From positions 1 through 64,000 of IMG/VR virus record IMGVR_UViG_3300012157_000001: 64,000 nt of DNA. One strand, written 5' to 3'. How positions within the stretch are numbered: the first letter of the stretch is position 1; every line of letters begins with the position of its first letter. Positions 1 to 64,000 of the stretch are shown here, in pieces. The position numbers and the translations under genes are program-made. A model generated the notes under the pieces. The model made no database searches. It saw nothing but the letters and a program-made list of their open reading frames with translations, and was not told the DNA's origin. The stretch is from a virus (lineage: Duplodnaviria > Caudoviricetes).

Positions 1-492
1 GGATTTCGCGGCGGCGGCGGTGGTGGACGTGGAGGTGGCGGCGGATTTCGCGGCGGAGGTGGCGGCGGATTTCGTCACGGCGGAGGTGGACATCACGGCG
101 GACACCGCCGAGGTCGAGGCGGCATCTTCGTTGGCGGCTCTCCCGCGTACTTCGCGCCGGGCTGGGGCTACCCGTACTGGGACGACTCGTACCCGCTGCA
201 GGTGGTCGTTCCGGAGAACTGCGAGGAAAGTGTTCGATCGGGCTGCTACCAGCGCTGGGGCCACGACGCCGCGAAGATGGCGAGCTGCGTGGCGGACGGA
301 TACAAGGGTTGTGGCCTTCAGGGAATCGGGGCGCTACCTGGATTTGGTCGGATGGGCGTAGCGGTCGCGGTTGCGGCCGTCGTGGGCGGCGCCGTCGGAT
401 ACTTCGCGACGAAAAAGCCCATAGTCGGTATCGCGGGCGCCGTGCTCGGCGCTACGCTGCCCGTCCTGGCCCAATCGCTGCCCGCTCTGTAG
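1..492 (+). CDS. 5'-truncated Gly-rich membrane protein (putative virion protein)
   Basis: Frame of ORF 202..492 is open back to base 1 (GFRGGGGGGRGG...); LQGIG/LPGFG motifs and two C-terminal hydrophobic helices. Confidence 0.7.
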   Translation, partial: GFRGGGGGGRGGGGGFRGGGGGGFRHGGGGHHGGHRRGRGGIFVGGSPAYFAPGWGYPYWDDSYPLQVVVPENCEESVRSGCYQRWGHDAAKMASCVADGYKGCGLQGIGALPGFGRMGVAVAVAAVVGGAVGYFATKKPIVGIAGAVLGATLPVLAQSLPAL

Positions 493-506
493 CCCGGACA
501 GGTTTT

Positions 507-536
507 TTGCGTCGGTAGAGGGCGCGCGGGTAGTCT
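507..536 (+). promoter_or_regulatory. sigma70-like promoter
   Basis: TTGCGT-N18-TAGTCT upstream of ATG 552; same geometry recurs through the window. Confidence 0.5.
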
Positions 537-551
537 GGGCTTCGGGCCCGT

Positions 552-1088
552 ATGCCGACGCCGACGCTCACCGACTCGCCGCCAACGTGGTTCGGTCCCT
601 TCCGGGGACCCGAGACGACGATCAACACGATGCGGCAGCTGTGCCTCGGGGCACGCGGCGAACGCTCGATGCTCGTGCGCGGTGCGGTCGAGTACTGCAC
701 CCGAGGGCTCCTGAACAAGGACTACCTGTCCGAAATCCTGTCCATCCGAAACTTCGCCGCCGAGAAGGTCCGGTATCAGAACGACCCCGTGGCGCTGGAA
801 TTGGTGAAAGATCCGCAGCGCCTCATTGAAGAGGTTGCGCGGCACGGGATGGCGATCGGCGATTGCGACGATCTAGCCTTGCTGCTCGCGACGATGGGAC
901 GACAGCTCGGCAGGGAGTCGGAGTTCATCACCGTAGGCTTCGGTGCGCCGAACAATTTCTCACACGTGTTCACTCGCGTGAAGGAGCCGAAGACATCGCG
1001 CTGGATCGTGCTGGATCCGGTCGCGGGGACCAAAGAAGGCGCGATGCTCGCGCGTGTCACGACCTGGCGCGCCTGGAAGATCGATTGA
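552..1088 (+). CDS. Transglutaminase-like (papain-fold) cysteine enzyme; candidate maturation protease or cross-linker
   Basis: GDCDD (Cys), FSHVF (His), WIVLDP (Asp) in the order typical of transglutaminase-like domains. Confidence 0.8.
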   Translation: MPTPTLTDSPPTWFGPFRGPETTINTMRQLCLGARGERSMLVRGAVEYCTRGLLNKDYLSEILSIRNFAAEKVRYQNDPVALELVKDPQRLIEEVARHGMAIGDCDDLALLLATMGRQLGRESEFITVGFGAPNNFSHVFTRVKEPKTSRWIVLDPVAGTKEGAMLARVTTWRAWKID

Positions 1089-1100
1089 AGGAGCCAAACG

Positions 1101-1982
1101 ATGTACGTTCCCGTATTGCGAGGACTCGGATTGTTGGAGCCTACTGCCGGCGGACTTACCGTGCGCTCCGCGGCGACCTGCATCTCCGCCGACGAGCAGA
1201 AGGAGGCGCAGTCGAAGTGCGCGCCGCCGGTGAACCTACGCGGGTTCGGTCAGATGGCCATGGCGCCACGGACCACGCCGATGGCAGGGCGGCTCGCCGG
1301 AATGGATCCATGCGCGGCACTGAAGTTGCCCGTGTGTCCGACGCCGAAGTGTCTGGACGCGACGACGATCGCGATGATCATGGGATGCGCAACTGGTGCG
1401 CCGCCCGCGGGTGTCAACTGTTCGGATCCCTGGACACAATGGACGCTCATCGCTCTCGGGTTCTCCAAGCTTCCGTTCTGCCAGCGCCCGGCGCAGCTGA
1501 CGCTTCCCACGTGTCTCACGAAGGATCAGCTCGCAATGGTGTTCTATTGCCAGCGGTATCCGAAGTTCGACGGCCCGGACAAGGCGATGAATGCCAAGTG
1601 CTGGCTGTTCGGGCACGACACGGCGTTTTGGGGCACATACCAGAACAAGCTGCTCTGCGTGACGCCCGCGGCACCGCCAGCTCCGCCGCCGGTGCTGAGG
1701 CCTCCGCCGGTGCTGAAAGCGCCACCGGTCGTCGCGCAACCTCCGCCGGTGCTGAAAGCGCCACCGGTCGTCGTAGCGAAGCCGCCGCCTGTGCTCGTGT
1801 CGCCCCCACTGCTTGTCGCGCCACCGGTCATCGCGCCGCCCCCGCCGATGCTGGAGCCGCCGGTCCAGAAGGCGGGGATCGGCGTTGGCGGTCTGCTGGC
1901 GATTGCCGCGGGCGTTGCGGTCGGAGGCTGGTTGCTCTTCGGTAGAAAGAAGAAAAAGCTGCCGGGTCAGGCCGCCGCCTAG
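1101..1982 (+). CDS. Cys-rich, Pro-stalked, C-terminally anchored membrane protein
   Basis: SD AAGGAG; many Cys, PPPVLK repeats, TM helix then RKKKK. Confidence 0.75.
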   Translation: MYVPVLRGLGLLEPTAGGLTVRSAATCISADEQKEAQSKCAPPVNLRGFGQMAMAPRTTPMAGRLAGMDPCAALKLPVCPTPKCLDATTIAMIMGCATGAPPAGVNCSDPWTQWTLIALGFSKLPFCQRPAQLTLPTCLTKDQLAMVFYCQRYPKFDGPDKAMNAKCWLFGHDTAFWGTYQNKLLCVTPAAPPAPPPVLRPPPVLKAPPVVAQPPPVLKAPPVVVAKPPPVLVSPPLLVAPPVIAPPPPMLEPPVQKAGIGVGGLLAIAAGVAVGGWLLFGRKKKKLPGQAAA

Positions 1983-2034
1983 GCCGGTTGCACGAAAGTC
2001 GCCGAGTTCCACGAACCAAGGTAGGTTTTCATTC

Positions 2035-2805
2035 ATGCCGCACTACCCGACGTATCCCACTCAACCATTTACGGGGCAGCCTCCGTCGATGTGGTCGGAC
2101 GTCAACCGAGCGAGCGACACGCGGTACTCGTCGAGCACCGCTCCGTACTACCAGGCGAAGATCGATGCGGCGCACGGACGACACCTCGCCGGATCGGACG
2201 ACGAGGTGCAGGACGAGCAGGCGAACCAAGGGTATGCCCTGAACGAGCTCCGGCTGATGGCGGAGATGGACGACATCCAGGGCAACGGAGTCTTCGACAA
2301 CCCGCAGGTGACGCCGCCGAACATCCACGGCGACGCCGGTGTGTTTTCGGCGCGCTTCTCGCTTCCAGGTTATCTGGCGCGCGAGCGCATGTTCGCGCCG
2401 AGCGAGGTCCGCGACGTCACGACGGGTCGTCCGATCATTCCGGTGCCGAACAGCCCGGTGGCGTTCGACACGAACGAGCAGGTCGCATACATCGAGCGCG
2501 GGCTGCACCAGCCGTTCGGGCCCGTCGTCAGCGAGACGTCGCGCGGCGACATGCCCTACGAGTCGATCGTCAACGTCGTGCAGAACCCGGAGCGGATCAA
2601 GATTGGCGTGCCGTACCCGCCGCCTGCGCCTCAGTCGACGCATCCACCGCAGCCGACGGCAGGTTTCTGGCCGGCCACGGACGGAAAGAAGGCGGTCGTG
2701 CTGGTCGGCAGCGCCGCGGTCGCCGTGGGCGTGCTCTGGTTCGTTCTCAAGGGGCAGAAGAAGAAGCCGATGGCAGCGAACCGCAGGCGCGGGCGGAGGC
2801 ACTGA
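2035..2805 (+). CDS. C-terminally anchored membrane protein with basic tail
   Basis: ATG 2035 is 7 nt after TAGGTT; C-terminal TM then KKKPMAANRRRGRRH. Confidence 0.7.
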   Translation: MPHYPTYPTQPFTGQPPSMWSDVNRASDTRYSSSTAPYYQAKIDAAHGRHLAGSDDEVQDEQANQGYALNELRLMAEMDDIQGNGVFDNPQVTPPNIHGDAGVFSARFSLPGYLARERMFAPSEVRDVTTGRPIIPVPNSPVAFDTNEQVAYIERGLHQPFGPVVSETSRGDMPYESIVNVVQNPERIKIGVPYPPPAPQSTHPPQPTAGFWPATDGKKAVVLVGSAAVAVGVLWFVLKGQKKKPMAANRRRGRRH

Positions 2806-2808
2806 GCG

Positions 2809-3357
2809 ATGAACAACGGACTCGGTGAGTACTTCAGCGATCAGGCCGCGTTGCCGGCGGCGCCGCAGCACCCCGCAATGTCGGGCCCGACGGCGTTCGA
2901 GTCGCCGGTACCGCCCACGCGCATGACGCCGCTCATGCCCTCGTCGCGCCTGCCGCAGATCAGCGGCATGGGTGACACTGGCATGGGCATCTTCGGCCCG
3001 ACCACAGGCATGGGAGCGTTCAACATGGGCCCGGTGCCGGCGCCTCGGCAGCCGGGCGCGTTTCGCCGGGTCGCGAGCCGGGTCTCTCCGTTCGCTGGAG
3101 CGCTCGGCGACATGGGCGACGTGATCACCGACGCGAAGTCGGGGTTCGTCTCGGGCGCAGCCGCCGCGACGACGCTGACGGGAATCATCCTCGGGATGGG
3201 CCTCCGCTTCGGCGCGGGCTGGATCGTCGGCAAGGCGCTCGCTCCGTCGGCGAAGGACGAAAAGGCGTACACCTGGGGTGGCGCCATCGGGAGCGTGCTC
3301 TTCGGGTCGATCGGTCTCGGAATCGAGGCGCTCGTCGCACAGAACGCGAGGAAGTGA
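2809..3357 (+). CDS. Membrane protein with GLG/GMG motifs
   Basis: Starts MNNGLGEYF (same motif as the repeats in 16327..18567); 2-3 hydrophobic segments. Confidence 0.7.
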   Translation: MNNGLGEYFSDQAALPAAPQHPAMSGPTAFESPVPPTRMTPLMPSSRLPQISGMGDTGMGIFGPTTGMGAFNMGPVPAPRQPGAFRRVASRVSPFAGALGDMGDVITDAKSGFVSGAAAATTLTGIILGMGLRFGAGWIVGKALAPSAKDEKAYTWGGAIGSVLFGSIGLGIEALVAQNARK

Positions 3358-3370
3358 GAGCGGCGCCGGC

Positions 3371-6300
3371 ATGTCGATGAACTCGAACGTCGGTCCGCTC
3401 GGGCAGGGCGCCGTCGCGCAGTCGCAGATGGTTGCTGCCGCAGACGTGAGCGGATTGCCGACCGGATCACTCCTGTGGGCTGACCACGCGAACGAGTTTT
3501 GGGTCGTGGTTCCGGGCGGAGTAGCGCCGATCAGTCTGCTGGCCGAGCGTGCCGGGCGTCCACCGCCGGACGGTGAGCCGGCGATTGGGATGGCTCCGGA
3601 GTTTGCGCTCGTGCGAGAAGGCGACGGCCGCGTGCCGACGCACGGCACGGCGCAACGCCACGTCATTGCATGGGTCCAGAAGGCGCAGCGAGCGCATCCG
3701 AATCCGGCGCACCTGACGCTCGACGGGCAGTTTCGATCTGGGCTTGGACGCCAGGAAGCCTCGCACCTCGCGCTGGACGGCACGTTTTCGTTCGGTGTCG
3801 GCAGCAAGGACGACCGGCACGTGTCCAATGCCCGTCGCCGCGGCGCCCGCGCGGAGGAGCATGGCGCGGTCGTCGTCACGGCCGTGTTGTACCGAGGCAT
3901 CTGGGCGGTGCCGATACGCATCGAAGTTCGGTCTCAGCCAGGGCCCGCACTGGTGCAGTTCTCGTATGAGGAGAAGCGTGCTCGCGAGACGCACGTCCGG
4001 CTGATGAGCGCACTCGCTCAGCTAGGATGGCCACTCGACGCGACGGTCACGGTGCACGTCGACCAGGGCGCGGTTGCAGGCGCAGCAGGATACGCCGGCC
4101 TCGACCTGCCCATTGCGCTCGGTATGCTCGCGCTGAAGGGCCACGTGCCCCGCGAGTCACTCCGCGGAACCATGGCGGTTGGTGAGCTGGCGCTCGACGG
4201 AAGCCTGCGACCGATTCGCGGCGCGGCCGTCGCGGCGGTCGGCGCAAACGTGGACGACGAGACTGAGCTGCTGCTGGTGCCGGCGGAAAACGAGGTAGAG
4301 GCACGGTTCCTCGCCCAAAAACCTGTCATGTCGTTCGGCAATCTGTCGGAAGTCGTGTCGTACATGCAGACACGGGAGATTCCGCACGAGCCGCCCATCG
4401 AGTTCAGGCCGTGCAAGGCTGGCTATGAGGCGCACGACCCCGGGCTTCCGCCGGAAGCGGTGCAAGCGGCACAGCGTGGCCAGAATCTACTGCTAGTCGG
4501 GCCGCCTGGCGCCGGCAAGATGATGGCGGCGCGCTACATCCACTCGACGCTTGCGCGGCTCTCGGTGGCTGACGCAAAGGAGCTCACGGAGATCTACAGC
4601 GTCGCGGGGCTACTGCAGAACCACTACGCCTGTGCGCGTCCGTTCCGTGCGCCGCATCACACCGTGAGCGAAGCGGGTCTCATTGGCGGAGGTGAGGTGG
4701 TCAGGCCTGGAGAGGTAACGCTCGCGCACCGTGGCGTACTGATGCTGGACGAGGTCACGGAGTTCCGGAAGTCGACGCTATTCCCTCTATCAAGGGCACT
4801 TCAAGAGGGCCGAGTCGTATTCAGTCGTGGCGGGACGTCCATTGGGCTTCCGTCGAGCCCTCTTGTCGTGATCGCTACCGCGCTACCATGTCCGTGTGGC
4901 CACTTCGGAACGTCGCGCTGCCGATGCAGCACGCTGGCGGTGGCTAGCCACGAGGAACGCCTCCGCGAGGTGCAGTCGTTCTTCGCGATGCTGCGAGTCG
5001 ATCTGCAGCCCTTGACGGTGGCCGAGATGACGGGAGGCGCCATGCGTCGGAACGCCAAGGGCGACATCATTTGGCAGGACAACCTGCTGACGTGGAAGTC
5101 GGTGGGTGAAGATCGATCTGGGCAGCCCCGCGGCATCGAGATGATTGCCTCGGGCGAAGGGCGCGTGCGAGCCCAGGAGATGCTGGAAGAACGGCAGAGC
5201 CCACACTTCCGTCGCAGCCCACTCTCTCAGGAGATCGACTTTCTCGAAGTGGCGCTCGGCAACGGCTGGAGCACCGTGCCGCCGGAGGACATCGGTGCGC
5301 TCACGGATGCGACGATCGTGAGCCAGGACGGCTTCGTCGGCGACGACGGGAAATGGTACCCGCACCCGGAGGTCGAGGCACCGATCGTTTACGCGCACAT
5401 GAACTACGCCGTGGAAGATCCGGTCGAGATGTGGGCCGAGGGCAAGCCGGTGTTCTGGATGGCGGACGTTCTCACTGTGAACGACGAGCAGCGCACCCGA
5501 GCGAGAGAGGAGTTGTCGAGCGCCATGGGCGAAGCCTACGAGTCGAACGCACGCAAGAACGTCACGGCCGTGATCAACGCCTTCCTCGCTGGGCGGCGGC
5601 ACAGTGAAAAGACGTGCAGCACCGACGGTTGGCGGCTGTACTCGTACGCGCTGCTGATCGCGGCGAGGGTCGACGCTAAGGGAGAACCGGTAGACGTGGG
5701 CGCACCCGGCGCGCGCGTAGTGGTGCTCGACAAGCGTCTGTCGCCGAGTGCCACGACCAGCACCCAGATCAACGCCGTGCTCTCGGCCGTTTCCGGCGCC
5801 CAGGTCGTCGACGACATGCCGTATGCCGCTCGGTATCTGCCGAATGCGGATCAGAAACCGAATGCTCGGAAGGGCCAGTTCAAGGCCCCGGCTTCACTGA
5901 GTCCCGCGGAGAAGTTTTTCTTCGAGTGGGCTGGTGGCAGCTACACCGCTGGCGCGAGCACAGCGCAACGAAAACGCGAACGTATCGATCAAGCCAAGGC
6001 GATGGCCGCGGCGGAGGCAGAGGGGGAAGATCGCGGATGGAAGGTCGAGTGGGACTACGATCAGGAGCCGGACATCTCGTGGATGGACGACGAGCAGCGC
6101 GAGGAGCTGGAGCGCGGAGCCACGGAGATGCTCGTCGCGTTGCTTCGTGACGAAAACGGCAACGTGCTAGCAAGCCTAGGCGGCGTGCACGTGAGCGCAC
6201 GTGGAGGTCGCGACCCTTACGGACGGGTTGTGGAAGCGGAGCTCATCCAGGAGGCTCTGGAAGCCGAGCGCAGCTCCGGAACCGCGATGGCGCTCAACCG

Positions 6301-6553
6301 CGGAAAGCGACGGCAGGCGCGCAACCCGGTATTCCGGCACATGGATCTCGGCGAAATCGAACAGGTACTGGGCGCTCAAGAGATCGCTAGAGTCATGTCG
6401 TCGGATCGTCCGGAGGCGCACGCGAAGTCCCGCGCCGCCGGATGGTGGGACGCGAACGAGCCGGACTACCACGACGCCTACACGAATCTCGCGCGTATGC
6501 TCAAGGCAGGCGTGCTCGACGACCTGGTCGCAGAGGCACGCGGAGCCCGCTGA
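3371..6553 (+). CDS. Multi-module protein with a degenerate ComM/YifB (Mg-chelatase-like AAA+) domain plus 4-5 unrelated modules
   Basis: GLDLPIALG, GELALDGSLRPIRG, GPPGAGK, RPFRAPHH, PGEVTLAHRGVLMLDE, PCPCG are ComM/YifB signatures (~3860-5010); modules separated by Asn/basic linkers. Confidence 0.8.
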   Translation: MSMNSNVGPLGQGAVAQSQMVAAADVSGLPTGSLLWADHANEFWVVVPGGVAPISLLAERAGRPPPDGEPAIGMAPEFALVREGDGRVPTHGTAQRHVIAWVQKAQRAHPNPAHLTLDGQFRSGLGRQEASHLALDGTFSFGVGSKDDRHVSNARRRGARAEEHGAVVVTAVLYRGIWAVPIRIEVRSQPGPALVQFSYEEKRARETHVRLMSALAQLGWPLDATVTVHVDQGAVAGAAGYAGLDLPIALGMLALKGHVPRESLRGTMAVGELALDGSLRPIRGAAVAAVGANVDDETELLLVPAENEVEARFLAQKPVMSFGNLSEVVSYMQTREIPHEPPIEFRPCKAGYEAHDPGLPPEAVQAAQRGQNLLLVGPPGAGKMMAARYIHSTLARLSVADAKELTEIYSVAGLLQNHYACARPFRAPHHTVSEAGLIGGGEVVRPGEVTLAHRGVLMLDEVTEFRKSTLFPLSRALQEGRVVFSRGGTSIGLPSSPLVVIATALPCPCGHFGTSRCRCSTLAVASHEERLREVQSFFAMLRVDLQPLTVAEMTGGAMRRNAKGDIIWQDNLLTWKSVGEDRSGQPRGIEMIASGEGRVRAQEMLEERQSPHFRRSPLSQEIDFLEVALGNGWSTVPPEDIGALTDATIVSQDGFVGDDGKWYPHPEVEAPIVYAHMNYAVEDPVEMWAEGKPVFWMADVLTVNDEQRTRAREELSSAMGEAYESNARKNVTAVINAFLAGRRHSEKTCSTDGWRLYSYALLIAARVDAKGEPVDVGAPGARVVVLDKRLSPSATTSTQINAVLSAVSGAQVVDDMPYAARYLPNADQKPNARKGQFKAPASLSPAEKFFFEWAGGSYTAGASTAQRKRERIDQAKAMAAAEAEGEDRGWKVEWDYDQEPDISWMDDEQREELERGATEMLVALLRDENGNVLASLGGVHVSARGGRDPYGRVVEAELIQEALEAERSSGTAMALNRGKRRQARNPVFRHMDLGEIEQVLGAQEIARVMSSDRPEAHAKSRAAGWWDANEPDYHDAYTNLARMLKAGVLDDLVAEARGAR

Positions 6554-6568
6554 AAGGTGAAACGAACG

Positions 6569-7537
6569 ATGCACTACTCCTACGCACCGAAGCCAGTCGC
6601 CACGACGCCGTGGGGCGCGCCGCTGCAGGGACTCGGACAGTACGAGGTTCCAAACCCGTACGTCTCGACGACGCACCCGTATCCGACGCGATACCACGGC
6701 GGCATCTGGACTCGCCCCGTCTTCGGATATCCGCGGATGGTCTCCGTGCAGTCCGTCTTCAAGTGCGACGACTTCAACGACGGCAACCCGGCGCTGCGCG
6801 GGTTGAACGGTGACTACCAGGTCGGCAATGGTGTCTTCGGTACAGCCAACGGCGGAGGCGGCGTGTTCGGGCCGAGCCTCTACGGGCTCGCCGGGCAGGC
6901 GGACGACATCGACGCAATCGCGAACTACATCTTGAACACCGGTACCGTTTCGACGGCGGCGTTCGACCTCCAGTCCCAGTTTCGGTCCTGGTACAACAAC
7001 CTCGGTCCGTACGATCGCAACTTCAGCGATGACGTGATGGCAAAGGCGACGAGCTATCGCGCTCAGTTCAACGCCGCTAACGTCTCCGGTGGTACTGCTC
7101 CGCTCCAGCCGGCAACGACGTCCTCCTCGGGTGGCGGTGGCGGTGACGCCTTCTCGAAGGCTTCGATCACGAACCTCCAGCAGCTGCTCAACGCATCGCT
7201 CGTCAAGGCAGGATACAATCCGCTCACTCCGGACGGTGCGCTCGGTCCGAGTACGTGCGGCGCGATCCAGACGTATCGGCAGATCACCGGCAATCCGCAG
7301 TCGGGCAACACGTACGACTCCTTCTGCGCAACCAAAAAGCCTTGGAATGCGCCGACCAAGGCGGGCTCTGGCGGTGGCGGCGGTACGCCGACGTACGTGC
7401 CGCCTCCCGTGGCGCCCACGACGCCACAGCCGACGATGCAGGCCGGCATGCTGGGTGCAGGTGCATGGGCGATGGTCGCCGGTGGTGTGCTCGCGATCGG
7501 CGTCGCGGTGGTCGGCAAGAAGAAAGGATGGTTCTGA
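6569..7537 (+). CDS. Membrane-anchored protein with peptidoglycan-binding-like domain
   Basis: LQQLLN..GY.PL..DG.LGPSTCGAI motif; C-terminal TM + KKK. Confidence 0.7.
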   Translation: MHYSYAPKPVATTPWGAPLQGLGQYEVPNPYVSTTHPYPTRYHGGIWTRPVFGYPRMVSVQSVFKCDDFNDGNPALRGLNGDYQVGNGVFGTANGGGGVFGPSLYGLAGQADDIDAIANYILNTGTVSTAAFDLQSQFRSWYNNLGPYDRNFSDDVMAKATSYRAQFNAANVSGGTAPLQPATTSSSGGGGGDAFSKASITNLQQLLNASLVKAGYNPLTPDGALGPSTCGAIQTYRQITGNPQSGNTYDSFCATKKPWNAPTKAGSGGGGGTPTYVPPPVAPTTPQPTMQAGMLGAGAWAMVAGGVLAIGVAVVGKKKGWF

Positions 7538-7539
7538 TC

Positions 7540-8163
7540 ATGTTCTCCAATCTAGGTTCGCTCGGGTCCCGGCGTCGCCGATCGTCCACCAACGGCATCC
7601 TCAGCGGCTTCGGCGCGGTTCCGTCGCAGTGGACTATCGACTCGCGCGTCAAGACGCTGCAGAGCGCTCTGAACTCACAGATGAGCGCGGCGGGCTGCGG
7701 CACGACGCTCAAAGCGGACGGTCTGATCGGTCCGATGACGTGCGGCTCGCTTGCGTGGTCGAAGGCGACTGGATCGCCGCCGCCCTCGTACACCTCATAC
7801 GCGAGTGACATGGACGCCGGATGCCGGTCGATCACGGCGAAGGCTCCGGCGTGTCCAACCGCGGTAGTTCCGCAGCCGTTGCCCGTGGTGGTTCCGGAAC
7901 CGCCGCCGGCTATCGTTACGACGGGGCCGATCATCGTGCCCGGCCCGGTGTCACGCACGCCAGCCGTTCCGGTCGTCGTGCCCGCTGGGCCCGTGCCGCA
8001 GGTCGCGCCGATCATGCCGATGGCTCCAGCGGCATCGGCTGCGAGGAAAGGTACCGACATGAAGACGATCGCGATCATCGGCGGTGCCGTCGTCGCGGTC
8101 GGCCTTGGTGCGTTCCTGCTCCTCGGAAAGAAGAAGCCCAGCGCTCCAGCAAAGGCGGCCTGA
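7540..8163 (+). CDS. Membrane-anchored PG-binding-like protein (paralog of next gene)
   Basis: LQSALN...LKADGLIGPMTC; Pro stalk; TM + KKK. Confidence 0.7.
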   Translation: MFSNLGSLGSRRRRSSTNGILSGFGAVPSQWTIDSRVKTLQSALNSQMSAAGCGTTLKADGLIGPMTCGSLAWSKATGSPPPSYTSYASDMDAGCRSITAKAPACPTAVVPQPLPVVVPEPPPAIVTTGPIIVPGPVSRTPAVPVVVPAGPVPQVAPIMPMAPAASAARKGTDMKTIAIIGGAVVAVGLGAFLLLGKKKPSAPAKAA

Positions 8164-8166
8164 ACC

Positions 8167-9786
8167 ATGACGTCACTCGGATCACTCGGGCCGCGTCTTC
8201 GACGTTCGAAGAGGAACGGAGTTTTCAGCGGACTCGGCGCAGCGCCGTCGCAGTGGACGGTCGATGCGCGCGTGAAGACGATGCAGGGTCAGCTCAATAC
8301 GGTGCTGGCCGGCGCAGGCTGCAGCACAAAGCTGACGACCGACGGCCTCATCGGGCCGGCGAGCTGCGGCGCGCTCGCGTGGGCGAAGGCACGCGGCGCG
8401 CCACCAGCGGCCTACGTCGCAGCGACGGCCGACATAGATGCAGGCTGCAAACCCTTCAAGCCTACCGCGCCGTCCTGCCCGGCGGCCGCTGCGGGGAGCT
8501 ATCCGTACGGGCTCCCGTTTCCCGTCGGAGTGAAGCACGATACTGCGTACAAGTGGCAGTACATGCTGAACAGCGAGCTCGGCGCGCGCGGGATGCCGAC
8601 CGTGCCGGAGGACGGAATCTTCACCACGGCGACGTGTAACGGGATGGGCGCGTTCGTACGCTCGTACAAGGCGGACCCGGACAACCCGACGCCTGACGAC
8701 ACGTTCCTGCAGCTCCTGAATCAATACCAGACCAACATCGTGTCCGCGTGCCAGGCGATGGCGATGCCGACCACGACGACGGCCGTCCCTGTGGTGGCGC
8801 CGGCTCCGGTTGCGCCGACCGTCAGCGGTGCGGATCTGATGAAGCAGCAGCAGACGATGCTGAATACTTGGCTCGTCAGCGTCGGCTACCAACCGATTCG
8901 CGTCACCGGAGCCTGGGACGGACCGACGTGCGGCGCCGGTCAATTCATGACCAAGACGCTACCGGACACGGACCCGACCAAGCTCGCGCTGGCAAAGGTG
9001 CTCGCGCAGATAAAGCCCCTGCTCGGCATGCCGTGCGGGGTCACCGTGACGCCGGTGGCGCCGATAAGGCCACCCGTTGCGCCGCCGACGAGCGCTCAGA
9101 TTCTGCAGATGCAGAAGCTCATCAACTCCGAGGTGCTGCGGCCCGGAGGCTATAAGCTGATCCCGGAAGACGGAAAGCTCGCGGCCGCTACCTGCGGCGC
9201 GGCGAGCGACACGGCATCTGCGGCGAGCATCGGTCGGATCAAGGTGTCGTCGACGCTCCAGACGTTGCTCAATCATCCGGGACTGCTTCCGGCGTGTCTT
9301 CCGATGAAGCCGTGGACGTTTCCGACGGTGGCCCCGGCCCCGGTGGCCGCAGGACCGTCACGTTCGCCAGCGCTTCCGCCGCTCAACCGAGACGGCGAGT
9401 GCGTCATCAACTTCGGACAGACGTACACCGAGATCGGCGTGCTGCAACAGCAGCTGAACGACGTCCTGGCTCAGAACGGATACAAGCCGATCCCGATAAC
9501 GAACAGGTGGGACGCCGCGACGTGCGGCGCGATGTTCGAGCTCGGCGGTAAGTTCTCGCCGCGGCCCTCGTCAGCCTGTCCGCACTACTACTCCGTGCCG
9601 CTTTCGTGCCCGACCGTCACGAAGCCAATGATCGCGCTGCCGCCTGCTCCGGTCGCCAAAAAGACGAACCTCGCGGTCCCGCTCGGTATCGCCGCGCTCG
9701 TCGGAGTCGCAGCCCTGGTCATCGCGAAAAAGAAGGGCCTGATTATGGCGGCGAAGGCCGCCGGACCCGCCGCTACAGCGGTGTAG
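8167..9786 (+). CDS. Membrane-anchored protein with about 5 Cys-containing PG-binding-like repeats
   Basis: Repeated Q..LN..L...GY.PI...G.....TCGA units; TM + KKK. Confidence 0.75.
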   Translation: MTSLGSLGPRLRRSKRNGVFSGLGAAPSQWTVDARVKTMQGQLNTVLAGAGCSTKLTTDGLIGPASCGALAWAKARGAPPAAYVAATADIDAGCKPFKPTAPSCPAAAAGSYPYGLPFPVGVKHDTAYKWQYMLNSELGARGMPTVPEDGIFTTATCNGMGAFVRSYKADPDNPTPDDTFLQLLNQYQTNIVSACQAMAMPTTTTAVPVVAPAPVAPTVSGADLMKQQQTMLNTWLVSVGYQPIRVTGAWDGPTCGAGQFMTKTLPDTDPTKLALAKVLAQIKPLLGMPCGVTVTPVAPIRPPVAPPTSAQILQMQKLINSEVLRPGGYKLIPEDGKLAAATCGAASDTASAASIGRIKVSSTLQTLLNHPGLLPACLPMKPWTFPTVAPAPVAAGPSRSPALPPLNRDGECVINFGQTYTEIGVLQQQLNDVLAQNGYKPIPITNRWDAATCGAMFELGGKFSPRPSSACPHYYSVPLSCPTVTKPMIALPPAPVAKKTNLAVPLGIAALVGVAALVIAKKKGLIMAAKAAGPAATAV

Positions 9787-9847
9787 TCACAGTCGTCCAA
9801 AAGCGACGGCGTGAATCACTTGGGGAAGCGTGTCGTCTAATGGGCAC

Positions 9848-10810
9848 ATGCCACGATCAAGGCGCCAGCTCGGAGTTGGCCAGCGCCACGGGCATCTGAC
9901 GATTGTTGCCCGAGGCAGACTGAACGGAACCTGGCGCGTGCGCTGCTATTGTGGTGTCGAGAAAGACGTACAATCTGGAACCCTCGGCACAGCGACATTT
10001 TCCTGCGGATGCCAACAGAACATTGGCAAGTATCGGCCAGGGGCGAGGTTCTTAGGTCTGACACTGGTGGCGCGCCTCGGTCGCCGGTGGCGCATGCTGT
10101 GCGAATGCGGAAAGGAGATCATCATCGAGGCGGCGAATGCTGGGCGCCAGCGCTCGTGCGGCTGCCACCTGCGGCGCGCAACCAGAGAGCGCCGCGCTCA
10201 GATAATTGGTAAACGATTCGGCCGCCTCGTGGTCCTTAACTTTCAAGGCACCGATGAACGCAGAGAGGCGCGCTGGCTATGCGTATGCGACTGCGGACAA
10301 CAGAAGTCATGGGTACCGATGGGTTCGTTGAAGAGCGGAAGAACGACCTCATGTGGATGTGCGCATGAAGATGCCTCAAGGCGTCGTATCTTGCCTGAGA
10401 ACCGTTCGCTCACCCCGGCGCAGCGACAACGCAGATATGCCCAGTCAGACCGCGGCATGGCCGCGAAACGCCGGGCTCAGTTCCGCTATGCGCGTCGGCG
10501 GTGGGCATCGATTCGCGGGGACCCCGGCGTGAGCTCTAGTCAATGGCTCTTTATTCAGTGGGCCTACGAGCAGCGCTGTGCGTACTGCGGGAGACGACGA
10601 GAACTAACGCAGGACCACGTTGTACCGCGCAGCAAAGGGGGCCGTCACTCCCCAGACAATATCGTCCCGGCCTGCTGGGACTGTAACTACAAAAAGCGCG
10701 CAAGAACGCTGGATGTGGCGCTTCAGATCCTGAAAGTTGCGGACGCCGACGGGTTCGTAGATAAATGGTCACACGTGGGAAACACCGCGAAAGAGTGCCA
10801 TGATGCGTAG
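9848..10810 (+). CDS. HNH endonuclease (homing-endonuclease-like) with Cys-rich N-terminal repeats
   Basis: CAYCG...DHVVPRSKGG...NIVPACWDCN; three G.RF..L....W.C.C.CG...SCGC repeats; lower GC than neighbours. Confidence 0.85.
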   Translation: MPRSRRQLGVGQRHGHLTIVARGRLNGTWRVRCYCGVEKDVQSGTLGTATFSCGCQQNIGKYRPGARFLGLTLVARLGRRWRMLCECGKEIIIEAANAGRQRSCGCHLRRATRERRAQIIGKRFGRLVVLNFQGTDERREARWLCVCDCGQQKSWVPMGSLKSGRTTSCGCAHEDASRRRILPENRSLTPAQRQRRYAQSDRGMAAKRRAQFRYARRRWASIRGDPGVSSSQWLFIQWAYEQRCAYCGRRRELTQDHVVPRSKGGRHSPDNIVPACWDCNYKKRARTLDVALQILKVADADGFVDKWSHVGNTAKECHDA

Positions 10811-11132
10811 AGTTTATACTTCCACCGCCCACTTCCGGGCTCCGTACGACACGCCTAACGTGAGCTTCGCCGGCTTCGGAGCGGACCACAGTGCGTACGA
10901 CGCGAATCGTTGGCCGCCGGGGCGGAGCTATTGGTCGCCGCACTTTTACCGAGCGCCGTATCAGGCTGGCTACTACCAGTCTGGAGCGCTGCGCGGCTTG
11001 GGAGGAGATCCAACTAGTCCAACCGGTGTCGGAGCGATCATCCTGATCGTCGGAACGATCATCGTAGGTGTCGGTCAGGACTACCTGAAGAAGATGGTTC
11101 GGTCGGCTGACATCAGCGGAGCAGGTCGCTGA
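10800..11132 (+). CDS. Small membrane protein
   Basis: FRAPY/YRAPY, FAGFG, LRGLG motifs, C-terminal TM. Confidence 0.65.
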   Translation: MMRRVYTSTAHFRAPYDTPNVSFAGFGADHSAYDANRWPPGRSYWSPHFYRAPYQAGYYQSGALRGLGGDPTSPTGVGAIILIVGTIIVGVGQDYLKKMVRSADISGAGR

Positions 11133-11136
11133 GGAC

Positions 11137-11394
11137 ATGCCTGCGGCACCGAGCTTCGCCCTGCCGCCGGTGAGCGCCCTGCCACCGGCGGTGCAGCGAT
11201 ACGCGGCCACGGGCACCCCCCCGAGCACGTTTCGGCGCGATCTGGTCACGATGTCGAACCAGATCCCGCGCGTGGCCTACGCGGCGATTGCCGTTGGGGC
11301 GGCGTGGCTCGCATGGCGTGCCTGGAAGAGCTCCGAAGCCGAGCGGAAACGCGAAGGTAGACGCGAGCCCGCAGCCGAAAAGTTGACCGCGTAG
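11137..11394 (+). CDS. Small membrane protein
   Basis: SD GAGGA; single TM followed by charged tail. Confidence 0.6.
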   Translation: MPAAPSFALPPVSALPPAVQRYAATGTPPSTFRRDLVTMSNQIPRVAYAAIAVGAAWLAWRAWKSSEAERKREGRREPAAEKLTA

Positions 11395-11412
11395 CCCGTC
11401 GAGCAGGAAGCT
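11383..11412 (+). promoter_or_regulatory. sigma70-like promoter, probably leaderless transcript
   Basis: AAAAG-TTGACC-N18-GAAGCT, 8 nt before ATG 11421. Confidence 0.55.
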
Positions 11413-11420
11413 AGGGCCTA

Positions 11421-11993
11421 ATGCGTAGGCATGGCCCAGCGCTCGGCATCCTCGGTGGCGCGAGCGCCATTGGCACTGCTGCGCTTGGCACCGACCAGTC
11501 CGACAACATCGACGCGATCACGGAGTACATGACGGCGGTCGCCACGCAGGTGAAGACGACGGCGGCACGGGCGAAGCAGGACGAGTACAAGGCGTGGATA
11601 GATACGGTCGGCTGGTACAACAAGAACTACGATCGGCCCACCTACGACCACGCGCGTAATCTGCGGAACGAGTTCAATGTCGCGAATGCGGTTACCCAAG
11701 CGGAGAAGCAGGCCGTCCAGCAAGTGCTCACCACGGGCCTCACCACTGAGGAGCAGCAAGGTGAAGGGCGCCGCGTAAGTTCCGAAGGCAAGTTCTCTGA
11801 GCAGGAGGCGCCGCCGGTGCCGATGCCGTCTTGGGCCAAGTGGGCGATTGCGGGAGCGGTCGGCGTCGGCATCCTCTACGCCCTCGGCAAGGTCACCACA
11901 TTGGCACAGATCTTCGCCGGCAAGCGCGACAGCAAGGCGGGGCCACCGGGCCATGCACCGAATCCGAAGCGGCGTCGGAGGGCGCGCCGATGA
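11421..11993 (+). CDS. Membrane-anchored protein sharing a domain with 6569..7537
   Basis: DNIDAI..Y...W...G.Y..N....A...R..FN.AN domain; TM; tail APNPKRRRRARR. Confidence 0.7.
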   Translation: MRRHGPALGILGGASAIGTAALGTDQSDNIDAITEYMTAVATQVKTTAARAKQDEYKAWIDTVGWYNKNYDRPTYDHARNLRNEFNVANAVTQAEKQAVQQVLTTGLTTEEQQGEGRRVSSEGKFSEQEAPPVPMPSWAKWAIAGAVGVGILYALGKVTTLAQIFAGKRDSKAGPPGHAPNPKRRRRARR

Positions 11994-12328
11994 AGTACTC
12001 GCGCTGGCGTGCGGACACCGGGGGCTACGACTACTTCGAGGCTGCGGACCGCTTTGGGCTCGGCGACGATCTGCCGGTCCCGAAGCTGTCTGGAGGCACG
12101 GACATCGGAGTGGCAAGCACGGACATCGGTCGAAACCCGATCTCTGGGACTAGACCGGCCGGCAGCGGCCCGACGCCGCAGGGATCGATCATGCCGCTGT
12201 CGCGCCAGGGCCTCTCCGGCGGCCTCTTCGAGGCGATGAACCTGCTGCCCTGGTGGGTGCCGGCGGGAGTCTTTGCGGTGGGCGTAGGCCTCGTGGCCTG
12301 GGAGCTCCGGAAGGGGCGTGCACGATGA
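11990..12328 (+). CDS. Small membrane protein
   Basis: ATGA overlap with previous stop; MKYSRW..GGYDYFE; C-terminal TM. Confidence 0.65.
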   Translation: MKYSRWRADTGGYDYFEAADRFGLGDDLPVPKLSGGTDIGVASTDIGRNPISGTRPAGSGPTPQGSIMPLSRQGLSGGLFEAMNLLPWWVPAGVFAVGVGLVAWELRKGRAR

Positions 12329-12909
12329 GGCGATACGTTGCCAACCGGAGCGACGCACGGTCGGCGGCCGTTTCGATCCGCGAGAAGTTCATCGACGCTC
12401 CGGCGACCACCGAAGAGACGATGCGCTGGAAGTGGCCGCGTGAGATGCAGGAGATCGGCCGTTGGCAGGCGAGCGACGGCGCGATCATGTATGCCTCGAA
12501 CAAGTGGCAGAAGAACCCGAACAACGTGATCGACTACAAGCACGTGGCGGAGGGACCGCAGCGGCTTTTGGCCGTGCCAGGGTTCATTCGTGAGTACCAC
12601 AACACGAGCCGAAAAATTCGTGTGTACGGCCCTATTGTGGAGTTGAACCGCCCGATGCCAGAAGCATTTGCGGTGCTGGCGCCGATCCTCGGCATTCAAG
12701 CGGAGCTCTTCGACGCCGGCACGAACGCCGCACCGGAGTCGTCGGGTGACAGCACGTATAACATCGAGATCGGCAACGCGATGCTCGGGGCTGCAAGGCA
12801 CACGGAGACGGGCCGCACGTTCCTGTTTGTCTACACCGAGAAAGAGGGCCCACTCTGCGTCATCACCGGTGACGAGCTCGACGTCGAGAAGGACGGAATC
12901 GTAGGCTGA
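12325..12909 (+). CDS. Soluble hypothetical protein with N-terminal basic/Asn tag
   Basis: ATGA overlap; MRRYVANR...; ends DGIVG. Confidence 0.7.
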   Translation: MRRYVANRSDARSAAVSIREKFIDAPATTEETMRWKWPREMQEIGRWQASDGAIMYASNKWQKNPNNVIDYKHVAEGPQRLLAVPGFIREYHNTSRKIRVYGPIVELNRPMPEAFAVLAPILGIQAELFDAGTNAAPESSGDSTYNIEIGNAMLGAARHTETGRTFLFVYTEKEGPLCVITGDELDVEKDGIVG

Positions 12910-12910
12910 G

Positions 12911-15286
12911 ATGGCGTACGAGGCGAGGATTGGGCCGTACCCAAAGCCGCGTATGGCGCTCCGTCCGATCCCTTCGTACGCCGGTCTAGGTGTCACGGCT
13001 CCGCCGCCGGTGAGCACGGTGCCGGGACTCCCACCGTCGATCGCGTGGGCACCGAAGAACCTGCCGAAGTTCAATCCCGCGGATTACAACCCGAAAACTT
13101 TCGCGGACGCGCAGTTTACTCGATGGGCGAAACCGGAGATGCAGGCCGGTATCGCATCCGGACGCACTCTCCTCTCACAGAAGCTCGGGATCGCACTGCC
13201 GGCGCTGCCGGCGCTGAACAAAAACGAACTCGTCGATTGGACGACGGGTTACGTGCAGGCCAACGGAGTGCCAACGGATCTGGAGTCCGGCACCAAGATG
13301 GTCACCGCGCTCGCGCACGCGCAGGCGCAGAAACTCGGTGTGCCCCCGGAGTACGTCGCCGCGGCCAACGTCGTAATGAACCCTCCGAAGACGGTCGCCG
13401 AAGGCTTCGCAATGGTGGCGGACCTAGGCGAGGCGTACTTCATGAGGTTCGGCATCCCGTTGCTTCAGAACGAGCTCATGAGCGTGAGCACGAATCTGGC
13501 GATGGTTGCGCAAGCGATTCCGATCCAGTTCGCGATTGCTGGATTCGATGCGCTTTCGGATGGCAAGCTGAGCACCCAGGAAATCGCCGGCATCGCAGTG
13601 CAGGCCGCAGCGTATGCATGTGGCCTCTTGCTGCAGGCTATTGGGATCCCCGCGCCGCTCGGCGCGCTCCTCGCTGGAGTGATCGCTCAGGGCCTGATGA
13701 CCGTCGCCGACGACGTCCTGCACGCGGATGATGCTGACACGCGCGCACGGCGAGAGGCGATTGCGGCACTCGAAGCTCAGCGCCAACAACTAATTACCCA
13801 GTGCGCCACGGCCGCGCAGCAGGTGTGGAACAAGACGCAGGACTACTGGGACAAGGTGCTCGTTCCGATCCAAACGCTCCTCGATCAGCCGCTGGTTGCG
13901 CAGAAGCTGCAGGCCGCAGGCGGCATCCGATACTACGGGCGCAACGTCGTGACGCTGCCGCCCGGCGTCACGCTGCCGAACGCATGGCCGCGCACGAAAT
14001 GGCTCGACTCGTCGATCGTTGCTGCAGCGGCCGATGCGGACAAGGCCGCAAAGGCAGCGGAAGCGCTGGCTGAATCGTACAAGAGTGATTTCCGCAACGC
14101 TGGGCGCTACCGAGCAGAAGCGATTGCGGCGCGCGCAAAGGCGACCGACCTCGCAAAGAAAGCGGCGGCCGAGAAAAAGAAGCCGCTCTACGAGTACGGA
14201 TTCGACTGTCTGTGGTGGGAGGGGGACCTGGTTTTTGACTACCAGCCCGACACGAGGGGACTCCGCCAGTGGTATCCAGCGAACGCGCGACCGTACCCGG
14301 ATGGGTGCCTTTACTTCACGCGGAAAAAGCCGAACACGCAGGCAGGAAAACAGACGTTCGACCAGGCGCAGTGGATGGATGCGAACTACTGGCCGAACCC
14401 AACGCTGATGTGGGAGCGCTGCGCTGTAGCGAGACCCCCGAGCGGATACAGCTACGACCCGCCGAGCTTTCATGCATCGGCAGAGGACGAGGCGCACTGT
14501 CTGCCGACGATGCAGTGGGCGGCGCAAATGCGCATGAACTTCGACGCCTTCAATGTGACGCGCACCATGACCGTGCGGCTCACACCGTACAAGGATCATA
14601 CGTCTGCGGTACGCACGAAGACGGTGACCGTTCTGCCCGGGGCCATGGTCGACGGTAAAGTGAACGCGCAGGCGGCGCTCATGTTTTGGGGTGCGATTCG
14701 GCCGGCGACGGTGTGGTCACAGTACTCCCAGTCCGCCGACGCGCCCGACGTCACGCAATGGAAGGCGTTTGCGTATATCGATCCGTCCGCGATCCAGGTC
14801 TACAAGCAGGACGGCAGCCTGACGGCCAGGCTGAACATCAACGCGGATTACTGCGATACGAATGAGTGGGCGGCGGCAGTACAGACAGCAGCGGCAGCGG
14901 CGGCGCTGGTGCAGCAGGACATCATCCGCACGGTTGCGTGGCAGGTCGGTGCGGAAGAGGCAGCGCGGCAAGCGAAGATCACAAAGGAAGCCGGGGACAA
15001 GGCGGCAGCGCAAACGTCGGCGGCGAACGCGAAGGCCGCCTGGCAGCAGGCTGCGGCCTCGGCGATTGCGCAGCAGGTGGCCAGGGCGCAGCTGCAGGCG
15101 CGAGCGGTCGCGTCGGCGCGCCAAGCCTCGGGGGCATTTGCCGCCGCGACGGCAATGCGCCTCCGGTTCCAAACGGCACAGGCAACGGCCGAGTTCCAGC
15201 GCAAAGCCCTCATCGTCGCCGGGGGTGTCGCAGCGGGCGCCCTGCTGTTTTGGCTGGTCTCCCGCAAGAAGCAAGCGCGGCAGTAG
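12911..15286 (+). CDS. Large membrane protein (791 aa), Ala-rich coiled regions, C-terminal anchor; candidate entry protein
   Basis: Long clean ORF, internal hydrophobic hairpin, C-terminal TM + RKK. Confidence 0.75.
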   Translation: MAYEARIGPYPKPRMALRPIPSYAGLGVTAPPPVSTVPGLPPSIAWAPKNLPKFNPADYNPKTFADAQFTRWAKPEMQAGIASGRTLLSQKLGIALPALPALNKNELVDWTTGYVQANGVPTDLESGTKMVTALAHAQAQKLGVPPEYVAAANVVMNPPKTVAEGFAMVADLGEAYFMRFGIPLLQNELMSVSTNLAMVAQAIPIQFAIAGFDALSDGKLSTQEIAGIAVQAAAYACGLLLQAIGIPAPLGALLAGVIAQGLMTVADDVLHADDADTRARREAIAALEAQRQQLITQCATAAQQVWNKTQDYWDKVLVPIQTLLDQPLVAQKLQAAGGIRYYGRNVVTLPPGVTLPNAWPRTKWLDSSIVAAAADADKAAKAAEALAESYKSDFRNAGRYRAEAIAARAKATDLAKKAAAEKKKPLYEYGFDCLWWEGDLVFDYQPDTRGLRQWYPANARPYPDGCLYFTRKKPNTQAGKQTFDQAQWMDANYWPNPTLMWERCAVARPPSGYSYDPPSFHASAEDEAHCLPTMQWAAQMRMNFDAFNVTRTMTVRLTPYKDHTSAVRTKTVTVLPGAMVDGKVNAQAALMFWGAIRPATVWSQYSQSADAPDVTQWKAFAYIDPSAIQVYKQDGSLTARLNINADYCDTNEWAAAVQTAAAAAALVQQDIIRTVAWQVGAEEAARQAKITKEAGDKAAAQTSAANAKAAWQQAAASAIAQQVARAQLQARAVASARQASGAFAAATAMRLRFQTAQATAEFQRKALIVAGGVAAGALLFWLVSRKKQARQ

Positions 15287-15302
15287 TGCCGTCGCCGAAA
15301 AG

Positions 15303-15332
15303 TTGACGGACGACGCCGTAGGGCAGGAAGCT
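15303..15332 (+). promoter_or_regulatory. sigma70-like promoter
   Basis: GCCGAAAAG-TTGACG-N18-GAAGCT, near-copy of the 11383 promoter. Confidence 0.55.
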
Positions 15333-15342
15333 GAATGACACC

Positions 15343-16110
15343 ATGAGCTACCACACGAACGCTGTTCTCGATCCTCTTCCTCGCCTGGGTCGCCGCTCGG
15401 TAGGCATGGCCGGCTTCGGTGCGTTGGGGCTTCTCGGTCTCGGTGCGACGCCGAACATAACGCTCGTCGGCAACATCGCCGCAGTCGCGCGGAAGTTTCC
15501 GAATGCTACGGACGGAGAGGTCATCTACCTCGCCGTCGCGGGAACTCCAGGGCTTACTCCGGCAGAGATTCAGGCGATCACGCCAACCCTGCTAGGTAAG
15601 CTGGTTGCCATCGCGCGCGCGAATCCGACGTACTCGGCGCAGCAGGTGTTTCAGGGAACGCTGGTCAAACTGTCGGAGCCCACGATGGCGAGCCGCGTGG
15701 CCGTCATGACGAAAAAGGCAGGCCCGGTTGCTGGAGCATTCCTCAAGGCGTGCATGCTCGACCCGGTCGGAAGGCGCGACACGAATGAGTGCTACGCCCT
15801 TGCGGAGAAGCAGGTCGGTTCGCTCCAGGGAGATCAAACTCTCTTCTACAACAACTGCCTGTCGCAGAAGGCGTCGGACGTGCCGGTGGTGGTCCAACAC
15901 AATGCGTGCCTTGCGGAAGCAAAAAAGCTGTCGACCGGACCGGGACCCGCACCGACGGTGACGGCACCGTTCACTCCGCCGCCCGAGCTTACGCAGCCGG
16001 TCGACGAAGGCGGCGCTCCCATGTCGAAGTGGGTTTGGATCGGTGGCGCGGTCGCGGTTGCTGGTCTCGCTTACGTCCTTCTGAAGAAGCCGGCGCCCGC
16101 GCACGCTTGA
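15343..16110 (+). CDS. Membrane-anchored protein with Cys pairs
   Basis: MAGFGALGLLGLG motifs; Pro stalk; TM + KK. Confidence 0.7.
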   Translation: MSYHTNAVLDPLPRLGRRSVGMAGFGALGLLGLGATPNITLVGNIAAVARKFPNATDGEVIYLAVAGTPGLTPAEIQAITPTLLGKLVAIARANPTYSAQQVFQGTLVKLSEPTMASRVAVMTKKAGPVAGAFLKACMLDPVGRRDTNECYALAEKQVGSLQGDQTLFYNNCLSQKASDVPVVVQHNACLAEAKKLSTGPGPAPTVTAPFTPPPELTQPVDEGGAPMSKWVWIGGAVAVAGLAYVLLKKPAPAHA

Positions 16111-16170
16111 GCGCCGCCGTACGCGCCGTGCATGTTGGCGAGGATCCAGCAGAAAAGATGCCGGGTCGCC

Positions 16171-16209
16171 GGCCTTCCCCGAGCCCGGGGAAGGCCCCTC
16201 GTTTTTTTC
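16171..16209 (+). terminator. Intrinsic terminator
   Basis: GGCCTTCCCC/GGGGAAGGCC 10-bp stem followed closely by a T7 run. Confidence 0.65.
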
Positions 16210-16220
16210 TTGCACAAAAG

Positions 16221-16249
16221 TTGACCGAATTTTCGCCGATCGGTAGCTT
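16221..16249 (+). promoter_or_regulatory. sigma70-like promoter of the core/capsid operon
   Basis: AAAAG-TTGACC-N17-TAGCTT directly after the terminator. Confidence 0.6.
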
Positions 16250-16326
16250 GACGATCGTCACGTAGGTTCCAGCCGACTTTCGAGGCCGCTGGGCAGTCCG
16301 CGAGATGCGCGGAGGTATGCCCGAAG

Positions 16327-18567
16327 ATGGCCAGAACAATCGGCAAAGCGTTCAAGATCGGAAAGAAGCAAGTACGGTCGTACGGCTATGCCTCGCCGAA
16401 TCGAGGCACGTACAAGCCGAACGCAGGCGTGACCGCCATCGCCGCCGTGAACGGCCGCGGCGCCCACGGGAAAAACCGCAGCAGGAGCGCGCGCTCCGCG
16501 ATGAATGGTCTCTCTCGGACGCAGCGGCTCGATCGTGCACGAAAGATCACGAGCTCAGGTCGCGCGGCGTTCGCGCGCCGCATGAGCGCGAGCATGCGCT
16601 CGAACGCCACGCCCGCGCAGATCGCGACGGCGCGGCAGAACATTCGCGCCGCCATCGCGGCTCGGAAGTCGCATCGACGCAACCGGAAGCACCGGCGCAA
16701 TCAGGCGCCGGTCAAAACATCGACTCCTGCCACGACGGCAAACCGCCGCGGCAAACGGCCCTCGAAACACAAGGCCAACTCTCGGAGGAAAAAGACAATG
16801 AGAACCCATCGTCGGAACTTCAGCGCGAAGCAGCGGGCAGCGGCCCTGCGCAATCTCGCCAAGGCACGCCGCGCGCGTCGTCATTCGCCGAATCGGCGTG
16901 GCGGACGGAAGGCCCGCCGCAACGGGCTCATGTCGAACCGGAAGCGTCGGCATCGCCGGAACAACGGCGTGGCCGCTGCGGCTCCGGCGCAGACGGCGAA
17001 CCGGAAGCGTCGGCATCGTCGGAACTTCAGCGCGAAGCAGCGGGCAGCTGCCCTGCGGAATCTTCGCAAGGCGCGCGCAGCGAAGCACCGTCCGAACCGG
17101 AAGCACCGCGCTCGCAAGAACGCGCGTCGTCGTACGCACCGCCGCAACGGGCAAATGGCGAACCGCCGTCATCGCAAGAACGCGCGTCGTCGTACGCACC
17201 GCCGTAACTTCACGGCGAAGCAGCGTGCCGCGGCTCTGCGCAATCTCCGCAAGGCGCGTGCAGCGAAGCACCGTCCGAACCGGAAGCACCGTCGCAACGC
17301 GCGTCGGCGTCCCCGCAAGAACGCGCGTCGCCACCGCCGTAACATCCGGATGGCGACGAACCGCCGTCACCGGAAGAACAGCCGTCGGCGTACGCACCGC
17401 CGCAACTTCACGGCGAAGCAGCGGGCAGCCGCCCTGCGCAATCTCCGCAAGGCGCGTGCAGCGAAGCACCGTCCGAACCGGAGGCGTCGCACGCGGAAGA
17501 ACGCGCGTCGTCGTACGCACCGTCGCAACGGGCAGATGGCGAACCGCCGTCACCGTCGCAACGCGCGTCGGCACGGCAAGGCGTTCCGGAAGAACCAGTT
17601 CATGGCGACGGCCATGGCGGTGATGAAGATCGGAACGGTCACGACCCTCGGCTTCCTCGGCCACAAGCTCGCGACCAAGCTCTTCACGGACAACGTCGTC
17701 GACAAGATCTTCGGATCTTCGGGTGTCGTCACGCCGCCCGCACCGGCGGCAACGAGCGGCCTCGAAGCACTGCAGCCGTACCGCACCATCATCGGTGGCG
17801 CGGCGATGGCGGCGCTCGGCATCTGGGCGACCAACCGGTTCGTGAAGGATGTGCGCGTCAAGATGTTCGTGACCACGGGCATCGCGACGTCGCTCATGCA
17901 CTCGGTCGCGGTGTCACTGCTCGCGAAGTTCACGCCGCAGTACACGGGCTACCTCTCGGGCCACGACGCCACGGCGGTTAACCTCGCCGCGATGTACGGG
18001 CTCGGCGGCGGCGCGAGCATCATGCCGGAGTACCACCCGATCGGTTTCGGTGAGTACTTCGCGCAGAACGGTCTGGGCGAATACTTCGCTCAGAACGGGC
18101 TCGGTGAGTACTTCGCGCAGAACGGTCTGGGCGAATACTTCGCTCAGAACGGGCTCGGTGCCTACACCGGCAACCCCGACCTGATGCAGGCGGCGGCCGG
18201 TTACGGTGCGCTCGACAATCCGAACTCGAACATCATCGATCCGGGCAGCGACCTCGATCGGCAGCTCTCGATCGCCGAGGCAGCCGCGGGCGTCGGTGCA
18301 GTGGCTCCTTACGAGGCGGCAGCCGGCTTCGGCCGCGTGCAGCCTTTCGAGGCGGCCGCTGGCTTCGGTCGGGTGCAGCCCTTCGAGGCGGCAGCCGGCT
18401 TCGGCTCCGTCGTGACGGTGCCGCCGACGGCGGACACCTGGATCCCCGGAACGAGTGACGGCGAGCTCTGGGCCGGCACGGTGGCCATCCAGCAGGGCCA
18501 GTCGGCGAACGAGCTGAACAGCGCCGGCATCCTGGAGACCGGTGGCAACCAGGGGGTGTTCGGCTGA
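16327..18567 (+). CDS. Arg-rich protamine-like core protein fused to membrane segments and GxG repeats
   Basis: SD GGAGG; ~420 aa of R/K/H/N-rich repeats (4x RRNF[ST]AKQRAAALRNL), about 3 hydrophobic segments, GEYFAQNGL x4, EAAAG repeats. Confidence 0.8.
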   Translation: MARTIGKAFKIGKKQVRSYGYASPNRGTYKPNAGVTAIAAVNGRGAHGKNRSRSARSAMNGLSRTQRLDRARKITSSGRAAFARRMSASMRSNATPAQIATARQNIRAAIAARKSHRRNRKHRRNQAPVKTSTPATTANRRGKRPSKHKANSRRKKTMRTHRRNFSAKQRAAALRNLAKARRARRHSPNRRGGRKARRNGLMSNRKRRHRRNNGVAAAAPAQTANRKRRHRRNFSAKQRAAALRNLRKARAAKHRPNRKHRARKNARRRTHRRNGQMANRRHRKNARRRTHRRNFTAKQRAAALRNLRKARAAKHRPNRKHRRNARRRPRKNARRHRRNIRMATNRRHRKNSRRRTHRRNFTAKQRAAALRNLRKARAAKHRPNRRRRTRKNARRRTHRRNGQMANRRHRRNARRHGKAFRKNQFMATAMAVMKIGTVTTLGFLGHKLATKLFTDNVVDKIFGSSGVVTPPAPAATSGLEALQPYRTIIGGAAMAALGIWATNRFVKDVRVKMFVTTGIATSLMHSVAVSLLAKFTPQYTGYLSGHDATAVNLAAMYGLGGGASIMPEYHPIGFGEYFAQNGLGEYFAQNGLGEYFAQNGLGEYFAQNGLGAYTGNPDLMQAAAGYGALDNPNSNIIDPGSDLDRQLSIAEAAAGVGAVAPYEAAAGFGRVQPFEAAAGFGRVQPFEAAAGFGSVVTVPPTADTWIPGTSDGELWAGTVAIQQGQSANELNSAGILETGGNQGVFG
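18049..18156 (+). repeat. Coding tandem repeat, 4 x 27 bp arranged as 2 x 54 bp
   Basis: GGTGAGTACTTCGCGCAGAACGGTCTG alternating with GGCGAATACTTCGCTCAGAACGGGCTC. Confidence 0.9.
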
Positions 18568-18718
18568 GCTGAGCCGGACCCTCTCGCTCTCGGCCCCAGA
18601 GCCTCCCGGAGAACCGGGGGCCTGGGGCTTAGGGCGTTGCAAGGACCCAAGAGCATCTAGCTCGAAAGAGGAACGAGCCTCTTTAAAAACGGGAAGTCCT
18701 GGCAAGGAAAACAAGAAC

Positions 18719-19471
18719 ATGGCCAAAGTGGTTTCAATTCGTGAGCGCGTGCACCAGCCCTTCTGGGATTCGCTCATCCGCACTGCCGGTCTCACCTCCG
18801 GCGCCCTCAACGACACGACGTCGCTGTTCACCAGCAACGGCTCGCGGTCCGAGGCCACCACGAACCTGATCAACGGCAGCACGCTGCCGTCCGACCAGTC
18901 GCACGTGGTGCTCGCGCTCCGCGTGTTCAGCTGGTACCGCAACCCGATTCTCCGGGCGGCGGGCGGCGTGGCTGGCGAGATCTCCGAAAACGGCGACTAC
19001 GGGACGCTGACCCCGTGGCTCATCGGTGGTCCCGGCGTCGGCCAGGCCCCGGCGAACATCGAGGACATCTACCGCCTGCACTGGCAGACGGAAGAGCAGC
19101 TTCACTGGAGCTTCGGCACCGGTCTGAAGAACTCGATCGACAACGTCCCCACGTGGTACTTCCCCGCGGGCGGCGGCATCAGCGGCGACATGGGCGCTGC
19201 GACGGACCTCATCCACTGGCAGAACAGCGGATGGGACGGGCACTCGGGCATCCTGCGCCTCGCGCGCGCGATCCTGATCCCGCCCCGTCAGAACATCCTC
19301 TGCCAGGCGAAGATCTTCGCTCTCCCCGACGCGGGGCAGGCGCAGACCTTCCTCACGTCGCAGGGCTCACGCAACATGCTGTCCCTCAAGGACAACTTGA
19401 ACGCGGTCGACGCGGCGCAGAAAGTGATTACGTTCACTTTCGACGGTTTGTTCTCAAGAGATGTGCAGTGA
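18719..19471 (+). CDS. Putative major capsid protein (possibly single jelly-roll)
   Basis: SD AAGGA; 250 aa, soluble, beta-like, strongly C/G-ending codons, directly after the core protein; fold not verified. Confidence 0.5.
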   Translation: MAKVVSIRERVHQPFWDSLIRTAGLTSGALNDTTSLFTSNGSRSEATTNLINGSTLPSDQSHVVLALRVFSWYRNPILRAAGGVAGEISENGDYGTLTPWLIGGPGVGQAPANIEDIYRLHWQTEEQLHWSFGTGLKNSIDNVPTWYFPAGGGISGDMGAATDLIHWQNSGWDGHSGILRLARAILIPPRQNILCQAKIFALPDAGQAQTFLTSQGSRNMLSLKDNLNAVDAAQKVITFTFDGLFSRDVQ

Positions 19472-19478
19472 CAGTCCA

Positions 19479-19630
19479 TCGAACGTGAAGACGTTCGACA
19501 TTGCAGCATGACAAGGGAAGTGGTCGCGAGGAAACCAGGACGCCTCGCGACCACCACCCCCACCCTCCCGAAGAGGTGGGGCCGACTGATGCGTACGGCG
19601 CGCTTCGCCGGTACTCCCACTGGGAGGTAG
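19479..19630 (+). other. Multi-hairpin intergenic RNA structure
   Basis: Stems TCGAACGT/ACGTTCGA, GTGGTCGCGAGG/CCTCGCGACCAC, CCCCAC/GTGGGG, and CTCCC/GGGAG over the SD of the next gene. Confidence 0.55.
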
Positions 19631-19637
19631 CAGTTTC

Positions 19638-20603
19638 ATGAATCCGATGATGCTCCAGCAGTTGATGGACAGCGCTGGTCTCGCGATCAAGCAGTCGCGA
19701 GATGCGCTCCAAACGGCCCAGCAAATGGGCCAGCAGATGGGCGGCATCCGCCAGGAGATGGCGCGCATGGCCCAGAACGCGGCCGACCTGCGCGACGCGC
19801 TCCAGCGGGTGCAGGTGCAGCGCCAGCAGGGCGACCCCGGCATTCAGCGGGTCGAGAACATTCCGGGCCGGCGCGTGCCTTTCGACCTCTTCGTGGACAT
19901 CCCCATCGGGGACAACATCACGAGCGTCCAGCAGGGCACGATTACGATCAGCCAGGAGGGCCCGTTCATCGCGGTGTCCCGTATGGCGGTGTTTCTCTCG
20001 ACGTATCAGTTCCAGGTCGTCGCGGATCCGACGCAGCCGAACAACAAGGCAACGTTCGCGGGTCGGAGCTTCGGTCGGCAGCGTCCGATCCACTCGGTGT
20101 GGGACATAAACGACGGCATGCCGCGGTCGCAGGTCGTCATGGCCGTCGCGCCACCGGGCACCGGCGCGCCACAGGTGATCAGCCCATCGAACGCGAGTCC
20201 GTTCCGGTCGATGGAGGCGGACTACCGCATTCGCTTCGAGAACGCTGGGTCGAGCTTCCCGCGCTCCAACATCGAGATCCCGAGCGCGTTCTGGGTGCGC
20301 GGGCAAAACGATCCCTTCAACCTCGCAGCGCTCGACGTCTTCGAGCGCGGCGAAGTGCTCACGTTCCAGGTGCTGCCGCTTCACCCGAACAACCCACCCT
20401 ACGGCAACGTGTTCGGCTTCGGAGCACCGAACCCAGCTTTCCCGTTCGTGCAGAGCGGGTGGGATGCAGTCGAAGGTATCAACGACGCGAACAACCCGGC
20501 GGCGGGGACGACCGACCCGGTGACCCGCGTCGCAAGCGGCATCCTCACAATCGGCTTCCACGGCTACCGCATCGTCCAGCCGGCGGGCGCAGGACCGTAC
20601 TGA
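19638..20603 (+). CDS. Putative second capsid/structural protein with N-terminal Gln-rich coil
   Basis: SD GGAGG; soluble beta-like body ending LTIGFHGYRI; position after putative MCP. Confidence 0.5.
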   Translation: MNPMMLQQLMDSAGLAIKQSRDALQTAQQMGQQMGGIRQEMARMAQNAADLRDALQRVQVQRQQGDPGIQRVENIPGRRVPFDLFVDIPIGDNITSVQQGTITISQEGPFIAVSRMAVFLSTYQFQVVADPTQPNNKATFAGRSFGRQRPIHSVWDINDGMPRSQVVMAVAPPGTGAPQVISPSNASPFRSMEADYRIRFENAGSSFPRSNIEIPSAFWVRGQNDPFNLAALDVFERGEVLTFQVLPLHPNNPPYGNVFGFGAPNPAFPFVQSGWDAVEGINDANNPAAGTTDPVTRVASGILTIGFHGYRIVQPAGAGPY

Positions 20604-20610
20604 GGGCACC

Positions 20611-20871
20611 GTGCAGTACGCGCACCCACCGCTCAACGAAGCGTATCCGATCGTAAGGGTCGGATACCCGTCGCCGGAGCACGGGTGCGCGCCGTTCTCG
20701 GCGGAGTGCGGGTGTACGGCGATGGCGGAGCAACGCGCACCGCTCGTGCCGGAGTGCGCGTGTGCGTCGTCCGTCGGGGCCATCACAATGCCGACAATCA
20801 ACTGGGCGCAACTCGCAGTCGGCGCGCTCGTCGGAGTCGGCCTCGGCTACGTGTTCTTCGCGACGAAATAG
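20611..20871 (+). CDS. Small Cys-containing membrane protein
   Basis: ECGC/ECAC motifs, C-terminal TM. Confidence 0.55.
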   Translation: MQYAHPPLNEAYPIVRVGYPSPEHGCAPFSAECGCTAMAEQRAPLVPECACASSVGAITMPTINWAQLAVGALVGVGLGYVFFATK

Positions 20872-20884
20872 GAGACCAACTTCC

Positions 20885-21385
20885 ATGGCAGTAGCTATTC
20901 GCCCAGTCACCCCGCAGCAGTTCATGCAGAAGTGCCTTGCATTCTCCACGTCGATGCCGCGCGTTCTGATTGGATCGCGCGGAGAGGCCGTGCGTCGGTG
21001 GCAGACGCTCATGCAAAAGGAGATGGCGGCCAAGATTCATGCCGATGGCATCTTCGGCGCGACCACGCAGGCCGCGACAATGGCCTTTCAGCGCAAGTCG
21101 AAGCTGCCGGCGGATGGCATCGTAGGGCCGAAGACGTGGGCGGCGGCGCTCGTAGCGCCTTGCTATGCGGGGGCGCTCGAAGCGCAACGTAACCCGCGGG
21201 CGTCCGAGATGGCCCTGATGCAGCTGAAGGCCCAGGTACAGCAGATGAGGGACGAGGCGGCCCGGTCGGCGGCCCATGGCGTCGGCGCCTTGGATTTGAG
21301 CTTCTCCGTGCTGGATCCGAAGAGCATGGTCCTCGGCGTTGTCCTCGGAGTCGCAGCAGGAGCCGTGCTTTTCCGGAAGAAGTAA
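20885..21385 (+). CDS. Peptidoglycan-binding (PG_binding_1-type) membrane protein
   Basis: GSRGEAVRRWQ...ADGIFGATTQAATMAFQR...ADGIVGPKTW; C-terminal TM + RKK. Confidence 0.8.
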   Translation: MAVAIRPVTPQQFMQKCLAFSTSMPRVLIGSRGEAVRRWQTLMQKEMAAKIHADGIFGATTQAATMAFQRKSKLPADGIVGPKTWAAALVAPCYAGALEAQRNPRASEMALMQLKAQVQQMRDEAARSAAHGVGALDLSFSVLDPKSMVLGVVLGVAAGAVLFRKK

Positions 21386-21400
21386 GCGACACTTGAGCTC

Positions 21401-22384
21401 ATGAGAAACCAGGCGCTGCGCGAGCGGATGCTGAGCCAGTTCCAGACCGAGAACCCCGGCCTGGCACTCGGAGCTCCGCCGCCGCAGCCGATGGAGGCGA
21501 GCTCGGCAAACCCAACGTCGCCCGCGCGCATCTGGGACCCGGCGACCGTCAGCCGAATCGTTCTGGCGGGCGGCGACACGGCTGCGCGGTTCCTGCACCC
21601 TACGTTCATCCCGTTCGAGAAGCTCTACCGGAAGTTCCCGCAGCAGGGCGTCTTCACGGCATCGCCGCAGAACAACTTCGTGTTCGAGCTCGGCGCGTTT
21701 CGCGTTCCGGCGCAGATGGCGTTCGCGCTCGTGGACTATCGCTTCGCGATCTACCGGCTCTCCGGCGCCGCCGCGGGCGATTGGGTGGAGCTCGAAGATC
21801 GGCGACTCTCGGGACAGGTGGGCTACGACGTCCTGATCTCCGACTACCGCAAGGCGAACCTGAGCTACGAGCTGGAGCCGACGGAGATCCAGGCGGCGAA
21901 GGAAGCAAGCGAGCAACCTATCTCTCCGGGCATCATCGCGGCCGGCGCCGAGTTCAACAACAACCAGCCGCCACAGATCAACGGGCAGCCGCCGTACCCA
22001 TTCCAGCCGATCACTCCGGCGACTCCGGACAGCCCGTTCGCCGATGCTGCACGTGTTGGCAACTCGCTCTATGCGCCGTCGGCGCCACCGTTCGGCGCAA
22101 CGGCCACGGACTTTGCGAACGCGCGCGCCGCGGCGGCCGCGTCGCCCGGCGGCCCCGGTCTCTCGCTCCTTCCGCAGCGGCACGAACGGCTCGGGCCACT
22201 GCCGCTGCCGTTCACGATGATGGTACGCGAAAATCAGCGCGTATCGTTCAAGGTGATCGTGTTCCGTGCGGTCCCGATTCCGGTAGCATTCTTCGAAGTG
22301 GACGTCACCGGCGTCCTGATGCCCGCGAACGTCGCCGACTCGCTACTCAAGGCGATGGCACCGTACGTGGCGCAAGGGGGCTAG
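21401..22384 (+). CDS. Putative minor capsid/penton-like protein
   Basis: Soluble, beta-like N- and C-terminal parts around a Pro/Ala insert; context only. Confidence 0.45.
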   Translation: MRNQALRERMLSQFQTENPGLALGAPPPQPMEASSANPTSPARIWDPATVSRIVLAGGDTAARFLHPTFIPFEKLYRKFPQQGVFTASPQNNFVFELGAFRVPAQMAFALVDYRFAIYRLSGAAAGDWVELEDRRLSGQVGYDVLISDYRKANLSYELEPTEIQAAKEASEQPISPGIIAAGAEFNNNQPPQINGQPPYPFQPITPATPDSPFADAARVGNSLYAPSAPPFGATATDFANARAAAAASPGGPGLSLLPQRHERLGPLPLPFTMMVRENQRVSFKVIVFRAVPIPVAFFEVDVTGVLMPANVADSLLKAMAPYVAQGG

Positions 22385-22559
22385 TGAGAATGCACGGGCA
22401 CAAGACTATGGGTGACGACTCTCTCGGGTGCTCTCTTCTTCGTCGTCGGCAGCACCGTGCCGGAACGCTCGTTGCCGCAAGCAAAAACGCGGCGGCCTGC
22501 GAACCGGCCCTCGAAACGAGAGCGTCGTCGCCCATTCTTTTCTCGCGTGAGGTGATGTC

Positions 22560-23333
22560 GTGAAGGGAAGCCCTGCCTACTACCGGCCAGAGCGTGTATC
22601 GCCGGAGCACGCGCATCTCGGCACGGGACAACACCTCGCCGTCGAGACGATGCTCCGCACGCTTCGGTCGACTCATCGCTTCGATCCGATCGGCGCCTTC
22701 GTGCCGTGGGCAAAGCAGAACGGCGCCGTCAACTGGACGACGATCGACAAGCCGGATCACGAGCTCGTGGTCTATCCGATCGATGCGGACACGGTCGCGC
22801 GCGTGAACGCTGCCTCCTACGGCTCCGAGGTGCCGTGGGTCGCCGTGATGACGGACAAGCCGGTTCAGGCGCTTGCGTCGGAACAGGCGTGGGACGCGAC
22901 GCGCTACGACCAGTTCGCGGTCGAAGCGGTGTACGACGTCGACGACAAGCGCCCGGCGCCACCGATTTGTTTCCTCTACTGGGCCAAGCTCCACGACGAT
23001 GTCGGCGGCGGCCGGGATTCGCTCGATGCCGTGGCAAAGCGCCTCGGCGGCAGGCTCGTCTTCCCGGTGCAGATCGAGAGCTCCGGCATGCGCGCGCTGC
23101 CGCCGCTGCCATTCAATCTCGTGCTCGACGCGCAGCTCGCGGCCCGCGAAGCACCGGTGACCGAGATGCCGGCGCGCGTTGCCACCGCGGGACTCGGGCG
23201 CTACCGCGCGATGTCGGCGGATCCGGTGCCAGCGGCACCGACAGGACCCCGCATTGCACCGTGGCTCATCGTATTTGGCGTCGGCGCCGGTGTGTGGGCA
23301 GTGCTCTGTCGTCGCAAACGGAAACGGCGGTGA
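22560..23333 (+). CDS. C-terminally anchored membrane protein
   Basis: AGLG motif, TM, RRKRKRR tail. Confidence 0.65.
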   Translation: MKGSPAYYRPERVSPEHAHLGTGQHLAVETMLRTLRSTHRFDPIGAFVPWAKQNGAVNWTTIDKPDHELVVYPIDADTVARVNAASYGSEVPWVAVMTDKPVQALASEQAWDATRYDQFAVEAVYDVDDKRPAPPICFLYWAKLHDDVGGGRDSLDAVAKRLGGRLVFPVQIESSGMRALPPLPFNLVLDAQLAAREAPVTEMPARVATAGLGRYRAMSADPVPAAPTGPRIAPWLIVFGVGAGVWAVLCRRKRKRR

Positions 23334-23336
23334 AGC

Positions 23337-23564
23337 ATGTCGTTCATGACGACGCCCACCGACGTGATGACGCTCGTGCGGACGGCGCGGAAGCTCGACG
23401 GAAATCCGTTCTCGCTCGCCGGTAAGCTCGTCGGGCTTGGGGCGGACGAGCAGCGAGCCGGTATCCCAGCCTGGGCCTGGGTCCTTGCTGGCGTGGGGGT
23501 CGGAGTGGCCATCGGGTTGAAACTCGCGCCGGCCGCGCGGGAGCGCCTAAAGGCGTTCACCTGA
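23337..23564 (+). CDS. Small membrane protein
   Basis: IPAWAWVLAGVGVGVAIG TM. Confidence 0.65.
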   Translation: MSFMTTPTDVMTLVRTARKLDGNPFSLAGKLVGLGADEQRAGIPAWAWVLAGVGVGVAIGLKLAPAARERLKAFT

Positions 23565-23644
23565 AACGAGTGCCAAAAAGTTGCGCTCTACGGGGCTGCC
23601 CGGCGAGCATGGGTTGACCCCCACCAAACCAAGGAAAAGCTCCC

Positions 23645-24058
23645 ATGGCCTTTGCTCTAGCAGTTGGTGATCTTTGCAGCCCCGCAGCGGTGGCGTCGTT
23701 CGCATCGTCCTCGGAGCCACCGGTGCTAGGAACCGTAACGAAGATCGGCCCTACCTCCGTCGTATGGCAGGACGGACGTGAGGTGACGTACACGCCGTCT
23801 ACGTTCCCAGGGTCCGTCGATGCCGGCCTGTCGAAGGTGACGATCGAGCTCGGCACCGAATTCCAGAACGCAAAGATCCGTCCGAACGGCGTGATACCGA
23901 ATCCGAACATCGACGGCCGCGCAAACGGTATCGTCGTGCTCGTCGTGAGGGTGACGAATGCCGCTGTCACCGATTTCCAAACAGCCATCGTTCTCTTCGA
24001 AAACGGCCTTTACGTGGCCATTCCGACTCTCGCGATCGAAGTCGTTCCTGGAGCGTGA
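23645..24058 (+). CDS. 'VxWxDG' family protein, copy 1
   Basis: SD AAGGA; promoter TTGCGC-N18-GAGCAT at 23581-23610; near-identical to next gene. Confidence 0.75.
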   Translation: MAFALAVGDLCSPAAVASFASSSEPPVLGTVTKIGPTSVVWQDGREVTYTPSTFPGSVDAGLSKVTIELGTEFQNAKIRPNGVIPNPNIDGRANGIVVLVVRVTNAAVTDFQTAIVLFENGLYVAIPTLAIEVVPGA

Positions 24059-24103
24059 TCCCCCGGGGCCTGTATTCGGTAACCAAGGAAAAGGAACCTT
24101 TCA

Positions 24104-24508
24104 ATGGCCTTCGCTCTTGCAGTAGGTGATCTTTGCAGCGCCGCGGCGGTCGCGTCGTTCGCGTCGTCCTCGGAGCCACCGGTGCTGGGTACCGTCGTCG
24201 CGATCGGGCCCACCGTCGTCGTGTGGCAGGACGGCCGTGAGCAGACATTCGTGGTGTCGGTCCCGGTGGACGTCGGTCTGTCGAAAGTCGCGATCGAGCT
24301 CGGCACGCAGTTCCAGAACGCAAGGATCCGTCCGAACGGCGTGATACCGAATCCAAACATCGACGGCCGCGCGGACGGCATCGTCGTGCTCGTCGTGAGG
24401 GTGACGAACGCCGTGGTCACCGATTTCCAGACGGCTATCGTTCGCTTCGGCAATGGCCTGTACGTCGCCGTGCCGACCCTCGCGATCGAAGTCGTTCCCG
24501 GCGCGTGA
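24104..24508 (+). CDS. 'VxWxDG' family protein, copy 2 (tandem duplicate)
   Basis: Long identical stretches with 23645..24058, including upstream AACCAAGGAAAAG. Confidence 0.75.
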   Translation: MAFALAVGDLCSAAAVASFASSSEPPVLGTVVAIGPTVVVWQDGREQTFVVSVPVDVGLSKVAIELGTQFQNARIRPNGVIPNPNIDGRADGIVVLVVRVTNAVVTDFQTAIVRFGNGLYVAVPTLAIEVVPGA

Positions 24509-24578
24509 TTCTCGGAGGCCCCTTAAGCATTGACCGCGCCTTCGGGCGCACAACGACCAACGGAGACGGAGAGAAGCA

Positions 24579-25127
24579 ATGTCCCTCAATCAGTCAGCGT
24601 ACCAGTCGGGAATCCTCGGCTTCGTGCCGCCTCCCGCCGGTGCGTTTCGCTCGGGCTCGCTCGGTGGTGGTCCGCCGCCAGCGCCCGCATACCACTCGGG
24701 CTCGCTCGGTGGTGGTCCGCCGCCCTCGGGCGCGTTTCGTTCGGGCGTGCTCGGCGTGTTCGGGACACCGCCGCCGTCGGGTGCGTTCAAGTCCGGCTCG
24801 CTCGGCGTGCTCGGTGCTCCGCCGCCGTCGGGCGCGGTAAAGAGCGGCATCCTCGGCTCACTCGGCGTGCCGCCGCCCGCAGGCGCATTCCGCTCGGGCT
24901 CGCTCGGGGTGCTCGGTGAGTCGTACGCGGGCCTCGGAGCGGGCGGGAGCATCATGCCGGTGTACCACCCGATCGGTGACGCGACGGCGGTCAAGCTCGC
25001 CGCGATGTACGGATTCGGCGACGCTCCGGCGCTGCCGGCGCTGCCGAAGATTCTCGTTGCTGCCGCCGGTCTCGGCGCCGTCGGCGTGATCTGGTGGGCG
25101 ATGAAGCGCCGCCACGCGAAAACCTAG
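24579..25127 (+). CDS. Repeat membrane protein (PPPxGAFxSGxLG x ~6)
   Basis: Internal ~15-aa repeats; TM + KRR. Confidence 0.7.
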   Translation: MSLNQSAYQSGILGFVPPPAGAFRSGSLGGGPPPAPAYHSGSLGGGPPPSGAFRSGVLGVFGTPPPSGAFKSGSLGVLGAPPPSGAVKSGILGSLGVPPPAGAFRSGSLGVLGESYAGLGAGGSIMPVYHPIGDATAVKLAAMYGFGDAPALPALPKILVAAAGLGAVGVIWWAMKRRHAKT

Positions 25128-25139
25128 GACGAGGTCACC

Positions 25140-25574
25140 ATGCAAGCAGGAGACATTGTTTTTTTGGGGTCCGCAGTGGTCGGGCCAAGTGGATCCTCAG
25201 TGATCCACGAGCAGCCGCCCCAGCTCGGTATTATCGAGGCACTCGACGCCGGATCGCCGCCGACGAATGTCGTTGTCGTGTGGCAGGACAGTAGGAGAAC
25301 ACAGTACAACGCGGTTGGCAGCGGCGCGACGTCGTTGCTGTTTGTAGTCGGCACTATTCCGCCGGGTACGGTACCGATCGTCGGTTTCGTCGTGCAGCCG
25401 AAGTCGGTCTCGGGCATTCCGAATCCAGGCAGTCGTCTTCAGGGTCCAGTCATTCAACAGTATGGCCTGGAGGATCCGACAGGCGCTTCGGTTGGTCAGG
25501 CCATCGTTGTCGCGACACCGATCGGTTTTCTCGTGATCGATCCGGCCGACGCCACCGTGCTGGCAGCCGCCTGA
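25140..25574 (+). CDS. 'VxWxDG' family protein, copy 3
   Basis: AGDIV...QPPQLG...VVVVWQDS. Confidence 0.7.
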   Translation: MQAGDIVFLGSAVVGPSGSSVIHEQPPQLGIIEALDAGSPPTNVVVVWQDSRRTQYNAVGSGATSLLFVVGTIPPGTVPIVGFVVQPKSVSGIPNPGSRLQGPVIQQYGLEDPTGASVGQAIVVATPIGFLVIDPADATVLAAA

Positions 25575-25585
25575 AGGAGGAACTC

Positions 25586-26020
25586 ATGGCAGCCCCAATC
25601 GCAGCAGGCACGATAGTCACCACGAAATCGGCGCTCAGTGGCTTCGAGCTAGAGAACCGCCGCCCAATCATCGGCAGATGCGAGTCCGCGATAGCGGGGG
25701 CCCCGGGAGCTCCGCCGACAGATGTGGTAGTCGCGTGGGAAGATGGCACGCGAGAGACCTATGCAAACGCAAGAGGGCTCGCGTCGGTAGGCCTACCGAG
25801 CTCGGCATCTCTGCTCGGTACGGTCATGCAATTTCTGCCCACGCAACCTCCAATTCTTGAGGCGGGCACCCGTCTTCGCGGACCCGTCGTGGTGCACGCG
25901 GAGTACTTCGAGGCCAATGGGGATCCGCTCTCTGGTGGCAACGAAGTCGCGACGCTGAAAACTCGATTCGGATACGCCTCATTTCCGGTCGTCGGTCTCG
26001 TCGCCGTACCTGGCGCCTAA
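25586..26020 (+). CDS. 'VxWxDG' family protein, copy 4
   Basis: SD AAGGAGG; VVVAWEDG; ends VPGA like copies 1-2. Confidence 0.7.
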   Translation: MAAPIAAGTIVTTKSALSGFELENRRPIIGRCESAIAGAPGAPPTDVVVAWEDGTRETYANARGLASVGLPSSASLLGTVMQFLPTQPPILEAGTRLRGPVVVHAEYFEANGDPLSGGNEVATLKTRFGYASFPVVGLVAVPGA

Positions 26021-26067
26021 CCGAAAACTGGCGTGCCGGAGCCTAGAGAGGGTACTCTGGGCTGGCC

Positions 26068-26682
26068 TTGGCGGACTTGCTCGACACCCTGGGCCAAGTG
26101 GTCCTGAGCTTCCAATCTGCCCCGCTCGGGGTGCCAGGGCGCATTTGGGACGAGGTGAAGCCGTGGCTCGGTAACCTGGTGCGGCACGCGGCGCCGAAGT
26201 GGCTGCCGCGGCTCTCCTTCGGCTTCCCGTGCACCCTGCCGCGGCCCGATCGGCTCCCGTGCCCTCGACCGGCAATCGCTGCCTGTGACGCCTGTGGGCG
26301 TCCCTGCTGCCTCGACCACGCGCGGATCGACCAGTGGGGTGACGCCATCTGCTACGCCTGCTGCTGGGAGGCCCAGCAGAGGAAGCAGGCCGAGCGCGCT
26401 GCAGCGGCCGGTCATGTGCACGGGCAACCGGACCCGCGGCAGGTGCCGAACCAGCCACCGCCGATCTCCGAAAAGGATCTCGCGGCGGCGCGACGCACGC
26501 TTGGCGTAAAAAAGTCCGACGATTGGGACACCGTCGAGCGCTCGTACAAGCGGCTCCTCGCGAAGTGGCACCCAGATCGGCACCCCGGTGACGGCTACGC
26601 CGCCGCGGAGGAGAAGTTCAAGGCAGTGCGCAATGCGTTCGACTTGCTGGTGAAGGCTCGCGAACAGAAAGAAGCGGCGTGA
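26068..26682 (+). CDS. Zn-finger plus C-terminal DnaJ J-domain protein
   Basis: CxxC clusters; TLGV...YKRLLAKWHPDR...EEKFKAVRNAFDLL (HPD motif). Confidence 0.8.
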   Translation: MADLLDTLGQVVLSFQSAPLGVPGRIWDEVKPWLGNLVRHAAPKWLPRLSFGFPCTLPRPDRLPCPRPAIAACDACGRPCCLDHARIDQWGDAICYACCWEAQQRKQAERAAAAGHVHGQPDPRQVPNQPPPISEKDLAAARRTLGVKKSDDWDTVERSYKRLLAKWHPDRHPGDGYAAAEEKFKAVRNAFDLLVKAREQKEAA

Positions 26683-27362
26683 TGGCGCGAAGCAGGCGAA
26701 ACGAGAAAGTGGACTTCGGCGACGAGGATGCGGTGCTCGAAGAGATCGCGAATGCGCTCAAGGAAGATCCCGAGGACTGCTCAATCGAAGAGGACCGCGG
26801 ACTCACTGGCTTCGGTGAAGGCATCGTCTATCGCGTGAAGTGCGGGCGTATGGAGTACTGCGTCGTCGAAGACGACGATGCCGCTTACGCACTAGCGAAA
26901 GCCAGCGTCATTCAGGACTTGGAGCACGAGCCAGAAATCTTCAACAAGGACTTCATCGAGAGCCACATCGACAAGGACCGGCTGCGGCGTGACCTGCGCT
27001 CGGATGTACGAGACATGGCTGAGGAGGATCTCCGGCAGATGAGCGACCGAGAGTTCTGGCGCACGGCGGAGCGATACATCGACGTGCCAGAAGAGGACGA
27101 GGACGGTGACATGCCGGATACCGACGAGTACGTCGAGGACGTTGCCGAGAAGATGGTCGACGAGCGCCTCAAGGACCCGATGGAGTACCTGGAGGAAATC
27201 TACGGCGACGAAGCGGCGGCGCAGGCGATCAAGATCGCCGGCATCGACATCGACGCAGCTGCGGAGGACGCTGTCGACACCGACGGATGGCAGCACTTCC
27301 TCGCGCGCTACGACGGCAACAGCGAGGAGACCCGAAGCGAATTCGTCTTCTGGCGGGAGTAA
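26682..27362 (+). CDS. Highly acidic protein with N-terminal RSRRN tag
   Basis: D/E-rich throughout; starts MARSRRNE. Confidence 0.7.
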   Translation: MARSRRNEKVDFGDEDAVLEEIANALKEDPEDCSIEEDRGLTGFGEGIVYRVKCGRMEYCVVEDDDAAYALAKASVIQDLEHEPEIFNKDFIESHIDKDRLRRDLRSDVRDMAEEDLRQMSDREFWRTAERYIDVPEEDEDGDMPDTDEYVEDVAEKMVDERLKDPMEYLEEIYGDEAAAQAIKIAGIDIDAAAEDAVDTDGWQHFLARYDGNSEETRSEFVFWRE

Positions 27363-27369
27363 TTGATCC

Positions 27370-27966
27370 ATGAGCTACGACGTAGTGAACCCGACGTACT
27401 ATCAGACATTCCAACAAGGGACGCCGTTTCATCCCGGTGCGCCAGGCTGGACGCAGGCACCGTTTCCGACGTGGGGCGAGAATCCGAATCTTGCCGGTCG
27501 GCGACGGCTAGCGACCGACGGGCTCGGGAACGTCGTCGCGATCAGCGGCCTCGGCTCGATCGTCAAATCCAGTGACCCCGGCTTCACATGCCCGGCGGAT
27601 GCACCGCACCGGGTCGTCGACAGCCGCAGTGGCATCTCGTGTTACGGTGACTCCGAATGGGCAGTATTGAATCAGCAGGCTAAGCCACCGCCCGCGTTCG
27701 TACCCCCGGCGCCGTCGGCGTATCAGACGAGCCCGATCACGATTCCATCGGTGCCGCCGTGGCTGCGAGCACTCAGCACCATTTCCGCTGCTGCGTGCGC
27801 CTACCACGGGTACAAGCGCAACGAATCCGTGGGCTGGGCGTTCGGCTGGGCGTTCTTCGGCTCTGTCGCACCGTTCTTCGCGCTACCGGTGGCGCTCGCT
27901 CAGGGGTTCGGTAAACCGAAGAAGATGGTCTCGAACCGGCGTCAACGCCGCCGCACGCGGCGCTGA
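27370..27966 (+). CDS. Membrane protein with GLG motifs and basic tail
   Basis: DGLG, ISGLG, AYHGYKRN..GWA..W, tail SNRRQRRRTRR. Confidence 0.7.
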   Translation: MSYDVVNPTYYQTFQQGTPFHPGAPGWTQAPFPTWGENPNLAGRRRLATDGLGNVVAISGLGSIVKSSDPGFTCPADAPHRVVDSRSGISCYGDSEWAVLNQQAKPPPAFVPPAPSAYQTSPITIPSVPPWLRALSTISAAACAYHGYKRNESVGWAFGWAFFGSVAPFFALPVALAQGFGKPKKMVSNRRQRRRTRR

Positions 27967-27969
27967 GCG

Positions 27970-28104
27970 ATGTACGTTGCAACCCCGCTACCGAGGCGCC
28001 TGGGCGCCGTCCAGGAGCCGACGAGGGGCACGCCGGCATGGGTATCGCTGGTGATCCTCGGCGTGGCCGTAGCCGTTTTCGTGGGCACGCTGCGGCCTCG
28101 TTGA
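27970..28104 (+). CDS. 44-aa membrane peptide (absent from the ORF track)
   Basis: MYVATPLPRRLGAVQEPTRGTPAWVSLVILGVAVAVFVGTLRPR* fills the gap between genes. Confidence 0.55.
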   Translation: MYVATPLPRRLGAVQEPTRGTPAWVSLVILGVAVAVFVGTLRPR

Positions 28105-28156
28105 CAGCGGGCTGAAAAGTTGCGGGGTGCGCCGAGCGGGGCGTAGCCTGAGGGGC

Positions 28157-28831
28157 ATGGACTACTACCGGCCCGTCACCGCCCACGTCCCGCTCCGCCC
28201 GATGGGCGCCTCACCTGACGGCCTCGGCGCGTACTTCGCGACGACCTACACGCAAGGCATCAGTCCAAGTCCAGGTGGCGTGTTTCCGGTCGCGTACAAG
28301 CCGATCACGAGGCAGTCGACGCAGGGACTCGGGAACGGAGTCAATACGGAGCCAGGCACGAGCTCGATCGCGGTGTACCACCCGATCATTCGGCAGGCGG
28401 CGAACGGACTCGGCTGCGGTTGCTCGGCGGCCGGCGCTCCGGCTGCAGGTGTCGGTGAATTGCCGGCGTGGCTCTCCAGCACGTGGGTCAAGGTCGGTCT
28501 CGGTGCCGCAGTGCTCGGCGCGCTCTGGTTCGCGTTTGGTCGAAAGAAGAAGCAAACGGCGAACGCTCGTCGCCGGCATCGTAGGAACGCCAAGTGGTCA
28601 GGCAAGTACAAGCGCTCCCTTCCGGATTCGTCGTTTCTGTACGTTGGACCGGACGGTAAGCGACACTTCCCGTACAAGAATGCGGCGGGGCACATCGATC
28701 TGCCGCATCTTCGGAACGCGATTGCGCGGATCCCGCAGTCGAATCTGTCGGCTCTTCACCGTCATGCGCTTCAGCAAAAGGCGCAGAGGATCCTCGCTCA
28801 GCACGGCGGCTACGCGCGGGCAGCGGCGTAA
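28157..28831 (+). CDS. Membrane protein with a C-terminal small phage domain (DUF6582-like)
   Basis: Promoter TTGCGG-N18-TAGCCT 7 nt upstream; GLG motifs, TM, ANARRRHRRN, then LPDSSF...RHFPY...HLRNAIAR. Confidence 0.65.
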   Translation: MDYYRPVTAHVPLRPMGASPDGLGAYFATTYTQGISPSPGGVFPVAYKPITRQSTQGLGNGVNTEPGTSSIAVYHPIIRQAANGLGCGCSAAGAPAAGVGELPAWLSSTWVKVGLGAAVLGALWFAFGRKKKQTANARRRHRRNAKWSGKYKRSLPDSSFLYVGPDGKRHFPYKNAAGHIDLPHLRNAIARIPQSNLSALHRHALQQKAQRILAQHGGYARAAA

Positions 28832-29082
28832 TGCCTAGGCGCGCGAAGCGTCCAGTCGACGATGAGGCGCTCGTCGCCGAGTGGCTGGGCGAGCATCCGT
28901 CGGTCGAGCTGCAGGTCACCTACCTTTCGATCGATCGGCAGTGGCTCGTAGCGGCGTATCTGGTCGGATCCAGACAGATCCACGGATTCGAAGCGGACTA
29001 CCTGGCGGTCCACCAGCACGCTTCGCTCATCGCAGCAATGCTCGCGACGGTCAATGAGCTGGAGCAAAGCGGAGAGGTCTAG
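28831..29082 (+). CDS. Hypothetical protein
   Basis: TAATG coupling to previous gene. Confidence 0.5.
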   Translation: MPRRAKRPVDDEALVAEWLGEHPSVELQVTYLSIDRQWLVAAYLVGSRQIHGFEADYLAVHQHASLIAAMLATVNELEQSGEV

Positions 29083-29087
29083 GCCCC

Positions 29088-30083
29088 GTGACGTTTCTCC
29101 CTGCGCACATCGACGCCGAGTACGTGCGCCGCGCCTGCGCGGGCGGGCGCTGCAAGCCGCATCGCGCGCCTCCACTCAGTGAGTGCACTACGTTTGCGGT
29201 TCGCCGGCTGCCCGCCGGGCGGATCGCATTTCGGCGGCAGGTAACGCCGGTTGCTCAGCTGGGGGCGGTGGGGGAGTTCTACTTGCGGCCGACCTATCGG
29301 CGCGTGCCGACGTCGTGGCTGTGGGAGCGGCCCGCGTGGCGCGGCTACGCCGGCACGGAGGCGCCCCCGCCGGGGATTGAGTTTGGGGTGCCCCCGTGGC
29401 GAAGCCTAGACGGCGGCCTTGGTGCGCTCGGTCTGGGAGGCGTCGAGATTCCGGACAGGCTGACGCCGCTGACAGAAGCGCAAGCAGCTGGAGCTCTGTC
29501 GACGGCGTACAAGCGCGTTACCGGTGTTTTCCCGACACAGCGAATTCTTGAGCTCTTGATGGCGCAGACCGCCCAGGAGACCGGGAGATGGCTACGGCTG
29601 CACAACTACGGGTTCGGCAACCTAAAGGCCAGCGCGAGCAATGCGTACTACCAGGGCTTTCGGTGCTGGGAAGTCGTGAACGGCCAAACGGTTTGGTACG
29701 AAGCGGACAATCCGATGTGCCGATTCGCGGCGTACCTCACGCCGGAGGATGGCGCCGAGCAGTACATTCGGCTGCTCCAAAAGCGAGCTCACTGGTGGAA
29801 CGGGCTCCAGACGGGCACGGTGGAGGGCTTCGTATCCGGTCTCACGACGGTGCCGAAGTTTTTCACTGGAGATGCCGGTGTGTACGCCAGAAACATGAGG
29901 CAGTTCATTTCGGAGTACGCAGGCGTCGCGGCTGAGTACGCCGGTCAAGCCGCGCAGTTTGCCGGCGCGCACAAGTACGCAGCGATTGGCACCGCCGTCG
30001 GCGTATTCTCACTCACGTTCGGCAGCTGGTACCTCTACAACGCGATGCAAAAGAAACGAAAGGAGCGGTCGAAGACAACGTGA
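29088..30083 (+). CDS. Membrane-anchored glucosaminidase/muramidase (GH73/FlgJ-like); start uncertain
   Basis: AQTAQETG.W...N..GN.KA...FAAY......Y motif set; C-terminal TM + KKRK. Confidence 0.65.
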   Translation: MTFLPAHIDAEYVRRACAGGRCKPHRAPPLSECTTFAVRRLPAGRIAFRRQVTPVAQLGAVGEFYLRPTYRRVPTSWLWERPAWRGYAGTEAPPPGIEFGVPPWRSLDGGLGALGLGGVEIPDRLTPLTEAQAAGALSTAYKRVTGVFPTQRILELLMAQTAQETGRWLRLHNYGFGNLKASASNAYYQGFRCWEVVNGQTVWYEADNPMCRFAAYLTPEDGAEQYIRLLQKRAHWWNGLQTGTVEGFVSGLTTVPKFFTGDAGVYARNMRQFISEYAGVAAEYAGQAAQFAGAHKYAAIGTAVGVFSLTFGSWYLYNAMQKKRKERSKTT

Positions 30084-30487
30084 AGATCGACCTCGCGATC
30101 GTGCTCCTCGGCGCGGGCGGCGCGTTGCTGGGCTACGGGCTCTACCGAGCTTTCAGTGGCGGCGCGCAGCCCGGAGCGGAGCCACCGGCGCCAGCACAGC
30201 CGGACGCCTCCGCGCCGGAGCCTCCGGTGACCTACGGCGAGCCGAAGGTAACTACGCCTTTCCCGGCTGGGTACCGACGGCTGAAGCAGGCTGAGGTGAC
30301 TCCATCCCTCACCAGCAAGGCAACATCGATCCGGAACGCGCCAGGCTTCACGAGCATGCAGTACGGAACTGTGGTTCCAATCGGCGGAGCCACGGCGGCG
30401 CTGATCGAGCAGCACTATCACGAGCCCGGTGGAGCCATGACGCCGTGGGGCTACCACCACGGTGTCACGCTGATCCAGCAGGCGTAA
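30080..30487 (+). CDS. N-terminally anchored protein
   Basis: MKID-led Gly-rich TM, Pro stalk, EQHYH...WGYHHGVT. Confidence 0.65.
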   Translation: MKIDLAIVLLGAGGALLGYGLYRAFSGGAQPGAEPPAPAQPDASAPEPPVTYGEPKVTTPFPAGYRRLKQAEVTPSLTSKATSIRNAPGFTSMQYGTVVPIGGATAALIEQHYHEPGGAMTPWGYHHGVTLIQQA

Positions 30488-30488
30488 G

Positions 30489-31097
30489 ATGAAGATCGAC
30501 GCAACAACCGTTCTGATCGGAGTTGGCGGCGCGCTCGTCGGTTACGGCATCTATCGAGTGGTGAAGAACCGACAGACGGGGGCCTCTTCATTCTTCACTC
30601 CATCCGTCGTGACGGGACCGCGGCCGCCGGGTCTGCCGCAGTCGGAGCCTCTCATCGCGCAGCTGAAACCGTCCGTGCAGCCCAAGGCACGCGAGGTGCT
30701 TCAGCGTGCGATCAACATGGGGATCCCGCTCGTCGTCACGCAGGCGTACCGCGATCCGGCTGAGCAGGCGCGACTGTACGCGCAGGGGCGCACGACGCCG
30801 GGGGCAATCGTGACCAATGCACCGCCCGGTTGGTCGTGGCACGAGTACAAGCTTGCCTTCGACGTCGCGGTGCTCGACCAGGTCACGGGTCGACCGACGT
30901 GGCCAAACGATAACGCGCTCTGGCAGCAGATCGGTGCGGCCGGAAAAGCCTCCGGCCTGGAATGGGGTGGCGACTGGACGGGCATCGTGGACCGCCCGCA
31001 TTTCCAGTTTACGATGGGGACACCGATTGCTTCGGCGCGCGCGGGTCAACTGCCGGCGCAGCTCGCAGGATTGTGCTCTTTTCGGCTTGCCGCTTGA
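30489..31097 (+). CDS. M15-family (L-Ala-D-Glu type) peptidoglycan peptidase with N-terminal anchor
   Basis: YR..EQ..LYAQGRT.PG.IVTNA..G.S.H....AFD...WGGDW....D.PHFQ. Confidence 0.88.
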   Translation: MKIDATTVLIGVGGALVGYGIYRVVKNRQTGASSFFTPSVVTGPRPPGLPQSEPLIAQLKPSVQPKAREVLQRAINMGIPLVVTQAYRDPAEQARLYAQGRTTPGAIVTNAPPGWSWHEYKLAFDVAVLDQVTGRPTWPNDNALWQQIGAAGKASGLEWGGDWTGIVDRPHFQFTMGTPIASARAGQLPAQLAGLCSFRLAA

Positions 31098-31240
31098 GGG
31101 AGTTGACGCCAACTGAATGCGCTGGCAGCATTGGCTGCACGGTGCGCATCGTCAATGCGCCTGATCCTTGACAATAGGAGTGGTGGCTGCGCGTGCGAGC
31201 GGTCCATTGCCGCTCAAGGCCCCGGGAGCGCTCGCAGGAG

Positions 31241-32108
31241 ACAGCAGAGCCGGCGGAGCGGCATGGTTTCTCCGAGGTGGGTGGCCCAGGGCGGCACGCC
31301 CGATAGGGACGACCAGCAGATCTGGCGGAGCGGCGTTGTTTCTCCGAGCTACAGGCCAGAGATCAACCCCCCGGGATCTTCCTTAGCCAGCAGAGCCGGC
31401 GGAGCGGCGTCGTTTCTCCGAGGAGCCAATCGTCTGGCCTGCATCGAGGGTGATCTCCCCAACAGAGCCTGCGGAGCGGCGTCGTTTCTCCGAGGCACGG
31501 TAGGCAGGTGACTCAATGACTGTACCGCACGACCCAACAGAGCCGGCGGAGCGGCGTTGTTTCTCCGAGGTGGATATGGACCGCGGGATCGTCGCCTACG
31601 ACTTCGCGCCAACAGAGCCTGCGGAGCGGCGTAGTTTCTCCGAGCCGCGGGAATGGCCCGAGGGACCCCCTACCGTGGCGGCCAACAGAGCCTGCGGAGC
31701 GGCGTCGTTTCTCCGAGAAACGTCCCCCCTGGGCGTTGCCGAGACCCTCGTCTCCCAGCAGAGCCCGCGGAGCGGCGTCGTTTCTCCGAGCGCGATGCCT
31801 TTTCGTTCTACCGACGAGCAAGGTGGGCCAGCAGAGCCGGCGGAGCGGCGTTGTTTTCTCCGAGCCGATGTTCCAGTCGAACAGGGGCCTGCGGAGAGGC
31901 GAAATGTCTCCGACGTGATGCGGCTGCGTCGAGAGCCTGCGGAGCGGCGTGGTAGCTCCGAGGTGACGCGCGCAACGCGGAAAACGCCTCTCCACTCGAA
32001 CCAGCAGAGCCTGCGGAGCGGCGTGGTAGCTCCGAGTGGTGCGTCAGCACCGTCTTCGCACGGAACCCGTACCCAGCAGAGCCGGCGGAGCGGCGTTGAT
32101 GCTTCGAC
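31241..32108 (+). CRISPR. CRISPR-like array, block 1: 13 repeats, consensus CCARCAGAGCCNGCGGAGCGGCGTYGTTTCTCCGAG (36 bp); no cas gene in window
   Basis: Repeat starts 31241, 31313, 31387, 31459, 31534, 31609, 31682, 31755, 31828, cores at 31885 and 31933, then 32001, 32073; unique 36-39 bp spacers except two short ones. Confidence 0.9.
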
Positions 32109-32167
32109 CTTCGATCCAATCCATTGTGTTAGAGCGCGCCCTGCGCGGTTTCGGATATACTGGCGCC

Positions 32168-32329
32168 ATGGCTCAGAAGCGAAAAAAGAGCGGTCTGCCC
32201 AGCTGGTTTCCGTTCGCACTCGGTGCATCTGCGGTGCTCATTCTGTTCGCGGGTGCTCGATCGGGCTGGAGGACGAGCGCAACCCAGGGGACGCCGCTCC
32301 GTGGCTGGCCAGGTCGACGAATTGCATGA
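32168..32329 (+). CDS. 53-aa membrane peptide embedded in the array
   Basis: TATACT 6 nt upstream of ATG; MAQKRKKSGLPSWFPFALGASAVLILFAG...; stop abuts the next repeat. Confidence 0.5.
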   Translation: MAQKRKKSGLPSWFPFALGASAVLILFAGARSGWRTSATQGTPLRGWPGRRIA

Positions 32330-32739
32330 GAGCCTGCGGAGCGGGCGTTGTGCCTCCGACTAGTGCGCGTAGTGCATTTGAGCCAGCGGCGTGGCCTGGT
32401 GACGTCGAGCGGTAGTAGTCGGCGTTGGTCAAGCCCGCGGAGGGGCGTTCGCTACTCCGACATCAGTCATCCCAAGGCTAGAGCCGGCGGAGCGGCAAAA
32501 AAACTCCGAGACGTCGAGCATTACCGATTGGTGCCCGCAGCAAGAGCCAGCGGAGCGGCGTCACTGTCTCCGACAGGTTGCACCATCGTCTTTTAGCTCA
32601 CGGAGAGGCGCTGCCATCTCCGACCACCAGATGAGCGTCGCGGAGCCCGCGGAGGGGCGTTGTGCCTCCGGCGCCATGCCTGAGGCCACCTCCGACAGCC
32701 ACATCGTTCGAGCCCGCGGAGGGGCGTTGTGCCTCCGAG
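32330..32739 (+). CRISPR. CRISPR-like array, block 2: 8 divergent 30-31-bp repeat cores, mostly 18-21-nt spacers
   Basis: Cores GAGCC-NG-CGGAG-N-GGC-N7/8-CTCCG-AS at 32330, 32380, 32431, 32481, 32544, 32594, 32643, 32710. Confidence 0.75.
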
Positions 32740-32811
32740 AGCCTCTGCTGCGACGTGCCCGCGGAGGCGCCATTGACCCGCGTGTGCCACCGATGCTATC
32801 ACTGGCGGCAC

Positions 32812-33405
32812 ATGGCAGACGACGATAAACCGGCCAAGCCGGCGGAGCCGTCTCCTCGCATCGAGGCGCCGATGATCTTCGTGCGCGGCGGAACCACGAC
32901 GGCGAAGCACGATGTGCTTATGGCGAAGCAACGCGCGGATACCGAGCAACGTCGCGCCATTCAGGACCGGCAGTATCAGATCACGCGCGAGGACCCGATG
33001 GCCGCGCGCATGCATTCTATGAAACTTGCGGGCGCCGACTCGCCGAAGATCGTCGTCGCGGTCAAGCATCCGAAGGAGCTGGACTTCAAGGAATGGGTCA
33101 TCTGTGACCTGCTCGACCAGGGCACGGAGAAGGTTCTGAACATGCGGTGCCCTCAGTGCGCCGCAAAGAACCCGGGCCACGAGCCCGACTTCATGATCAA
33201 GCAGTCGAACCGGCGGTGGCACTTCGACCCGCGGCCGCCGAGGTGGATGCGCGACCTCGGGACCGACCGGATCTGGGTCAACCCGGCGGACGGCAGCACG
33301 GTCGTGGTGGCGGGCAGCGTGACGACCGACGACTGGATCCGGTGTCCGGGCCTCGGGTGCGCCTGGCACTTCAAGATCGACGACTCGGTGGCGTACCCCA
33401 AATGA
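32812..33405 (+). CDS. Zn-ribbon-containing hypothetical protein
   Basis: Promoter TTGACC-N18-TATCAC at 32773-32802; CPQC and CPGLGC. Confidence 0.7.
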   Translation: MADDDKPAKPAEPSPRIEAPMIFVRGGTTTAKHDVLMAKQRADTEQRRAIQDRQYQITREDPMAARMHSMKLAGADSPKIVVAVKHPKELDFKEWVICDLLDQGTEKVLNMRCPQCAAKNPGHEPDFMIKQSNRRWHFDPRPPRWMRDLGTDRIWVNPADGSTVVVAGSVTTDDWIRCPGLGCAWHFKIDDSVAYPK

Positions 33406-33842
33406 GCGATGATACCCTTCAGAGCGGTGCGGACGTTGTCACCTCGGCGTCCGCGCCGGCACGGCTGTCGGCTACACCCGGCGGCCGTGCGCTTTCTGAG
33501 GAGCCCGAGCTCACAGCAGTGGATGCGGCGGAGCTCCGTGCTGCCGAGCTCGCCATCGCAGGAGAGAAGGATCGCCCGCTCACACTCGAATTCGGGAAGC
33601 GGCTCGACCGGTTCATTGCGGACGCCCTCATCGAGCACACGAAGGACCATCCGCTCGCCGACCCGTTCCAGGTCATGGAGACGCTGCTCAGGATCTCCGC
33701 CGGCATCGCGATCGTGCGTGACCGCGACGCAATCTGGTTTCAGAGCTACGCCCGCGGCATCTACGACGAGGAACGGCAGGCGCGTCCGGAGGGCAAGGCG
33801 CCCGTGGTGCCGGTCGCGATCACTGGGCGGGAGGACCGTTAG
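33402..33842 (+). CDS. Hypothetical protein
   Basis: ATGA overlap with previous gene. Confidence 0.55.
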   Translation: MSDDTLQSGADVVTSASAPARLSATPGGRALSEEPELTAVDAAELRAAELAIAGEKDRPLTLEFGKRLDRFIADALIEHTKDHPLADPFQVMETLLRISAGIAIVRDRDAIWFQSYARGIYDEERQARPEGKAPVVPVAITGREDR

Positions 33843-33845
33843 CCC

Positions 33846-34334
33846 ATGGGAGTCTGGGGCACGGGGCCTTTCGACAACGATGACTCAGCCGACATGATTG
33901 CCGGCCTAGCACGGAAGGTCCATCGAGTTCTCGAACGGAACGATAGTGACGACTACGGGGAGGCCCGCGCCGCGGCGGCGTTCGTCCTATTGGCGCACGG
34001 GACAGACGTGCTAGGCGGTCCCGGTCTCGATGTGGTGCTGAAGGCGCTCGTCAAGATGCGGGAGAACAACGAGTGGCTGGCCGGGTATCGCCAGCCGCAG
34101 CAAATCGCAGCTGCGCTCAACAAAGAGATCGGCGCCGTTATTGCGAGGATGCGAGCCTGCAAAGGCTGCCGGCGGGGGCGCGATGAAGCCGAGTGGAAAG
34201 AGATAGAAACGCTGGCGCGAAAAGCACGACGGGCGCCGGTGCCGGCTACCACTTGGCGAACAGGTCGTCGAAAGGCGCGAGTGAGCAAGGCGCGCCGCCG
34301 AAGGATCCCTCGAATAAAGGAGCGCCGATCGTGA
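33846..34334 (+). CDS. DUF4259-like protein
   Basis: N-terminal MGVWGTGPFDNDDSAD signature. Confidence 0.7.
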   Translation: MGVWGTGPFDNDDSADMIAGLARKVHRVLERNDSDDYGEARAAAAFVLLAHGTDVLGGPGLDVVLKALVKMRENNEWLAGYRQPQQIAAALNKEIGAVIARMRACKGCRRGRDEAEWKEIETLARKARRAPVPATTWRTGRRKARVSKARRRRIPRIKERRS

Positions 34335-37300
34335 AGCTCGACTTCGACGCTCTCACGCCTGCGCAGCAGCGCGCCGCGGGCAATGTTGCGATCAATCAAG
34401 ATCTCGGAGAGAACCCGCGAGTACTCGCCGCGCTGGAAGATCTCGGCGTGCTGACCTCGTACGAGGAGAACCAGGGCGGACATCCGCCGCTCATGGTGAA
34501 GCGTTACGCGATGCCGGTGAGCGTGCACATGGCGTGGTGCGAGTGGTGCTCACGGACGCCGAAAGAAGAGGCGTTGCCGTGAGTGAGCTGAAGAAAGAGT
34601 GGCTCGCGTACCTATCGCTCGTCGGGCTCAGTGTCCTAGCTGGAGTCATCGGCGGCTACTCCATCGGCCACAACAGCGCCGAACACGACATCGCTGGTCG
34701 GTTCTACCACCGCTGCCGCGAGAACCTTGGTCTGTTTGAGCCGATGACGACGCTCCAGAAGGGCGAATCGGCGTGCGCGCATCTCATCACCGAAGAGCTC
34801 GGAATCGAGAACCGATGGGCCAAGGAACTGCCCTAAGATGGCACGCGACGTCGAAGTCCGTCGTAACGGCCAGGTCGTCGGCCACGCAAGGGTCTGCAGC
34901 CAGGACGACATTGTTCCACCGCGTGGGCTCCCCGCGCCTCGCGAGGACTACGAAGAGAAAGTGAGCACCAGCATGGACAAGGACAAGCACAAGGCTGCGC
35001 TCGATGCGCTCGCGGAGCTGATCCGGGGGGAGTTGGCAGGTGAGGACCGCGCACGCTTTTCGCGCGTGTGTCGGCTCGCCCTGATCGGTCAGAAACTCAT
35101 GGTGGAACTGAACCCTCGCGCGGAGGACGTGGACGAGGAAATCGAGGGCGACGAGTTCCACCAGCTCGGTGGGGTCTATCCGGCGCGGCGCCGCCGCCAC
35201 GGCGAGCTCATACTCGGCGCCGGCAACGACCAACAGCAAATGGTTCGAGAAACGTTGGCCATGCTGGGCCCCGCAATGGGCGGCCTGCAGCAGCAGAACG
35301 ATGCTCGGCGGCGCGAGTCGATGGCTCGCGAGTTGAACCAACTCATCGACGCTCGCGAAGTGCTGAAGGAACAGGACCAGGCTGCAGCCGGCATGCTCAC
35401 GAAGCGGATCGATGCAATCCTCGCGGCGATGGGCGAAGAAGAAAAACCGAAAGGAGACGAAGATGGACTTTCAGTGGTTCCTGCCGTCGATGTACGGCGA
35501 CATCAAGCTGAACCGAGTCTCGGCAGACTCAACGAGGATGACCCTCAATGGTCTCTCGCCGACGGAGAAGGAGGCGGTGCAGGCGCTCTTCGAGCGGGCG
35601 ACGAACCCGGGCGCGCTCCGCAAGTCGTGGGCCACGGCGGATAAAACTGCGGCCGTGGACCTAGACTCCATGAGGGAGCAGGTCGTCGAGCTCGACGCAC
35701 CGATCACGAAGGTGCAGGAGTTCCTACAAAAGCAACTGAAGCCGCACCGGAAGCAGATTTCGGCGGTGCGCTTCTCGAACGGTCATGTCGAGCAGCTCAC
35801 GGAGGCAACGCTGCAGGTGATCGACGCACCGGCCGAACCCGACGTGGCGCAAGCAGTCGATACGCCCGCCCCTGCGAAGGAGAAAAAGAAGCCCGAGCCG
35901 AAAGGTGCCGTTACTGTGGCGCAGCCCGTGCGCGGGTGTCCCGCGCCGGACTTCGATGACGTCGAGGTCCGAGCGAGCCGCGTGCTCAAGGCGTTTCTGA
36001 CGCGGGATCAGATCGACGATTTCGAACGGCGGCAACAGTTCGTTGCCATCGGTGCCGACACCGGTCACCGGTACCTGCTCACGTCGCGGCACGCAAGGCG
36101 GGCGCTCTCTCAGTACGGCCATCGGACGCTCTACGACATGGACGAGCGCCTGCCGATGTGCGTCCACGACTGGGAGGTCCCGGCGCCGGAGGAGCTCTTG
36201 GCGCTCTTCGTTCACCTGTCACTGCCGGGTTTGGAGGAATACGTCCGGAGCATTCCGGACAGGGACGGCATCCTTGCCCACTGAAGCCGAAGGAGAGGTC
36301 ACCGTGGACGAGAACGGCGTCGTGCGGCTTCCAGATGGCAGCGGCTGTTTCGTCGCTTCGTTCCCGCTGAGGAAGTCGCATTGGATCTACGCTGAGGGCG
36401 ACAACGATCCGCCGATGCCAATGCGCATCGGAGTCGGGCCGGAGCGGGCGGCGCTGGAGGCTCAGATCCGCTCGGCAGCGAAGTACGCGATACGTGCGGC
36501 GACCATGAAGGGAACGGAAATGGACTTCGATCCGGACGCGATGGTCCAAAACATGATCATCGGCCTGCTCGGCTACTGCACGCACGACGGCTCCCACGGG
36601 GGCCGTCTACCGGAGGACGCGGTTCTCGGGAGGCGCCCATGAAGATCGAAGTAAGGACCGGCGACGACGGAGGCGCGGAGGTCATCCTGTCCGACGTGTT
36701 CTCGGGCCTAGGCATCCGGACCGACGCCGGCCTGTTCGGCATCGCACAGCGAGACGGCGGCATCGAGGTGCTGCTTAACGGCACAACCGTGTGGGCGAGG
36801 GGCGCGAGCGCGGAGGACTTGCCGAACACACTTCCGCCGCCGCCGGCCATGACCGAAGAACGAGCTGCAGCGATTGCGAAGGTGATCAGCAGGCTGAGCA
36901 CACGGATCGGTCCTATGTTACGCGACGAGAAGGAGCATTTGGGCGTAGCAGTCGCGCTGACGACGATGGCGGCCCACCACGTGCTTCACGATGGCGCTAC
37001 CGAAGCGGACTTTTTGGATGTCTGCCGGATGGCCTGGAAGAAGTCTTTCGAGGCACACAAGGACTGCGGAAAAAACTGACCGCACCGATGGCAGATACCT
37101 CGCGCAGCTTCATTGGGGAGCGCCTGAAAGCGGCGTGGGCCCATCTACGCGAGCAGAAGGTCGGTGACCTGTACGACCGCGCCAAGCTCTGGGCCGATGC
37201 CGTGTCGCACGGAGCCGACCCGATCGAAGCGATGCACGGGCACCTGTGCGGTCCCGAGTGCGAGCACTGGGAGACAATGAGCGCCGAACGCAAAGCGAAG

Positions 37301-39762
37301 CTGCGGAACGCGCCATGGAACAAGCGGAGCTGAGAGATGAGCGACCCGACAGACGATCCCGACGACACGCCTTACGTGCATCAGGTGCTCTACACCAACG
37401 ACCTCATCCGAATAGTCTCCACGTGGCTCGGTGCCCTGTTCACAGTCGCGGATCCCGAGCGTGTGCGCCGAGCGCTGCAGCACGTGCTCGACAACTGGCC
37501 GCGACAGGTAGAGATGTTCGAGAACATGCGGCGTATCGCGCAGCAGGTGGAGGAGCGCAACAAGAGGCAGAGCCAGAAAGGCGGTGGGAATTGACGGAGT
37601 TCGGCGGGCTCGGCGGCGTGAGCGGCGGGAGACCGAGAAACACGGCCGATCTCTTCGAGGCGGCGATCGAACGCGCCTTTGGCGATCGGCTGCGGCACGA
37701 GCGCCGCCAGGGCCTGGACGCACGGAAGGGCGACAACGAGGAGGGAGGATTGTGGGACCGCGACGGGCTCGGAGCGCGACTTTGGGGCTCGCTCGCGAAC
37801 ATCGACTGGATCCACGAAAATGGCGACACGGCGGGCTACTCGTTTCGCGCAGCCGGCGACATGATCGCAGCGGTGGTCGGGGAGGGCGACTACATGGATT
37901 GGTACTGCTCATCGGACGCTGGCGTGGTCGACTCCGAAGTCGCTGAGGGCCTGCTGCGGGAGGGTTGGAGGCCGGAGGCGTGAACCGCCGCGAGCGCCGC
38001 GCGCAGCAGTCGTGGGCCCGAAAGGACCCACGGCTTCAGGGCATGGAGATCCGCTACGGCGGACGGACGCTCGTCTTCCACATCCTGGTGAACACTGACG
38101 AAGACGCGGAACAGGTCGTGTGGAGGCTCAAGCGCGCTGCCCCTGGCCCGAAGCAGGTGATGACTCTCGTGGCCGGTCGCAAACCGGACACGGCACACTG
38201 GGCGTCCACATGGGAAGGAGCCGGCATCCCGACCCTTTTCGCCGGACGCACAATCGCGATGGAGATCTACCTCAACACGGACGAAGAGCCGGGGCCGATC
38301 TCGGCGCGCCTCCTCGCGGCCGCTCGGGTGCCGGGAAACGCGGCGACCGCGGCTGAGCTGCGGAGGCTAGGCAACGTGCCGGATTCAGAGGACGTGAGTC
38401 TCGCCGTCATCATTGCCTGCGGCGACGTCGATGCCGAGGCGGCTCGTTCGGTGTGGGAAGCGACCTTTCGGGCGGGTGTCAAAACGGTGGAGAACGAGAA
38501 CTGATGCCCGACGTTACGACAGGTCGCGTCGGCGCTCTGGAGCGCGAGGGGCCGTGCCACTTTTGCGGTCGGACGGTCTCCCAGTACGCAGTCGTGGGTG
38601 AACCACGGCGAAGCTTCTTCGAACACGAGCATCCATGGTGCGAGGAGTACACCGCAATCGCGGCGGAGCACGGGCTCAGCGCAGAACACAACCCAAAGGA
38701 CGACGATGCCGAAAACTAGCGGCAAGCCATTCAGCCGCATCGTGGAAGCCATCGGCCGCAAAAAGGGCAGCTGGGTCGTCACTGTTCATCAGGGTCAGGC
38801 TCTGCTCGCTGCCGGCTCTATCAACGTAGTCAAGGCTGCCGGAGGCTTCATTGTGACGCTGCGCCTGAGCCGCGACGAGCTACTGAATCTGAGGCGCGCT
38901 GCCGACGAGGCGTTATCTGCTCTCGACGCGCAGTCGCCGCCGCACTAGCGAACAACCCCAAGGAGAAACGTCATGCACGTGCTTTCGTCAATGACCATCG
39001 TCGCCAAGAAAACCGAGGTGCTCGCAACGCTCAAGAGCAACCGCGCAAAGCACTCCGAGATCGTGAAAGAGGCACGAGAGGGCTACATGGAAAAGGCACA
39101 GGCCGCGCTGAAGGAGAAGCTGGAGCACCTGCGGTCGGGCAAGCTCGCGTCGCTCTCTTTTTCACTGCGCGTGCCGCTCGACTACACGAAGGTCTACGAC
39201 ACGGCCATCCGAATGCTGGAGCTCCACCAGAACGACACGATTCAGCTCGACGCCGCGCAGGTACGCAACCTCATGCAGGACGAGTGGGACTGGACGGACA
39301 GTTTCTACGGCACGAATATGGTGTATTCGAAGATGGCGAACGACTTTCACAACGGTGAGGAGTAGCCGGGCCGCGTATCGGAGGGCCTCGATGGACGACG
39401 AAAAAAAGAAAAAGGCACCGCCGATGCCGGTGCCAATGACCCGACAGCAGCGGCGGCAAATGAAGCGCGGGCGCATGAAGCTCATTGAAGGGGGCAAGCG
39501 ACCGGATGCGCCGAGCGTGGACATGTCGGAGCCGGCGGGGCGCTTCGCGTTCTACCTGCACGACTTCATCGTGCGCTACGTGGCGAAGAATCCTGATCTC
39601 GAAAAAACGGCTGCATGCGCGGCGGCGCTACAGGTCGCGGCGAAGTTCGCGGTCGAGGTCGAAGGCGACGAAGAGGGCTTTGCGGTGGCCGCTAAGCACT
39701 TCTTCAACGGCGAGTGGCAGGCGCGTCGCGGCGCTCCACCACCGCCGAAGGGCACGGGATGA
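34331..39762 (+). other. Run of ~14 small coupled hypothetical genes (34331-34582, 34579-34836, 34838-35644, 35463-36284, 36304-36642, 36639-37079, 37088-37333, 37337-37594, 37591-37983, 37980-38504, 38504-38719, 38706-38948, 38973-39365, 39391-39762)
   Basis: Successive ATGA/GTGA overlaps and SD motifs; typical phage accessory organisation; no recognisable families. Confidence 0.65.
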
Positions 39763-41060
39763 GCAGTCCTGACCAAAAGCTCGTTGCGGAGAACTACTGG
39801 GCGCCAGGCATGGCTGCCGTGAACGACTACGGCGTGATGTACCAGGCCGAGTGGGAAACGCTGTGGGACGGAACCGCCGTTGCCGCGCGTCTCCACGCTC
39901 GTGCGCTCGCGGCGCAAGGTATCCCCGTGCTGCTGAAGTCCTTCTCGGGCATCGTCGTGAACGCGGAGGGCGTGCCAGAACCGGTGTTCGCGGCGGGCCT
40001 TCCAGAGGCGGTGAAGGCCGAGGTCGGCTCGCTTCCAGAAACATCGATCGGGACGCTCGCGATCCTGCTGAAGCACCTGGTTGTCCGTGGGCAAGGCGCC
40101 CTCGACGGATACCTGATGCCTCGGCACGTGGCGCACTCGGACGTTACGGCGCTGCTGGCGCTTCGGAAGGCAGTCTACGACTCAACGATCACGTACACCG
40201 TGTGGGAGCGGGATCGCGTCGCGCCCGGGATCGCTCAGCTGCTCGGACGGTGCGGGCAAGCGTGGGTGCCGTGCAGCCAGAATGCCTCGGCGCTGATCCG
40301 GTCTGGCGTGCCGGCGGAGAAGGTACGGGTCGTGCCGCATCCGTACGAGCCGACCGACTCGATGTGTCGACTCACCGAGCGTAAGCCCATGACCGGCAAG
40401 CGGTTCTATTCGATCGGGCGCTGGGAGCCGAGGAAAGGACTCCACGAGCTCATCGGCGGATTCATGCTCGCGTTCCGACCGGGCGATGATGTGACGCTGA
40501 CGATCAAGACGAGCCCCGGGACGTGGAAGGGATACCCGAATCCAGAAGAGAGCGTCTCCTGGTGGCTCAAGCGGTTCGACTACTGGAGCGAGAAGACGCT
40601 CCACCCGCACCTTGTTGTCGATCATCGGCGGTACCCGAGGAGCCGCATTCTGAAGCTTCACTTCGACAACAACATTTACGTGTCGGCGTCACACGGGGAG
40701 GCATGGAACCTGCCGGCGTTCGAGGCGAAACTTGCCGGTAACCGGCTCGTGCACGTCCCGTTCGGCGGCACGGCGGATTTCTGCGTGGCCGATGATGTGC
40801 CGGTCGCATACGTGATGGAGCCGGTGGCTGGGATCTACGGCTGGGAGCCGGACGCCGAGTGGGCGAGCGTGACGATCGACGAGATAGCCGCGGCGCTTCG
40901 CATGGCGAAAGCGCCAGAGGCTTACGTGCGACCGGAGCACTACGAGCGCACATTCAGCTTCGATGCAGTCGGTGAGAGGATGGCGAACCTCGTACTCGCG
41001 CAGCTCGACGATGTGGATCCGAAGGCCGGAGCCTGGATTCGGGAGCGCAGGCGCAGATGA
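39759..41060 (+). CDS. Glycosyltransferase (GT-B, GT4-like)
   Basis: YTVWE, VVPHPY, IGRWEPRKG, SHGEAWNLPAFEA (E-x7-E). Confidence 0.8.
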   Translation: MSSPDQKLVAENYWAPGMAAVNDYGVMYQAEWETLWDGTAVAARLHARALAAQGIPVLLKSFSGIVVNAEGVPEPVFAAGLPEAVKAEVGSLPETSIGTLAILLKHLVVRGQGALDGYLMPRHVAHSDVTALLALRKAVYDSTITYTVWERDRVAPGIAQLLGRCGQAWVPCSQNASALIRSGVPAEKVRVVPHPYEPTDSMCRLTERKPMTGKRFYSIGRWEPRKGLHELIGGFMLAFRPGDDVTLTIKTSPGTWKGYPNPEESVSWWLKRFDYWSEKTLHPHLVVDHRRYPRSRILKLHFDNNIYVSASHGEAWNLPAFEAKLAGNRLVHVPFGGTADFCVADDVPVAYVMEPVAGIYGWEPDAEWASVTIDEIAAALRMAKAPEAYVRPEHYERTFSFDAVGERMANLVLAQLDDVDPKAGAWIRERRRR

Positions 41061-42525
41061 AACCGCTGGACGTCCTCTCCATCCTAGTCACGTCGCACGG
41101 CGATGAGCTCGCACAACGCTTCGGTCGCAGGACCATGGAAGCGTTTAAGGAAATGCATGAACGCCGCCGCGAGCTGACCGACAAGCAAGAGACGTGGGTC
41201 ATGGACGTCGGCGAGAAAATGGGCATCATCACAGCGCCCGGAGCAAACCTGTTTTCGAGGCTTTCGCCGAAGGAACAAGCGCGGCAACGGGCGCAGGCGA
41301 AGAGGATTCTTCCGTGGGAAAAGTGAGTGTGGCGGAGGACAACGACATTCTTGGTCAGTTTCGGCGTGCACATGAGCGCGCAGAACGAGTGGCCCACCAC
41401 TACGGGTTCGCTTTCTACATAGCCAACGGCTTCTACAACGAGTACGCCGGCTGGAAGAGCGAGGACCGAGTAGCGACGGAGGTCGAGCAGGAACTCTGGG
41501 CGGCGCTGGACAGGCTTGCGCCGGCCGACTTGTGAAAGGGACGACGACGATGATCGAACATCAGCACCACAACCTCGACGACGAAGGCAAGCCGGCCGGT
41601 GGCCGTGTCAAGGCTACCGGCTTCGACTTCGAGTGGAACAGCGGTCCGCCCGACAAGCCCAATGGAGCCACGCTCGAAGACGTGCTGGAGGCAGCGATCG
41701 GTCGTCTGGAGTTTCTGCAGAAGGCGCAGCCGAACCGCGACAAGGCGATTGCGCTCAATCATCTCGAAACGGCGTTCTTGTGGTTCCAGAAGAATGAACG
41801 GAAGGGTAAGCGGACCCCGTGAAGTGGAAGCCTGAGCCACGGGCTCTTCTGTCGCTGCCGTGCACGGGGCACATGTCCGAGCCGAAGCAGGACTGCGACA
41901 AGAGGATCGATATGCTCTTCCCGTTCAATCTGGAGAAGCTCACATCGGAGCTCAAGCGAGCGGGATGGTTCGTCACGGCGGTGACTCCGCCAGGCACGAA
42001 TCCGCCGGTCATGAGCGTGCTCTGCGGCGACTGTGCGGACGCGCTGATACCCGAGCTGACCGAGGCCACACGACAGGTCTGGAAGAAAAGGGACTCATGA
42101 CGAAGGTGCCTGGTCAGGGTGGCCCGTACTTCAGCCTCACGGAGAGTGAGTGCGGCCCTGCGCTGAAAGCGATCCTCGAACGGGAGGGGGCCGAGAACCT
42201 GGTGCAAGAGCTACACCGATGGATGCGTAGGCGTAGGGTGGAGGACGTCGCCTCGCTCTTTGATTCGCGCACCGCAGGCATGACCTGCGGCCCAGCCTCC
42301 GTCGTTCGCGGCTTGAAGGAAGCCGTCGAGTCGGGCACCGCCGAGAACCATACGTACCACTTTGCGATGACGGCGATCGTGTATGCGATGGCTCTGGAGA
42401 AGCTAGACCCAGAGTTCTTCAGAGAGAAAAGGCACATGGTGGACTCCGCAGCGTATGAAAAGCGGCGGCGCGAAATAATGGAATACGTCCGCCGGATCGC
42501 GGCAACGGAGGACACAACGTCATGA
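41057..42525 (+). other. Five small coupled hypothetical genes (41057-41326, 41323-41535, ~41532-41822, 41819-42100, 42097-42525)
   Basis: Overlapping start/stop codons. Confidence 0.6.
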
Positions 42526-43631
42526 CGCCGACGGTTCGCCTCTACGGTCGCGGCGTCGGCCACGGATCGCACGCCCAGGTGACCGCGGGCTTCAGAGCCG
42601 CGCTGCAGGAGGCCGGGCTGCTAGCCGGCTTCGTGGCGTTCGACTGCGACCCGCCCCCCGACGCTCCGCAGCCCGGCGGTCCGCTCGCCCCCCGCGCGGT
42701 GTTCACGGGGCCGCTGGGCTTCCTGCCGGCGATGCGCCGCGGGACGCGACACGCCGAGCGGTACGCGATGCTCGCGCCGAACAGCTCGTTCGTACCCGGC
42801 AATCTCATGATGGCGCTGGAGCAAATCTGCACGGAGATCTTGGTGCCATCGAAATGGGCGCAGGACGTCGTCGAGGAGAACACGAGCGTCTCTGTTCGCG
42901 TGGTGCCTCACGGCGTAGATGCCGGCTTCACGGAGAACCAAGAGCTGCGCGCGACGGCGCGCGCGGCGTATCGGCTCAGCGAATTCGAGGTGCTCCACCT
43001 CTCGTCGACGGCCTACGACCGAAAGGGCACGCTCGCGCTCTTAACGGCGTGGGGCATGCTCACCTCAAAGGGCGAGCTGCCGCAGGAGTCGAGGCTACGA
43101 CTCGTCCTCGAAATCGAAGCGATGAGCAGAACGATGGCGTGGATGGCGGAAAACGCCGGGGCCCTCGCGCTTCAGAACGTGTACGTAACGGCGCGCATGG
43201 ACGCCCCGCCCGCGCGGCTCGCGGACACGTACTCGTCGCACCACGTCGTGTGTCAGCCGTCGCGAGGCGAGGGGTTCGGCATGGTTCCACTGGAAGCGCT
43301 CGCGTGCGGCGTCCCGATCGTCGCCACGGCGTGTACGGGGCACACGGAGTGGTTTCAGCCTGGGCTAGCCGGTGCGGTGCGGGTGGAGCATGGGCTCAAT
43401 GCGCCGATCGACGATGGGCCTGGTGCCCTCGCGCCGACGGTCGAGCCCGATGCCATTGCGGCGGGGCTCAAGGAAGCGTACGCGCGGTGGGAGCAGCTCG
43501 ACTCGGCTGCCGCGGCCGCGGCCGCGGCCGCCCGTGCGCAATGGGCCTGGTCCAGGCAGCTCGCGCCGTTCATGAAGGAGCTTAGTTCTCCGGTAGAGGC
43601 CGACGAGTGGCCAAAGCCGGCACAGCAGTAA
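42522..43631 (+). CDS. Glycosyltransferase (GT-B, GT4-like)
   Basis: VPSKW, VVPHGVD, RKG, PSRGEGFGMVPLEALACGVP. Confidence 0.88.
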   Translation: MTPTVRLYGRGVGHGSHAQVTAGFRAALQEAGLLAGFVAFDCDPPPDAPQPGGPLAPRAVFTGPLGFLPAMRRGTRHAERYAMLAPNSSFVPGNLMMALEQICTEILVPSKWAQDVVEENTSVSVRVVPHGVDAGFTENQELRATARAAYRLSEFEVLHLSSTAYDRKGTLALLTAWGMLTSKGELPQESRLRLVLEIEAMSRTMAWMAENAGALALQNVYVTARMDAPPARLADTYSSHHVVCQPSRGEGFGMVPLEALACGVPIVATACTGHTEWFQPGLAGAVRVEHGLNAPIDDGPGALAPTVEPDAIAAGLKEAYARWEQLDSAAAAAAAAARAQWAWSRQLAPFMKELSSPVEADEWPKPAQQ

Positions 43632-43644
43632 GGAGACGACGAAA

Positions 43645-44100
43645 ATGAACGATCAGAATGAAACGACAAACCAGACCCCGACTCCGACGGAAGCCCCGAC
43701 CCAGCCGGTGCCTCCCGACAAGCTCGCGCCGTTTCGAGCGCTCTTCGGTATGCCGGTGGCCGTGCAGTTCGCGGCGCAGACGCCTTACGTGCAGGTGGCG
43801 CCGTTGACTGACGCGGTGGGCAACGTCCAGGCGGTCCAGATTCCGAACACGACGCGCGTGATCGGACTTCCGGCCGTCGCGGAGCCCCAGCAGGCGATAG
43901 CGGTTGCGACCGGTGTGCTTCGCCCGTCTGAGGACGGAACGTGGCTCATCATCGAGGAGCGGATCGGAATTCCGCGCTCTGCGCATTCCCTGGGAGGCCA
44001 GGCGCTGATGGACGTCTACGTGCGGCCAGAGTTCGTCACTCACATCAGCTTCGTGAAGGCCATCGAGCTGCGCCGACCGGCGCGCGAGCCCGAGGCGTGA
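43645..44100 (+). CDS. Hypothetical protein
   Basis: SD AAGGAG. Confidence 0.6.
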   Translation: MNDQNETTNQTPTPTEAPTQPVPPDKLAPFRALFGMPVAVQFAAQTPYVQVAPLTDAVGNVQAVQIPNTTRVIGLPAVAEPQQAIAVATGVLRPSEDGTWLIIEERIGIPRSAHSLGGQALMDVYVRPEFVTHISFVKAIELRRPAREPEA

Positions 44101-44341
44101 TCATGAAGCATACGTGTGCGTTTAGATCATCCCACGATCCTGACACGCTGGAACCGACTGGCCCGCGCTGCAACAAGCGCGCGACGCAGGAAATATATTG
44201 GCAGGATGGCCGAGTCTCCCCGTCGTGTCCGCAGCACGGCTTGCGCGCCCTAGAAAAAGAGGCGCGTGCGCTGGTGGTTCGCGTAACTCGCCCGCAGTCG
44301 GAAGCCCAGTGGGCGACCGCCGGATAGGCTTCTTCTAGGTT

Positions 44342-44989
44342 ATGCGCGACGAAGGCGAGTCCCGCTTCCGGCGCTGGCTACTCGACAAGGTCAAGCGCTC
44401 GCGATGGGTGACGTACCCCGCCGACACGGCGGAGTCCGTCGCGAGGAGGATTGGTGTCCAACCGGATATCATCCTGCAGGCTCAGCGGGAGCTCGCCGCC
44501 GAACGCAAGGCGGATGGCAAGGTACCGATGGTGCTCGGCACCGGACGGACCAAGCGCCCGAAGCGCCGGCAGATCGACGTCGACATGCCGAAGGAAGTGT
44601 ACGAGGACTGGTTGCTGTACTGCAGGACGCGGGGTCTGCCAGGATCGGTCGTCATCCGAAGCGTGGTCCATACTTTACTCTCTGGTCCAGAGAATCCATC
44701 TTGGATTGGGCGCCGGTGCCGCTACCGCGGGCAGATGTTGAGTCTGGCCGGCTACACGCAATTCGTGCAGCGGGGCTGGCCGTACAACATTAAAACGGAC
44801 GTGTCGGAGGGCGCAGCCCGCGCCCTCGCGGTGAGGGCAAGGAACCTCGGTTGCACGCTGGCAGCCCTGGTCAGGGGCGCGGTGATCGATGTCCTCGAAG
44901 GCCGAACAAAGCGCCTAAATATCGTGAGTTCCTCGGATGCTATGTGGGACGACGAGACCCGGTACTGGGTGGGCATTCCGCGGGCTTGA
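44342..44989 (+). CDS. Putative DNA-binding regulator (HTH plus two ribbon-helix-helix-like repeats)
   Basis: AESVARRIGVQP; QIDVDMP...RG..GSVVIRSVV and NIKTDVS...LG.TLAALVRGAV. Confidence 0.5.
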   Translation: MRDEGESRFRRWLLDKVKRSRWVTYPADTAESVARRIGVQPDIILQAQRELAAERKADGKVPMVLGTGRTKRPKRRQIDVDMPKEVYEDWLLYCRTRGLPGSVVIRSVVHTLLSGPENPSWIGRRCRYRGQMLSLAGYTQFVQRGWPYNIKTDVSEGAARALAVRARNLGCTLAALVRGAVIDVLEGRTKRLNIVSSSDAMWDDETRYWVGIPRA

Positions 44990-45021
44990 CAGCCGACGGC
45001 AGCGATGACAGCGTTGGCAGC

Positions 45022-47713
45022 ATGGGAACGACCAAGAAAGAGCTGGTCGAAGATCTGTGGAAGAAGCCCTACTCGCTGAAGCGCGCCGAGATCGAAAAGC
45101 GCGCGAAGCGGGGCGACTACCACGACTTTGATTCGGAGCTAGCGGGACCAAAGATCGCGCTGGTGGACGACCTTCGAGCGGCCGGCTTCGGTGACTTGGC
45201 CCAGAAGGCCATCGACGGCGCCTACGACGATGAACGCCCGACGGTCGAACAGATTGAGGAGATGCGACAAGAGTTGGGTCCAGAGTTGTTCGACCAGGTC
45301 ATGGACTCGAAGCCAAGGGGTTCAGCGTGAGCACGAAAACGTCGTGGATACCGGACGAGCCGGCGAGCAAGGAAGAGCTCCTGGCACTGGTGGCGCGGAT
45401 GCGCGCGGTCAGCAACGCGACCTACGATCTGTTCTTCACAACGGGCATGGGTGGAGACGTCCACGCCTTCATCGAATTTTGCGGTGTGCTCTCAAAGTAC
45501 GTCGACATCTGCGAGCGCTGCGCAGAGCAAGGGATCGATTTCCGGTTGCTGAACACGCACTCCGGACGAGGCTTGCCCGTAGAAGTGCACGACATGCGGT
45601 ACCTCGGCGAGAAGCTGGACTGCATCCTCGGGCCGGCGATACACGCGAACCCAGCCGCGAGTGCAGCACTTCGGGAGGCGCTGTTCCGAGACGATGCTTT
45701 CACACCCGCCGAGCTTGGCGTAATGGGCAAGCTCGACCCCGTGAATCCGAAGGCGGTGCTTGCGTGGCTCGGCGGCGAGGGTCCGAATCCGTGGGAGACC
45801 TCTGAATACAGGCTCGCGATGACGCTTCAGCTCGCAGAAGAGCTCCGCCGCGACGGCTATCACGTCATCGTGCGCGATCGTGACGGCCGTATCGTTGGCC
45901 CAACCGGGATGCCGGAGGGCTGAGCCGATGAGCGTCACCGGGAAAATGATCGACGATGCTGAATCGCTCGCCGAGGAGCGCCGGCAGCAGCTCGAATCGG
46001 AACGGATCGCGCACGTCGTCACCAGGCAAGAGCTCATCGAAACCAGGGAGCTCCTGCGCCAGGCAGCGGCCTGCGTGCCCGAGTGGGGCTTCCCATACAA
46101 GGCGCTCCCGTACAAGGAGCTGCGGCAGCGTATCGAGGCGGTGCTGGCCGCCCCGGTGCCAGGGCTCCCGGACGAGTGGGCAAAGCCGCCGGAGCAGCCA
46201 GCGACGGGGCCGCTGCGGAGGAAGCTCGGCGTTGCCCGCGGCGTACTCAACACGGTGCTCGACTCGACGACGATCGGCGGCCCACCGATGCCCACTCAGG
46301 CCGAGCTTCGGCAAGCAATCGACGAGACGGCGGATACGTGAACGTGCTGGAAACCCTGAATCACCTGACGATGCCGGCGGCGCTCGTCATCGTTGCCGTG
46401 ATCGCCGCGCTCGCGTGGCTCGGCACGAAAAACTTCTTCGTCGCCGTCGCGATTGGCATCGTCGCGATCATCGCCGCGGTGCGGTTCTTGTTCGGGGTGC
46501 ATCTGTGACGGTCCACATTCTCTATCAGGGTCTGCCGCGATGCCGCTTCTCGACGGAGGTGCCCAGAGACTGGCCGGAAGGTCACCAGTGGGTTTCGGAT
46601 GCGGACGCCGACCAGGCCACGTGCCAAGAGTGCCTGCGCGAGGCTGAAGTGATCTCGAACGCAAAGGGGCGGCGATGAGGGGTGCGAAGGCAAAGCGTGG
46701 CACGCATGGGCTACGAAAGCGGTGTCCGTGCTGCAGAAAGCTCCGGAAGTTCACTCATCCGCCGGACCACGAACGGGCGGAAGGCTGGACCAAGGTCGGC
46801 GACCAGTGGATCTGTCCGATCTGCGCGCAGCAGTCGATGTGGCACTGCTTCGAATGCAACAAAGTGGTCGTGGTGGCCCCGAAGGTCGTCACGCGCGACG
46901 GCGGTCGCTGGATGCCGGCGCCGCCAGACTGGCTTTTCGTGAAGGACCACGACGAGCTGACGTTCGTGTGTTCGGAGAAGTGCATACAGGCAATCTACGC
47001 GAGGAACGACTGAGACGATGGCAAAACGAAAAGTCATAGCGATGAGAATTCGCTCGTTTCATGACGAGCAACGGGTGAAGGTGCTGCGCAACGACAAGGG
47101 TATCGCGGTAGGTGCCGTTGGCACAGTGAGGCGACTCCGCCGGAACGACAACGGCGCGTGGGTCGAGCTCGATCGCCGCCACAAGAATGAGGCGGTTCAC
47201 CCGTTCCTGAGAGGAGACGACCGAGACTGCCACGTGCTCGCGTATCCGGAGGACTGCGAGATGCCGCTGCAGACGTCACGCGACCGCCGCCGCCGCGACC
47301 GCGCCGAGCTGACGCCGACGGCGTTATCGATCAACGAATTCGGTCGAGATCACTGGTCGACGCTGCTCTACGTCGAGGCTCGCTGCACCGACAACAGCGG
47401 CGTTCCGGATCGGCGCAACATGCGCTGCATCGACAGCCGGCACCCGCAGTACTCGCACGGACACGATTCGAGCGCGTATCCAACGCGCTTGGCCGGCGAT
47501 AAGCTGCTCCCGAACCACGACGACTGGGACTGCGTCGATGACTTGGAGCGTGTTGGTCTCGTCGTGATCGGCGGCACAGGCACGAACCCTGTTTGGGAGA
47601 TGACTGCGGAAGGCCAGCGCATCGTCGGGCTACTCCGAACGCACAAGCAGAGCGGTCAAGGCCTCGGGGCGTTCATCATGGTGCCCGACGCGCAGGAGGC
47701 GGTGGGAACGTGA
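45022..47713 (+). other. Run of small hypothetical genes (45022-45330, 45327-45923, ~45928-46341, 46338-46508, 46505-46678, 46675-47013, 47018-47713)
   Basis: Coupled ORFs; several CxxC motifs. Confidence 0.6.
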
Positions 47714-48135
47714 GCACGACGCAAAGTGAAGATCCTACCGAGCGCGTCGACCATCCGCGCTGGTACAACCAACACGCGAGCGGGATCGAGTGCATCGAGA
47801 TCATTGAGCACTCGCCCGGAAACCTGAGCGCGGCGGTGAAGTACATCTGGCGCTGCGGCCTCAAGCAATCCGAGACGCCGCTCCGGGATTTGCAGAGCGC
47901 GCGCTGGTACACCGAACGCGAGTCTCAGCGCGTCGACTTGTACGAGCTCGACGACGATCCTAGATTGAAGACGGATGTCATCTGGCGCGCGCTCGCCAGG
48001 AAGGTCATCTGGGCCGACCGGGACAGCACGCTCGCCGACTACCTAGAAGAGCTGCTGAACGGAAGCTTCACGGAGATGCTTGCCGCGATCGATCACGCGA
48101 TCAGCGAGCTCGACGAGCGGAAGGCTGCGCCGTGA
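47710..48135 (+). CDS. DUF3310-like phage protein
   Basis: VDHP.WY....GIECIEI...AVKYIWR.G.K...DL..ARWY. Confidence 0.75.
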   Translation: MSTTQSEDPTERVDHPRWYNQHASGIECIEIIEHSPGNLSAAVKYIWRCGLKQSETPLRDLQSARWYTERESQRVDLYELDDDPRLKTDVIWRALARKVIWADRDSTLADYLEELLNGSFTEMLAAIDHAISELDERKAAP

Positions 48136-48659
48136 CGAAACGACAACGAGAGGTGAAGGCCGCGCGCGCAAAACGGAAGAAAGCTCTCGCGTTGCTGCGA
48201 GAGGCGAACAACGTCTTGTTCGCGCGTCGGCGTAGGCGGCGTAGGCTCCTGCGTCGGCCGCTGAGAAGAAGTAACCCAGAGGAGACTGCCTTCTACACGT
48301 GGCTACACGATTTCGAGGTGCTGCTTCCCGCCGTGGCGCGCACTGCCGGCTCCGGAACGTTCACGTCTGAGGATCTTATCGTCAAGGCCACCCAGGCAGC
48401 CGATCGGATGAAAGGGGAGGTGGCGGCACGTCGCCCCAGCAGTCTCGCTGAAGTCGACAGCGGCCGGCATATTCGTCGCCGCCGGCTCGGAAAGCATGCC
48501 GACTGGCGTCACTGGCAGCACGTGTTCGACGGCTTAGTACACGCGCTGGCGGAACGTAGTGGACTGAACTCGGACGCCGTCATCGATCGTGCTAGCGAAC
48601 TCACGGATGCAATGCTCAACGAGATTGATAAACGTCGCCCGCGGAGGTCTGCCAAATGA
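48132..48659 (+). CDS. Hypothetical protein with internal duplication
   Basis: Two W.H.F..L..A.A.....I..A....D.M..E...RRP units. Confidence 0.6.
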   Translation: MTKRQREVKAARAKRKKALALLREANNVLFARRRRRRRLLRRPLRRSNPEETAFYTWLHDFEVLLPAVARTAGSGTFTSEDLIVKATQAADRMKGEVAARRPSSLAEVDSGRHIRRRRLGKHADWRHWQHVFDGLVHALAERSGLNSDAVIDRASELTDAMLNEIDKRRPRRSAK

Positions 48660-49495
48660 ACATCGTCCGATCGATCGCAACCAGTGACCGCGCGCTTTTG
48701 GAGCGCGTCTTCGAGCAACGCTGCAAAACAATCGTTCTGAACGACAGCGTCGCGCTGACGCGCGTGCTCGGCGACCTGATGCTGTACGTAGACACGCGAG
48801 ACACCGGAGTCGCCCCGCACCTTCTGATGAGCGGCTACTGGGAGTTCTGGGTGACGCAGGCCATCGCGCGTCACTTGAAACCCGGTATGGTCTGCGCAGA
48901 CGTGGGTTCGAACGTTGGTTACTACACGCTCCTGATGGCGGCGCTCGTGGGCGAGAAAGGCCGCGTGCACTCCTTCGATATTCTGTCTACGAATTGCGTG
49001 CTGCTGCGGCGCAGTGCGGAAATCAACGGCTTCCGCGAGACGGTTTCGGTGCATGCGCACGGTATCGCCGATCGCGAGGGCGACGCGCCGATTCGGGTAC
49101 CCACATCATCGTGGGATGGCTCGGGCCATTTCGCCAGTGCGGCGCTCACGGAGGTGATGGGCGGCGAGACCAACACATCGGAGGCGTATCAGCCGGGCAT
49201 CGTGCCGGTGCGGCCCCTGGACGCGATTGACTTCGGCGAGCGCCTCGACTTCGTGAAGATCGACGTCGAGGGCGCGGAGCCGCTGGTGTGGAAGGGGGCA
49301 GTCGAGACATTCCGCCGGTACAACCCGGTCATGTGTATGGAGTACGAGAGCCTTCGGCTGGGCTACCCAGAGTTCCTGGTGCTCCTTCGGAAGGATGGTC
49401 TCCGGGTGCGTTACGTCGAATACGACTCGAATCTGGTGGACCTGCCGGAGTCGCCGGATCCCGAGCGGCTCTACATGCTGTGGGTGACGCGATGA
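48656..49495 (+). CDS. FkbM-family SAM-dependent methyltransferase
   Basis: DVGSNVGYYT, LDFVKIDVEGAE. Confidence 0.88.
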   Translation: MNIVRSIATSDRALLERVFEQRCKTIVLNDSVALTRVLGDLMLYVDTRDTGVAPHLLMSGYWEFWVTQAIARHLKPGMVCADVGSNVGYYTLLMAALVGEKGRVHSFDILSTNCVLLRRSAEINGFRETVSVHAHGIADREGDAPIRVPTSSWDGSGHFASAALTEVMGGETNTSEAYQPGIVPVRPLDAIDFGERLDFVKIDVEGAEPLVWKGAVETFRRYNPVMCMEYESLRLGYPEFLVLLRKDGLRVRYVEYDSNLVDLPESPDPERLYMLWVTR

Positions 49496-52400
49496 ACCTT
49501 CGGCGCATCCTAACGGCGCGGCCGGTGGATCTGCCGATCTACCGGCAGTACGTGGTCGACCACCCGAAGCACGGTGCAACGGCGCTCGTCTACATGCTGC
49601 CGTGGTCGGTCACTCTCGGAATCGTCGTCGTGGGCATGCTCGTCTGCGCGCTCGGGAGTCCGTGATGGCGCACGTCGTACAAGTCGTGTACACGCCCGTC
49701 CGAGGTGGCGACGGCTCGGAGTTGGTCGCGATCCGATTGCCGGACCGAGAATCGGTGAGGCACTACCTGCGCGGCGAAGCGCCGAGTGCGGCGGTGTGCC
49801 TGGCGCTCGAAGCGGCATCGCGCAGCGTTGCGCGCGACGAGGTGCCGTCCGGTGACGGCTTCACGGTGACGGTCGTCTTCGTGAACGAAGCCGGTGAGCC
49901 GCTCACTCCCGTTGAGCCGATGCCGCCTGAGCAAAGAGTCATTCAAGTCCCGGCGGACCATCCGGCCTGGAACGCGATCGACGACGACGACTGGAATGGT
50001 CACACGTTTGGCAGCTGGCTGCGAACCTACGTAAAGGGTGCGACCGTAGTGATCTGGCCACCCCACGACTACGGCGACAGGCTCGGAAGATTTCTGGCGG
50101 CGCTGCTCAACGCAGGCGCCGAGCGCATCGTAGCCGGAGCGGCCACGTGAGCTGTCGGCGCATCGGCACCGCAATTCTCAACGTCGCCAATCCGGCGTTG
50201 CGGATCCGAGTGGGCGGCAAGCCGTTCCTGTTCGAGGATCATCCGTTCTGTGGTCCGTTGCCCTGTTACTCGGACGGTACCGAGCGTCGGGTCGGTCAGC
50301 GTAGCCCGTTTTGGGAAGCGGTGACGCGCTGGTACCAGAGCGGCAAACGAGTCGACCGGGAGGGCTGGTGCGTGGTCGAGGAGCCGACGCCATGAGCACG
50401 GACGAGGCACTGTTGCTCCCTCGCTTCTGCGAGCGCACCGGCAACCCGTGCGGGACGGACACTGTGCACAACGACGAGCCGGGCTGCTCTTGCCGGCAGT
50501 GCATGCTCTGGTGCCTCGAAGAACTCAAGCAGCGTTGGCTTGCGATGGACCTCCAGCGTACGGAAAATGAAAAGCTCCGCATCGCCTTGTCGGACTGCGC
50601 GAACCACGCCGCTGGGTTCAGGTGCACGTCCGGCATGTGCTCAACGGAGTTCCTGCTGAACGTTCCCGAAGAGGTACGGCTACAAATCGGCGCTCGCGAG
50701 CGAGACAGGGACGCGACCAGAGCGGCTCTGGTTCGCGTAGAGGCCGAGCGGGACGCAGCCCGGGCCGAGGCTCAGGCGATGGAAAACAGCTACATCGCGG
50801 AAAGCTCACGCAATTGTGAGGCGGAGCGCGCGCTTCGCGACGCGCTCCTGGACGTCCTGAGCTCTGCCACGCCACATCCGGTCGAGCACCCATCGATGTG
50901 GCGCACGTGGCGACAAGCCAACAAGCTGCTCGGACGGGATCCGGACACGCACGTGATACCGACGGCGGACAAGGATCTGGAGCAATACCTCATGACGGAG
51001 CGCCCATGAAAGCAGTCACCGAGCACGAGCGCGCGCTAAGGCTTCAGAAGCAATACCGCGGCAGCATGGCGAACCACGTCATTCTTAGCCGAGTGATGAT
51101 GACCGAGAGGCAGGCATCGTTCACGATTGGACGGCCCGGCGATAGCACATACACCGCCGAGATTGTGGTGCTTCGTTGGGGTCACCTGCTCGTCCACGGT
51201 GACATCGACGCAGTGATTTTCGGCGTGTGTAGCGGCTACGAGTCGTGGCGGGACGTCCTCGATTGGATGGGCCGCGCTGACTACGGCTACGCCGAAGAGA
51301 AAGCGTCGATCGGCTCCACGTGTTCCGCGATGGCGCGGTGCTTCGACGACGAGGTCGCGCTCTCGAAGATCTGCTACTGGCGCCGGCACCGATACATCCC
51401 AGACAAGGAATCCGCCCGCGAGCTCTGGGACCACGTGCAGAGCGGCGAGTGGCACGAGGCGCAAAGTAGGCTGTACAGCATCGACTTCGAGCTCAATCTC
51501 GACGACGTGACCCATCCGCGGGTGTTCATGGCACAAGCAGCCGTCAAGCGGCTCTGCGAGCTGCTCGACGCGGAAAAAGCGGTCAACGTAGCTCAAGTCG
51601 AGGCGGTCACATGACGCAGACGAACGCCGGGGAAATGGACGAAAGGGTGCATCTGACGGTGGAGCAGGCGATGGGGATGCTCGACGTCAAAGGTACTCGG
51701 GTGCACACGCTCGTGAATCCAGCCGTCAATATGATGGTGGGCGCGGACTGGGACGTCGAGCAAGTGCGTGCCTGCTTCGAGGAGAACGGAGTCGAGCTCG
51801 CCGGACACACCGCCACGAGCATGGGCCACGGCCTCGCATCCAAAGATCGGGGTCGCTGGGTGTACTTCGCCACGCGCGAGGGAAGCAAGGCCGAGGTGGC
51901 ATCTTGAGGGACGAAGTTGTCGCTGCGGCGGAGGCGGTACTCGTCGCGGCCAGGGAGCTGCCAGCGGTTGGCGCTGGTAAGGAACAGGTTCTCGTCGCGC
52001 TTCGAAAGTACGACGCGGCGGAGACTCGACTGGATGACGCAATGGACGCCTACATGGCAGCAGCGGCAGCGAAGGGAAAGAAACGATGATCGTCGTGGTG
52101 TGGTTCGTGAACATCCTGATTTCGTGGTTCAACGCATGGGGCTGCGGCAAGACGTGGGCGGAGACCCGCGCGGCCGGCGGCATGCCACACTTTCTGAACT
52201 GGATGGGTGCGATCATGAGCGCGAGCGGCTTCACGTGGTGCTACACGCTGCTCGCTTGCCTGCTTGGCGGTGGCGTAACGCACACGGTGGACGGCAGAGT
52301 CGTTCCGTACCTGTCGGAAGCGCAGATACAAGCCGTCGCCGGCATGGGGTACATGATGGTCATCCTGCCCGTGCTCGGAAGCGGGCTCGCAATCACGCTG

Positions 52401-52912
52401 CACTCGTGGGGCGTGTTTTATAGACGCCGTAGTTTCGGCAGCGGTGCGGTCGCTGGGTGGAACACATTCGCGCAGGCCTCGAACATGTACCACGCGGCCC
52501 AGGACATCCCGCGAGTGTGGGGAATGCTCGGGGGTTTCTTCGGCGGCAAGAGCAAAAGCGGCAGCAGCGACAGCAACGGGAGCAAACTCGTCATACTGAT
52601 CGCCGCCTGCGCGCTCCTAGCCGGCATCCTGACCACGTATACGATTCTGACGTCGACGGCGCGCGCCACCGCCAGGGATCGGTCGCTGCGCTACGCGAGG
52701 GTCGCGTGAGAGTCGGTGTCGCGGCGCCGGAACCGATGCCGGAGGTCGTTGTCCTCGTCGGCGATGAATCATCCCACGATGGTCCCGGCTGGTACTACTA
52801 CGACGCGGAGTATCCTGACGAAGGCTCGTGCGGAGCGTTCGCAACGCGGGAGGAAGCCATCGCGCACGCCGAGGAGGCTGGATACGTCGTTCGGCCGCCG
52901 GGTGTCCTGTGA
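49492..52912 (+). other. Run of small hypothetical genes including membrane proteins (49492-49665, 49665-50150, 50147-50395, 50392-51009, 51006-51614, 51611-51907, 51904-52089, 52086-52709, ~52706-52912)
   Basis: Coupled ORFs; 52086-52709 has about 4 TM segments. Confidence 0.6.
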
Positions 52913-53181
52913 AGGCCACGAAACGGCAGAAGCCGGAGCCGTGGGACCCAACGCGCCTCAGCTTTCGAACGGTCAGGGAGACCAGCGACCGGATCCGCGC
53001 GCTAGCGAAAAAGGAGGGAATGACCGTCACCAGCCTGATCGCTGAGGCTATCTACATTCACCTGCATCGCTTGGAATCGAGAGGTGATCGGAAACGCCGC
53101 CGGATGCTCGTTTGCGGGGCGTGCGGCAAGCCGGCAGTGGATGCTGCCACTGATGGCAGGAAGAAGAGCAGGCAGCCGTGA
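52909..53181 (+). CDS. Ribbon-helix-helix (CopG/Arc-like) regulator
   Basis: RLSFRT...DRIRALAKKEGMTVTSLIAEAI; C-terminal CxxC. Confidence 0.6.
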   Translation: MKATKRQKPEPWDPTRLSFRTVRETSDRIRALAKKEGMTVTSLIAEAIYIHLHRLESRGDRKRRRMLVCGACGKPAVDAATDGRKKSRQP

Positions 53182-54962
53182 GCACTCTGTTCTACGGAGA
53201 CAACCTGGACAACATGCGGCGGCTCCGCGACGAGACGGTGGACCTCTGCTACATCGACCCGCCGTTCAATTCGAAGCGCACCTACAACCAGATCTACAAC
53301 AACGTCGGACGAGAAGATCGCGCGCAGGCCCGCGCCTACACTGACACGTGGGAATGGGGCGACCGGTCGATCGAAGGATTCCAGGAAATCCTGGGAAACA
53401 AGCACGGGCGGTTCCCCGCGAAGACGATCGATCTGATCAAGGGGCTCCACAAGGTGCTCGGCGAAGGCGGTCTGCTCGCGTATCTCGTGAGCCTGACCAC
53501 ACGAGTCACCGAGATGCATCGGCTCCTCCGACCGACGGGGAGCTTCTACCTGCACTGCGACCCGACGGCGAGCCACTATCTGAAGATCGTGCTCGACAGC
53601 ATCTTCTGTTCGCAGTGCGGCGAGTTCCAGAACGAGATCGTGTGGCGCCGAACCGGCGCGCACGGCAAGACGCAACGCTTCGGGCCGATCCACGACGTCA
53701 TTCTCTTCTACACGAAGTCCGACACATACACGTGGAACCCGGTGAACCGCCCGTATATGCGCGGCCACGTGAAGGAGTACTTCGTGCAAGAGGCCGACGG
53801 CCGTTGGCGGACGAATTACTACGGCAACGTCCTCACTGGGTCCGGGCTCCGCGGCGGCGAGTCGGGGAAACCGTGGCGTGGCTTCAACCCGAGCGCCAAG
53901 GGCCGGCACTGGGCAGTGCCGGGAAAGTTGATCGAGGAGGTCGATGAAGATCTGTCGAAGTTATCGCAGCACGAAAAGCTCGACCGGCTCTACGAGCTCG
54001 GCCTGATCACGATCACGCCGGGCGAGGCGTGGCCGATGTATCAGCGCTACATCAACCGCAGCGACGGCCAGGCCCTGTCGGACCTGTGGGCGTTTCAGCC
54101 GTACACCGATGGCACCGTCTTCGAGACGGCGGACGGTATCGACGCCGACGTGCGGTGGCTGTCGTCGAACGATGCGGAACGACTCGGCTACCCAACGCAG
54201 AAGCCAGAGGGCCTCCTAGAACGCATCGTACGCGCGTCGAGCAAGGAAGGCGACACGGTGCTCGACGCCTACTGCGGCTGCGGAACCACAGTGTCGGTTG
54301 CGCAGCGTCTCGGCCGTGAGTGGATCGGCATGGACATCACGTACCAGTCGATTTCCCTGATCCTCAAGCGCTTGGAAGATGACTTCGGCGAGAAGATAGC
54401 CGAGAGCGTGAAGCTCTCGGGCGTTCCGAGAGACATGGAGTCCGCCGTCGCGTTGGCGCACAAGAAAGACGACCGCGTCCGAAAGGAGTTCGAGAAGTGG
54501 GCGGTGCTGACGTACACGAACAATCGCGGTGCGGTAAACGAAAAGAAGGGCGCGGACGCCGGCATCGACGGAACCGTGCACTTCATGACCGCGGAGAAGG
54601 AGAACGCGCTCATGGTGCTCCAGGTGAAGTCCGGCGGCGTCGGTCGAGGCGACATTGCGAAGCTCCGCGGCGACATGCAACGCGAAGACGCCGAGCTTGC
54701 CGTCTTGATCACGCTGGAATCCGCGAAGGCGCCAATGGTCAAGGAAGCGAATGCCGCGGGGCGCTATCGGCACGAGGTCATGGGCCGGGACTACCCGAGG
54801 ATCCAGATCGTGACCGTCCAGGAGATGATCGAGAAAAGACGCCGGATGGATCTGCCGGTGGAGTGGAAAAAGGAGGCGCCGGCATCCAGTGCTACTGCTG
54901 CCACTGGCGGCACGCGCCGTGCAAGGCATAATGGGAAGAGGCTAAACAATGTTCCACCGTAA
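53178..54962 (+). CDS. N6A/N4C DNA methyltransferase (beta class) fused to Mrr-like nuclease domain
   Basis: GDNL, YIDPPF, YPTQKP..LLERI, DAYCGCGTT; C-terminal DAGIDG...QVKSG. Confidence 0.9.
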   Translation: MSTLFYGDNLDNMRRLRDETVDLCYIDPPFNSKRTYNQIYNNVGREDRAQARAYTDTWEWGDRSIEGFQEILGNKHGRFPAKTIDLIKGLHKVLGEGGLLAYLVSLTTRVTEMHRLLRPTGSFYLHCDPTASHYLKIVLDSIFCSQCGEFQNEIVWRRTGAHGKTQRFGPIHDVILFYTKSDTYTWNPVNRPYMRGHVKEYFVQEADGRWRTNYYGNVLTGSGLRGGESGKPWRGFNPSAKGRHWAVPGKLIEEVDEDLSKLSQHEKLDRLYELGLITITPGEAWPMYQRYINRSDGQALSDLWAFQPYTDGTVFETADGIDADVRWLSSNDAERLGYPTQKPEGLLERIVRASSKEGDTVLDAYCGCGTTVSVAQRLGREWIGMDITYQSISLILKRLEDDFGEKIAESVKLSGVPRDMESAVALAHKKDDRVRKEFEKWAVLTYTNNRGAVNEKKGADAGIDGTVHFMTAEKENALMVLQVKSGGVGRGDIAKLRGDMQREDAELAVLITLESAKAPMVKEANAAGRYRHEVMGRDYPRIQIVTVQEMIEKRRRMDLPVEWKKEAPASSATAATGGTRRARHNGKRLNNVPP

Positions 54963-55878
54963 TCTGAACGTTCTGTCCGTAGTCCTGTTGTTCGCCGGCT
55001 GTGGCGGCGGCGATTTCAGCACCGCTGGGCTCGAAACCGGCGGCGTGGGCCCCGAAGGCACCGGCGGCGCCGTTGAGGCCGACGCTGGAGCGGCGGGCGC
55101 GAAGCAGGGCACCGGCGGCGTAACCGGTGTGACGGGCGGCCAGGCGGCCGTTACGGGCGGTTCGGCCGGTATCGGGGCTGACACGGGCGGGACGGCCGGC
55201 GGTGGCACAGGTGGCCAGCAGGCGGGTTCCGGGGGCGATCCTGTCGGGCCGGGCGGCGGGGCGACCGGCGGCCAACAGGCAAGCACAGGGGGCCTCGGCG
55301 GCGGTACAGGAGGGAGCCCTGGCACCGGTGGCGCCCAATCGTCTGGCGGCGTTGGCACCGGAGGCGTCGCTGGATGCCAGCCGCCGTACGCCGACCAGCT
55401 GACGACTGCCCTGCTGGCCGCCCTTCCGCCCAGCATCACCTGGACGGCGTTTTATTCCTACGTATCGACCACGACTTGTCCCGCGTACGCTGCCTGCGGA
55501 CCGCTGGGAGGCTCGACGCCGACGCCGAACTGCGGGGAACTCTTCATCAGATGGAATTCCGCGGACATTCGTCCTGGCGGCGACGTGTACATTTCGTTTT
55601 CTGCTCAGGTCAATACTGCTGCCCGCTACGGATGCAGCGGCGCAATCATCAACAGCTGCTCAATCGAGGCGGCCACCACGCAGGGCACCGTCAAGGTGCA
55701 CATCGAAAACACAGCGGGGGCGCCAGCTCTTGCCTGGAAGCTGACCGCGCCGCAGTCGTTCACCACGTGGAACGCCACCAGCAGCTGTCCGAATTTCGAC
55801 GGGACCGCCGCCGGCACTGACCTCAACGCAGAGCTCCTGGCCGCGATACCTGTCACGCTGACGGGTTCCTGTCAGTAA
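54949..55878 (+). CDS. Gly/Thr-rich lipoprotein with Cys-rich C-terminal domain
   Basis: Lipobox-like LLFAGC; GTGG repeats. Confidence 0.7.
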   Translation: MFHRNLNVLSVVLLFAGCGGGDFSTAGLETGGVGPEGTGGAVEADAGAAGAKQGTGGVTGVTGGQAAVTGGSAGIGADTGGTAGGGTGGQQAGSGGDPVGPGGGATGGQQASTGGLGGGTGGSPGTGGAQSSGGVGTGGVAGCQPPYADQLTTALLAALPPSITWTAFYSYVSTTTCPAYAACGPLGGSTPTPNCGELFIRWNSADIRPGGDVYISFSAQVNTAARYGCSGAIINSCSIEAATTQGTVKVHIENTAGAPALAWKLTAPQSFTTWNATSSCPNFDGTAAGTDLNAELLAAIPVTLTGSCQ

Positions 55879-55922
55879 CGAACCAGCACGAATTCAGCGC
55901 TTCCTGACACGGTGCCGTTTTG

Positions 55923-55952
55923 TTGACGGCTACGCCCGGCGAGCTGTAGCCT
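55923..55952 (+). promoter_or_regulatory. sigma70-like promoter, probably leaderless
   Basis: TTGACG-N18-TAGCCT, 7 nt before ATG 55960. Confidence 0.6.
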
Positions 55953-55959
55953 TCGCGAC

Positions 55960-56403
55960 ATGGCACTCGTTGTCGGTGACATCGTTTCGATGAGCCTGGA
56001 GGCCTACGAGAATCTCAATGGACTTCTGGGTCCATTGGTCCAGGCGCAGCCGCCGAGGTTCGGTAGGGTGGCCGCGGCAGACGGGCCCCCCGCCACGATC
56101 GTGGATGTTCTCTGGGATGATGGCCGGTTCGAGGAGGACATCCCGGTGGTGGCGCTCGACAAAATCGATTCACCTGACGCAGGCATAGTCGCCACCCTCC
56201 AGGGCTTCGTGCTCAAAACGAATCCGTCGGTCGTGGCGCAGGCGGAAAGTCCAGAGTTTCAGGGCATCGCCATTGCGTTCTACACGCGCGACAACAACGG
56301 CGCCGGTACACCGACCGAAACACTGGTACTCATGCGTCTGAATTTCTTCGGGACGTACCGCGAGCTGCTCGCCTCTACGCTTCAGGTAGCCACGGGCCGG
56401 TGA
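55960..56403 (+). CDS. 'VxWxDG' family protein, copy 5
   Basis: LVVGDIV...QPPRFG...VDVLWDDG. Confidence 0.7.
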   Translation: MALVVGDIVSMSLEAYENLNGLLGPLVQAQPPRFGRVAAADGPPATIVDVLWDDGRFEEDIPVVALDKIDSPDAGIVATLQGFVLKTNPSVVAQAESPEFQGIAIAFYTRDNNGAGTPTETLVLMRLNFFGTYRELLASTLQVATGR

Positions 56404-56795
56404 GGAGTACCGCGCCGCCGGCAAGCTCGGAGTTACCGAGCCGCGCCGCCTGCATCGCGGGCCTCCGAACGGCACTCACGGATGCGAGGGCCGCTGTCGA
56501 AGCGTGGCGTGACGAGCGCATGGATCCCATGGCGCGCCTGCTCAACGACGCGACGGCTGCGCTGTCACGTGCGAATCGGATGGCGGCCCAGCTGACGCAG
56601 ACGATTCCCTCGCACTCGCGTCGCGTGCGTACGGTGCTCCGAGCCGTGGAGCAGGTTACCGAGGCACTACGAATCGTCGATCGAGCCCGCATGTGGGACT
56701 GGTCCCAAGAGGACCAGGCGGCGGACGATGCGATGCAGGTAGCGATGGTCCGGGCGCTCGGCACGGCGGAACGCGCGATCGACGCGACGGTCTAG
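56400..56795 (+). CDS. Hypothetical helical protein
   Basis: GTGA overlap. Confidence 0.5.
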   Translation: MRSTAPPASSELPSRAACIAGLRTALTDARAAVEAWRDERMDPMARLLNDATAALSRANRMAAQLTQTIPSHSRRVRTVLRAVEQVTEALRIVDRARMWDWSQEDQAADDAMQVAMVRALGTAERAIDATV

Positions 56796-56814
56796 AGGGG
56801 AGGCCCGAGACCGA

Positions 56815-57549
56815 ATGCCCGCAGCATTGGGTGTCCCTCAGTTTGCGGACAACCTGAACGGATCGCCCTCCGCCGTTTCGGTGACGGTGGGCAACGGGGA
56901 CGCGATCCTCGTAGCGGTTACCGTGAGCCTCGCGTTCGGCGGTCACACGGTCTCAGTCGCTGATGGGGGCGCATCCTACTCGGAGATCGGCTCCGCGCTG
57001 CAGGACACAACGAACCAGCAGGAGATTCGAGCTTGGTACAAGCCGAACTTGGCTTCGGGTTCGTACAGCGTTGCGGCCACAATCGGAAATCCTGTCGCCG
57101 GGCAGACGTATGCGGGGATCTGCGCCGTCGCAGTGCAGGGTGTGACGACATCTCCTTTGACCGCGTACGGCCCCGGGCTCAAACAGGTGGGCCCCGGGAC
57201 GGGCACGGACGCGATCAACTCGGGCTCGTCGCAGACTCCGGGAGCGTCCACATGCCTGGTCATCACGTTTTGTCAAGACACCAGCACTGGCATCTTGGTT
57301 CCGGCCGCCGGAACTGGCTTCGCATCGGCGGGCACCGGGTGGGGCTTCGGCGGCGCGCCCGGAATGCGTATCGCGAGCAAACGAATCACGAGTGGCAATG
57401 CGCAAGGAACGTTTACAGCGCAGTCGGGCGGCGGTAGCGTCACCTACCTGACCCAGATGTTCGCGTTCGCAGGGCTCGGTGCAGCCTCACCGAGCGACAT
57501 TCTTGTCGCTGCGCAACGGCATGCGCGCGACCCTCTAATCAGGATGTGA
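56815..57549 (+). CDS. Beta-rich Gly/Ser/Thr protein, candidate spike/receptor-binding
   Basis: SD GGAGG; composition; C-terminal tail shared with next gene. Confidence 0.6.
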   Translation: MPAALGVPQFADNLNGSPSAVSVTVGNGDAILVAVTVSLAFGGHTVSVADGGASYSEIGSALQDTTNQQEIRAWYKPNLASGSYSVAATIGNPVAGQTYAGICAVAVQGVTTSPLTAYGPGLKQVGPGTGTDAINSGSSQTPGASTCLVITFCQDTSTGILVPAAGTGFASAGTGWGFGGAPGMRIASKRITSGNAQGTFTAQSGGGSVTYLTQMFAFAGLGAASPSDILVAAQRHARDPLIRM

Positions 57550-57553
57550 ACCA

Positions 57554-59032
57554 ATGAGCGTATACCGGCAGCCCACATTCTTCGTGCGACGGCCTCCGTT
57601 CCTGCCGTCGAAGGTTCAGCCAGGAGTCACGCCGCTTGTCACGGTGTCCGCGGACGGTCGCTACCTCATCGACGCAGCGGGAAAGCCATTTCGGTTTCAG
57701 TGCGAGGCGGCATGGCCGTCTACGACGCGCGCGACGCTCGCGGAATACGACACGTACTTTCAGGACCGCAAAGCACGTGGCTTCAACACGATCCTCATTA
57801 TGGCGATCGTGCAAGAGGGAGGCTCGTACTCGTGGCAGCGAGCGAACCAAAATGGTGATGAGCCGTTCACGACCGTCGGGCACTTCGACACGCCGAACGA
57901 CGACTACTTCGACTTTCTCGAAGCTGTGATTGATCTCGCGGCGAGCTACGGCCTGCTCATCGTGCTCGCGTACACCTACGTGGGCTTCAACGGCAATCAG
58001 TTCGGCGAGGGCTGGTGGACGGACGTCGCTGCCTCTCACAATACGGAGAGCGTTTGCTACGGCTGGGGCCAGTACCTCGGCAATCGGTTCAAGAACAAGG
58101 CGAACCTGATCTGGTTCTCGGGCGGCGACTACACGATGCCCGACGATGCGACGCGCGCGAAGTACATCAAAATCATGGACGGGATCCGCTCTGTCGGAGC
58201 AATCCAGCTCGCCGGCAGCGAATGGGGCTATCCCGATTCGATTGCAGTCGACCAGGCCGGATACACCTACGGAACGGACCCGAGCGTTGCCGCGCAAAAC
58301 CTCAGCACGTTCTATGCGCAAGGTCAGGGGCAGAACGGCCAGGACTACGGCGCCGCAGATCGATCGTGGGCGGCATCGCCGACGCTTCCGACAATCGCCG
58401 AAGAGGTGATGTGGGCATACGGAACGTACGCGCCGATCGACTCGTCGCGCGCGCCGATTCGCAGGTATCAGCACTGGGCTGTCACCGCCGGGAGCACCGC
58501 GGGAACGTTTTGGGGTGTATGGGACATTGCTGACTGGCACGTGACTGGGACGCCGAAGCTCTGGGAGCAGGCGCTCACGGACATCGTGTCGCTCGACCAG
58601 GCGCGCGCGTTCGAGTTCTACCGACACATCCCGTGGTGGCGCATGCGTCCGAGCGGCACGGCTTCCGGTTACGCGGGCCGGGAGTTGATCGTGTCGGGCA
58701 TCGGGACTGGGGATTCGAAGATCACGTCGTCGATGACGAGCGACGGCATGTGCCTCATCGCGTACGTGCCACCTACCGGAACGGGGGCGACGACGTTCTC
58801 CGTAGACCTTAGGTCGATGTTCGACACGGCGAGGGCGTCGTGGTGGAACCCGACGACAGGTGACTACCAGTCCATCGGTGCGTTCGACAACACGCTTTCG
58901 GCGCAGTCGTTCACGACGCCCGGCGACAACGGAACGGGCTCAAACGACTGGATGCTTCTGCTGGAGGTCGCTACGTCGCTGCCGGCGGTCGCGGCTCAAC
59001 GGACCTTGCGTAACACGCTCTTGAGAATGTAA
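57554..59032 (+). CDS. Glycoside hydrolase-like protein (DUF4038/apiosidase-like TIM barrel plus C-terminal beta domain)
   Basis: VSADGRYL..A.GKPF, Y..DRKARGFNTI, YLGNRFK...NLIW..GGD, WWNPTTG, TPG.N..G.NDW.L. Confidence 0.75.
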   Translation: MSVYRQPTFFVRRPPFLPSKVQPGVTPLVTVSADGRYLIDAAGKPFRFQCEAAWPSTTRATLAEYDTYFQDRKARGFNTILIMAIVQEGGSYSWQRANQNGDEPFTTVGHFDTPNDDYFDFLEAVIDLAASYGLLIVLAYTYVGFNGNQFGEGWWTDVAASHNTESVCYGWGQYLGNRFKNKANLIWFSGGDYTMPDDATRAKYIKIMDGIRSVGAIQLAGSEWGYPDSIAVDQAGYTYGTDPSVAAQNLSTFYAQGQGQNGQDYGAADRSWAASPTLPTIAEEVMWAYGTYAPIDSSRAPIRRYQHWAVTAGSTAGTFWGVWDIADWHVTGTPKLWEQALTDIVSLDQARAFEFYRHIPWWRMRPSGTASGYAGRELIVSGIGTGDSKITSSMTSDGMCLIAYVPPTGTGATTFSVDLRSMFDTARASWWNPTTGDYQSIGAFDNTLSAQSFTTPGDNGTGSNDWMLLLEVATSLPAVAAQRTLRNTLLRM

Positions 59033-59059
59033 CATCGAAGGAAAGGAATCGGAAACATC

Positions 59060-59527
59060 ATGGGCAGAGTATACACGGCGGTTTTTCAGGCAGCGGCGGT
59101 CTCCGCCGCGCAAGATCTGTTCATGCTCCTCGCGAGCTCGACGGTGCCGATCAAGATCCATGCGATCTACATCGGGCAGTCGTCCGACGCGGGGGATGCT
59201 CAGGATGAGCTCCTGCGCATCACGTTGAAGCGCGGCATGTCGACGAGCGGCTCGGGAGGGAGCACACCGACTCCGGTGGCGCTCAATCCGGGCGACCCTG
59301 CAAGCGGCGTCACGGCGCACGCGAACGACACGACCGCCTCCTCGGGAGGTACCATCGTCGTGCTCGACGAGCAGTGCTTCAACGTGCGAGCGGGCTACGT
59401 GTACGTGCCGACGCCGGAGGCGCGCCCGGTCGTGCCGGCAGGAGGCAGGCTTGCGGTGAACCTCCCTACGGCGCCCGCGGATGCGCTCACGATGAGCGGC
59501 ACGATCTATTTCGAGGAGCTCGCCTAA
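59060..59527 (+). CDS. Small beta-barrel-like protein, candidate virion component
   Basis: SD AAGGA; alternating beta pattern ending SGTIYFEE. Confidence 0.55.
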   Translation: MGRVYTAVFQAAAVSAAQDLFMLLASSTVPIKIHAIYIGQSSDAGDAQDELLRITLKRGMSTSGSGGSTPTPVALNPGDPASGVTAHANDTTASSGGTIVVLDEQCFNVRAGYVYVPTPEARPVVPAGGRLAVNLPTAPADALTMSGTIYFEELA

Positions 59528-59531
59528 GAGC

Positions 59532-60047
59532 GTGCGCGTCTACCGGCCGGAGTTCCGCGCTCCGCTACGGGCTCCCCTCATCGCGGCGATTGGAACGAAG
59601 CCGCCCCAGAGCGGGGAGTGGAGGCAGTACGCCCGCTCGATAGACACTACGGGCGGCGGGTTCGATACGGGCAGCGGCGGCTCGGTCACGTTTCGCGTGC
59701 GAACCGTCGGCTCGGAGCGCGAAGTCGAGTGCTACATCGCCTGGGGAGGCGCGGGCCTGTCGGCGGGTACGGGGGCGCTAGTCATCCCGATTTCAGAGCT
59801 CGACACGCTCAAACTGGTCGGCTCGCAGATGAAGGACGTTGGGGGCTCGCTCGACGTCATCTTTCTGGTGAGCGCACGCGACGGAGCGAGTCCAATCGCC
59901 GGGTTCGTCATGAACGGCAACGCGGAGGACGCTGCAACCTCGGTCATGGTGCCGGCTCAAACCGCCCTGGTGGCAGCGTTGGGTGCGCCGACGTCCGGGC
60001 GGACCTGGGCGCTGAAGTTCTCCGTGCCGGTCAGAGCAGTCGAGTAA
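59532..60047 (+). CDS. Candidate spike/fibre-tip protein
   Basis: Beta-like; N-terminus resembles that of 57554..59032. Confidence 0.5.
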   Translation: MRVYRPEFRAPLRAPLIAAIGTKPPQSGEWRQYARSIDTTGGGFDTGSGGSVTFRVRTVGSEREVECYIAWGGAGLSAGTGALVIPISELDTLKLVGSQMKDVGGSLDVIFLVSARDGASPIAGFVMNGNAEDAATSVMVPAQTALVAALGAPTSGRTWALKFSVPVRAVE

Positions 60048-60164
60048 ACAACTTTCTGGGCCGCGTAACGTCTCTTCTGGTACGTCGTCACAGTGACGCC
60101 GCTGCTGCCACTGGCAGCACCATGGCACGCTGCGTGCAAAGGACGAACCAACCAGGAGAGCCCC

Positions 60165-60503
60165 ATGCGTAAGAACATTGCCAGTGTAATCGATGCGTTC
60201 CACCACCGTGATTCGTACCAGGACAAGACGTGCCGCACGGACGGGAAAGCCATCTACTCGTATTCGCTTCTGATCGCGGTCCGGTACGGCGCCACGGTGT
60301 ACGTGCTCGACGAGTCGGAATCGCCTAGCCGCACAACTACCAGCCAGATCCGGGCGGTCCGCGCGGCCCTCCCGGACGCCAGGACGGCTGGCACCGAGGA
60401 GATGCTGCGCGGTCTCCTGGAAGACGAGCCCGACCGGGAAAGCGGCGAATTCGATACGGGCACGGCCCGTGGCTACCGGGAGGACTTCCACGCGGACGGC
60501 TGA
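60165..60503 (+). CDS. Stand-alone homolog of an internal module of 3371..6553
   Basis: SD AGGAG; RKN...VI.AF...KTC.TDG..YSY.LLIA...VLD...SPS.TT..QI.AV. Confidence 0.75.
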   Translation: MRKNIASVIDAFHHRDSYQDKTCRTDGKAIYSYSLLIAVRYGATVYVLDESESPSRTTTSQIRAVRAALPDARTAGTEEMLRGLLEDEPDRESGEFDTGTARGYREDFHADG

Positions 60504-60523
60504 GTTTCCAGCGCGTCACGCCC

Positions 60524-60570
60524 AAACGTCACGGTTGCGGCCGGGGTTACGCCCGGCCGTGACGTTTTGT
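60524..60570 (+). terminator. Probable intrinsic terminator
   Basis: AAACGTCAC...GGCCGGG/CCCGGCC...GTGACGTTTT hairpin. Confidence 0.5.
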
Positions 60571-60654
60571 GTCCCGGAGGGAAGACGCAGCCCTTGATCC
60601 CGTATGCTGTCACTGGCAGCATGGTCTGGCACAACCAGTGCACAGCGAGACAAC

Positions 60655-63600
60655 ATGAGCACGTACCGCATCATCCGTCACTTCCAGAATACCGACACGC
60701 GCCTGCGCGTCGTGAAGCGCGGGCTGACGCTCGAACAGGCCCAAGAGCACTGCCGCGATCCCGAGACGAGCAGCAGCACGGCGACGAGCTCGCGCGCTCG
60801 GAGCCGGACGCGCGAGCTCGGGCCCTGGTTCGATGGCTACCAGGAGGAACGATCATGAGCCGGCGCGCGGAAACGATCGCCACGGAGCGCTGGTGCGCAC
60901 GGCTATACCGCGGGGGCACGCAGGTGGACTCGTCACCGCTGTTGCGTAGCAAGGAAGCGGCGGTGCAATGGGCGCGCACTAGCAAGCGCGCCGAATTCCT
61001 CGACGTGCAGCTCTGGTGCCGCCCGGCTGGAAGCAGCAGGTACGAGGCGACGGGCATCGGCTGGTCGGCGGAAGTTCCGGAGCGCCTGCTTCGTAAGTAC
61101 GGCGAGGAACGTGGAGAACGGCCATGAAGACGATTCGGCTCAGCGACATGCTGACGGACGAGCAGATCCAGCAATGTGCAGCGCTGTACCCAAACCGGGA
61201 GCGTATTCGGGACGAGGTTGTCAAGCCGAACATGGCGGAGCTCGACCGAAGGCTCGGCCAGGAGAACGATCCGGACTACCTGAGCTACACGATCGTCTAC
61301 GTGCTCGGCGAAGCGCAGAGAAGGAGCATGTCGTGAGGAACGCGAAGCCGACGCTCAAGGCAGACGTTCTGAAAAACGCGAGGGGCTTGTCCCTTGGGGC
61401 TCCCGTCTCCGTCACGCTCGATGACGACCCGAAGCAGACCCGACGGTTCACGCCGGCAGAGCTGGACTCCCTCATTGGGCACGCGAAGCGCTCGGTGCGT
61501 GTCTACTACGTAGGCGTCGGCGTGCTGTGCGCGTTCACCGTGGGCGCAACGATAGGCGTCTTCTCCGGTCACCGGACCGAGCGGGTGCCGCCGCTGCCGC
61601 CACCGGTTCAGCCGACGTTAGTAACGCGCACGCTTGTTGCTAGGGAGATTCCGAGCGCGGCGCCGCCGTCGTCGGCGCGACCGCGGCTCTTGCGGAAGCG
61701 ACCGATGGTCGACGTCAAACAGCCGCTTTTCTCAGCCTACGAATCGATGTTGAACGAGGAGGACGATAACGATGCAAACCGCTGATCAGGAAACCGTGAA
61801 ACGAATGGAGGAGCACGAGGGACCCCGGCGCGTCGAGTGGGGCCATTGGGCCCTGACGTTCTGCCGAGGAAGCCGTGTGATAGCCGTACTGCACTTCCCG
61901 GTCGGTCCGGGTGGGCCCTCGGACGGCGCCCTCGGGTCGCCGTTGCGAGAGGCGTACTGCGAGGCGTGCCGTGCTTGGGTGGCACGTGGGCGGCTCCCTG
62001 AATCCGCCGTCCGTGCCGCAGCGCAGCTGGAAGGACGCGCATCGTGAGAGGCTGCTTTTACCACGTCGCGCCGCGCTACACGCCCGGGAGCCCCGCCATG
62101 GTGAGCGAGTGGATTGCTCGCCGTGTCGCCGAGCAAGAAAAGGTCTCCATCACGCACGCCCTTTCCGGAGCTTGGGGCGACCGGGAGAAGCTCCGGGCGG
62201 AGCGGCTCGGGCTCCGCGGCATCGCCGAACTGCGCGAGGAGACGAAGAAAGGGTGGCTGATTCTCGACCTCTGCACCGAGGAGCACCTGCTGAAGCTCTA
62301 CGACCCTGAGAAGGTCGGATACCGACAGTTCTACGACCTCGACACCGGCACGCAGCGCGCACTCAGAGTGGCGCCGCCGCCGGGCGTCGAGGAAGTCGAC
62401 CGCGAGTTTTACAAGCTCGACGAGGCGCTCGCGGCGCACCTCACGCAGCAGGTGCAGGTCTACCGGCCGGAGATGCTGAGCGAAGAAAGGCTTCTGGGGA
62501 TGTTTCCGAAGGCAGCACGAAGGAGAGTCTCCAAGTGACACGTGCGGAGCTCGTCGAGGCTGCATTTATCGCGCTTCAGGTGCGCGACCATATGAGAGAA
62601 GGTCGGGGCGCGCCGCTCGTCTCCGACATGGAGCGTTTCATCGAGGAAGCAGAGACCGTCGCTGAATTGTGCAAAGAGGCCAATGTCAGGCTTGCCGCGC
62701 GTCGTACGGTTCGGCCCTCGAAGCGGAGTGCAAAGGCGTCATGAGCGTGGAGGCCACATCGGCGCTCCTGGCAACCCTCGCCGCGGCCAGGAGGTCATCC
62801 GATCACGAGATCGAGAGCGCGATCAGTGAGCTACGTGCCGCGTACAAGCACATCGTTGAGGCTGCAGAGGTATCGGCGGCGCTCAACTTCGGGGTGGGTA
62901 AGTCATCATCGACGCCGATGACCGAGCTGGAGGACTACCTGGCGACCACGCGAGAGGCATTGGCGGAAATCACGATGGTGCTGATCGAGCTGCACCCGAA
63001 ACAAGCGGGTAACCTCGGCGTGAACCCGAGCCCAGCGTCGTTTGCAACCGATGCTCGAAACGGCATGCAGGTGAAGCGTCTCGCGAAATGGGAAGCCGAG
63101 GCGCTCCGAACGGTCGTTGTCGAGGCCCTTGCCGGCGACGCGAAGGCGTCACAATGAGCAAGCCGTCGTCACCAACTGTCCCCGCCGAGCAGCTCCCCCG
63201 CGCCGACGTCGCGTACCTGCTTCTGATCGCGAGGAGCGGTCCGTTCGTTGTGCTGCGCGTGCCGGCGGAGTGTGAGGTCACCGTGGGTCGCAGAGGCCGT
63301 GAGAGCCACGGCGGCCGGTATCTGCCGAAGTGGCCCGAGATCGTCAGCGGCGCCAAGGCGATCCTCGCGGAGCACGGGCTCCCTCCGGAGGACTTTCTGA
63401 TGCTCGATCGCATCGTAGAGCCGTGGGACTGGGCCACACCGTGGGGCGGCAAGCTCCTGATGGCCGACCTGCGGTTACGTGCGCTGAAGGCCGACGCGGC
63501 GTTCGACGGGCATCCAGAGGTGTATCGAAAGCACTACCTCTACGACTGGGTCGGCAAGGCGTTCACGCGCGTGCGGGGCCCGCTGGAAGAGCAGCAACCG

Positions 63601-64000
63601 GAAGCCGTCGAACCGAAAGGAACGACATGAGCCCGGAATGCTGGAAACGCCGCCTAGCAAAACTTGGGCTCGCGCTCACCGTCTACGATAGAAGCCACAT
63701 GCTTGGAGACGTGACGCAGGAATGGACCGTGTTCGTCGAACCGATAGATCGTTCTCGTAGCGACCCTCGGTTCCGACCCCTGATTGGGATTGCGATCCAT
63801 CAAAGTCGTGATGAAGCGATCCGGATCGCGGTCTCGGACTTCGAGTTCGCCGAGGCCGATCAGCTGCGCGAAAAGGTCGCGTTGGCGCTGGCCGGAGAGC
63901 AGAGGGCGTAGTGAACACGGGAATCGTCGCGGAAGAGCTGCGTGCTACCGCGGCGCTGCAGGGCGATGCTGCCATGGCGCTTGGACAAAGCATTCGAGAG
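60655..64000 (+). other. Run of ~11 small phage-type hypothetical genes (60655-60858, 60855-61127, 61124-61336, 61333-61785, 61772-62047, 62044-62538, 62535-62744, 62741-63157, 63154-63630, 63627-63911, 63911->64000)
   Basis: Continuous start/stop overlaps; no recognisable families. Confidence 0.6.

Follow-up and report, generated by a model that had tools for sequence, protein, structure and literature searches.

The window analyzed here, 64 kb in length, is the first part of a single virus record of 179,401 bp, a record that carries direct terminal repeats and has a completeness rating of 100%. We searched the whole window, with filters off, using R1, a covariance model built from the repeat family. 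The model returned 21 repeats between positions 31241 and 32739, all on the + strand (E-values 3.5e-8 to 0.006); the next-best match anywhere in the window has an E-value of 0.4. We refer to this region as array A. An earlier, sequence-only reading had proposed about 21 repeats sharing one skeleton, and this number and skeleton are recovered by the model. The repeat unit is 36-37 nt long and comprises, in order, an 8-nt flank, GCC, N, G, CGGAG, N', GGC, a linker of 7 nt (8 nt in a few copies), CTCCG, A and a final G or C. Four copies depart from this skeleton: TCT replaces GCC in repeat 31313, repeat 32588 has GCT and carries CA at N-G, repeat 32324 has an additional G ahead of GGC, and the final two nucleotides of repeat 32637 are GC. 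The linker varies freely, as had been noticed before, and is made up entirely of A at 32497-32503.

We use the repeat at 31387-31422 (+ strand) as a reference, its register being set by two repeat alignments, A3 and A7, presented below; the spacer that follows it begins at 31423. Its stem 1 pairs 31395-31397 with 31406-31408, with a fourth pair, N/N', between 31398 and 31405. Stem 2 pairs 31400-31404 with 31416-31420 and is extended by a G.A pair between 31399 and 31421, while the linker occupies 31409-31415.

A 215-nt insert at 32109-32323 divides the array into 13 and 8 repeats. Block A1 (31241-32108, + strand) holds 13 repeats of 36-37 nt and 12 spacers. Ten of the spacers measure 36-39 nt; the other two, at 31865-31878 (14 nt) and 31915-31926 (12 nt), are short. 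Block A2 (32324-32739, + strand) holds eight diverged repeats, separated by five spacers of 12-15 nt and two of intermediate size (27 and 31 nt). The period is 72-75 over most of 31241-32108 and 48-51 in the short units at 31828-31927 and 32324-32637. A small + strand ORF of 52 codons (32170-32328) begins within the insert, and its stop codon abuts the following repeat. Its 52-aa product contains one hydrophobic helix and matches no family in Pfam or PHROGs. The ORF also encloses a reverse-complement copy of the repeat core (32290-32306, - strand). This anti-repeat could form a duplex of about 16 bp with repeat 32324-32360: the predicted fold pairs 32291-32306 with 32330-32347, at an overall energy no better than that of shuffled sequences (z 0.29).

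Upstream of the array lies a co-oriented endolysin gene (30489-31097, + strand; Pfam Peptidase_M15_4, E 2.6e-12; PHROG endolysin families with E-values down to 1e-31), separated from the first repeat by an intergenic leader at 31098-31240 (+ strand). The other neighbors are genes to which Pfam and PHROGs assign no function. A scan of the window at Rfam gathering thresholds returned no family.

When the search with R1 was extended to the complete genome, 42 matches were obtained, in two places only: array A and a sister array, array B (genome positions 144982-146351, - strand), which has 21 model hits and one more degenerate copy beyond them. The genome thus holds at least 42 repeats, and those of the two arrays fit one model. 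Directly upstream of array B, 71 nt away and in the same orientation, we found an ORF of 669 aa (genome positions 146430-148433, - strand) encoding a Cas12m-like effector. A whole-genome search shows this gene to be present in a single copy. It is located about 114 kb from array A, which lies on the opposite strand to array B. No Cas1 gene (PF01867) is found in the complete genome, although control genomes give matches, and no TnpB-type (TNB) zinc ribbon (PF07282) is found either. Array A is an effector-distal, or orphan, array whose matching effector and a further array reside elsewhere in the same genome. The sequence-only reading had called the array 'Cas-less', which holds at the scale of the window only. 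Its expectation of a maintained array served by an effector encoded either elsewhere in the virus or by the host is supported in its first form, and the search it suggested, for a Cas12-like gene beside the same repeat in the rest of the contig, revealed such a gene. A 'Cas-less' array in a window may thus be explained by a partner encoded in trans once the whole genome is read.

The effector has no match in Pfam, NCBIfam or PHROGs. Compared with PDB sequences using phmmer, it matches the Cas12m chain 23vw_A (E 2.1e-8) and UnCas12m4a (E 8.8e-5). An AlphaFold (AF2) model derived from 24 homologues reaches a pLDDT of 77, and its top Foldseek matches are Cas12m2 (8hhl_A, E 7e-16) and GoCas12m (8pm4_A, E 1e-14). 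With VIA-align, four Cas12m chains score Z 16.5-17.3 over 414-485 residues and other Cas12 or TnpB proteins 12.7 or less, the next family being Cas12f; Cas12l is a weak match (Z 8.1-8.5). On sequence and predicted fold, the effector is a Cas12m relative. It also retains the WED motif VVLHR-IP-D in common with Cas12m, the H and R of which read the crRNA scaffold in Cas12m2.

The catalytic and C-terminal regions are those of a reduced protein. Among 24 family members (alignment A1), the RuvC-I column, which belongs to the I-D-L-G motif in Cas12m, is occupied by R, H, D, N, S, A or E, and G or A stands in place of the RuvC-II acid. The effector terminates about 40 residues past the last RuvC helix, in a 44-residue tail that has no Cys, is modeled with a pLDDT below 50 and ends with a conserved AAE tripeptide. 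Structural alignments end at Cas12m2 residues 543-557, that is, at the start of the zinc-ligand segment 549-572 (ligands H549, C552, C569 and C572; PMC10442227); the third catalytic residue of GoCas12m is D590 (PMC11013384). From the alignment and the model, the effector has no zinc finger, no third RuvC residue and no conserved acidic triad. A RuvC-like domain with a recognizable triad (D-E-D, H-D-D or N-D-D) together with a C-terminal zinc finger (TNB) is thus a type V-M feature that the effector does not share.

When 1.84 billion representative sequences were searched with the effector profile, 2746 had an E-value of 0.001 or less, and for 337 it was 1e-30 or less. We examined the tails of 174 relatives. 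No CxxC is present in 84 of them, in which the RuvC-I residue is variable; in the 41 with two or more CxxC, this residue is D or N. With at least 84 of the 174 relatives lacking the zinc finger, the reduced form points to a sizeable uncharacterized clade of Cas12m-like proteins rather than to a single broken gene.

We collected 27 effector homologues of 40-94% identity, all from metagenomes and IMG/VR contigs, and found repeats of the same family at 13 further effector loci. Ten of these (L003, L004, L005, L006, L009, L011, L016, L252, L259 and L260) have a co-oriented multi-repeat array 28-225 nt past the stop codon, with a period of 68-77 where regular. A single repeat follows the effector stop codon in L015 and L253, and in L002 three short units lie immediately ahead of the effector gene instead of downstream. 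The claim that the window holds a guide cassette read on the + strand is therefore upheld by homologous arrays placed directly downstream of an effector, in the same orientation, at 12 other loci, as well as by G-U pairs that fit this strand only. The effector of L011 is 92% identical to that of this phage, yet the array content after the gene differs, which indicates that arrays turn over. A search for a related IMG/VR locus by means of the endolysin returned none.

These loci also define a family leader. In alignment A8, a 13-nt motif is invariant after the effector stop codon in 13 of 13 effector-adjacent leaders. The leader of array A contains a direct copy at 31226-31238 (core CTCGCA) and an inverted copy at 31192-31204, and the motif is not a general promoter-like word in this phage genome. 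Only the motif core of the family leader is kept in array A, the remaining 45 nt or so of the usual leader being absent. A scan of 30400-33400 revealed no sigma-70-like promoter.

Counting back from the spacer, GCC (-28 to -26) faces GGC (-17 to -15), CGGAG (-23 to -19) faces CTCCG (-7 to -3), and G(-24) faces A(-2). In the 36-nt scaffold of Cas12m2, G(-23) pairs with A(-2) and C(-22) to C(-17) with G(-8) to G(-3), in a helix that stacks on a stem (PMC10442227). The crRNAs of Ms and Tf Cas12m read GCC, 3 nt, CUCAG, N', GGC (GGU in Tf), 7 nt, CUGAG and AC (PMC11013384 Table S5). The order and spacing of elements in our repeats are equal to these, except for one nucleotide fewer between stem 1 and stem 2. 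The likeness to Cas12m crRNAs that the sequence-only reading had proposed is thus confirmed by the published Ms and Tf skeletons. The pseudoknot itself is already known from cryo-EM of Cas12m2 and GoCas12m, in which the crRNA scaffold contains a stem and a pseudoknot (PMC10442227, PMC11013384). Judged from their sequences, the repeats share the plan of Cas12m-type scaffolds, with about 36 nt and a predicted stem and pseudoknot that leave 2 nt between the structure and the guide. When single repeats were folded to minimum energy by a program limited to nested structures, which cannot model pseudoknots, the energies did not surpass those of shuffled sequences (z -0.2 to -0.5), and different copies gave different predicted pairs.

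We assessed covariation in alignment A3, which contains 61 distinct repeats aligned to the model, and in alignment A7, a gap-free set of 17 representative repeat types from 14 arrays. As rows are related sequences, the shuffle counts given here are not probabilities. Stem 2 is 99.7% paired in A3, with changes on both sides at three of its five pairs, and 100% paired in A7, where three of five pairs again show compensatory changes. Covariation proves stem 2. Stem 1 is 98.9% paired in A3 and almost invariant: its third pair is CG in 56 copies, UG in three and UA in one, and 39 of 500 shuffles score as high. In A7, stem 1 is 100% paired, and double changes occur at two of its three pairs, with GCT/AGC in L252 and GGC/GCC in L260. 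Taken over the whole structure, pairing in A7 is 96.7%, versus 82.6% after shuffling (0 of 500 shuffles as high), and slid partners reach 56% or less. L259 also combines a GGC/GCC stem 1 with a different stem 2 of 6 bp; its register is off by one nucleotide and was read by eye, so that it is kept outside the A7 counts. In the L009 repeat, stem 2 is kept (CGGATC/GATCCG), and no convincing stem 1 could be placed. The sequence-only reading had seen an H-type pseudoknot conserved by covariation within the window. This is strongly confirmed for stem 2; for stem 1, whose G-C pairs are nearly invariant there, compensation is seen only when other family members (L252, L259 and L260) are included. The covariation claim is partly supported for the window, where stem 1 is backed by conservation and by the solved structures; compensatory changes in stem 1 are found in two or three independent lineages outside it.

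The additional N/N' pair is looser. In A3 it is formed in 65.6% of copies and mismatched in one third; shuffling lowers the paired share to 40.4 +/- 5.4%, and none of 500 shuffles reaches the observed value. In the window it is formed in 12 of 21 copies, in agreement with the several mismatched copies pointed out earlier. Individual substitutions that had been listed are also found at their repeats: T/A at N/N' in repeat 31879, C/G in repeats 32425, 32637 and 32704, and A/T in repeat 32374 (given as 32380), which moreover has CGGCG/CGTCG in stem 2, counted here as one compensated pair and one G-U. Changes at 32073 (CTTCG) and in repeat 32588 (GCT) are G-U wobbles that, as proposed, pair in + strand RNA only. 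A3 contains nine G-U pairs at stem 2 pair 3 and three in stem 1, all of which become C-A mismatches if read on the minus strand.

An irregular array such as this may be a relic. We may hypothesize that array A, or at least its distal block at 32324-32739 together with the units that have short spacers, is a duplicate of array B that no longer functions, is out of use and is decaying. The irregular spacing, the 12-15-nt spacers, the 215-nt insert with its ORF, the diverged repeats, the truncated leader and the fact that no spacer target was found would all be in keeping with this. However, decay should hit all positions alike, and the repeats show a different pattern. Across the 42 genome repeats, the 16 stem positions are off consensus in 7 of 672 cells, versus 156 of 536 cells for the first six flank positions and the linker (Fisher p 9e-52). 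In the 14 distal irregular repeats of both arrays, the stems depart in 4 of 224 cells versus 79 of 172 for flank and linker (p 2e-29). Cells are not independent in either comparison, and the contrast is very large. Those stem changes that are present are compensated or wobbles. Furthermore, short units are arranged in the same manner in array B, L002 and L011. The conserved part of the repeat starts about two nucleotides ahead of stem 1, in line with the disorder seen at the 5' end (-36 to -30) of the Cas12m2 scaffold. If the space is measured up to where the next ordered scaffold begins, a short unit has about 18-22 nt, which suffices for the 17-bp heteroduplex reported for Cas12m2 (PMC10442227); such units may act as guides. 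We thus regard a relic as improbable.

Two other explanations would dissociate the array from an effector of its own. Phage-borne repeat units reportedly act as RNA anti-CRISPR decoys against other CRISPR types, as Camara-Wilpert et al. are said to have described in 2023. The repeats might similarly stand in for the crRNA handle of a Cas12m encoded by the host and sequester this host protein, a role for which short-spacer units, poor as guides, would be well suited. This we consider very improbable: the phage has its own matching effector beside a sister array of the same repeat family, most units have full, unique spacers of 36-39 nt, and a search of sampled Actinomycetota (401 genomes; one spurious 18-bit hit) and Myxococcota (401 genomes) with the effector profile retrieved no family member. 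It is harder still to believe that the repeats are not of type V, being either a class 1 (Cas6-type) repeat of the minus strand, which the sequence-only reading had named among the observations that would refute it, or non-CRISPR elements such as iterons, protein-binding sites or terminator hairpins. High-GC hairpin repeats of such kinds can look alike, and Rfam offers no family for these. But a minus-strand reading is contradicted by the G-U pairs that it would turn into C-A mismatches, the arrays of related loci are all co-oriented with a Cas12m-like gene, the hairpin is placed, as in type V, next to the spacer at the 3' end of the repeat, and the spacers are unique and of CRISPR length.

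Searches for spacer targets gave no match for arrays A and B among 50,697 phage records, nor for array A among 72,556 plasmids (BLAST). Array A matches 401 Myxococcota genomes weakly only, the best per-genome E-value (1.5e-4) being at chance level over 401 genomes. A single scan of IMG/VR for exact 22-nt spacer matches retrieved nothing, and two scans of sequence collections with a 14-base repeat pattern retrieved single chance matches only. Against the masked genome of the phage itself and all related loci fetched, spacers show chance-level words of 17 nt or less, and the longest match between the phage genome and the first 24 nt after every repeat is 14 nt. Self-regulation by long perfect matches is therefore unlikely.

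We propose that array A very probably belongs to a phage-encoded, type V-M-like system, as its second CRISPR array, the one distant from the effector gene. Transcription of array A would run along the + strand, starting in its short leader or reading through from the endolysin operon, which has the same orientation. Each repeat would fold into the stem 1/stem 2 pseudoknot ending 2 nt before the spacer, and the effector, supplied in trans and with a WED motif conserved with Cas12m, would bind this handle. By analogy with Cas12m, which processes its precursor independently of RuvC, the effector may then cut the transcript upstream of each handle. Transcription, processing and loading of array A are all inferred from this comparative analysis. 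A guide of about 17-20 nt would direct the effector to double-stranded DNA flanked by a PAM. As the effector has no conserved RuvC acidic triad, zinc finger or third RuvC residue, it should bind and block rather than cut, hindering transcription or replication at the target. The absence of cleavage in such PAM-dependent binding is read from the missing catalytic residues, and any DNA binding or RNA processing by this protein is extrapolated from characterized Cas12m proteins, all of which possess domains that are missing here. Likely targets would be competing mobile elements or host genes.

We compared this system with the type V-M systems of MmCas12m2, GoCas12m, MsCas12m and TfCas12m (PMC10442227, PMC11013384; PDB 8hhl, 8pm4 and 23vw). 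Common features are the fold and sequence of the effector (Z about 17, E 2e-8) with its putative crRNA-reading WED motif, a 36-nt repeat with the same stem 1/stem 2 pseudoknot, 7-nt linker and 2-nt tail, the absence of adaptation genes (judged here by Cas1), and an array downstream of the effector in the same orientation (here array B). Type V-M effectors process their own pre-crRNA and use no tracrRNA; in the present system, one anti-repeat is found inside array A (32290-32306). In contrast to those systems, the zinc-finger (TNB) domain and the third RuvC residue are missing here, the RuvC-I position is variable and the RuvC-II acid replaced, and stems 1 and 2 are joined by a loop shorter by one nucleotide. 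The present system is also phage-borne, has two arrays, one of them 114 kb from the effector gene, and contains blocks of short-spacer units.

Phage Cas12m as such is already known. MvCas12m of myxophage MV-1 is a phage-encoded protein of 610 aa, in which the D-E-D triad is reported to be kept, with one array of eight spacers (preprint of September 2026, bioRxiv 10.64898/2026.09.14.751636). Like our system, it is a phage-encoded type V-M locus with neither cas1 nor identified protospacers (MvCas12m also lacks cas2 and cas4). Compared by description, the two differ in that here the triad and zinc finger are gone and there are two arrays with 42 repeats. Array A further resembles virus-borne orphan and mini arrays and the phage systems Cas12j/CasPhi and Cas12l/CasLambda, in which viral arrays lie away from cas genes or occur without them and are thought to serve conflict between viruses; the Cas12j and Cas12l effectors are, like the one described here, compact, and are self-processing, as we propose for ours. 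However, such arrays usually rely on an effector of the host or are part of nuclease-active Cas12j/l systems, whereas the partner here is a phage-encoded and apparently nuclease-dead derivative of Cas12m.

What is new, then, is an effector clade with neither zinc finger nor catalytic triad, a second array, also large, that lies 114 kb from the effector gene, and short-spacer blocks under a constraint that preserves stems. In the literature searched, the coverage of which is incomplete, we found no published account of such a zinc-finger-less, triad-less clade. Much more tentatively, and with the odds against it in our view, the zinc-finger-less, triad-less and AAE-tailed Cas12m-like proteins might form a distinct, mainly virus-borne type V lineage acting as an adaptation-independent, RNA-guided repressor, in which short-spacer blocks would be selected cassettes of guides of about 20 nt rather than products of decay. 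If so, the phage would carry a partly hard-wired guide set spread over two arrays. That proteins which have shed their zinc finger and triad still keep arrays is of relevance to the evolution of RNA-guided DNA binders and to compact programmable repressors. The repeats themselves amount to a natural mutational scan of what a Cas12m-type guide RNA needs: the 16 stem positions are fixed or compensated, and the linker and 5' flank vary freely.

Units with unusually short spacers are common to both arrays of the phage and to two related loci. We located them at window positions 31865-31926 and 32361-32636 in array A, at genome positions 145056-145337 in array B, the sister array adjoining the effector gene, and at L002:9827-9965 and L011:12036-12188 in the related loci. 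These units recur every 47-53 nt (once, in L011, after 64 nt), and their spacers measure 11-17 nt, save for one of 28 nt in an L011 unit. In their repeats, the pseudoknot scaffold is intact and the six 5' nucleotides vary freely. Short units look like a trait of the family, not like a single array falling into decay. At L015:3711-3746 and L253:3483-3518, a lone repeat follows the homologous effector gene and a second repeat is absent, so that the smallest form of the locus is a single scaffold together with the sequence that comes after it.

The repeat of another related array (L009:4542-5026), which lies beside an effector 62-64% identical, is very different; it retains the AC tail and a 6-bp stem 2. 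No GCC/GGC stem 1 is evident in this repeat; stem 1 has either moved or is dispensable there.

Within array B, two repeat subtypes are mixed (genome 145302-145990, or L001:7303-7991 in the numbering of the array B/effector locus). Their fourth stem 1 pair is C/G in one and G/C in the other, and their linkers differ as well. That the G/C subtype matches the array A consensus suggests that exchange took place between them.

Inside array A sits a 52-codon ORF encoding one hydrophobic helix (window 32170-32328). The ORF contains the repeat core in reverse-complement orientation (32290-32306), and this inverted copy is able to pair with the next repeat over about 16 bp. It could represent an attenuator, a processing site or the relic of an inverted unit.

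In the leader alignment A8, each of the 13 aligned effector-adjacent leaders has a 13-nt motif with a CTCGCA core downstream of the stop codon of the effector gene. Six positions of the motif are invariant, and a weaker, AT-richer block follows about 20 nt beyond. Copies lie at L001:8395-8410 (minus strand) and at window 31192-31238, where the array A leader has the core motif only, as one direct and one inverted copy. This motif may be an array promoter or a regulator site.

The phage effector (gene end at genome 146430, minus strand) terminates in the tripeptide AAE, an ending found in 1/1024 long reading frames of the phage genome. Across the Cas12m-like proteins compared (this effector and P0002-P0174), AAE is terminal in 51 of 84 without a zinc finger and in 18 of 41 bearing one, and it comes after a disordered tail. 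The tripeptide may serve as a signal for docking or for degradation.

Follow-up and report, generated by a model that had tools for sequence, protein, structure and literature searches.

The window covers the opening 64 kb of a phage genome that forms one contig of 179,401 bp with 64.6% GC. The record of this phage carries direct terminal repeats and is rated 100% complete. Array A occupies positions 31241-32797 of the window on the plus strand, 3' of a peptidase-M15-type lysis gene. A reading made from the sequence alone (the sequence-only reading) had recognised an array here but set its start at 31865, which is too late. A second array, array B, begins 71 nt past the stop codon of a cas12m-like gene and is co-oriented with it. 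This gene is 114 kb from array A. The phage genome carries a type V-M-like system, made up of the effector and a co-oriented array of 36-nt repeats without adaptation genes. In the complete phage genome there is no match to Cas1 (PF01867) or Cas2 (PF09827), for which control genomes are positive. The Tn7-like genes rve (PF00665) and TniQ (PF06527) were also searched in the genome and neither is present.

The array cores were mapped by a motif scan for the conserved 30-nt repeat core, and the copies agree with repeat finding. Within the phage genome, copies of this core are confined to arrays A and B. Rfam and tRNA scans of the 64-kb window return no match. The features are listed in Table 1. 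The downstream gene P0062 is used both as a synteny anchor and as a yardstick of neutral divergence. In all relatives examined (L001, L006, L011, L012, L013, L015, L016, and L017), the leader motif lies in the interval that separates the cas12m stop codon from the first repeat.

Table 1. Features of array A and its flanks (window positions) and of array B and the effector gene (genome positions).
Feature	Position	Strand	Description
Leader of array A	31194-31239	+	Motif copies: inverted, 31194-31205; direct, imperfect, 31224-31239
Canonical block 1	31241-31864	+	Nine 36-nt repeats and eight 36-39-nt spacers (A1-A8)
Two embedded short units	31865-31931	+	Located by motif scan
Guide A9	31865-31883	+	19 nt
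Truncated core between A9 and A10	31884-31914	+	
Guide A10	31915-31931	+	17 nt
Canonical block 2	31932-32108	+	Three repeats; long spacers A11 (38 nt) and A12 (36 nt)
Short guide A13	32109-32129	+	21 nt; opens the 221-nt break
Decayed scaffold core 3' of A13	32130-32160	+	
P0063, small gene within the array	32168-32329	+	53 aa; one predicted membrane helix
Tail of truncated repeat-spacer units	32329-32739	+	Cores of 30-31 nt; gaps of 20 (to the degenerate core at 32380-32409), 20, 19, 33, 19, 18, and 37 nt; guides A14a, A14b, A15, A16, A17, A18, and A19
Last short guide of array A	32740-32756	+	17 nt
Last short guide and degenerate terminal repeat	32740-32797	+	
P0062, downstream flanking gene	32812-33405	+	197 aa; no family match on record
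Array B	144938-146346 (genome)	-	Directly 3' of the cas12m-like gene
cas12m-like gene	146430-148433 (genome)	-	Sole copy in the genome

In array A, the first gaps between the 30-nt cores are 42, 44, 42, 45, 45, 43, 43, 43, 20, 18, 44, and 42 nt. These are followed by a 221-nt break and then by the gaps of the tail (Table 1). Once the 5-6-nt 5' extension of the repeat is subtracted, ten spacers of 36-39 nt are obtained. The second class of units is made up of a 28-30-nt repeat core and a 15-22-nt gap. Array A contains seven short gaps of 18-20 nt and two outliers of 33 and 37 nt. The sequence-only reading had described two discrete spacer-length classes; its ten long spacers are recovered at the same length, and its short gaps and outliers agree with the present ones within 1 nt. 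Units of both classes occur in array A, with the short ones embedded mid-array (two) and in a distal block.

Array B contains fifteen canonical units followed by tail gaps of 22, 20, 17, 20, 17, 43, and 15 nt. There is no embedded gene in array B, and its short-unit tail is the same in kind as that of array A. When the two arrays are pooled, the gap lengths are 15-22 nt (n=14), 33 nt, 37 nt, and 39-45 nt (n=23), and the interval of 23-32 nt is empty. This two-class layout is found in both arrays of the phage genome and in four relatives (L010, L037, L041, and L042). The cas12m gene and the arrays are accessory. A 185-kb relative (L036) has no cas12m beside its SNF2 gene, and another relative (L047) contains other genes at the position of array A.

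The effector ORF is 669-693 aa long, and the members of its clade are approximately 669 aa long. It has no Pfam or NCBIfam match. With phmmer, it matches the PDB Cas12m chain 23vw_A at 2e-8. A profile of 27 metagenomic relatives (41-94% identity) matches the same chain with E=1e-28, and it matches Cas12m2 (8hio/8hhl) at 5e-8. In a Foldseek search with the AlphaFold2 model of the effector (pLDDT 75), the top matches are Cas12m2 8hhl (E=4e-13) and GoCas12m 8pm4 (8e-12), both with a probability of 1.00 and with TM values of only 0.42-0.51. Identity to the solved Cas12m proteins is 16-18%. The effector belongs to the Cas12m family by sequence and fold.

In the profile alignment, the position of the RuvC-I Asp holds Arg (the family consensus is Glu) and the position of the RuvC-II Glu holds Gly. 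The effector contains neither CxxC pairs nor a zinc-ribbon motif, approximately 20 residues lie between the RuvC-II and RuvC-III segments, and the segment 608-632 has low confidence in the AlphaFold2 model. The missing TNB zinc ribbon is taken as a subclade difference and not as grounds for exclusion from the family, because the closest chain, 23vw_A, aligns via an equally short linker. Cas12m proteins bind DNA and silence without cleavage (PMC11013384, PMC10442227). Judged by its residues, the phage effector most likely binds DNA without cutting it, blocking transcription or replication. A single-protein pattern scan of IMG/VR finds no relatives of the effector, and a pattern scan of 185,579 GTDB species genomes finds no relative of its clade. 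Two relatives are present in JGI metagenomes.

The repeat core contains two sets of pseudoknot pairs, -28..-25 with -18..-15 and -23..-19 with -7..-3. Pairing is present in 93.8% of cells over 53 cores (from the phage genome and L010), compared with 40-60% for slid partners. Covariation is seen at one scaffold pair only (G-C in 11, C-G in 10) and the other pairs are invariant. Among tail-core positions, departures from the consensus amount to 2% of the paired and 44% of the unpaired ones, a contrast that is inflated because the motif-based unit finder favours intact stems. Compensatory stem changes are found in cores of L042 and L002.

In the PmCas12m crRNA, -28..-26 pair with -17..-15 and -23..-20 pair with -6..-3; the guide optimum is 17 nt and activity declines above 20 nt (bioRxiv 10.64898/2026.03.26.714355). 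In Cas12m2, the heteroduplex is 17 bp, and the 36-nt repeat is ordered only from about -29, with the 5' 7 nt disordered (PMC10442227). The array cores form the same two helices as the PmCas12m crRNA. What the short units retain is the scaffold between about -29 and -1, followed by a guide of approximately 14-17 nt plus a few linker bases. In them, the repeat lacks its 5'-terminal 6-8 nt and the spacer its distal half. Measured against the solved Cas12m complexes, the short units thus omit only parts that such a complex leaves unused.

The arrays were compared with those of related phages. Short-read assemblies break within identical long repeats, and the divergent tails assemble together with flanking genes. 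For array A, the comparison includes run X2 (soil, from a separate study), run X5, and locus L042, in which the flanking protein is 96% identical and the entire distal part of the array is present. Units of the phage genome and L042 were paired by synteny alignment. For array B, tails were taken from L010 (Cas12m 87% identical), L037 (neighbouring SNF2 helicase 82% identical), and L041 (SNF2 99% identical).

Between the phage genome and L042, 1/72 sites differ at positions 1-14 of the short guides and 3/18 differ at positions 15 and beyond. The scaffold loops differ at 29/79 sites and other unpaired scaffold positions at 21/65; in the two flanking genes, 34/252 third codon positions differ. 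Change at guide positions 1-14 is slower than at synonymous sites (p=0.002; p=0.019 for all guide positions; 72-90 sites in one relative). Part of the loop divergence may come from gene conversion or exchange among cores and not from neutral drift, so the synonymous sites are the fair yardstick.

Individual units of array A follow this pattern. A contig from X2 is identical at 133/134 positions over 31828-31961, which covers the A9-A10 units, compared with approximately 86% in the flank. The same run contains the leader of array A followed by different long spacers. A10 is identical at 17/17 positions in L042 and is also retained in X5. The A13 unit in L042 has an intact core and a guide that is identical at 20/21 positions, and the last short guide of array A is identical at 16/17. 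The core at 32380-32409, which is degenerate in this phage, is intact in L042 and carries compensatory stem changes there. At the site of the long spacers A11 and A12, both L042 and X5 have a single 23-nt spacer. The 33-nt gap is made up of a 17-nt guide and the remnant of a deleted core, which L042 still has in full. The embedded gene P0063 shows 14 third-position differences and 3 others relative to L042, and the stretch that contains it is identical at 327/330 positions in X2 and 224/228 in X4.

B15, the first short guide of array B, shows no difference in L010 or L041 and two distal changes in L037, and it recurs at a contig end in run X4. In one to three of L010, L037, and L041, at least the initial 9-14 nt of four more guides are retained. 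The remaining tail units are gained, lost, or replaced among relatives. The 43-nt gap consists of two fused short units, and the lost core is intact in both L010 and L037. By unbiased alignment, the guides of array B are on average not more conserved than the loops; this lack of an overall excess is attributed to the gain, loss, and reshuffling of units. The guide constraint is unit-specific. Constraint does not extend to all modules, and decay is visible in some, namely the 43-nt fusion and the degenerate cores.

The long spacers behave differently from the short guides. None of the five long spacers of L010 matches a spacer of this phage. A 12-mer match in a relative is found for 7/14 short guides and for 2/24 long-class gaps, both of which are tail outliers. 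Short guides have a GC content of 57% and long spacers of 65%, a difference that is not significant (p=0.06). The short guides were also considered as paralogues of one another and this was rejected, as shared k-mers are mostly between orthologues.

From these comparisons, the short units are read as inherited and under purifying selection that is strongest in the PAM-proximal part of the guide. The sequence-only reading had proposed that the short units are older guides of mature length and, as a check, asked whether they are conserved among related viruses while the long ones turn over. The pattern in the relatives agrees with it on both counts. Its further suggestion that the short units were trimmed from long ones finds no support, since in none of the relatives does a short guide correspond to the beginning (5' end) of a long spacer. 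The view of the long units as ordinary acquired spacers fits their fast turnover, with no canonical spacer shared with relatives; no target was found for either class, and the suggested action of the long units against competing elements is conjectural.

The preferred explanation, given a probability of about 0.6, is that the short units are truncated repeat-spacer modules, which would provide the phage's own Cas12m, predicted to bind DNA without cutting it, with hard-wired guides. The canonical units, with a 36-nt repeat and a 36-39-nt spacer, lie on the leader side and turn over fast; they would be the adaptive and disposable layer. Their spacers are presumably added in trans by host adaptation machinery, because the phage has neither Cas1 nor Cas2. 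In the truncated modules, most of which are distal, the DNA would encode exactly the parts that are in use in a mature Cas12m crRNA. Judging from published structures of Cas12m and data on its processing, the RNA of a short unit would need no 3' trimming once cleaved upstream of each scaffold. The short units would then be transcribed, processed, and loaded onto the phage Cas12m, and would direct silencing. The inheritance of the modules and the purifying selection on the PAM-proximal guide point to guides that are hard-wired against conserved targets, which could be host loci or recurrent competing elements. Retro-copying of mature crRNAs is disfavoured as the origin of the short units, since no reverse transcriptase is found in the phage genome.

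Targets were searched for in the phage genome, in phage, plasmid, and viral collections, and in GTDB genomes. No guide matches the phage's own genome at three or fewer mismatches over 20 nt. The number of 10-nt seed matches in the phage genome shows no excess (26 for the guides and 29 for reversed guides). The two arrays give no BLAST match among 50,697 phage records, and the matches to plasmids are only at E=0.01-0.4. The scans of IMG/VR cover exact words only. In these scans, the repeat pattern has no match and the A13 and B18 guides have zero matches. The B15 18-mer has one match, in a viral contig of 35% GC, and the A9 19-mer has one match, in a portal gene (L019). Both numbers are at chance level, and the two matches have no PAM in common.

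In GTDB, A9 has 16 matches in unrelated genes (TonB-type receptors, transporters, and others), which were rejected as targets. These genes encode one hexapeptide by GC-preferred codons and their flanks are not common. The guides match the loci of all retrieved relatives only with 2 mismatches, at the chance rate, and BLAST of the tail against five GTDB genomes returns chance-level matches only. No conserved chromosomal protospacer with a PAM is consistent among the genomes searched. The idea that the short guides direct binding or silencing of host or viral genes is in keeping with an effector that lacks RuvC catalytic residues; the target side of that idea found no match in these searches.

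A more specific version of the hard-wired guides is tentative. It holds that the nuclease-dead Cas12m is a built-in CRISPRi machine in which approximately 15-20 conserved, minimal, genome-encoded guides might repress specific host genes (of defence or physiology) or conserved rival-phage genes during infection, with the long spacers as a separate adaptive layer. If this is true, the phage would carry a virus-encoded, multiplexed, RNA-programmed set of repressors under selection and a natural "no-trimming" crRNA array format.

A doubtful alternative is that the short units are viral crRNA-like regulators of the Cracr/Racr type. These would be loaded on a host Cas12m-type effector and redirect it to its own promoter or to those of other host defences, or act as decoys. 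Multiplexed crRNA-like arrays in which repeats are degenerate and spacers shortened are reported from phages, where they hijack host Cas (bioRxiv 10.1101/2024.10.29.618823). The remoteness of array A from any cas gene and the failure to find a self or viral target are consistent with this. However, the phage's own effector lies directly 5' of array B, whose scaffold and type of tail match those of array A. The scan of the 185,579 species genomes without a relative of the effector clade also argues against this alternative, as does the lack of a known host able to provide the partner effector. Conserved guides are unnecessary for a pure decoy. Decoys against host Cas, which the sequence-only reading had offered as one role of the short units, are disfavoured because the phage has its own matching effector and the guide sequence is conserved as well as the scaffold.

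Decay at the trailer end is unlikely. Under this explanation, the short units are old canonical units that were eroded by deletion, are conserved merely by descent, and have no function. The short units are leader-distal, some cores are degenerate (32130-32160 and 32380-32409), the 33- and 43-nt gaps reflect units fused or truncated by deletion, and units are gained and lost among relatives, all of which would be expected of decay. The gaps are nevertheless clustered tightly at 15-22 nt with the 23-32-nt interval empty. Both scaffold helices are intact in approximately 20 tail cores despite change at 44% of unpaired positions. The compensatory stem changes in the L042 and L002 cores and the slower change of guide positions 1-14 relative to synonymous sites also run against decay.

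It is similarly improbable that the two length classes reflect two acquisition machines and not two roles. The short units would then be ordinary immunity spacers inserted by another integrase, one that works with short prespacers and a reduced repeat length. Types V-C and V-D have mini-integrase arrays with spacers of approximately 17-19 bp, which provide a precedent. The discreteness of the two classes and the 23-nt spacer found in X5 and L042 at the site of two long ones also fit. Against this, it is the short guides that are conserved and not the variable part of the array, the cores of the short units vary in their loops and 5' ends, unlike fresh repeat duplicates, and the phage has no Cas1. 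The possibility that the tail is not a guide array but a structured element of RNA or DNA, such as a regulatory region or terminator that serves the embedded and downstream genes, is very unlikely: the conserved 53-aa gene within array A fits it, and promoter and terminator scans are undecided either way, but the cas12m-linked array B has the same tail with no embedded gene, the conserved pairs exactly match those of Cas12m crRNA scaffolds, and no Rfam family matches.

If the short modules function as hard-wired guides for the phage Cas12m, then cleavage-dead type V systems borne by mobile genetic elements have split more than once into an adaptive array and private guides of mature length, in Cas12k transposons and in phage Cas12m. 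The conserved guides would also provide a handle on what this uncultured phage lineage must silence, with the targets readable by matching once the host is known. Cas12m is under development for CRISPRi, base editing, and epigenome editing, and functional short modules would offer a natural blueprint for Cas12m guide arrays that are dense (approximately 48 nt per guide) and need no trimming.

Among known systems, Cracr units are defined by 9 or more PAM-proximal matches to the promoter of a host cas or toxin gene, together with reliance on host Cas (bioRxiv 10.1101/2024.10.29.618823). Cracrs and RNA anti-CRISPRs resemble the short units in being phage-borne, multiplexed, compact, and crRNA-like, with degenerate repeats and a proposed role in silencing and not cutting. 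Cracr units hijack host Cas and match host cas or toxin promoters, whereas here there is no known promoter match and the cognate effector is phage-encoded, which argues against reliance on the host.

A phage-encoded Cas12m was first claimed in September 2026 with MvCas12m of myxophage MV-1 (bioRxiv 10.64898/2026.09.14.751636). As in the present phage, the effector is adjoined by an array and no protospacers are identified; MV-1 lacks cas1/2/4, and the present phage has no Cas1 or Cas2. Compared by description, MvCas12m differs in its reported length (610 aa), its intact D-E-D triad, and its one array of eight spacers, and short units are unmentioned.

The type V-M systems compared are Cas12m2/MmCas12m, GoCas12m, and PmCas12m (PMC10442227, PMC11013384, bioRxiv 10.64898/2026.03.26.714355). 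These share with the phage system the fold and sequence family, the 36-nt repeat, the pseudoknot pairs, the absence of adaptation genes, and a useful guide of 17 nt. Their non-canonical RuvC site, which implies binding without cleavage, has a putative counterpart in the phage effector, as read from the profile alignment. The phage clade differs from the solved type V-M proteins in being longer (approximately 669 aa), 16-18% identical, without a CxxC zinc ribbon, and phage-borne. A tail of truncated units is not described in these three sources.

By analogy, the closest known counterpart of the short units is the truncated repeat-spacer unit of Tn7-Cas12k elements. In Tn7-CRISPR-Cas12k (type V-K CAST), att-targeting crRNAs come from truncated repeat-spacer units (Hsieh and Peters, bioRxiv 10.1101/2021.02.06.429022). 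Like the phage, these elements are mobile, lack adaptation genes, and carry a type V effector that is nuclease-dead, as is predicted for the phage effector. They also have a standard array (approximately 37-bp repeats and 36-bp spacers) that is thought to be filled in trans, and their truncated units are conserved while the array spacers are variable. In both systems, a truncated unit pairs the effector-relevant 3' part of the repeat, which is 28-30 of 36 nt in the phage, with a guide of processed length (gaps of 15-22 nt in the phage, approximately 17 bp in Tn7-Cas12k). The units lie at or beyond the distal end of the array, as they do in both phage arrays apart from the two embedded mid-array, and they are conserved in relatives.

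The phage arrays contain 7-10 truncated units compared with one in Tn7-Cas12k, and these units keep 28-30 nt of the repeat compared with approximately 13. The phage effector is Cas12m-like and not Cas12k, and its family needs no tracrRNA. Unlike Tn7-Cas12k, the phage has no detected chromosomal attachment-site target. It also has no Tn7 genes, and although its short units would work like those of Tn7-Cas12k, it is not a CAST. The differences from the Tn7-Cas12k units include another effector family, blocks of seven to ten units, and no transposition machinery.

The conserved, pseudoknotted 3' part of the repeat (the scaffold) differs at one stem position in certain cores of two relatives, L002 and L042, the latter of which carries the distal part of array A. 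An A-U pair is replaced by C-G, with both sides of the stem changed. The swap is compensatory and counts as evidence for the scaffold's 3' helix.

Between the stop codon of cas12m and the first repeat, a motif of approximately 14 nt is kept in every relative, including those only 40% identical. The same motif occurs as an inverted pair in the leader of array A. The motif may act in leader anchoring or bind a regulator. Array A also encloses a small open reading frame with one predicted membrane helix. Because this genome and L042 differ at 14 third positions and only 3 others within it, the frame is a real gene under purifying selection.

Coordinates of features in this phage and its relatives
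Feature	Location	Position
53-aa gene	inside array A	window 32168-32329
Leader motif, inverted pair	array A leader	window 31194-31239
Leader motif	L001	8397-8412 (minus strand)
Cores with C-G pair	L002	12150-12253
Cores with C-G pair	L042	545-574
SNF2 helicase	L041	685-4617
IS200/IS605 pair	L011	726-2328
Regions with the terminal repeat	genome ends	window 1-200; genome 179200-179401

The relative L041 has a 99%-identical counterpart of the SNF2 helicase that lies downstream of array B, but its copy is split by an intein carrying a domain of the LAGLIDADG type (1310 aa, compared with 885 aa). In L011, a 55%-identical relative, an IS200/IS605 pair (TnpB-like and Y1 transposase) lies a few kb upstream of cas12m. 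The terminal repeat falls within a glycine/arginine-rich repetitive coding stretch, and a tRNA-like 3' end immediately precedes it at the right genome end.

Two related phages of similar size each lack one CRISPR part. The cas12m locus is absent from L036 (an NCBI contig of 184,950 bp) and array A is absent from L047. In this phage lineage the CRISPR components are accessory cargo.
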